DNA of 24,224 nucleotides, taken from positions 496,001 to 520,224 of the forward strand of contig JBEWZL010000244.1 of assembly GCA_045837725.1 (NCBI GenBank), read 5' to 3'. This stretch comes from Vermamoeba vermiformis. Lineage: Eukaryota. Positions 1-24,224 of this stretch are shown here, in pieces. Numbering within the stretch: the stretch's first letter is position 1; each line of letters starts with the position of its first letter. The position numbers and the translations under genes are program-made. The notes under the pieces are model-generated. The model was given only the letters and a program-made list of their open reading frames with translations. It was not told the origin of the DNA and ran no database searches.

Positions 1-220
1 TCGTGTCTAAAAATTCGCCAATATCAAACAATTAGCCCAAAATACGGTACTCACGTAACGAAGCTTCAGTATAATTACCAGCCACTAAGTTGTCCGTTTC
101 AACCCAAATCTGATCCGATTATTGCTTATTGCGCTTCCTTCGTTCTTTAGGTGGATTTGTACTGTAATATATCTTACTAGATTTATAACAGCTCTTGCAG
201 CATCCTCTTGTGAGTGATTC
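1..220 (-). CDS. Possible exon fragments of a minus-strand gene running off the window start
   Basis: Minus-strand GTGAGT donor near 55 with a GCTAAT branch and TTTTAG acceptor near 7; short open exons (IWVETDNLVAGNYTEASL; NHSQEDAARAVINL followed by GTAAGA). No family recognised. Confidence 0.3.
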
Positions 221-375
221 TATTTGTGGTGTTCGGGAATTCTAATTTTGAAAATTAACAAAATTACGGGTTCAGATCGAATTATGATTTACGCCTTTTA
301 CTCTAAAAATTCTTTATTTAGGTGGGATTATTATACAGAGGAGGCAATGGTCGGGTGACAGAAGATCTAAGCTGG

Positions 376-537
376 TTAAAACTTTCGCTTGCCCTTGCTC
401 CTCTTCTTGGGGCCACCCTTTCGATCGCTATCGCTGTCGTACATGCTCTGTTGCATGCGCTTCGTTTGTTTGCGTAAGTCCTTCATGTCCTTCTCGACTT
501 GTCTCATCATGCGGTCCGCACTTGCTTGAGCGCCCAT
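376..537 (-). CDS. Small 53-aa protein with N-myristoylation motif and polybasic C-terminus
   Basis: Below the ORF-track cutoff. MGAQASADRMMRQVEKDMKDLRKQTKRMQQSMYDSDSDRKGGPKKRSKGKRKF*. A-rich start context (CAAATG), MGxxxS motif, helical charged core. Confidence 0.6.
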   Translation of the reverse strand: MGAQASADRMMRQVEKDMKDLRKQTKRMQQSMYDSDSDRKGGPKKRSKGKRKF

Positions 538-927
538 TTGCGTTGTTGTTGCTAGTTAGTGTTGTGTGAATGAACAGAAAGTGCTGGCCAGATATTTATA
601 GTTTTGTGGACTGGACACCGAACGCCTGTCATGTCGCGTGGAATTGCCCAATTTTCGTGTTTCACACCTTGGAATTCCAAAATGCTCGTTGCAAGAGTAC
701 TATGCCCAATGTAATTTATATACTGTGGTTTGTACCCTATGAATCATGCACCATTAATTCCCAATGGGTTCGCCAGAGCAAAAATAAATTGTATCCTTTC
801 AGTCGCGCATTTTTCGCAAACATTCAGCGTGGAAACAACGCGCAAGTTGGTCCTTCATCAAGATGCAGCGCTTTTTATATAGAGTGATTGATTTTTGTTA
901 AAAAGTCTGCTAGTTTTACGAACGAAA

Positions 928-2445
928 ATGGCCGAAGATATGCTGGATTCGGTCGTTATCGACTTAGGCTCAAGTAAATACACGAATATATACACAACTT
1001 AAAAACATTACATCCATTCAGATGAATGAGAAAGGGGGTGAAAGTGAGAATTAATTTTTTTAAATTTAATTAAATTTAATTTTTTTTGAACTGAGCATTG
1101 CCCCTACGATTACCATCTACTTGACACTAAGGATATAAAATATAAAATTCAATAAATTTTGACAGGCATTGTTAAGGCCGGATTTGCCAACAACGACGCA
1201 CCCTTTGCCGTATTTCCCAATATTTATGGTTGTTTAAATCGACCTGCCGTGCAATCAGGAGTCAGCGGCAAAGAGAAATGTAAGTGACAGATACCAGATT
1301 CTTTGGTCTAACCTTCCTGCAGATGTCGGAGATCACGCACAAAGTGTACGTGGGGTGTTAACTCTACGCCACCCTATGGATCGCGGTATAGTTAACGACT
1401 GGGTAGCAATGGGGGGCGTCATTCATCACACACTTTACAACGAAATGCAGGCTGGGGATTTATATCCGACGTTGTTCACTGAACGGCCGTTCACGCCGAT
1501 TTCTCAACGCGAGAGATTTTGTGTTATGATGTTTGAAAGATATGACACACCTGCTGTATCATTCGCAATGCCTGAAGTTCTCGCTGCGTGGGCGTCTGGA
1601 AGAAATACGGCGCTTGTGGTCGACGTTGGTGAGCAGTTTTGTCTGACTGCCAGTCAATTAATAATTTCATCTTATAGGCCACGGAGTCATGACTATCATG
1701 CCTATTGTTAACGGTTGTATCATTCGATCGGGAGTTGTTCGCGCCGACTTCGGTGGAGCAGATCTCACGAATTACTTACAAAGACTTTTAACCGAAAGAG
1801 GGTGAGCCCAACACTACTTTATTAGCTTGTAATGTTAATTTCGTACTTAGTTATTATTTCACTTCTTCGCGAGAAACAGAAATAATACGTGACATGAAAG
1901 AAAAGTTGTGTTACGTGCCGCTAGATTATGAAAGTGAACTGCAAACTTCATTGTGTTCCGTACTACTTAAAAAGGATTACGAGATGCCTGATGGGAATAT
2001 AATCTCGATAGGTAATTGTAGGAATAGCAGCGCAGATCTGCTAAAACGTTTTTTTTGAGCAGACAGCGAAAGGTTTAGATGTCCCGAAGCTTTATTTCAG
2101 CCCTCATTAATCGGCAAAGAGTATCTAGGAATTCATCAACTGATAGAAGCCTCGATAAACAGGATAGAACAAGATGTACGAGATCCGCTAATAAGCAACA
2201 TCGTTTTGGCGGGCGGAACAACGATGTTACCAGGTTTTGCCGATCGATTGCACAAAGAATTAACTAATTTGATGCCGGTCAGTGCAAAAGTAAGAGTCGT
2301 TGCAGCGCCGGAGCGGAAATATTCTCCGTGGATCGGCGGATCTCTTATGGCATCGCTCTCATCAATGAGACACGCTTGGTTCACCAAAGTAGAATACGAA
2401 GAGCACGGACCATCGTATTCGAGAAAGAAATGTCTATATTTGTAA
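928..2445 (+). CDS. Divergent actin / actin-related protein (~377 aa, 6 exons)
   Basis: Exons 928-973, 1166-1279, 1323-1628, 1678-1801, 1851-2011, 2063-2445 splice in frame. Actin motifs: VVIDLGSSIVKAGFA, YVGDHAQ, ASGR, DLTNYLQRLLTERGY, RDMKEKLCYV, ERFRCPEALFQPS, LAGGTTM, APERKYSPWIGGS. Confidence 0.93.
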
Positions 2446-2461
2446 ATATAAAAACGGTGTT

Positions 2462-4123
2462 TTAGTTATTCAAGGATAACTTTTCAAACAGCGTGTCGGG
2501 CAATAGCTGCTGTAATTGTCCTGCATCCAAGTTCGCTTTGTTTTTGCGCAGGTATTCCAAACAAAGATTTGCTAATGTTCCAACTTCTTTTAATTTCAGT
2601 TCGATTAATTTTCCTCCCTTTCCAAGCCTTTAAATATTGTTAGAATAAGTAATACAGTTAATATGGTTACATACCAGCTGCTAGTACAATAGTGCGTGAA
2701 TAAATAACGCCCGTCAATTGAAAATACGAGGCCGTTATTAATTAGTTCAGATCCTTCCGGGAACGCGAACGTTTGTACGATGCTAAATGTAGTGTAGTCG
2801 ACCACAAATATCTTCATTTGACGTGCAGCTGTAAAGACCATGATCGGCACCGAGGCTTTTGGATAAAATTTGACGACTTCAATTGATTTGGAACTTGAAT
2901 AGTAATTCAAATCATTAATTTGACTTTGACTCTGAGTATTTTGATATGTCGCTTGGAGCTTAATTTGAAGATCATCGCCCAGTTCTTTAAATGAAAACAA
3001 GTAGCACTCGCCAAATTCGCACGTGACCGCAAAACATGACTCGTCAGGTGCCCAATCGGCGGTGTGACAGTTGCCTTGGATAAGAATGGCTGTTATTAAC
3101 TCCGTTCGATTATAAATAGCAAGGTTGATAGCTCACCTGACACGCCCATAGTTCGCCTAAGTTTGTAAGTGCAGTGCTCACCGTTTGGTATAATTTCGTA
3201 CACGTAGATCTCGAACGACTTGTTAGCCTCTTGAAGTAACTAAAAAGAGGATTACCTCTAGTTTGTCGCCAATTCCAATAAAAAATCGCTGGCTGGGCGA
3301 AATCTGAAGTTGTCAGTAATTTTATTGTTTGGATCCTATACTTACCGCTACTCCTCCCAGACACGTGCGATATTCTGGAAGTGGCGTGGGAATAGAATTA
3401 ATGAGAGTCATAGAACCGATTTCGTAGGCTGAATAGGCCGATTAATACAAAATTCTGAAGATCGTAAGAGTCTTACTTTCGAGACCCAGAGAATAGCTGT
3501 TACTTGCGACCATAACATAGTCTTTGCCATTATATTCATAAAAACAAAATCCGTTCTTCATGTTTGAGGTGTGTCGATGCACTGCCTCGTGTCTAAGCAA
3601 ATCTGATTAATTTCGGTCTTAAATTGTGGATGTCAAAAAGCACTTACTTTGTCTCACTATGTAGCGTAACTTTAATAACGTCTCCGTTCGTGCTACCAAT
3701 AAACAAGTGGTTTTTATATGCTTTTAAGGCTGAGATACGGCCATAGTCTACCTCTTCGTATTTATAAATCTCCTTCAGCTAAATAAATGAATTAATTTGG
3801 GATTATTTTTAATGTGCACGTACCTCTTTAGTTTCTCGGTTGTAAGCATGAATGTGCTGTTTTGAGGCAAGGAAAATTAATTTAGGAAAATAGGGAGTGG
3901 ATGTCATTCGGTCCAACAACTGGGGATGACCATAAAAACCATAATCCGGTGTGTCCGTTATATTTTGGCAAATTTTTTTATCGTTAAAAGCCAACGGTTC
4001 GAAGTACTGCCTCGGATCTTCCACTATCACCACCCGATCAATAATATTTTTCTTTTCGTCAGTATAATTAAGTTGTGGAAAATCCGTTGGCTTCGGGAAA
4101 TACTCGTAATTTTCTTCTTCCAT
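2462..4123 (-). CDS. WD40-like beta-propeller protein (DUF2415-like) with C-terminal BC-box/SOCS-like motif; multi-exon
   Basis: ATG at 4123. Spliced exons give WD-like blades: ISALKAYKNHLFIGSTNGDV, ISPSQRFFIGIGDKLEIYVYEI, WAPDESCFAVTCEFGECYLF, VKFYPKASVPIMVFTAARQMKIFVVD, GLVFSIDGRYLF. Last exon VGTLANLCLEYLRKN...LLPDTLFEKLSLNN*. Confidence 0.65.
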
Positions 4124-4246
4124 TGTTGTATTCAAATTGTGGAATGAACAAAGTTGGAATTCTGATCGTGACAAAAGTTACACGCGGACTTCAAAAACAA
4201 TAATTTAATAATACAATCAAACGACTTATCTACAATTAACCATCAA

Positions 4247-6973
4247 CTACTGCTTGTTATATTGCTCCATGATAACATCAGCCCACGTGTTCGGATCTTG
4301 GTTCTCGATCTGTTGGAACACGCTCTCTTTGTCTATTGAAACGACCTTGCCAGCAGCCATCATATTCAACTTCAATGCTAGAAACATCCAAGTAAACAAG
4401 AGCGACTTGAGACGAGTTCTTTCCGCATCGACAACTTCGCTGGATGCGCCCAAAGTGTTGCTACTTCCGTTTGAGACCGCAGCGCTTCCGTTGGTGTTTG
4501 TATTACTGGCGTTCTTAGATTTGTTCTGAAGACTTTGCACTTGTTTCTTCAAGTTGTTGACTTGCTGTTCGAATTGACGACGTTGTTTTTCAGCGTCACC
4601 GTACTGTTTGCGCATGCGATTGAGGTCATCGCGCAACTGGTTGTAGTTTTTCATCTTCTTTTCCAGACCGGTTATATGTTGCTTGTACTTGGCTTCGACT
4701 TGTTTAGTAATCTCCGCTTCAACTAAATAAATAGTAAGTTACTATTCACGTGCTCAATTGATGCATTAGGTACTTACTCTTCGCGGTGTCGCTATTGTTA
4801 TTGTTAGCTGCTTGAGCCTTGAGCGTCTCGAGCTCCCTCTTCGTGTTGGCGAGTTCAGTGTCAAGCTTCTTTTTGGCGGCCAACTCTTCTTCTAGAACGG
4901 ACAGTTTGGCCTCAAGTGCAGCTCGCTCAATGTTCGAAGCCTGAGAGCTACCTCGTCTCTTCGAAGTCAAATCATTGAGCTGCTTTCGCAAGGCTTCGGT
5001 CGTCTTCTGTTCGCTCTCGAGTTGCTTTTTCATCGCGGTAACAACAGGTCCTTCAGTGTTGTTGTCATTTCCGCGACCGCTGCCATTGCTGTTCGATCGC
5101 TTAGGCGAGTCTGTCACGGACTTTTTAAGCGACGCTACTTCATCTTGTAACTTCTTTCTAGCGTCCTTTGACTGCTCAAGTTCTTGCGTCAATGTTTCAA
5201 TTTGTTTTTTCAATGCAGCAGTGTTGTCTTTGGTGCCATTAGCGCTGCTTGGTGCTGACGATTGAGCCTTTGAGAGTTCAGCGGAGAGCTTGTTCTTCTC
5301 TTCAGTCAGCTTTAGTACTTCTTGAACGTACTTGTTTTGATCTTGAACGGCTTTGTTCTTCTCTTCGGACAGAAGAGCAATTTCTCCCTCGAGCTTCTTC
5401 TTGTCAGCGTTGAGCTGAGACTCAACCTTGTCCTTGGCCTGCTTGGCCTTTTCATTCTCGCTCTTAGCCACGGTGAGCTCTTCTTTTAACTTCGCCATCT
5501 CGGCTGCGAGCTTGTTCTTTTCTTCAACAGCTGCGGCACGATCTTTTTTCTCCTTGCCGAGTTCAGCGTTCGCTGAATCACGTTCTTTTGTCGCTTGATC
5601 GAGACTCGAAGACAATTTTTTGTTTTCTTGAGTCTTTTCGTTGAGCTTGGCATCAGAGGCCTTGAGCTTTTTCTCAAGGTCGATTTGCGTGGCAATTTCA
5701 ACGCCCAATTGATCCTCGACCATCTTAATGTACGTCTCGAGGACGGTTTTCTCCTTGATTTCGTTGTTAAGTCGGGCTTCGAGTTCTTTTTCTCGTTTCA
5801 GTGACTCTTCGTAGTTCTTTTGCACGCGATCGAAGACGATATCCAAGTGCTCTTCACCGGTCATAATCAGCTCTTTTTCCTTTTCGTTCAAATTGACGGG
5901 TTCTTCGATGTTGACAGGTTTTTCCTAGCTTCACGTCAATAAGCGTGCCACCGGTAACAAAGCTTCTATTACTTACTTCGTAGAAGAAGGGGAAATACTC
6001 GATCATATCGCGCACGATAAGCACCACGCTGCCTGAGTCGCGCATCATTGACTCCAAGTCCTCGCCTGCGTTCAATGTCAGCGCGCTAATTCCGGGTTTA
6101 TTACATAAATTACATACCTTCTTTGCGCAATATGCTTGGGCCAATGACGACTGATAAATTCTCTGAGGTCATTTTATTCACTTTTGACTTTCTCTGTGGG
6201 GTGTCAAATGTCAATTTTGATTAAAATTCAAAACTATTTGGTACGCACCTGAATAGCGTATAATAAGAATAATAGTGACTTAATGACACGCTTGTTTGTT
6301 TCTGGCATTGAGCTAGTTATTACGGCTTTAATAATCGTCAATCTTTTCTTTGTGTCATCGCTCATCTCGTGTGCGGTGTGGATCAAATATCCGTATAAAT
6401 TGAATGGAATTAAGGGTTCTACAATATTATTAGATATTACCACTAAAATAGTAAATATACTTGCCGTGAAGCTTGCGCAGTAGTTGCTTCAAACATCCGG
6501 CGACATCATGCACATCATATTGATTGAGATCGATGTCGTCGCTTGCTATAACAATATTTTAGAAATTTATAATGAATTAATAGCGTGGCAGGCTTACGAT
6601 TTTTGCTGATCGCTTTTTTCAATTCATTGATGCGATCTGCGCTTCCAGAAACACGAAAAACTCCTTCAACATCCAAAGCTGGTTTTAAATGATCAGAAAT
6701 AATATCTCCATATAAAAAAATTGCATGAATCAATTCAATTTAAAATTTAATTGATTGAATATTTATACTTTTTAATACACACCTATTTTTTCTAAATGTT
6801 GTTGCAACCGTAAAAAGGCAGGCTCTAAATCGCTCAATGTTAACGGGGCTTTTTTCTTCTTGCCAACCGTTTTGGCGATTTTGGATTTGAATTTCTCCTG
6901 TAACCCCAGATCAGTAATCTTGAGCTTATTCACGGGCAGTATTACTCACCACCAGATTTCCACCTTCACTCAT
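4247..6973 (-). CDS. RhoGAP domain protein with long coiled coil; multi-exon
   Basis: ATG at 6973 (MSEGGNLV|EKFKSK...). ALDVEGVFRVSGS carries the arginine finger; also VAGCLK, EPLIPFNLY, MPETNKRVIKSLL, NKMTSENLSVVIGPSI. Followed by ~500 aa of K/E-rich heptads (ORFs 4746-5891 and 4247-4654). Confidence 0.9.
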
Positions 6974-7150
6974 TGTATTGACGCTGTAGAAAAAAACGGT
7001 AATAAATTTTGGCAAACGCTGAGTAAAATCTTGCGGCTAAAAATACTTTGCGCAATCGAGAATCAAGGACGCGACACAAGGTAATTATATTCATGAGTTA
7101 TTAGTGATATTCAGTTGATTGTTTACTTAAAAAAAAGTTGTGCCTCAAAT

Positions 7151-8973
7151 CTACAGTCGGGAGTTTCGTCTGTTTTGGATCTCGACGTAATCCTTGGGTT
7201 GAGGACCTAAAAGCAACAATATAAGTAACATGTCACCACTAACTGCAAATGCTTACCATTGTAGACGGAGGACGGGCGGATCAACTTGTTGTGTTGGCGT
7301 TGTTCGATCACGTGCGCGACCCATCCAGAAGTACGCGACACAACAAAGATTGGTGTAAAGAAGCTCGTGGGCACACCGCATTGGTTATAAGCGGAGGCAC
7401 TGTAGAAATCTAATTATGTGATCGTTAGTAATTGAATTGGATTCTCTGTGATCCGAGTGATCACTTACCCAAATTGGTGAACATTTTTTTCTCGCGCTCC
7501 ATGACCTGCAATGGTTGTAAGTTCGTGTTACCATCAATTACAGCGCAATTTCATACCTTGTCAATACGTTCGCTGACAGCGAAGAGCATGGGACTGCCAT
7601 AAGGTTGCTCGCTCAACTTCTTGCTCCAAGACTTGATGATAGGACTGCGCGGATCTCCTCGCTTGTAAACACGGTGACCAAAGCCAAAGATCAACTCCTT
7701 GCGGTGCAACATATCCAACAGCTGGTACGCGTTAGGTTAATCGTGGCTCGTGCCCAATAGTAGTAGTCTACTTACACCTTTCTCAGCTTCGTCAGGAGAA
7801 GAGAACTTAGCAATCAAGTTCATGGCGGCTTCGTTGGCGCCACCGTGCAAAGGTCCGCGCAAGGCACCAATCGCGGCAGTGATACAGCTGTGCATGTCTG
7901 ACAGGGTGGAGGCGACAACACGAGCAGTGAAGGTAGAGGCTATACATTATTAGAACGAGTGTTAAAAGTTAGTTAATAGAACGGTGTACCGGTGAACTCG
8001 TGCTCAGCGTAGAGGATCAACGATACTTCGAAGGTGCGGACGCGGAGCTCATCAGGCTAGTTGTCATTTGTTAATAAAATATACTCTATTGCAGTGTCTA
8101 ACCAGTTACTTACCTCTTTGTTGTCGTTGTATAAAAGCTTCAAGAAATTTCTTGCGATAGTGTCGGTGGGCTTGGTTTGTGTGTTAATACGTTGCTTAGA
8201 GTGGTGGAAATGGTGCCAATATAACAGCGCGGGGCCTTGAACAGCGATCAATCGCTCGCCAATCTTAACACCGGTCGTGGCGTCCATCGCTGATTCCGGT
8301 TCGAGTGTCTAACACGTGTTTCAATTAATATTTCTATTTTAAGAAGTGTCTGTATTGCGCGGGTACTTACGCCGAGAACAGACACTGTGCTTCTGAGAAC
8401 ATCCTAATATAATAATTTAATGAAGGTGAGTTCACGAGATGAAGTTCTGTGGATCGTACCATTGGATGCGCGGTGGGTGGAGTATTTTCCAACACGACCT
8501 TGAGAGATGCAGGCAGGTCTCTTAGTGAGGCCATATAGCGAATATAATTATCGAGTTCTGCGCGAGTGGGAAGTTCACCGTGTAACAATAAGTAGGCCAC
8601 CTCTTCGAAGCACTCACATTTTTCAGCGAGATCTAAGTATGGTATTTATTATTAAAACAATACTTGGGTGCATATAATAAAATAATAGCATTTCTGTAAA
8701 ATTATGGCAAAGAAGTAATTTTTCAAAAATTGGATCGAGAGCGGTACCTCTTGGACGGAAAGATTTTCATTGTGAATCGCAGAAAAGTAATTAAGTAAGG
8801 AGGTACTAAATATGAATGCTACGGATATCATTATAAAGCTTGGGTTAGCGAAAGTTACCTTTGATGTCGTAGCCGCGATAGTTCAATCCGAGTCCTTGAC
8901 CCACTGTGCAAATAGCTGACTCGCCGACTGCAATGCCAGCAAGACCAGCAACAATTTTTTGTTCTTCAGCCAT
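7151..8973 (-). CDS. prpC: 2-methylcitrate synthase / citrate synthase (bacterial PrpC type), predicted peroxisomal; multi-exon
   Basis: MAEEQKIVAGLAGIAVGESAICTVGQGLGLNYRGYDI, FEEVAYLLLHGELP, LYAEHEF, GPLHGGANEA, FGFGHRVYK.GDPRS, FTNLDFYSA, SRTSGWVAHVIEQR..NKLIRP; ends RRNSRL* (TAG 7153-7151). Confidence 0.88.
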
Positions 8974-9170
8974 TTATATTGCTCTTCGTGTAATCAACAA
9001 TAAAAAATGAATGATCCGCGCCATTATAATTTTTATCTCCTTGTGGAAAAACACACAAACACCGGTGACTTATTCTATAATTAGTGACAAGGCTTTTTGA
9101 GGCTCTATGCGGAAATTGGCTATAACTTTTCGTCTCCCGATCGCAGTCAGCAATTTCACTCGCAACAATC
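8974..9170. promoter_or_regulatory. Short bidirectional promoter region between prpC-like and folate fusion genes
   Basis: Only ~197 bp separate the two divergent ATGs (8973 minus, 9171 plus). Positional inference only. Confidence 0.5.
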
Positions 9171-12100
9171 ATGGCGACTAACAACAGAACTATTAAAACC
9201 TTGCTTATCGATAATTATGATTCGTACACCTTTAACTTATTTCAATATTTGGCCGAAGTGAACGGAGAAGAGCCAGATGTAATCTACAATAATCAGTGTG
9301 ATGCGAATAGAATTTTGCAAGACATCAATGGTGGCAAATATGATAATATTGTCATATCACCTGGACCAGGTTTACCCTCCAACGAGCAAGGTACGTTACG
9401 CGCGGATTTGAATCTCTCTTCTGCTTCTTCTGCGTTGTTGTTTATTGCCGTAAACATTGGAACTGAATACACTTAACATTTATATTAATTTGATAGTATT
9501 AATCCAGATTTTGGTATTTGCGCAGCCTTAATCCGTGAAGCCTCCATCCCGATCCTCGGTGTGTGCTTAGGCTACCAAGGTATTGCAGTGCGGTGTCTAT
9601 ACGAGAAGGTCTGTTAATATATTTGATTAGGCATTGCTCTCGCTTACGGAGCGCAGTTAGCTCCTTCTTCACGAATTGTGCACGGGGAAGTTGGAAGAAT
9701 GCGGCACAATGAGGATCCTTTGTTCAAGGACATTCCCAGGCACTTCGATGCTGTGAGGTACCACTCGTGGATAGTGCAAGACCCATTGCCTACTGAGCTC
9801 GAGCCTATCGCGTGGTGTGAGGAAACGGATCGCGTGAGTGTCTCGCGTACCGATATGTAAGTGCATCGATACTCATCGAGGAAGATGGTAGCTAACTTTT
9901 GCTCACAATAGTGTTATGGCATTAAAGCACAAGTCGAAGCCCTTGTGGGGTGTGCTCTTTCATCCCGGTATGTTCGTCGAGATTTTGTTCGATCTAATCC
10001 GCATGGCTAACTTTCAGCTTTAGAATCGGTCTGCACGTTGCACGGAAAGCAAATATTAAAAAACTTTGCGTCTTTATCGACAAAAGTTGACGTGCACGCG
10101 ATACCTCTGTCAGTAACGCCGTTAGAGCACAAGACGAATACCACACAAGTCAAGTACCTTAAGCACTCAGCAAAATACTTGGCACAACAAACTTCAGCAC
10201 TTTTTGAGTGTCTCTTTAGCGGAGCTATTGATACAGAAAGATTTTGGTTGGATTCGTCACGAGCCGAGCCTGGTCTCAGTCGGTTTTCATTCATGGGCAC
10301 GATGAACGGACCGCACTCGGAAACGATGAGGTATCACGTGAACACTAAGAAGCTTATATTATCAACTGCAGGCAACGAGCGGGAGCAGCTGTTGGCCGAT
10401 GATCAAGATTTCTTTGCGTTCATTCGGTCCTACCTACGCGAAAAAGGGTACTATCACGATGGTAAGTAACATAGTATTTCGGCTTCATTTCGCTAATTTA
10501 CGACTAGAATCATTGCCCTTTGACCTACAGTGTGGTCTTGTAGGCTATTTTGGATACGAGATGAAGTATGAGTCTTTAGCAACTTCAAACCTTCAGCAAA
10601 CCTCGACTCTTCCCGATGCTTACTTGCTGTTTGCTGATCGCATAGTCGTCATTGATCACCAGCTAAACGACATCTATGTTGTTGCACTCTCGTTCTCAGC
10701 TGAGAATGAGGCTTGGTTGCATAGCACACTGGCTCAAATCCAGCAACTCGATGACTCCGCTACTTCAGCTTCAGTCAGCGGAGCTTCCAAGAGTTCCCTT
10801 ACTGTGAGCCTGCGTGCTGATTACAGCACCTATACATGTAAGTCTACAACGTGAGCGAATGTTTAAAGCTAATATGAAACGCGCAGCACAAATCAAGCAA
10901 TGCCTCAAGGAGATCGAGTTGGGTGAGAGCTATGAGCTGTGTTTAACCAATCAGCTCGTAGTTGATGGTTGCACTGTGCCGCCTCTCGAATTTTACAAAG
11001 CACTCCGCGATGCAAATCCAGCGCCTTACGCGTCATTCTTCGACTTCAAGACTTTTTCAGTTGTCAGCTCATCGCCCGAAAAATTCATCTCGCTTGACCG
11101 TCAAGGATTAGTTGAGTCTAAGCCAATCAAAGTAAGTCCTATACCTGCCTTTTCAAGCGTGCACTTAACAGGACTCCAGGGAACAATAAAGCGAGGTGCT
11201 ACGAGTGTCGAGGACGCCGAGTTAAAGCAGAAATTGCAGACGAGCAAAAAAGACTTTGCGGAGAATTTGATGATCACAGATCTCATTCGCAACGACTTGG
11301 GCCGAGTTTGCCAAATTGGGTCTGTTCGTGTTCCCAAGCTCATGGATGTTGAGAGCTACGCAACAGTTCATCAACTCGTCACCACTGTGCAAGGTCAGAT
11401 CAGTCCTCACAAGGACGCAATTGACTGCTTCAAAGCTGCATTCCCACCAGGGTCAATGACTGGCGCTCCTAAGCTGCGCTCAACGCAAATACTAGAAAGG
11501 TAAGTTCTCATGTGGCATATTGAATGAAGCTGACTTGAGTGCCAGGTTGGAGGGTAGACCGAGAGGAATCTATTCTGGAGCTATTGGCTACTTCTCGCTC
11601 AACCAAACGTGTCACTTTAATGTTGTTATACGCACAGCTGTCATGCATAACAACTCGATTTCTATTGGCTGCGGAGGTGCTCTTGTTATGGAGTCCAACG
11701 CCGATGAAGAATTCGAAGAGATGTTATTGAAGGGTCGCGCATTGATTAGAACTTTGGCACGATTATCCGGTCAAGATGACGATGTCAGAATAGTTGGCGC
11801 AACAAAGAAGGCGGAGTTCAATGGCGTCAAATACTTGGAGGATCTTTCAACGAAGAGTGGCGCGTTGGATTTATCATTAGACAGAATCAAGCGCGTGCTC
11901 TCGCTACTAAATCAGCCGCAAGAACAAGTGCCTATGATCCACGTGACTGGCACGAATGGCAAGGGCTCCGTGTGCGCGTACATCTCATCGGTACTCATAG
12001 AGAAAGGACTTAAAGTCGGCCGATTCACTTCGCCGCATTTGATTCGCTGGCACGAGAGCATTCAAATCAACAACATGGACATCGGCGACGACGAATTTAA

Positions 12101-13830
12101 CGAGCTCTTTTATGAGGTCTATCGAGTGACTCAACAGAACAATGCACCGCTGTCACAGTTCGAAGCGCTGACAGTGGCTGCGTACTTACATTTTGCCAAG
12201 TCCAAATGTGATGTCAATGTTATCGAAGTTGGCATGGGAGGCAGAGACGATGCAACAAACGTCTGCAGCTCACCCTTGATGTGCGTCATCACGTCGATTG
12301 GCTTGGATCACATGGCATTCTTGGGCAACACGCACGTGAAGATTGCCGAGAACAAGGCAGGAATCATTAAAACCGGTCGTCCTTGTGTCATATCAGGCAC
12401 TATTATCACCGAGGCTCGTGAAGCGATTGCCAAGTACGCTCACAATTTGAATGCGCCGTTGCACATCGTCAACTCTCCAGCCACGTTAATTGACGAGACA
12501 AGTCAGCTCGCAGAGTTCGAAGGCCTGAAATATCGGTTGCCGTTGCTTGGCGAGCATCAATTGATGAACTCAGCATTAGCCATTACCGCACTGCGCTTGT
12601 TGAAAGACCACTCTTCGAGCATGTTGTTCAACCTGACTGATGACGATATCGCCAATGGCATGTACCGAGTGCGATGGCCTGCAAGGTTGCAATTCATCGC
12701 GTGGAACAACAAACGAGTGCTAATTGACGGTGCTCACAATGAAGAAGGAGGCAGAGCGTTGCGTCGCTTTATCAACAAATTGAAAGCTCCTGATGGCACT
12801 GCCATGAAGATCAATTGGATAATGGGAATGCTATCTTCCAAGGATCACAGCCAATTTTTCAAAGAGACATTAGCACCTGGAGACTCATTGACTATAGTCC
12901 CTGTTGCTCCGAACGTTGACTGGTTATTTACGGCAGATACAAATGTCCTTGTTCAAAAGGCACGAGACATCTGCCCGCAACTGCACGACGTTCACGAGCA
13001 CGCTAGTGTTTACGAGGCTTTGGACTATTTAACTGCAAGACAGGATAGCGATGACTTCAGTCACGCTGCTAATCGTCTAATCGTTGTTTCGGGCTCATTG
13101 CATCTGTGTGGCAATGTGCTGGCTAAGGCGCTTGGTTTCTCATTGCTGGAAACAATGCTGTACGATCCAAAGCTTCAAAACGGCTCGATATTCCTTCTAC
13201 CTGAACATCTTGCTCGACTGACTTCCTCAGCTCAGTACTTCAATATTCCCGTCAACGCAGCAAAGATTCAACAGCAGCTGGCTGCTATTGCTTGCACTTG
13301 GCATACACCAAAGAGAGTCCGCCTGTTAGTGCACCCACAGCGCAACAACGAAGTCGAAATTCAAGCGCACGATGTTATCTACGACTTCGATCAGTTTCCT
13401 CCATCAAGACTAAAGCTAGCGACAAGGGCTATCTCCAAACGCAACGTGTTCCTCTACCACAAAACAACACAGAGAGACGTGTATGAAAACGCCAAGCTTG
13501 ACACCCACAATTGTGGTATGTGACTACAGTATAGTTTAACTCGAGTCGAGTTATTCTTATTCTTCGACGACAGATGACGTTATCTTATACAACGAAGAAG
13601 GACTAGTTACCGAAACAACAATAGGCAATATAGCTGTCCGATTCAAGAATGACGCGGTGTGGTACACGCCACCCATCAGCTGTGGAGTGTTGCCGGGTTG
13701 CATGAGACAACGCATGCTCGACACCGCAGCTCTGACCGAACGCGTCATCACTGTGGACGAGTTGAAGACAGCCGAAGAAATTAAGCTGTTGAACTCTGTG
13801 CGTGGTACATGGGGTGGGGTCTTAAATTAA
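9171..13830 (+). CDS. Multifunctional folate enzyme: glutamine amidotransferase (PabA) + ADC synthase (PabB) + dihydrofolate/folylpolyglutamate synthase (FolC) + ADC lyase (PabC); ~1377 aa, 10 exons
   Basis: Exons 9171-9390, 9508-9579, 9631-9856, 9912-9967, 10024-10461, 10508-10837, 10887-11131, 11180-11499, 11546-13515, 13574-13830 total 4134 nt in frame. PabA: LLIDNYDSYTFNL, ISPGPG, GVCLGYQG, RYHS, FHPES. PabB: SSSPEKF, KPIKGT, ENLMITDLIRNDLG, FPPGSMTGAPK, RGIYSGAIG. FolC: IHVTGTNGKGS, FTSPHL, EVGMGGRDDATN, IDGAHN. PabC: HLARLTSSA, FLYHKTT, VTETTIGN, GVLPGCMR, NSVRG. The last few codons are uncertain (a further small intron is possible). Confidence 0.93.
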
Positions 13831-13939
13831 TGTGCTCAACGTGCTAGGTAATAACGTATATTTTATTTGATCTGTCGTACTAAATGCTGACCTTACAATC
13901 ATTAGTTATATTTGGCTCTTTCATTGGCTCCGCGTTGTC

Positions 13940-14690
13940 TTTCAGCATCTAACGAAGTTAGAAGAATATTATGGCAATAAACAAAACAATGTAAAAAAAC
14001 GACTGTTCCTTAAACGCGATAGAGCGATGACAGATTTGAGAGCACCTATGATGGGATTTGAAGCATGCATTGATTATAATACTCAATGGCTGCCATTTTT
14101 TCAATCATATTGATCTGAGAGGTGAATACCATTGCCTACAGTTATAGTGCTATAAATGTTGAAGTAAAAAGTTAAATACTTCGGTACCGAAAAGCTCCAG
14201 CATTCCATAGCCATTATGGTTGTTAATAGCAAGATTTGTCATGACTGACTAGAAGAGCTACGTGAATCTTGCTTCTTCTCTATCAAACCAGAGAAAGGTG
14301 AGGAGAGAGTGAACTGTGGTGTTGTTACACAATCAAATACTAATTAAACTCTGCGTGGACCAAAAACCCTGCCCATATGTGAAATCTCTTTCAAATCAGT
14401 GAGTAGGACATCAGAGCTTTATGGTGCATTGATAAATCAATTAGCACCTGATAATTTGCGTTAAGAGACCAATGCAAAACTCTGCAAGGAGACACTGTGC
14501 CCAAAGAGGGAGACCTACAAGCAGTCCTTGAGACAGAAAAGGCAATTGACCAAGAGGAGGAGGCAGCCTTCAACATTGACACAGCAATTGAAGACAACAA
14601 CAAGACCACACTATTAAAAATAAGATGTTTTATGCTAGAACATCAATGGGAAATGTATCGTGTAGTGTCTATTGTAATGTAATAAATTGT
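13940..14690 (+). pseudogene. Decayed, CpG-poor coding relic of unknown origin
   Basis: Protein-like stretches broken by frequent TAA/TAG/TGA; about 6 CpG in 14041-14660 by eye, whereas neighbouring genes are CpG-rich; one residual donor (AAG|GTGAG near 14298). Confidence 0.35.
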
Positions 14691-14979
14691 CCCAAAGCGT
14701 GACGCCAACTTCTTCACAGTCCCTCTGGCAGCTTCAATGGCAAGCGTGCAACACAAATTCGAGCCGTTTGCTTACCGTGCGTGAGCACTTGCCGCCAAAT
14801 TTTTTGGATGTGGTCACCCGCCCTGCCAAAATTTTTGGGTGTGCACTCAGCCCGCCAAAACTCACGTCCCTAATCATCATTAATATACCTTTGGGGTTAA
14901 GGTTAAAGGTTGAGGGGTGAAGAGTCCCTGATTGTATGACGTAAAATAAATGAGTTAGTAGAAGTTTATACTCAGTCAA

Positions 14980-15459
14980 AGCATCCGAACTTCGGATGGT
15001 CAAAAACCAGCTTTGAATAACTGATAGCTAGATAGTTAGAGGCATCCGATGTTCGGACGGTTATAACCAGCTATGTACTTCTAATAGCCCATATTCTCCA
15101 ACAAGGGCATCCGATGTTCGGATGGTCTAACAAGTAGCTACAAAAACCTAATAGCTCATTTTTGAATGCATAGGCATCCGATGTTCGGATGGTCTAACAA
15201 GTAGCTACAAAAACCTAATAGCTCACTTTTGATTACATAGGCATCCGAAATTCGGATGGTCTAAAAGTAGCTACAAAAACCTAATAGCTCACTTTTGAAT
15301 GCATAGGCATCCGAAGTTCGGATGGTCTAAAAGTAGCTACGAAAACCTGATATCTCATTTTTGAACGTATAGGCATCCGAACTTCGGATGGTCTATAAAG
15401 TTGCCTGAAAAAGTTAAAGTCTCATTAGAAGGCACAGGCATCCGAAATTCGGATGGTCC
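14980..15459. repeat. Tandem array of 8 palindromic units, period 61-67 bp
   Basis: Core GGCATCCGA-NN-TTCGGATGGTC at ~14980, 15041, 15106, 15173, 15240, 15306, 15372, 15437. Inner linkers are near-identical (AAGTAGCTACAAAAACCTAATAGCTCA); outer linkers are diverged. Confidence 0.95.
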
Positions 15460-15527
15460 AGTTATTTACATATTAGTAGTTAAATGTACTTTATTTATTA
15501 GAAAACAAAGTTAATACAAAAATCAAT

Positions 15528-18029
15528 TTACTTTTTACCTGCTGCTGCTTTAAGGTAATTTAAGGAGTCTTCTCTCTCCTTCTTCGCTTTGCGGCGCTTG
15601 TAATTTGCCAGATCCAGCTTTAAGTGCTGCATCACTTGGCCAGACCCATTGTGATGCATCTCATATACCAAGAACATGTCTCGGGGCATGACTGTCTCAC
15701 GTCTGGCATGGATGGCAGCAAGCTGGGCCATTGCAAAAACATCGCTGATGAAGTACTCAGCACCAAATTGAATAGCCTCCATGGCCGATTTCTGCCAGCG
15801 GATTTCTTCGCGTAGCTCAGGAGGTACGAGGTCCAAAGTGACCTCACGGACGAGTAGCTGAAAGGCTCGTCGACTGATCATGAGCCCTTCTTCGTTTTTG
15901 TAATGTTTCATTTCTTTCATAACTAAAAACATTAAAATTAGCCAAAAAGAATATAGCCGTAAATGTGCAACTTACACTGAGCCCGTTGATGATCTTTCAA
16001 CTCTTTTTTTTGGCTCGGCGACAGGGGCCTGTTTCGCTTCTTCGTTTTCAACAAGTCGTGTTTTTGTCGCTGGAAAACCCTGGCCTTAACAGCTTTTGGC
16101 AACGCCACCACCGGCTCGGATTCGAGGGTAAAATTGTCCTCGGGCTCGTCCTCTTGAATATCATCCTTGTCAATGCTCAGCTGCAACTTTGGCTTTGGAT
16201 AAACCGGATTATCCACTGCTTCGTGGAAAGGAAGCACCCTCTGTCCAAATTCCTGCGTGCTGAACAGATCGAAACTGCGGCGACTTTCCTCACTGGACTC
16301 GCTGGCCTCTTCGTCGGAAACGATGACTCTTGTTTTCTAACAATTTGTTAGTTTCGGTATATACTTTACATTACGGCAAACTTACCTTCTTGGGCCTTGG
16401 GTTGGCATCTTCATCGTCCGAGTGCTTGCGTTTACCAAGTGATTGATCTTCGTACTCGGAGACCTGCTCTTTTTTGTTAGCAACGCGTGTTTACGAATTA
16501 ATTGTCTTACCTCATCACTTGGAACTGGGGTGTTATTGTTCTTCCCCTTGCCCTTCTTTTTCTTCTTCGGGCTTGGCGCCGCACCCTCTGTACCATCACC
16601 AGCACCATCCTCCGTGGTCTTTGAGCTCTTTGATTTTTTGGTGGTAGCACTACCCGCCTTTGATTTTTTAGGAGTTGACGTGGCACTATTTGTCTACGAT
16701 TTAAAAATCAGCTATCTCCGCCCAATAGCCATTATTTAAACATACCTTTTGCGCCTTCGATTTTTTGGGAGTTGACGTAGCACTATTTGCCTTCAATTTT
16801 AAAAATCAGCTATAGTCGCCCAATAGCCATTATTTAACCATACCGTTTGTGCCGTATTCTCAACCTCGGGCTCTCGGTCACTGGGTTCGACTGGGACCTC
16901 CTAAAGTAAAAGGTTATATAAAAACTATGCCAAATAAATACGCACCACCTGTTCTTCAACCTCATCCATGTTTTCGTCGGTGATGGGAGGTGTTGGTGCT
17001 CGGGCAAGCACCTGTGTCGCGTCAGGGTCCGCACTTCCCAGCTCCACCTCAGGGTCCGCACTTTCACGCTCCGATGCCCCGCGAATGATTTGCGTAGCAT
17101 CAGGGTCCTCTGAATTGCCTTCTTCTTCTTGCTGGCCCCTCTCCAAACTCTGGCGATCAGAAGCCTCTTCCCCCGATTGGTGGCTCTGTTCACCATTGGC
17201 AGTGCCACCCGTTGTAGCCTGACGAGCATTACGTGATGGTCGTCTACGGTTAGATCTGCGCTTTGCTGGCGACAGTGACGGCTGTGGATTGGCACCGGCT
17301 TTGCCTTTTACTGGCGTCGGAGGCGGAGCCTTGCCTTTCGCTGACGATGGTGGCGGCGGCGATTTGGCACCAGTCTTGCCCTTTGCCGACGATGGTGACG
17401 GCGACGGCGACGGTGGTGGATTGGCACCGGTCTTGCCCTTTGCTGGCGGTGCTTTGGCGCTAGCCTTTCCCTTTGCCGGCGATGGTGGATTGGCACCGGT
17501 TTTGCCTTTTACTGGCGTCGGAGGCGGAGCCTTGCCTTTTGCTGACGATGGTGGCGGCGGCGATTTGGCACCAGTCTTGCCCTTTGGCGATGCTTTGGCC
17601 GGTGCTTGGCGAATTAAGACGCTAACCGGATCAGTTAGCCGTTAAAATTAATTACAATTTATTAAAAAATAATTACCTGGTAGTTCCTGCTTGCAATACA
17701 CCCGGGGCCCTAATATAAGCGTCAGCGTCGTGCTTTTTATGTAAATAAAATTGTACTTACCTTCTTTGTCGTGGAGAACTACGAGTATTGCCAGATCTAC
17801 GAAATTAAAAATTAAGTAAGCAATTAGAATAAATGATTTCGTTGTAAATATTCTTTCTCATATTTAAAATAAAAATATAATTTAATTTACTTACGTTTCT
17901 GGCTGTTGATCTGCGTCGTTTTTGGATGCGTTCTTATCTCCGGACCTACTCAAATAATTAGTCCCGTATTATATATGTATAACGTCCTGTTTAAACTTAC
18001 TTTGATTTGCTACCCTTAGATTTGGGCAT
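15528..18029 (-). CDS. Giant histone H3 variant (CenH3/CENP-A-like), ~647 aa, 11 exons
   Basis: Exons 18029-18001, 17945-17895, 17796-17761, 17709-17677, 17621-16946, 16900-16844, 16790-16746, 16693-16511, 16463-16386, 16336-15976, 15922-15528 join with consistent phases (1944 nt). The last exon is an H3 fold: KEMKHYKNEEGLMISRRAFQLLVREVT...RWQKSAMEAIQFGAEYFISDVFAMAQLAAIHARRETVMPRDM. Confidence 0.85.
17260..17600 (-). repeat. Coding repeat in H3-variant tail (AKGKTGA-K/N-Pro/Ser-rich units)
   Basis: A ~100-bp block at ~17285-17385 recurs at ~17486-17586; about eight KGK units are embedded in Pro/Ser runs. Confidence 0.85.
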
Positions 18030-18104
18030 TGCGTTTGTGGTATTCAGTTACACGAGCGAAAGTAAAATCTCATTTTTTATTTCTCCTTTTAGACACGACA
18101 ACGC

Positions 18105-19176
18105 ATGGAAAAAGACGATACAATGTAAGTAAATATTCGTATCGATATTATTTACTGCACAAGACTTTATTTTTGTTTGAGTAATTAAAATTTTCGCGAT
18201 CCGAAATTAAAATAATTTTAACACAAAACAAATCGATCCAAAATATTTAAATATTATTAATTTATTTGCTTTTAACGCAAATAACAATTAAAAATATTTT
18301 CTAAGATTAATTGATTTGGACTTCGTGTTGAACAAGTCCACGCAACATCTGCTGGCAACTAGCGCCGGTGTAAGCAAAATTACCGGCATCGCTGTGCCGA
18401 CGGTCAAGAAGTACGCGCTTCAAGGCATAGGTACGATTACGTTTCTAAAACTCAGCTACTCAGATCTAATAGCCTCTTTAGGAAAAAAACTTGCCGCCAA
18501 CGAGCTAGACTCTTCGATGGAGATCCATCGGAGCAAATTAGAGGGCTATTGGTTCGACTTGCCCGCGATAAACGCTGCTATCGCTAATTAAAGTAAAAAT
18601 CCCGAAAAACAAGCAGCTGTTGGTAATGCAGTAAGTGCCCGCTAAGTAAATTTACGAACTAACGCGACCTCAGGGCTGCACTTAGTACTCGTGGATTGGA
18701 CGGTTTGTTCAAGGTCGTGCTCGACGAATCCACACAATGTCTGAAGGTATGAACATAATTAATATTATTTAAAATATTAATCTCGTTCGTCAAAGTTGGT
18801 TCGCTTCGACGAGAACATCGAGGCAATATCCGCAAACGACCCCAAGCTGCTTAGCTCTGCCGATTTGAGATGGCAGACAGCCAAGGAACAGTTGATGCGA
18901 GGCATGGACAAGTTCCCCGTTTGGCTGAATGCCATCTCAAGCAGGTACGGGATTGATGTAAACGATATCCCAGCACCTGAAAAGGAGGCAGACACTGTGC
19001 CCTTCGTGAATCTATTCAACACGTACTACTTTTTAAAAGCCCATGATGACGCCGAGGCGAGCCCCGAGACGAAGACAGAAGAACAAATCGAGGACGTTAC
19101 AACCGATGGATCGGACGGATCGGATAACTCCAGTGATAGCGAGGATGTTATTGAAGACGATTTTATTATCGATTAA
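18105..19176 (+). CDS. Orphan protein with N-terminal HTH-like motif and acidic tail; apparent 1-nt frameshift (pseudogene or sequence error)
   Basis: ATG 18105; donors at 18125, 18431, 18631, 18747 with matching acceptors. TSAGVSKITGIAVPTVKKYA is HTH-like. The frame stops at 18589-18591, but a shifted frame (IKVKIPKNKQLLVMQ|AALSTRG...) splices correctly into the downstream exons and ORF 18796-19176. Confidence 0.55.
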
Positions 19177-20682
19177 TTAAATACCTGCTCAATACACTTT
19201 TGTAGAAAATAAATTTTCCGAGCCCTACCACTTGTTCGGGTATTTCCTCTTCCTTTGGCATTCCTCTGCTCAGTGCTGCGCGAAGGTATTTCTTCGTCGC
19301 GATGGCGCGAAGGAGACTTGGGTGGCTCTTTGTTTCGCAGCAATATCTCTGAGCAGGGTCGTAGCTTGATATTCTTAAACGACAAGTTAGCCAACTACCG
19401 ACCTATGCTAGTGCACGTACCTGTTTCTCGGGAGACTGTAATGCAAGGTGCTTGTCGACCCAACCCCACCATGCGTAGGGCCCAACCCAAAGAGTTAGCA
19501 AGTTGCTGCGTGGAACTTGCTTGACTTGCCATGAAGATGGCAGTTCCGCTATCTCGGTCTCCGTCAAAGAGGGAACGAAGACCGTAGTCTTGGTCTTCGT
19601 TATCCTCATGTGGCTGGCTCCTGCCTTGGTAAGATTCGCTGAGAGGAGAACTACTGGGACACGCTGGCCTTCGATTGTGACGGTGTGCGCTCGGTAGACC
19701 TTCAAGAAGATGGCGCGGAAGGACAACCACTCGCGCTCGTCGTATTTTGTAGGTGGGACGTAGGGACGCTGGCCGACATAATTGAGCATGAAAGTGAAAT
19801 ATTTCTGGACTAATGCAACTATCTGGGGCAACAAGCCTCGGTCTACAACCACTTGTCGAAAATTTGCCCACGGACGAATACCTATCCCGTGTTGGTTATA
19901 AACTGGCTATTGATATCCAATAGCTTGATTTTGACTTACCGGTGTACAAGTAGAACCAGAAGCTAATTTCGCTCAGGGAGTAGTTTCCAATCCCGTTGAA
20001 CAATGACTGATTCAACAGTACATCTGCCAATGTTGCTTTCTAATAAAAAAAGTCAGCCTACATTAATACATTGTTTGTTGCATTGGTCAGACTTACGCTG
20101 TAGTATTTGTCATTCTCTTCATCCACCAACGATCGCGACAAATAGTCGAGCAGCTCGCCATCCAAGCAGTGTGGCCCACGCATCGCGTCGAACGGATCGT
20201 CTCTCTCCAAAGTCCAACGATAGCTAACTTGATTCTGCTTCGTGTGGCAATCGAGAATGAAGATGCATCTGTCTCCACGCAACTCGAAGCAGGCGTTGCA
20301 TCGATCTTTTAGCGGTGTTTGATAGCGTTCCGCTAAAGCACCAACGTGAAACGCCGCTCCAGTGCCCATACCAAGTACCAAAGAGCCGCTGTGGCATACG
20401 ATCGCAATTTCCTTCCCACGGCAGAGCACCTAATTTACTAATTAATACAAAGAACGTAAAATCAAATAAAAACTTACTTTGTTTATCTCCAAAGGCAAGC
20501 ACTTCTTCATTTCACGCAGTTGCTCGTCGGCAGATTCGAGAGGCAGTACCTTCTCGATGGTCTCGATCGTGGATCCTATCACTGAAACCGCGTTAGTAAT
20601 AATTGTGCCAAAATAAAATATTACAGTTACCGCAAGATCGAAGGTGTCGTGCGAAGGCTTCTATTTCTGGGAGCTCGGGCAT
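19173..20682 (-). CDS. Fpg/Nei family (endonuclease VIII / NEIL-like) DNA glycosylase/AP lyase, ~416 aa, 6 exons
   Basis: Exons 20682-20631, 20581-20478, 20429-20097, 20039-19940, 19881-19421, 19373-19173 (1251 nt in frame). N-terminal MPELPEIE catalytic motif, RGKE, LGMGT, RGPHCL, and H2TH motif LLNQSLFNGIGNYSLSEI. Confidence 0.85.
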
Positions 20683-21344
20683 CTACCAAACAATAATATC
20701 AATGTAAGGCACGGTCGTCGTTAACTGCCAATCGCATCCGGTTGAACCGTTGGACGAAAAGCAGCAAGATCTTGTGACAGATGCTGGAATCCGGCTTTTC
20801 TCTGGGTGAACCGTTGAGAAAAGAATGTGCGTGCGCGGTTTGATGGAAACCAGCTGCACGCACACTCTAAAAAGCCGGGTGAAGACCGGAATGAACCGTT
20901 GTCTTCGATCATCTCGAGATTGAATGCGCGGTTCGATGAGAACCAGCAACACTCTACTCGATGCCATGCACCTTTTAATAAATCGTGCAGCCACGTGAGG
21001 CTACTCCGAGCAGGACCACCACATAGCACAACCAGTTTTCCAGATGTGCGTGCGTAATCCGGCTCCAAATATTTTTTATTTTATTAACTATTATTTGATT
21101 AAAGTTATTATTATGCAAATACTTTTTTTTGAACACTTACGTATTTTTCACTCGTTGTGGTGTCGCTAACGGTAACTTGAGTGAATGAACACGTGCGTAA
21201 AAACAAAAAAGGAAACAAAAAATGTCGGCCAAAAAATCTTGGCTAAAAAATCTTGCGCGAAAAATCTTGGCCAAAAATTGTCGGCCAAACCAATCAGCGC
21301 CAACAATCCGTCCAATCAATATGAACAACACAAATCACGCGAAG

Positions 21345-22240
21345 GTAAGTTTGCAATAATAATATTAATTACAATAATAATATTAACTCGTTTTAAACAG
21401 CTAGGATAATCTTTCGAGAATCTTGCGTTCTCGTTCTCGATCCTGCAGTCTCCCAGCTTCCAAACTCGGTACGTATATTAATATTTATTTACTTACATAC
21501 TAACTGTTTATATTAAGAGCTTACCAGTCTCAATTTTGCGTGGCTCGCAACATCGCCGATACGAATCACGTCTCGTCTTTGCGCAGCGAGTTCCAGCTTG
21601 CAGACTTCACGGTACGTATATTTACGTTGATTTAACTATATTACTAACTTTTTTTAATAATTCAGAACTCATCGAGCCTCAATTCAGCGAGCTCGCAACA
21701 TCGCGCATGCGAATCACGTTCTCGTTCTCGATTCAGTACGATCCCCCAGCTGCCTAACTCAAGGTACGAATATTAAGCTTTATTATAATAACATTACTAA
21801 CTCTTATTTACAGTTCAGAGCTCACCAGGTCTCAAATTTACCGACTCTCAACATCGATGATTCGAATCACGCTTCTCGTGCTTGATTCAGCACGGTCTCC
21901 CAGCCTGCAGACTTCACGGTACGTATATCCACATTGATGTAATTGCATTACTAACTTTTATTTATAATTCAGAGCTCACCAAGTCTCAATTCAGCGAGCT
22001 CGCAACATCGCGCATGCGAATCACGTTCTCGTTCTCGATTCAGTACAATCCCCCAGCTGCCTAACTCAAGGTACGTATATTAAGCTTTACTACAATTACA
22101 TTAGTAACTCTTATTTACAGTTAAGAGCTAGCCGAGTCTCAATTTTAGACACTCGCAACATCGAATCACGTTCTCGTTCTCGATCCAGCACAGTCTCCCA
22201 GCTTACAGACTTCACGGTACGTGTATCTATATTTAATATG
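21345..22240 (+). repeat. Tandem array of ~6 intron+exon-like units (143-155 bp period; 307-bp dimeric higher-order repeat)
   Basis: GTACG donors at 21469, 21612, 21764, 21919, 22071, 22217; TACTAAC-like branch points and YAG/AAG acceptors; shared core CTCGCAACATCG...CGAATCACGTTCTCGTTCTCGAT...CCCAGC. Confidence 0.9.
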
Positions 22241-22697
22241 TGGAAAAACCTGTTTCCTAGGAGTTAGGGTACAAAAGGAAGCTGTTTTGGTGTAAAAACA
22301 TGAAAATAAAAATACCTTAATTTGACGTCAAAAAACGTGCAATTATTAAAAAGTATGCAATTTCAGCAGTTGCTGTGCAACTTCCTGATCTGAAGCCAAT
22401 CAGGAAGAGTACACACCAGGAAAAAAAAAGCCCAAGTTTTTGCTAAAATCTGTTCCTGATTGGGGTCAAATCGGGAAAAAACAACAACATGGTTGATATC
22501 GGCGCAGGTTCGAAGCCCAGTACTTGCAAATTGTTGCCGCCAGGATTCGAACCTGTGTGTAGCAAGCAACAGAATTATAAATGCAATTGGAAAATCCTCC
22601 CAGGGAGGCAGGGAGGCAATTCACCCAAAATTGAGAAAGTCAATCTACATCATTTTAATTACCCCATAACGCAGAGCAACACACAAGTCGCCCAAAT

Positions 22698-24224
22698 ATG
22701 GCAAGGTAAGTCCACGTGCTTTGAAATCTCTGGTGAAATTTCGTTTCCCTGTCCCGATTGGCAGCCAATAGGGAGCAATTTTAAGTTGTTGATTTTACAA
22801 TCCCGATTGGCTGCGTATCGGGAAGATCCAATTTTTTTAATTCGTTGGTAGCGATCCCGATTGGCTCCAGATCGGGAAGACCCAAATTTAACGAGGCCCT
22901 CGTTAACATCCCGATTGGCAGCCAACGGGGGGCATCCCGATTGGCAGCCAATCGGGAAAGCTCAAATTTTACAAGTCCCAAGGGTCATCCCGATTGGCAG
23001 CCAATCGGGAAGGGTGCCCTGGGTTGTTTCTTTGTATCATCCCGATTGGCGCCAGATCGGGAAACCTTTTGGTCTAGTCTACTTACTGCAAACTTACTAA
23101 CCTTTTTAACCTGCAGTAACAACACCAACAGATCGTTCAACCCCCCTCGCCAGCACACCGCAGAAGAGCTGGATAACATGGTACAGCACGTCACAAGGTC
23201 TGTGACCAGGAACTCACCCCCAGCTGCCCAAGGCCCAAACAACAACGTCAGCCCTCCGCGACCTGGCCAAGCAAAGACCCAAGCAGTGGCCAAGGGAGGA
23301 CTCAAGCTCGCCCTGCCAAGGAGCACCATTGGTGGCAAAGCCCAGGCAATTTTGGCTCCGTCAACACCACCCAAGGAAAAGCTTATCCCCCAGTTTGCGA
23401 CCCCAGACAAGTTTCTTATGGCTGAGGCGGATGACTCTTCCTCTGCCGAAGGTGATGCCACTGGTGATGCCATTGGCCAGGACAACTTTGATGGGATCAC
23501 CGACACTCAGGCTATAAGGGCAATCGAGGCTTTGGAGTCCGAAGCTGCTGCAGGATCAACAAGACCCGAGGTTGACGAGAAAGATAGCGAAGTCCAGCAG
23601 CAGATGTCGTTGCGAGAATGGGTGGAGCAGCAAATGGACTTGGTGTCCACCGCGTCAACATCCATGTCCAAATTCAGCGATGACATACGTTCGACAGGCC
23701 CGACAAATGGCAACTGGTATATTGAGCCAGATGCCCAGAACCAAGTGTTGGTTTACCGTGGGACCATGTTCGATGATAAGAACCAGGTCATCAAATTGTC
23801 GGGGCCACAAATTATGCTCAAGGTGGTGAAAGCCAACCCATACCAATGGCTTGCCATGCTAGACTTTTCGCGAGAGGTGCCCACGCTTTACTCACTGAAG
23901 GTTACGTCTTGCTGGGCCGTCGACAGTGTCAATGGATGCCTGAAATCCTGGAAGTTGACAAAGCATACGACAAAAGGCCAAATCAGCTGGAAGTTTGAAG
24001 AGCGGTTCAAAAATTGGAAAAACATGTACGACTTGGCCGTGCAAGAGGGTCCAGTGTCACGACCCGACCAACTGACGGATAACCAGCTCGAGTCCATCAG
24101 AGAGCTTGAAACCAGGGAGGAGGTCATGATCCAATTGAGCACCCCAGCCCCGCCAGCAAAGGACCCCGAACCCACGATTACCGAAGAGCAGCAAGTAAGT
24201 TTCCTGTAATTCTAGAATACATCC
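22698..24224 (+). CDS. Orphan protein, 5' part (continues beyond window); exon 1 22698-22705, exon 2 23117-24194
   Basis: ATGGCAAG|GTAAGT at 22698-22711; branch TACTAAC ~23095 and CTGCAG acceptor at 23116 give MASNNTNRSFNPPRQ... in frame with ORF 22845-24209; next donor CAA|GTAAGT at 24195. Disordered N-terminus then a W-rich, probably globular segment; no family recognised. Confidence 0.7.
22752..23062. repeat. Array of seven 23-bp palindromes (TCCCGATTGGC-A-GCCAATCGGGA) with mostly distinct 26-31 nt spacers
   Basis: Copies start at 22752, 22801, 22855, 22909, 22935, 22988, 23040. The left arm is invariant and the right arm is degenerate in some copies. All lie within predicted intron 22706-23116. 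Confidence 0.92.

Follow-up and report, generated by a model that had tools for sequence, protein, structure and literature searches.

Gene model and domain order

The window that we analysed, a stretch of 24,224 nucleotides of Vermamoeba vermiformis DNA (contig JBEWZL010000244.1, positions 496,001 to 520,224 of the forward strand; coordinates below are those of the window), contains a real, expressed eukaryotic gene for a single chain of 1377 residues with four predicted catalytic modules. The coding region and all features described here lie on the + strand. It runs from an ATG at 9171 to a TAA at 13828-13830 and comprises ten exons (9171-9390, 9508-9579, 9631-9856, 9912-9967, 10024-10461, 10508-10837, 10887-11131, 11180-11499, 11546-13515 and 13574-13830), separated by nine GT..AG introns of 46-117 nt. 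The spliced model of 4134 nt corresponds to 1377 codons plus the TAA, has no internal stops, and is collinear with the relatives P0002, P0003 and P0006. There is an in-frame stop at 9123-9125, upstream of the ATG, and no N-terminal extension precedes the first strand of the GATase domain; the absence of a presequence suggests a cytosolic location.

On the chain, the modules are arranged in the order PabA (GATase), PabB, FolC and PabC-like, an arrangement that had been proposed in a sequence-only reading of the window and is borne out by the profile matches together with the ten-exon model. When the region was scanned with profiles in eight pieces, 10011-10466 was the only piece without a family match. 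An Arp1-like exon, compared as a marker of lineage, reaches no more than 57-60% identity to named proteins, which belong to chytrids, blastoclads and kickxellomycetes, and 72% to one unnamed Logan protein. The same reading had placed both junctions of the FolC module inside one exon of 1970 nt (11546-13515), and this exon is indeed open, with borders exactly as claimed. Translation of 11547-13514 yields 656 residues without a stop, within a stop-to-stop frame of 675 codons (11496-13523), and in profile searches this stretch matches the end of PabB, a complete FolC and the N-terminal half of Aminotran_4. So long a frame with four collinear family matches is far beyond chance.

The linker between PabB and FolC (11739-11804, aa 701-722), which lies inside exon 9, is poorly conserved, with 13, 7 and 4 identical residues out of 22 in P0002, P0003 and P0006, respectively. 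The FolC-PabC junction (13125-13145, aa 1163-1169, AKALGFS) leads directly into LLET, with which the PabC-like domain begins and which is conserved, and is spanned by contig record 14 of sequencing run X2 (12933-13213).

Splicing, expression and constraint

Contigs of runs X1 and X2, which come from a close relative and presumably derive from RNA, are 95-99% alike to the gene in 14 of 17 and 6 of 8 records. They measure 161-531 nt each, none covering the gene from start to stop, and introns 1, 2, 3, 5, 6, 7 and 9 are missing from them, with joints precisely where the gene model places the borders. Intron 4 is skipped only approximately, with 57 nt gone and one extra letter. Intron 8 lies outside the listed contig joints and is supported by P0002, in which the sequence ...ILERLEGRPRG... 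runs through this site without a break. Raw RNA-seq reads from a related organism (22 in X9 and 29 in X10, most of them 90-95% alike) map to each of the four domain regions, and a loose read end at 10889 corresponds, when compared by eye, to a splice from the end of exon 6 into exon 7.

The gene is under purifying selection, as shown by 40 listed differences to close relatives, of which 31 are synonymous and 9 non-synonymous (13 and 3 within FolC). Identity to P0002 amounts to 79% in the GATase, 88% in Chorismate_bind, 82% in FolC and 66% in the PabC domain.

These observations bear on the possibility that the fusion is an artefact, in which misassembly or the gene model joined adjacent genes, or in which one domain is a remnant in decay. 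ORF callers do cut the same exon (P0169, P0020, P0170) and many long FolC matches are merged models, as an artefact would lead one to expect, but both junctions of the V. vermiformis protein are located in one stop-free exon, the intron-free contigs agree with the predicted splice sites, and the domain order recurs in distant relatives, a transcript included. A stop at a junction, which the earlier reading had named as evidence against the fusion, is found nowhere in the exon. Decay is contradicted by the excess of synonymous over non-synonymous differences (31:9) and by the 82% identity of FolC to P0002. We consider an artefact extremely unlikely.

The PabA and PabB modules

The PabA-type class-I glutamine amidotransferase occupies 9171-10049 (aa 1-200) and is split by introns 1-4, with Pfam GATase matches on exon 1 (36.5 bits) and exon 3 (32.4 bits; cut-off 22.8). 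The Cys of GVCLGYQG (9558-9632) and the His-Glu of FHPES (9958-10028) form what we take to be the Cys-His-Glu catalytic triad of the amidotransferase. The Cys motif is kept in P0003, P0004, P0005 and P0006, and FHPES in these four and in P0002.

PabB (ADC synthase component I) follows at 10050-11738 (aa 201-700, introns 5-8). Its Pfam matches are spread over four exons, with 43.5 bits for Anth_synt_I_N and 56.2, 128.4 and 59.9 bits for Chorismate_bind; they jointly cover profile positions 7-257 of 257, the last 62 of which are contributed by exon 9 (59.9 bits). The motif PIKGT (11123-11185) is kept in all five aligned relatives, and its Lys presumably marks the domain as PabB, as we take TrpE to have Ala at this position. 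SMTGAPK is found at 11453-11473. The NCBIfam equivalog TIGR01823 (PabB-fungal, cut-off 442.55) is passed by the relative P0003 with a score of 476.3 over residues 14-730; P0002, which is N-terminally truncated, scores 373.9, below the cut-off.

Over its first 700 residues, the protein is organized like the eukaryotic PabA-PabB ADC synthases (yeast ABZ1, Coprinopsis Pab1, plant ADCS; TIGR01823), with the GATase preceding PabB and no presequence. However, the known ADC synthases end after PabB, whereas the V. vermiformis chain continues with FolC and the PabC-like domain. Excerpts of PMC7552465 list Abz1/Pab1, Abz2, Fol3 and Met7 as individual proteins in both S. cerevisiae and C. cinerea.

The FolC module

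The FolC domain, of the DHFS/FPGS type, spans 11805-13124 (aa 723-1162). It matches NCBIfam TIGR01499 with 325.1 bits (cut-off 162.65) over profile positions 1-397 of 400 and exon-9 residues 111-525, and contains the P-loop GTNGKGS (11949-11969), GMGGRDDATN (12231-12260), KAGIIK (12354-12371) and DGAHNEEG (12726-12749). The full-length TIGR01499 match, the P-loop and DGAHN are shared with bacterial bifunctional FolC (E. coli, PDB 1w78, and cyanobacterial enzymes), and FPGS/FolC chains in the PDB match the module at E values from 1e-47 to 8e-36. In the alignment with E. coli FolC, all 12 positions checked are the same or similar and ten are identical, among them L30, F124, E146, G151, D154, A155, H173, K188 and N306; the changes I28 to L and T122 to S are conservative. 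At position 303, E. coli has V, and the V. vermiformis protein has G, as does every other row. The P-loop, E146, H173, K188 and DGAHN (E. coli numbering), which we take to constitute the ATP/metal site and the ligase motifs, are all kept. F124, D154, A155 and L30 presumably line the dihydropteroate pocket; all four are kept in the module, but the first three likewise in every other FolC aligned.

Conservation of this pocket argues against the module being a folylpolyglutamate synthase only, in which case a separate DHFS would exist and the fusion would tie the supply of pABA to folate retention. The nearest named stand-alone relatives, cyanobacterial proteins with 40-45% identity, are annotated as bifunctional, and the fusion partners serve de novo synthesis, for which DHFS is required. 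The top PDB sequence match, on the other hand, is the monofunctional FPGS 1fgs (E 1e-47), with the bifunctional enzymes of E. coli and Yersinia ranking behind it, and the two activities are described as inseparable by sequence, no distinguishing motif being derivable, in the excerpts of PMC1971073. On balance, a role restricted to FPGS is rather unlikely.

In the FolC tree, the eight fused domains and the fragment P0035 make up one clade (bootstrap 96, SH-aLRT 91), which points to a single origin of the FolC part of all fused proteins. The stand-alone protein P0030 is sister to this clade with support of 99/96, the quick tree agrees, and branch lengths in the clade are normal. The motifs PNV-W and GSLHLCG are particular to the fused domains. 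Compared with bacterial FolC, the fused domain is not free-standing and forms its own clade, outside the cyanobacterial clade and outside the fungal Fol3-like models. A cyanobacterial origin of the FolC part was considered because the stand-alone matches with a named source are nearly all cyanobacterial, and was rejected, as the fused proteins branch outside the cyanobacterial clade in either tree. A search of the ESM Atlas with P0001 returned bacterial FolC clusters only (0.82), and the same search with P0003 gave no usable match.

The tree is also relevant to the idea that the FolC-like module joins glutamate to pABA, with DHPS then adding the pterin to the resulting p-aminobenzoyl-glutamate to give dihydrofolate, which would make the protein a true consecutive line. 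Such a reaction would account for a glutamate ligase between the last two pABA enzymes in spite of the missing DHPS. Yet the positions that hold the pterin ring in E. coli FolC are kept in all eight fused domains, as in ordinary FolC, and the tree, in which the sister is a stand-alone FolC (P0030) and the branches have normal lengths, gives no sign of a remodelled pocket. We regard a ligase acting on pABA as very unlikely.

The PabC-like domain

The C-terminal PabC-like class-IV domain (PLP fold type IV; 13146-13827, aa 1170-1377) is split by intron 9. Pfam Aminotran_4 matches it with 38.6 and 78.4 bits (cut-off 28.5), at profile positions 2-127 and 137-218 of 223. It contains YHKTTQR with the Lys (13455-13475), VTETTIGN (13606-13629) and NSVRG (13792-13806), and all four fused PabC domains agree in the PLP lysine of HKTT and at the ETT, N and SVRG positions. 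The expectation that the catalytic motifs of the protein are intact is correct, with GVCLGYQG, FHPES, GTNGKGS and YHKTTQR all present.

In NCBIfam, the PRK07546 subfamilies match best and pabC families come next, each of them under its cut-off; the whole PabC-like domain of P0002 scores 100.3 against 222 (PRK07546.1-4) and 51.1 against 176.85 (TIGR03461 pabC_Proteo). Since no equivalog cut-off is reached, we class the domain with the PabC-like class-IV domains of the short kind that Mlr3007 and PRK07546 represent. A profile search of the PDB places 3qqm (the Mlr3007 protein, E 4.6e-39) ahead of the ADC lyases 3lul (3.6e-16) and 4k6n (2.5e-13). Stand-alone short forms of the domain exist, 3qqm having 221 aa. 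By analogy with the bacterial PabB fusions described below, the domain probably has ADC lyase activity.

Other carriers of the architecture

Among 18 matches of 1149-3280 aa, five (P0002-P0006) join PabA/PabB to FolC, and three of these five also carry Aminotran_4. The order PabA-PabB-FolC-PabC is common to three distant full-length relatives; one of these, P0006, comes from an MMETSP transcript with the label "complete". P0002 (1257 aa, on a contig of 4165 nt) and P0003 (1561 aa, on a contig of 4737 nt) are uninterrupted across all intron positions. P0021 has the order PabB-FolC-PabC. Balamuthia mandrillaris is among the carriers, and the two Balamuthia models have no Aminotran_4 domain. In public collections, the architecture occurs in at least four other divergent groups besides this genome.

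Matches of 796-893 aa were suspected to be PabB-FolC fusions, and were identified with Pfam as FolC-FolC tandems (seven of the 17 scanned, and P0083). Many other long FolC matches are merged gene models with unrelated domains. A metagenome scan with P0002 gave 115 pattern matches, none of which was confirmed.

In our literature search, which did not extend to subscription journals and supplements, we found no paper on a PabA/PabB-FolC(-PabC) protein. The author of the sequence-only reading knew of no such fusion that also embeds FolC; this holds for descriptions in the literature searched, but the protein is not unique, given its presence in the other groups. A glutamate ligase inside a pABA synthase, conserved across distant eukaryotes, is thus apparently undescribed in the literature searched. 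All four domains are textbook enzymes, and fusions of pABA enzymes are already known. The database names of the proteins are limited to para-aminobenzoate synthetase, aminodeoxychorismate synthase or uncharacterized protein, and ORF callers have split the same exon into FolC-PabC pieces of 611 aa (P0169), 607 aa (P0020) and 624 aa (P0170); both kinds of annotation can now be corrected.

Bacterial PabB-PabC fusions and the origin of the protein

We examined the best 80 of 548 confirmed bacterial PabC-domain matches, a sample that is biased towards likeness to the query. PabB is located directly upstream of the PabC-like domain in 79 of these 80 loci, and in 78 the two share one open frame, 10-17 codons apart. 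FolC was not found near PabB-PabC in any of the 80 loci, with flanks of up to 5 kb on each side. Two of the bacterial fusion ORFs pass TIGR00553 pabB (342.9 and 342.7, cut-off 328.4) and have a PRK07546-like C-terminal domain. The C-terminal domains of the bacterial fusions are 36-48% identical to the V. vermiformis PabC-like domain and share with it the junction motif ...FDLLET...; ...PFDLLET... is found where the FolC-PabC junction sits in V. vermiformis. In contrast to the short bacterial spacing, the V. vermiformis chain has 469 residues, made up of FolC and two short linkers, between the positions equivalent to the linker ends (aa 700 and 1170). PabB-PabC fusions are described as common in PMC1971073, where DIP1790 of Corynebacterium diphtheriae, a PabA-PabB-PabC triple fusion, is shown to possess ADC synthase as well as ADC lyase activity.

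Because the bacterial relatives are PabB-PabC fusions with a short linker and no FolC nearby, the FolC domain would have been inserted into this linker: the eukaryotic protein looks like PabA plus a PabB-PabC fusion in which FolC was placed in the linker of 10-17 residues. The bacterial loci make this a better reading than an assembly line laid out in chorismate-to-pABA order, as had been suggested earlier. The tree of PabC domains, calculated from 47 rows (all seven eukaryotic domains and every second bacterial one, 40 of 80), is not resolved; the eukaryotic domains do not form one group and imply four changes, yet no starred branch forces more than one. The protein would provide a clean example of a whole enzyme inserted in an existing interdomain linker.

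Proposed function

We propose, as the probable explanation, that one chain combines pABA synthesis with the glutamylation of dihydropteroate, and that it arose by insertion of FolC at the PabB-PabC linker. The activities of all four modules are predicted from sequence. The PabA module would hydrolyse glutamine to supply ammonia, with which the PabB module would convert chorismate into 4-amino-4-deoxychorismate, and the C-terminal PabC-like PLP domain would remove pyruvate to yield p-aminobenzoate. The FolC module, an ATP-dependent ligase of the bacterial DHFS/FPGS type, would most likely attach the first glutamate to dihydropteroate, and possibly more. DHPS catalyses the step between pABA and dihydropteroate. 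The statement in the earlier reading that FolC acts after a DHPS step not included in the fusion is confirmed, as there is no DHPS on the chain. Without DHPS, the fusion would couple the amount and the location of non-adjacent steps and would not form a linear channel. It hints at a functional link between the DHFS step and the pABA branch, which could consist in co-expression, in a shared location or in a complex with DHPS.

The principle of several folate activities on one chain is also seen in fungal Fol1 (DHNA-HPPK-DHPS), DHFR-TS and HPPK-DHPS, and multi-enzyme folate proteins are described in excerpts of PMC7552465 and PMC6451014. These proteins link consecutive pterin or reduction steps, whereas the V. 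vermiformis fusion links the pABA branch to a step past the absent DHPS. The earlier reading had raised a possible metabolon with HPPK-DHPS. We speculate, giving the idea only a low chance, that in these eukaryotes two megasynthases carry most of folate synthesis from GTP and chorismate, and that FolC at the PabB-PabC hinge would let the chain clamp a DHNA-HPPK-DHPS protein, so that pABA would pass from the PabC site to docked DHPS and on, as dihydropteroate, to FolC outside the bulk cytosol. If so, the fusion would preserve, like a Rosetta stone, the record of a metabolon of DHPS, DHFS and pABA synthase, which may also exist in non-covalent form where the enzymes are separate. Animals lack folate synthesis, and for this reason the combined enzyme in Balamuthia mandrillaris could be of interest to antifolate researchers.

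Gene structure and domain organization

The window is eukaryotic, with neighbouring exons that include those of actin-family, histone H3-like and citrate synthase genes, and the folate gene is interrupted by nine short GT..AG introns of 46-117 nt each. The coding sequence extends on the plus strand from the ATG at 9171 to the TAA at 13828-13830. Its ten exons (9171-9390, 9508-9579, 9631-9856, 9912-9967, 10024-10461, 10508-10837, 10887-11131, 11180-11499, 11546-13515 and 13574-13830) join to 4134 nt, corresponding to 1377 codons plus the stop, without internal stop codons. An in-frame stop is located upstream at 9123-9125, and the protein starts directly at the first amidotransferase strand and is therefore without a presequence.

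Exon 9 (1970 nt, 656 open codons) matches the last 62 positions of Chorismate_bind, holds a complete FolC (TIGR01499, 325.1 bits against a cut-off of 162.65, profile positions 1-397 of 400) and ends with the first half of Aminotran_4. The remaining exons encode GATase, Anth_synt_I_N, the rest of Chorismate_bind and the second half of Aminotran_4. The connector between PabA and PabB (10011-10466), one of eight pieces scanned, gave no family match. The sequence-only reading had placed both FolC junctions in a single 1970-nt exon, and exon 9 has identical borders, contains both junctions and is open throughout. The motifs it had listed are all present, and we also find PIKGT in PabB, KAGIIK and DGAHNEEG in FolC, and VTETTIGN in PabC. 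The observation of a four-domain fusion is thus confirmed.

Splicing, expression and sequence constraint

No sequencing run is recorded as containing RNA of this stretch; four runs were aligned to it. Contigs of 161-531 nt from two of them (X1 and X2; library type guessed to be RNA) are mostly 95-99% alike to the window, so their source is a close relative or a different strain. In these contigs, introns 1, 2, 3, 5, 6, 7 and 9 are missing exactly at the predicted borders, and the skip of intron 4 is approximate; no joint for intron 8 is among those listed. The FolC-PabC junction is crossed by one of them (X2 record 14, 12933-13213). Raw RNA-seq reads from a more distant relative (22 in run X9 and 29 in X10), mostly 90-95% alike and fitting only in part, occupy bins of all four domains, and their loose end before 10889 appears to be the end of exon 6 continuing into exon 7, judged by comparing the translations by eye. 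In the 3’ untranslated region (13836-13903), an X1 contig has nine other letters in place of 66 nt with the ends CA..AT, which looks like a between-strain indel and not an intron.

Every intron position is read straight through in three full-length relatives: P0002 (1257 aa, on a 4165-nt contig, 78% identical to the window over exon 9), P0003 (1561 aa, on a 4737-nt contig) and P0006 (1575 aa, from an MMETSP transcript labelled complete). These proteins provide independent support for a one-piece gene. Of the 40 differences listed for the runs relative to the window (30 further ones lie outside the listing), 31 are synonymous and 9 non-synonymous, with a ratio of 13 to 3 in the FolC region alone. 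Identity between the window and P0002 is 88% in Chorismate_bind, 82% in FolC, 79% in GATase and 66% in PabC, which places FolC among the best-conserved parts of the chain. An artefactual or decaying domain is contradicted by the spliced contigs, the relatives, the synonymous excess and the conservation of FolC. The fusion is real and conserved.

Predicted function

The residues expected of active enzymes are kept in every module. PabA keeps the Cys and the His-Glu pair, PabB the Lys of PIKGT and the PabC-like domain the PLP lysine, while FolC keeps the P-loop together with equivalents of E146, H173, K188 and DGAHN; the catalytic roles that we assign to these residues are taken from general structural knowledge. 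Equivalents are also kept of L30, F124, D154 and A155, which presumably line the dihydropteroate pocket of E. coli FolC. The most likely function, as judged from the sequence, is synthesis of pABA from chorismate and glutamylation of dihydropteroate by one cytosolic chain. The FolC module could have DHFS activity, FPGS activity or both, two activities that, according to an extract of PMC1971073, sequence does not tell apart.

Because DHPS is absent from the chain, straight-line channelling is impossible for the fusion. Equal dosage and co-location offer the economical explanation, and a putative complex of the fused chain with HPPK-DHPS is possible. The fusion is a natural pointer to coupling of the pABA branch with DHFS.

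Comparison with known systems and distribution

Eukaryotes are known to have PabA-PabB fusions, and bacteria PabB-PabC fusions. A tested protein, DIP1790, combines PabA, PabB and PabC (PMC1971073). In yeast and Coprinopsis, by contrast with the single chain of the window, the four activities reside on separate proteins, according to an extract of PMC7552465. No fusion of this kind is mentioned in extracts of comparative studies, which dealt with algae and plants and with an ochrophyte. The sequence-only reading knew of no fusion that embeds FolC; this agrees with full-text searches outside subscription journals and supplements, which found no description of a FolC-containing pABA synthase, but the architecture does exist in other divergent groups.

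Among proteins of 1149-3280 aa, there were 18 matches, five of which (P0002-P0006) combine PabA/PabB with FolC, three of them also with Aminotran_4; in the other 13, FolC stands beside unrelated domains or no Pfam domain is present. An exhaustive HMMER search yielded 40,586 matches at E <= 0.001, and the best 150 included six fusion-like proteins: P0005, the ORF piece P0020, P0021, the fragment P0035, and two FolC-PabC pieces (P0025 and P0038) that closely resemble P0003 and P0006. P0021 is a PabB-FolC-PabC protein of 1119 aa, annotated as uncharacterized, on a 376-kb contig of a Schistocerca gregaria assembly. Since animals do not make folate, the gene may belong to a microbial eukaryote associated with the desert locust or have been acquired by transfer. 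The architecture is rare and occurs in about five divergent groups; in the ESM Atlas, no large cluster resembles it.

Two models from Balamuthia mandrillaris (P0004 and P0005), both annotated as aminodeoxychorismate synthase, variant 2, diverge from the other sequences immediately behind the GSL that closes FolC and then end; P0035 does the same. From the sequences, these ends resemble read-through into an intron whose position is shared, and the PabC exon of these models may simply be unannotated. The matches also include tandem FolC-FolC proteins of 796-893 aa (P0022, P0023, P0024, P0026, P0029, P0032, P0033 and P0083), which carry Mur_ligase_M and Mur_ligase_C twice each.

Origin of the domains

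The PabA-PabB part is, by its sequence, of the usual eukaryotic kind, and P0003 passes TIGR01823. The PabC-like domain belongs to class IV and is short; it falls below every NCBIfam equivalog cut-off. Among solved structures, 3qqm (Mlr3007 protein, E 4.6e-39) matches it best, with ADC lyases next. When prokaryotic genomes were scanned with a profile built from four fused PabC domains, 548 relatives were confirmed, of which the loci of the best 80, a sample picked by similarity and spanning many phyla, were inspected. PabB lies directly upstream of the PabC-like domain in 79 of these 80 loci, and in 78 the two share one open frame with 10-17 codons between the aligned parts; in none of the 80 did the fetched flanks (at most 5 kb per side) contain FolC. 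Two bacterial PabB-PabC ORFs, 581 and 593 aa long, score above the pabB equivalog cut-off and have a PRK07546-like C-terminal end. In L005, a cyanobacterial locus (Arthrospira platensis PCC 7345), a PabB-PabC fusion ORF of 593 aa is located at 3834-5612, with a PabC part 44% identical to that of the window.

The bacterial fusions have ...FDLLET... at the junction, and the eukaryotic counterpart comes right after FolC (GFSLLET in the window, PPFDLLET in P0003). Because the bacterial PabB-PabC linker is short and FolC-free, and its junction motif recurs after the eukaryotic FolC, we infer that the eukaryotic chain would be a PabB-PabC fusion that received a whole FolC in its linker, a neat case of domain insertion. 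The PabC-domain tree gave no resolved branching.

The best named stand-alone matches of the FolC part are cyanobacterial proteins annotated as bifunctional, with 40-45% identity. When 62 FolC domains were placed in a tree, the eight fused ones and P0035 formed one clade (bootstrap 96, SH-aLRT 91), with the stand-alone P0030 as sister (99/96). This clade lies outside both the cyanobacterial one and a set of three Fol3-like models from fungi. P0029 (tandem FolC), P0170 (a near-duplicate ORF piece) and P0018 (long branch) were left out of this tree; a quick tree of 63 rows agrees with it.

Other features of the window

The stretch that separates the folate gene from the minus-strand histone H3-like gene (15528-15971) holds a tandem array at 15106-15458 (66-nt unit, 5.3 copies, 87% matching). 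On the minus strand, a 238-codon open frame (16925-17641) contains many AKGKTGA..PPP repeats and, at 17415-17517, a tandem repeat of 33 nt; it gave no family match. The unit of a further array at 21426-22227 (153/307 nt, 2.7-4.2 copies, 74-81% matching) has GTACGT...CTAAC-like strings, similar to intron signals.

Follow-up and report, generated by a model that had tools for sequence, protein, structure and literature searches.

The locus analysed here raises the question of what kind of histone it encodes and whose chromatin that histone serves. The centromeric histone CenH3 (CENP-A) sets the place on chromosomes at which the spindle attaches, and its tails decide which kinetochore and loading proteins are recruited. 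Within the window, by which we mean the whole 24,224-nt stretch of DNA under analysis, the minus strand from 18029 to 15528 holds a gene of 11 exons and ten introns that, joined from sequence, give a single frame of 646 aa. The initial annotation had read its histone fold as CenH3-like and had left two possibilities, a centromeric histone of the host or a paralogue carried by a mobile element.

The fold is encoded by exon 11 (15645..15922, minus strand), in which α-N, α-1, an extended loop 1, α-2 and α-3 can be followed in the Pfam, PDB, AlphaFold2 and Foldseek comparisons, and it is an H3-lineage histone fold. Exon 11 matches the Pfam Histone model (PF00125) at 4e-16 and 59.8 bits (cut-off 26.4), the match being of H3 type and not of H4, H2A, H2B, CENP-T or NF-Y type; the CENP-T_C and CBFD_NFYB_HMF models remain below their own cut-offs. 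All 60 of the PDB matches listed for exon 11 are H3 or CENP-A, the best being S. pombe Cnp1/CENP-A (3e-12), barely above H3.Y and H3.2 (~1e-11), and a profile built from the clade of relatives described below also prefers Cnp1 (95.2 bits) to H3 (~91) and Cse4 (86.9). The AlphaFold2 model of exon 11, computed from an 83-row alignment, has a mean pLDDT of 89.6 and places helices at exon-11 residues 2-9, 17-31, 34-39 (within loop 1), 44-71 and 79-92. Searched with Foldseek, this model finds nucleosomal H3 chains at the top, over 87-91 alignment columns and with TM scores of 0.60-0.80 on the target, the C-terminal helix being extra.

Residue positions are given in the usual H3 numbering, laid on the alignment with H3.Y (PDB 5ay8). 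Three of the residues named by the initial annotation are found as it placed them, with W at F84 (IRWQ), A at T107 (AMAQ) and Q68 retained (AFQLLV), and its estimate of a loop 1 about five residues longer than that of H3 agrees with five gap positions against H3.Y; the loop is one residue shorter than that of Cnp1 in the PDB alignment. The present protein shares its fold with canonical H3 and H3.Y, together with F67, R72, R83, Q93, E97, H113, R116, T118 and D123, but is only ~35% identical to them and differs in the longer loop, in the F84W and T107A replacements and in E105A, D106M and C110A. In place of the α-C helix of H3 (ARRIRGERA) exon 11 reads VYEMHHNGS, and the tail and C-terminus of canonical H3 are unrelated to the tail and extension found here. 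Six of the shared residues, R72, R83, H113, R116, T118 and D123, are kept across the clade, and we take their roles to be DNA contact and formation of the four-helix (H3-H3') bundle; their retention therefore makes a nucleosomal role likely.

An exhaustive protein search over 1.84 billion representatives returned 3900 histone-like matches, 45 of them at E <= 1e-10. Among the best 150 of these 3900, at least 11 clusters share the peculiarities of exon 11 (P0001, P0003, P0004, P0005, P0006, P0017, P0018, P0019, P0024, P0052 and P0112). Members of this clade are recognized by (M)A(Q)LAA(I)HA(R)R.T.M substituting for DTNLCAIHAKRVTIM, by LVY..H instead of α-C, and by a C-terminal extension, which closes with KK in the exon-11 protein and in seven of the 11 clusters within those best 150; the endings seen in the clade are AGKK, KAKK (twice), QAKK, TAKK, KGKK and LKKK. 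Identity within the fold is 33-65%. The F84 position is occupied by W in eight of ten clade rows and by I and F in one each, and the T107 position by A in nine of ten and by G in the remaining one. The 20 relatives examined come from NCBI, ENA, JGI/IMG or Logan, on contigs of 593-24553 nt that are mostly under 5 kb, and the clade may already be annotated elsewhere, the relatives found being contig-derived proteins. Other searches added little to this set: the word-index protein searches, one of them limited to 504-2000 aa, returned no longer relatives and only P0001 as a near one, missing the relatives obtained by the exhaustive search; none of the 12 translated loci among the 14 of a metagenome scan belongs to the clade, these being H3 or CenH3 of other eukaryotes, mostly of the DTQLAAIHAKR type; and the atlas searches gave generic histone or folate-enzyme clusters only.

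In a tree of 135 fold sequences, the eight clade rows, the present gene included, form one group with an SH-aLRT support of 97, a stem of 1.03 changes per site and long internal branches, with none of the nine canonical H3 rows or of the remaining 118 rows falling within it. P0153, P0156, P0005, P0017, P0024, P0052 and P0112 were left out as redundant or short, as were identical rows and rows covering less than query residues 6-82. The tree is a quick search on 92 columns and for this reason only the split between the clade and the rest is used here; the CenH3s in it do not form one clade, and it thus lacks the power to prove orthology.

P0001, with three residue differences and a two-residue deletion, is 96-98% identical by different measures and could represent another strain, an allele or a paralogue. 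Other relatives connect the fold to the exons upstream of it. P0151 shares 65% identity within the fold and, upstream of it, matches the last 59 residues of exon 10 at 40% identity; at the site of intron 10 it reads through an intron, its QCKL corresponding to Q followed by T|GTAAGTT, the same donor. For P0154 and P0155, identity in the fold is only 33%; both carry GRKRKHSGDEDDNPRPKK where exon 9 ends in GKRKHSDDEDANPRPKK (16386..16436, minus strand), the part common to all three being KRKHS.DED.NPRPKK, and P0155 turns non-coding in appearance right after PRPKK, which is the position of the intron 9 donor. The gene and its relatives hence have two intron sites in common, those of introns 9 and 10, which together with the tail motif ties exons 9, 10 and 11 to one another across species. 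Conservation in P0154 and P0155 also marks the exon 9 motif as a probably functional element, and its shape, KRK followed by an 11-residue acidic spacer and KKK, suggests a bipartite nuclear localization signal with an acidic CK2-like core.

The remainder of the tail, which spans about 515 residues N-terminal to the fold, is of low complexity, with P, K and S at 12% each and A at 10%, and alternates basic and acidic blocks. The KGK/Pro repeats, SPKK/TPKK motifs, acidic tracts and two DPDATQ motifs listed by the initial annotation are all present. Eight of the nine KGK lie in the KGK/Pro-rich repeats of exon 5 (17261..17608, residues ~55-170), the composition of which resembles the C-terminal tail of H1, and the acidic part of the same exon (16949..17170, residues ~201-274) contains both DPDATQ motifs, at residues 222 and 248. 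Exons 6-8 (16511..16900) carry a K-rich stretch together with the two TPKK and the single SPKK, and exon 7 with the start of exon 8 is a tandem copy of exon plus intron. The exon 10 linker (15976..16336), without a Pfam family, is first acidic and then basic and runs into the α-N helix; all of these features are on the minus strand. S/TPKK motifs and Lys/Pro/Ala-rich tails are a feature of linker histone H1 and of sperm histones, which the present tail resembles only in its composition; Pfam detects no H1 globular domain in the protein, and the motifs are instead borne by an H3-type histone. Matches of the tail to H1-like stretches of P0028 and P0009 are likewise driven by composition. The echo of the H3 tail that had also been proposed did not hold: the string ARQATTGG does occur at residue 182, but the likeness is at chance level, the best local alignment to the H3 N-tail falling elsewhere and 173 of 1000 shuffles reaching its score.

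At the other end of the protein, the basic extension past the end of H3, announced as about 35 aa, amounts to 37 residues (15531..15638, minus strand). It is predicted by AlphaFold2 to form one long helix over exon-11 residues 95-128, with block means of 92-98 pLDDT over residues 101-130, and it ends in AGKK. The short C-tail of CENP-A is the docking point offered to CENP-C. A survey of the literature at the level of titles and abstracts found no CenH3 with a long structured C-terminal extension, and the unusual character of such an extension for a CenH3 counts against a centromeric reading.

Replacement of T107 by A, C or S is a recognized CenH3 criterion. 10.1101/706580 gives as further CenH3 criteria a tail that cannot be aligned with that of H3, a longer loop 1, loss of F84, lack of conservation at Q68/69 and a C-tail unlike that of H3. 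Four of these five describe the present protein; the exception is Q68, which is kept here and is Q in four of ten clade rows (three of them close relatives), the others having A, G, G, S, T and C. Two known centromeric histones help to place these features. Cnp1 (PDB 9lrv/9lrw) has the same extended loop 1, the same W at F84 (LRWQ) and H3-type elements from α-N to α-3, but it is a protein of ~120 aa with a short tail and an H3-like C-terminus, as opposed to the 515-aa tail and the 37-residue helix after α-3 of the present protein, and the end of α-2 reads EDTNLCAIHAKRVTI in Cnp1 versus AMAQLAAIHARRETV here. Dictyostelium discoideum CenH3 (H3v1), experimentally centromeric and 619 aa long according to PMC2995078, bears out the comparison drawn in the initial annotation: it is similar in size, with a very long unique N-terminal domain and the fold at the extreme C-terminus. 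Its loop 1, on the other hand, is described there as shorter than in other CenH3s; Dictyostelium CenH3 is absent from the best 150 of the 3900 matches, and a specific kinship is not indicated.

We therefore consider it probable, on sequence grounds and with appreciable room for doubt, that the gene encodes the host's own CenH3/CENP-A-class histone, given the four of five sequence criteria, the kept positions with nucleosomal roles and the Dictyostelium precedent in length. Support for a CenH3-like fold comes in particular from Cnp1 being the best match with both the single sequence and the clade profile, from the long loop 1 and from F84W and T107A. The support, long stem and long internal branches of the clade are as expected of fast-evolving CenH3s and add to this reading, as do the housekeeping neighbours of the gene and the purely synonymous exonic differences in a near-identical contig, both detailed below. 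Against it stand the retained Q68 and the small margin of Cnp1 over H3 (~4 bits), which stems largely from loop length. As the host's CenH3, the histone would pair with H4 and take the place of H3 in centromeric nucleosomes. Its disordered 515-residue tail would bear the conserved motif resembling a bipartite NLS, the H1-like KGK/Pro repeats and S/TPKK motifs might grip AT-rich linker DNA, and the acidic tracts could make contacts with chaperones or the kinetochore. The basic C-terminal helix, in turn, might replace the short CENP-A C-tail as a docking surface for the inner kinetochore, or reach DNA or the acidic patch.

The main alternative, itself somewhat unlikely, is that the gene encodes an H3 variant without a centromeric function, or a specialized member of a set of CenH3-like paralogues, the true centromeric histone being another gene; such a role might lie, for example, in spore or germ-line chromatin or in compaction through the H1-like tail. 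The retained Q68 speaks for this alternative, neither the conserved C-terminal helix nor the H1-like basic repeats belong to the hallmarks of CenH3, and P0001, if it is a paralogue and not a strain or allele, would fit it as well. Non-centromeric H3 variants, however, are usually highly conserved, and the clade is only 33-65% identical within the fold, on a long stem. F84W, T107A and the long loop 1 moreover fall in the CenH3 targeting region, which comprises L1 plus α-2 according to PMC2995078, and this too speaks against a non-centromeric variant.

The length of the tail depends on the gene model. The whole coding region (15528..18029, minus strand) comprises exons 1 to 4 (18029-18001, 17945-17895, 17796-17761 and 17709-17677; 29, 51, 36 and 33 nt), exon 5 (17621-16949, 673 nt), exon 6 (16900-16844), exon 7 (16790-16746, 45 nt), exon 8 (16693-16511), exon 9 (16463-16386), exon 10 (16336-15976) and exon 11 (15922-15528), which encodes 130 aa. 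The joined exons total 1941 nt, that is, 646 codons and a stop, so that the ~647 aa first proposed was right in size but had counted the stop. Translation would start at the ATG at 18029, which an in-frame TAA precedes by 18 nt, and end at the TAA at 15530-15528; two overlapping AATAAA words ~30-40 nt past the stop (15490..15499, minus strand) are a putative polyadenylation signal. The 11 exons are in consistent phase, as had been claimed, and each of the ten introns begins with GT, ends with AG and measures 47-98 nt. Six donors are GTAAGT and three GTATGT, GTATGG or GTAATT, the weakest being the GTGGTG of intron 5, and CTAAC- or CTAAT-like words stand shortly 5' of the acceptor in several introns. 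The introns are AT-rich, with a GC content of 0.16-0.36 against 0.38-0.61 in the exons (0.28 versus 0.53 overall), and retention would bring an in-frame stop in nine of the ten and a frameshift for the tenth, intron 8 (47 nt). Introns this short leave no room for internal promoters, and hence the 11 exons are treated as a single unit. By a codon-usage score trained on other ORFs of the same window, the predicted frame comes first among the sense frames in ten of the 11 exons, the exception being the 36-nt exon 3; in exon 5 one antisense frame scores equally well. Spacings between the KGK repeat copies are 75, 57, 69 and 75 nt, all multiples of three, and a 98-nt tandem duplication at 16655-16853 corresponds exactly to one 45-nt exon and its intron. 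Four sites distinguish a near-identical contig obtained from another run, two intronic and two exonic, both of the latter synonymous. Two contigs from run X10, which is RNA only by guess and has a depth of ~2, hold introns 10, 6 and 7 unspliced and are DNA-like, hence uninformative on splicing. Among cell-cycle motifs, CGCGAAA occurs once in front of the ATG, at a distance of 163 bp, with four copies in the window versus 5.1 expected, and the only ACGCGT within the gene sits in intron 8.

The model is least certain at its 5' end, where exons 1-4 and introns 1-3 (17677..18029, minus strand) include the start codon and encode an N-terminus that is basic and rich in Ser. It is quite improbable, in our estimation, that the gene is real but that its first four exons, possibly together with the repeats of exon 5, are untranslated or spliced differently, so as to give a shorter tail. 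Exons 1-4 are only 29-51 nt long and are backed by splice signals, composition and reading frame, with homologue support absent; exon 3 scores worse in its predicted frame, and the intron 5 donor is weak. Exon 5, nevertheless, is open over its 673 nt in a frame that is favoured among the sense frames by codon usage and in which the repeat spacings stay in register, and it lacks any in-frame Met ahead of residue 267 of the joined protein, which makes upstream exons necessary. Introns 1-4, moreover, have strong donors, a GC content of 0.16-0.31 and stops on retention, the first three of them with GTAAGT/GTAATT donors and CTAAC/CTAAT-like branch sites. An error in the 5' model would in any event shorten the tail and leave the nature of the gene unchanged.

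The genomic setting bears on the remaining alternative. The neighbours of the histone gene that Pfam can place in the window are all housekeeping genes: an actin-like gene (1238-2445), a citrate/methylcitrate synthase of the bacterial PrpC type (around 8400) and a folate-pathway fusion gene, seen as a long chain of ORFs (9126-13830) in which glutamine amidotransferase, chorismate-binding, FolC-type ligase and class IV aminotransferase domains are united. Of 20 neighbouring ORFs compared with Pfam, none matches a transposon or viral family and ten are without any family match, and the Rfam and tRNA scans of the window gave no matches. GC content stays in the same broad range across the window. 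Housekeeping neighbours and the lack of element families thus indicate a normal chromosomal setting, and the element-borne paralogue proposed earlier is not borne out. The short introns, with GTAAGT donors and CTAAC-like branch sites, and the genes for de novo folate synthesis give the host a fungus-like look, though as an impression only. That the histone serves the chromatin of a mobile element or an integrated giant virus is highly improbable, for the tandem and palindromic repeats near the gene (14963-15458 and 21426-23063) and the existence of H3-like proteins on giant-virus contigs are outweighed by the lack of any transposase, reverse transcriptase, integrase or capsid family among the 20 ORFs, by uniform splice signals and intron sizes with no GC step at the gene, and by a viral-contig scan with the clade alignment in which all four H3-like matches are ordinary and carry none of the clade marks.

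With the host's own CenH3 as the preferred reading, the long unique tail is in itself normal for such a histone. What stands out is the conserved and confidently predicted helical, basic extension of 37 residues where CENP-A offers CENP-C a short tail, and also the H1-like, SPKK-rich tail and the apparent depth of the separation of the clade. We give a small chance to the bolder proposal that the clade is an unrecognized form of centromeric histone, uniting an H1-like tail for linker DNA, an import/chaperone motif and a basic C-terminal helix in one H3 variant with a new kinetochore coupling. If this were true, the helix would replace the CENP-C-binding tail, perhaps in a lineage regarded as devoid of CENP-A or CENP-C. 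Mucorales and Umbelopsidales are reported in 10.1101/706580 to lack CENP-A, and if the host belonged to a group so described the gene would reopen that claim and gain greatly in importance. Should the gene be merely one more divergent CenH3, its value would lie mainly in annotation and in providing a handle for mapping the centromeres of the host. A clade combining a 515-residue tail with a structured C-terminal helix would nonetheless be a natural experiment in the rewiring of the inner kinetochore, in which the conserved tail motif and the C-terminal helix offer two precise targets for deletion.

The neighbourhood of the gene for the long CenH3-like histone H3 variant includes, on the plus strand, a chain of ORFs (9126-13830) that appears to constitute a four-enzyme folate/PABA fusion gene. 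Its domains comprise a GATase (PabA), an anthranilate/ADC synthase N domain with a chorismate-binding domain (PabB), Mur-ligase M and C domains of the FolC/DHFS-FPGS type and a class IV aminotransferase (ADC lyase), and three of them are spanned, without a stop, by a single 675-aa ORF (11496-13523). On the minus strand lies a citrate synthase exon (8367-8645). Among solved structures its best matches are bacterial 2-methylcitrate synthases (3o8j, 7.6e-15, and 3tqg), which suggests that the exon encodes part of a PrpC-type enzyme in an intron-bearing, eukaryotic setting.

Several repeat arrays are also present. Immediately beyond the 3' end of the histone gene, an approximately 66-bp repeat occurs in eight copies (14963-15458; TRF: period 66, 5.3 copies, 87% matches), each centered on the palindrome GGCATCCGAAnTTCGGATGGTC. 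These repeats may represent an array of binding sites, a small foldback element or satellite DNA. A tandem array at 21426-22227 has a period of 153/307 nt, the 307-nt unit being present in about 2.7 copies with 81% matches. This array contains GTACGT...CTAAC-like words and could be composed of repeated exon-intron units or be a satellite. A further palindrome, TCCCGATTGGCAGCCAATCGGGA, which consists of two inverted CCAAT/ATTGG words, is found at 22377-23063 in nine copies of 23-30 nt, spaced 26-71 nt apart save for a single gap of 298 nt. Since these copies lie at and within the 5' end of a long ORF (22785-24209), the initial part of this ORF may be non-coding.

Upstream of the histone gene, a divergent gene possibly begins at ATG 18106 (18106-18132, plus strand; MEKDDTM followed by GTAAGT), just 77 bp from the histone ATG at 18029. 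One SBF/E2F-like word, CGCGAAA, lies on the histone sense strand 163 bp 5' of that ATG (18192-18198, minus strand); across the window this word is not enriched (4 found vs 5.1 expected).

Within the long N-terminal histone tail, finally, a complete exon-plus-intron unit of 98 nt is duplicated in tandem (16655-16853, 87% identical). This duplication is recent, and it illustrates how the tail grows by exon duplication.

Follow-up and report, generated by a model that had tools for sequence, protein, structure and literature searches.

The window (the whole stretch of DNA that was analysed, 24,224 nt) carries nine copies of a 23-bp palindrome around the putative start of an orphan gene, seven in a putative first intron and two in the promoter. 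We judge it about evenly probable that this is a decayed tandem duplication in which the palindromic, CCAAT-containing core is a putative protein-binding site. An ancestral unit of ~53 bp would have been duplicated in tandem, inflating the first intron of the orphan gene. The spacers would have drifted almost to random while the 23-bp core was kept by the binding of a sequence-specific, probably dimeric, protein. The nine copies would form a homotypic cis-regulatory cluster around the gene start, with sites ~5 helical turns apart. A preliminary description of this DNA had offered two readings of the intronic repeats. One of them, an array of sites for a dimeric protein at intervals of ~5 helical turns, fits the features of the sequence and is the explanation preferred here. 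A CRISPR-like array yielding guide-like small RNAs is unsupported, given the eukaryotic setting, the absence of Cas domains, the promoter copies, the related spacers and the lack of covariation.

The host gene and its putative first intron

The 5′ part of the host gene was assigned as follows.

22698–22705, + strand: putative start codon and 8-nt first coding exon (ATGGCAAG), predicted from the sequence
22706–23116, + strand: putative 411-nt first intron, with GTAAGT at 22706, TACTAAC at 23095–23101 and CAG at 23114–23116
23117–24194, + strand: putative second exon of the host gene (orphan protein); the gene leaves the window past the GTAAGT at 24195

The reading frame stays open across the putative splice into 23117 onward, and positions 23118–24194 give a 359-aa translation without stops. 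A short-intron pattern scan of the window returned 48 candidates of 36–143 nt, 37 of them 42–62 nt long; the pattern is crude, cannot report introns longer than ~156 nt, and its candidates are unvalidated. A 411-nt intron would be unusual in this window. The 411-nt interval of the preliminary description was confirmed, and it carries intron signals (GTAAGT...TACTAAC...CAG).

The predicted host protein belongs to no Pfam family. Two relatives were found by word search and six among 1.84 billion representatives, and one relative is 40 % identical; there was no Atlas match and, at E up to 1, none to a PDB sequence. The AlphaFold model had a mean pLDDT of 39.8, too poor for a fold search. The preliminary description had proposed testing the host gene for nuclease or transposase folds; in the Pfam search, the protein showed no such domain. 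Across the 24 ORFs of at least 100 aa in the window, Pfam identified actin-family, GATase, chorismate-binding, Mur-ligase, aminotransferase IV and histone-fold domains together with weak coiled-coil matches. None of the 24 had a Cas, nuclease or transposase domain, in agreement with the earlier remark that no cas gene is seen. A tRNA scan of the window found none. By its predicted gene content, the window is ordinary eukaryotic gene space. The same DNA was found in sequencing of one labelled organism and in several water, aquifer and biofilm metagenomes.

A tandem repeat with a period of 153/307 nt occupies 21426–22227, and its unit comprises a short exon-like stretch and a complete short intron (GTACGT...TACTAAC...CAG). 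The gene upstream seems to have grown by duplication of this exon–intron unit.

Palindromic repeats within the putative intron

A pattern scan of the window allowing 0–3 mismatches identified seven matches to TCCCGATTGGCNGCCAATCGGGA, all on the + strand. None of 100 dinucleotide shuffles of the window contained any match, and the array is far beyond chance. The repeat has the form TCCCGATTGGC-N-GCCAATCGGGA, is 23 bp long and is present in seven copies spanning 22752–23062.

22752–22774, + strand: core copy 1, one mismatch; right arm GCCAATAGGGA
22801–22823, + strand: core copy 2, two mismatches; right arm GCGTATCGGGA, CCAAT lost
22855–22877, + strand: core copy 3, three mismatches; right arm CCAGATCGGGA
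22909–22931, + strand: core copy 4, three mismatches; right end and spacer shortened in the strain of the window
22935–22957, + strand: core copy 5, perfect palindrome (11+1+11)
22988–23010, + strand: core copy 6, perfect palindrome (11+1+11)
23040–23062, + strand: core copy 7, three mismatches; right arm GCCAGATCGGGA

The steps between core starts are 49, 54, 54, 26, 53 and 52, leaving spacers of 26, 31, 31, 3, 30 and 29 nt in order, exactly as first described. Two of the seven intronic copies are perfect; the other five have 1–3 mismatches, which fall either at the centre or in the right arm. The sequences of copies 5 and 6 complement each other over their full length, and in copies 1, 4, 5 and 6 the half-sites TTGGC and GCCAA lie 1 nt apart. 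The main array was absent from the output of Tandem Repeats Finder at a min_score of 30, indicating that its units are too diverged for a plain tandem repeat. This absence had been overlooked in the preliminary description, as had the one-sided conservation of the arms, the two upstream copies (U1 and U2) and a likely strain-specific deletion, each of which is set out below. A separate perfect palindrome with a single central base, TTAACGAGG-C-CCTCGTTAA, lies within spacer 3 (22888–22906).

Conservation of the core and the CCAAT motif

Conservation was strongly unequal along the unit. The left arm, TCCCGATTGGC, is identical in all seven intronic copies, with a mean pairwise column identity of 1.00 over 11 columns. 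Mean identity was 0.74 for the right arm, with 0.84 for the outer seven positions (ATCGGGA) and 0.55 for the inner four. For the spacers it was 0.35, compared with 0.27 expected from base composition, and the spacers are thus near random. Both arms still carry their outer heptamers, TCCCGAT and ATCGGGA, and the left arm never lacks TTGGC. Copies 2, 3 and 7 have changes in the inner right arm that are not matched on the left, which is invariant.

Read on the minus strand, the left arm of every intronic copy is GCCAATCGGGA, a CCAAT box with flanks. These flanks, CAGCCAATCGG, resemble the NF-Y preference; the pentamer with such flanks occurs as GCCAATCGGGA in all seven intronic copies and as CCAATCAGG once each in U1 and U2. 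The degenerate motif CCAATCRGG was found 12 times in the window against 0.22 expected, with 11 of the 12 occurrences within 22396–23049. Elsewhere in the 24 kb, the exact 9-mer CCCGATTGG is present at a single position, 17172, and this lone occurrence means that nothing in the window shows use of the motif by other promoters. In a full-text literature search, the 19-mer across the dyad was not found. Core 10-mers occur in 46 papers, and the matches among the 20 listed looked incidental, one of them being in an oligonucleotide.

The dyad symmetry of the outer heptamers suggests a dimer, while the always-intact CCAAT arm makes NF-Y/HAP one candidate for the protein that may bind the invariant arm. 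CCAAT pentamers within one palindrome are 8 bp apart, and the boxes of successive copies are 49–54 bp apart. With this period, successive sites would face roughly the same side of the helix, although such phasing may simply reflect the size of the duplicated unit. The sequences directly show the repeats, their one-sided conservation, the promoter copies, the partial relatedness of the spacers and the difference in units between strains; selection on the cores, binding by a protein, the identity of that protein, any effect on transcription and the splicing of the host intron are inferred.

Copies upstream of the start codon

Two further, degenerate copies of the core were detected 5′ of the ATG at 22698, both outside the putative intron.

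22383–22405: U1, degenerate core (TCCTGATCTGAAGCCAATCAGGA); intact CCAAT arm on the + strand, inverted relative to the intronic copies
22454–22476: U2, degenerate core (TCCTGATTGGGGTCAAATCGGGA); intact CCAAT arm on the − strand, orientation as in the intronic copies

Each retains a single CCAAT arm, matching CCAATCAGGA and CCAATCAGG, on opposite strands; the two promoter copies, which have an arm of the form CCAATC(A/G)GGA in common, are thus mutually inverted. U1 and U2 form an inverted pair of 28 nt with 82 % complementarity. In U1, both arms are altered with pairing kept (TCCTGAT...ATCAGGA; columns 4/20). The placement of U1 and U2 is expected of a site in DNA and not of an RNA element of the intron.

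The promoter stretch that separates U2 from the ATG contains another inverted repeat (22505–22555), CAGGTTCGAAGCC / GGATTCGAACCTG, with its arms 25 nt apart. Both arms resemble the tRNA T-arm or Pol III B-box consensus; no tRNA was called there by ARAGORN or Rfam. Joints seen in metagenome contigs at 22269>22602 and 22621>22690 were treated as unreliable, as their sides comprise only 20 letters.

Relatedness of spacers and differences between strains

The spacers had been described as mostly different, and this holds for 13 of the 15 spacer pairs, whose alignments were no better than those of shuffles; the summed similarity was likewise unremarkable (p 0.42). The exceptions are spacers 3 and 5 (p 0.008) and spacers 1 and 5 (p 0.012), which aligned better than shuffles. 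These related pairs indicate that units share ancestry, but the sequences only partly show a common descent of all units. According to the preliminary description, spacers that align as diverged copies of one unit would speak against guide-like spacers; this is partly what was found, in the form of the related pairs and of the tandem-repeat behaviour described below. By eye, spacers 2, 3 and 5 start alike (AGAYCCAAWTTT). The CCAAATTT tracts that open these three spacers resemble motifs in the noncoding stretches 14790–14870 and 21216–21289, which contain repeated GCCAAA(A/T)TTTTTGG-like motifs and a 14-nt tandem unit, CAAAAAATCTTGGC, present 5.3 times. No match longer than 12 nt was found between the spacers and the rest of the window.

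Contigs from a water metagenome (run X3) that are otherwise identical over the array end at 22925 and 22933, and their loose ends overlap. We read these ends as the consensus right arm of copy 4 and, after it, a spacer of ~31 nt in place of the 3-nt spacer of the window; by eye, the reconstructed spacer resembles spacer 6. On that reading, the full unit in X3 implies that the 3-nt spacer of the window derives from a deletion and that the original period was regular throughout. The 3-nt spacer therefore looks like a strain-specific deletion, and such a difference in units between strains is tandem-repeat behaviour. Five differences between strains were seen in 22713–22852, one of them inside a core (22760, copy 1), which amounts to no visible depletion of changes in cores.

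A second array and other short palindromes

A second array was identified at 14981–15456. It consists of eight copies of a 19-bp palindromic core, GCATCCGAA-N-TTCGGATGG, with a period of 61–67 bp. Spacers are near-identical among its central units and have diverged in the units at its edges. This array lies ~70 nt 3′ of an H3-like histone-fold ORF. Short-loop perfect palindromes were also numerous in the window, with 19 rows at 12 places compared with a mean of 3.4 rows in 20 shuffles, and all of the short perfect palindromes containing G or C have a single central base. Arrays with palindromic cores may thus form a general class of repeats in this genome, as opposed to regulators of particular genes. 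The presence of a second array built on another palindrome suggests that there may be a common route to noncoding elements in this genome.

Two further perfect palindromes, again with a single central base, lie close to the ends of long ORFs. TAACTCGA-G-TCGAGTTA (13537–13553) is 14 nt past the end of a 667-aa ORF, and AATAGTAA-G-TTACTATT (4730–4746) is at the 3′ end of a 381-aa minus-strand ORF.

Comparison with known repeat and binding-site systems

Minisatellites (VNTRs) with regulatory effects are found in introns and promoters; they are built of units of tens of bp, lie close to the 5′ end of a gene and differ between strains in unit content. The array has a similar unit size, strain-variable unit content and 5′ location, but its units are too diverged for Tandem Repeats Finder and only the core is conserved. 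The binding site of nuclear factor I (NFI) is TTGGC(N5)GCCAA, and to our knowledge NFI is a metazoan family. Inverted TTGGC and GCCAA half-sites are present in both cases; however, the gap in the array is 1 nt instead of 5 and its conservation extends to TCCCGAT and ATCGGGA. An NFI site was rejected, as copies 1, 4, 5 and 6 have the 1-nt gap and not TTGGC-N5-GCCAA.

Tandem CCAAT-containing repeats are described as NF-Y-bound enhancers in ERV-9/LTR12 (PMC3730095). The U3 repeats of ERV-9/LTR12 resemble the array in their head-to-tail CCAAT units, in tandem duplication and in their position near the transcription start (PMC3730095). In contrast, the core described here is a 23-bp dyad in which two inverted CCAAT boxes overlap, and it recurs with a period of ~53 bp. 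The array also lies in the putative first intron of a protist-like gene and not in a retroviral LTR. Promoter arrays of spaced CCAAT boxes are occupied by NF-Y in human data (PMC4889920). Such arrays and double-CCAAT modules share with this locus several regularly spaced CCAAT boxes around a gene start (PMC4889920; PMC1802594). Reported spacings of human double CCAAT boxes are 24–28 and 35–37 bp, with none below 19 bp (PMC4889920). The module so defined (at least 19 bp, typically 24–28 or 35–37 bp) differs from the array, in which boxes are 8 bp apart within a palindrome and 49–54 bp apart between copies. Boxes separated by 8 bp are too close for double occupancy, so that NF-Y could fill only one arm of each palindrome. 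NF-Y does not explain the second conserved heptamer.

Alternative explanations

The main rival is a neutral or selfish minisatellite of no service to the gene, in which the palindromic cores would promote slippage or template switching and short-tract gene conversion would keep them alike; we consider this rather unlikely. The second array of the same build, the enrichment of short-loop perfect palindromes across the window, the variation in unit content between strains and the restriction of the motif to one locus are all consistent with it. Taken as a minisatellite, the array has a period of 49–54 and two related spacer pairs, yet it is not reported by Tandem Repeats Finder and its total spacer similarity is at the level of shuffles. 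More difficult to reconcile with functionless repeats is a left arm that is identical in 11 of 11 columns in seven copies while the spacers are near random, since homogenisation of whole units would keep the spacers alike too and conversion tracts of ~11–23 bp would have to be assumed. The promoter copies, both of which have retained the CCAATC(A/G)GGA arm although they are oppositely oriented, also argue against functionless repeats. The window's own sequence is compatible with both regulatory use and a functionless repeat class. If the regulatory reading is true, the locus would be a clean case of a site cluster that arose by tandem duplication and was kept by selection while its spacers decayed, and a real binding site would allow the 23-bp sequence to be used directly as bait to isolate a transcription factor from a water-borne eukaryote that has been little studied. 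Otherwise, the array would be a decayed minisatellite of an ordinary kind; in neither case is it a eukaryotic analogue of CRISPR.

Action at the level of RNA, in which intron hairpins formed within a palindrome or between neighbours would give rise to small RNAs, bind a protein or modulate splicing, appears improbable. A more specific form, to which we assign a very low probability, is that the excised 411-nt putative intron is a hairpin-RNA cluster and that the orphan gene hosts a lineage-specific small-RNA or RNP locus. All cores being intercomplementary, neighbours would pair as 23-bp duplexes with ~30-nt loops and would serve as Dicer-type substrates or as a multivalent scaffold for an RNA-binding protein. 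The region 22707–23116 (410 nt) folds at −168.8 kcal/mol compared with −119.9 kcal/mol in shuffles (z −8.5), but a low folding energy follows trivially from repeated palindromes. The perfect and mutually complementary copies 5 and 6 and the double change in U1 that keeps pairing are also in keeping with RNA structure. miRNA-shaped Rfam matches at 22929–23020 and 22372–22485 point in the same direction, but their scores of 32.8 and 31.9 bits fall short of the gathering score, which is 100. Across 11 dyad pairs in nine copies, paired cells made up 85.2 % compared with 85.1 % in column shuffles (280 of 500 shuffles as high), and changes on both sides numbered 2 against 1.4 expected (226 of 500 as high). 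As pairing is at the level of column shuffles, it is explained by sequence conservation and base pairing need not be invoked. A miRNA-like or structured RNA is supported neither by the best Rfam score (32.8 bits) nor by any excess of paired cells or compensatory changes. Together, the lack of covariation, the fixed left arm opposite the altered inner right arms of copies 2, 3 and 7, and the location of U1 and U2 outside the putative intron favour a site read on DNA. A transposable-element remnant, with subterminal transposase-binding repeats or a foldback or MITE-like element in the 5′ end of the gene, is highly unlikely. The palindromic motifs, which recur in direct and, in U1 relative to the remaining copies, inverted orientation, do resemble subterminal repeats of some DNA transposons. 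However, the seven intronic copies are all direct with a regular period, the repeat lists for the window show only core-to-core pairs, and the 24 ORFs of at least 100 aa include no transposase or mobile-element domain. The earlier label 'subterminal' has no support, as neither transposon ends nor a transposase were seen. A pattern scan of metagenome contigs for TCCCGATTGGC-N5-ATCGGGA gave 49 loci, which were taken as chance: each has a single match, most are high in G+C, none has the inner GCCAA arm and none shows blastn likeness to the window. The same pattern gave 0 matches in viral contigs. Finally, we give almost no credence to a CRISPR-like adaptive array with spacers taken from foreign DNA and used as guides. 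In geometry alone the likeness is real, as both have short, partly palindromic repeats (here 23 bp) and mostly different spacers of similar length (here 26–31 nt). The differences are that this array lies in a eukaryotic intron and promoter with splice signals, in a window with actin-family and H3-like histone genes and no cas-like domain, and that its host protein has no known fold or family. Its repeats have decayed on one arm only, further copies lie upstream, one of them inverted, and spacers 3 and 5 and spacers 1 and 5 are interrelated. The preliminary description had called for a search of the spacers for foreign targets; they matched nothing in a phage collection and nothing over 12 nt elsewhere in the window, and the whole intron likewise had no blastn match in the phage collection. 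On the features of the sequence, the CRISPR-like reading is close to refuted.

Other features of the window

ORF pieces in a row on the + strand at 9171–13523 matched GATase, anthranilate-synthase-N, chorismate-binding, Mur-ligase M/C (folylpolyglutamate-synthase-like) and aminotransferase class IV (PabC-like) domains. The 667-aa ORF by itself runs from the end of the chorismate-binding domain through the Mur-ligase domains into the first part of aminotransferase IV. This order of domains suggests a fused gene of the folate/PABA pathway.

The histone-fold ORF (15528–15932, − strand) matched the C-terminal part of the core histone profile with an E value of 2e-16 and is H3-like by eye. Upstream of it on the same strand, the region 16000–17650 contains long, repetitive open stretches rich in G/P/K/A, with 33-nt repeats at 17415–17517, and a 98-nt unit is present twice at 16655–16853. 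The histone-fold ORF and these stretches may together encode a variant H3 with a long repetitive tail.
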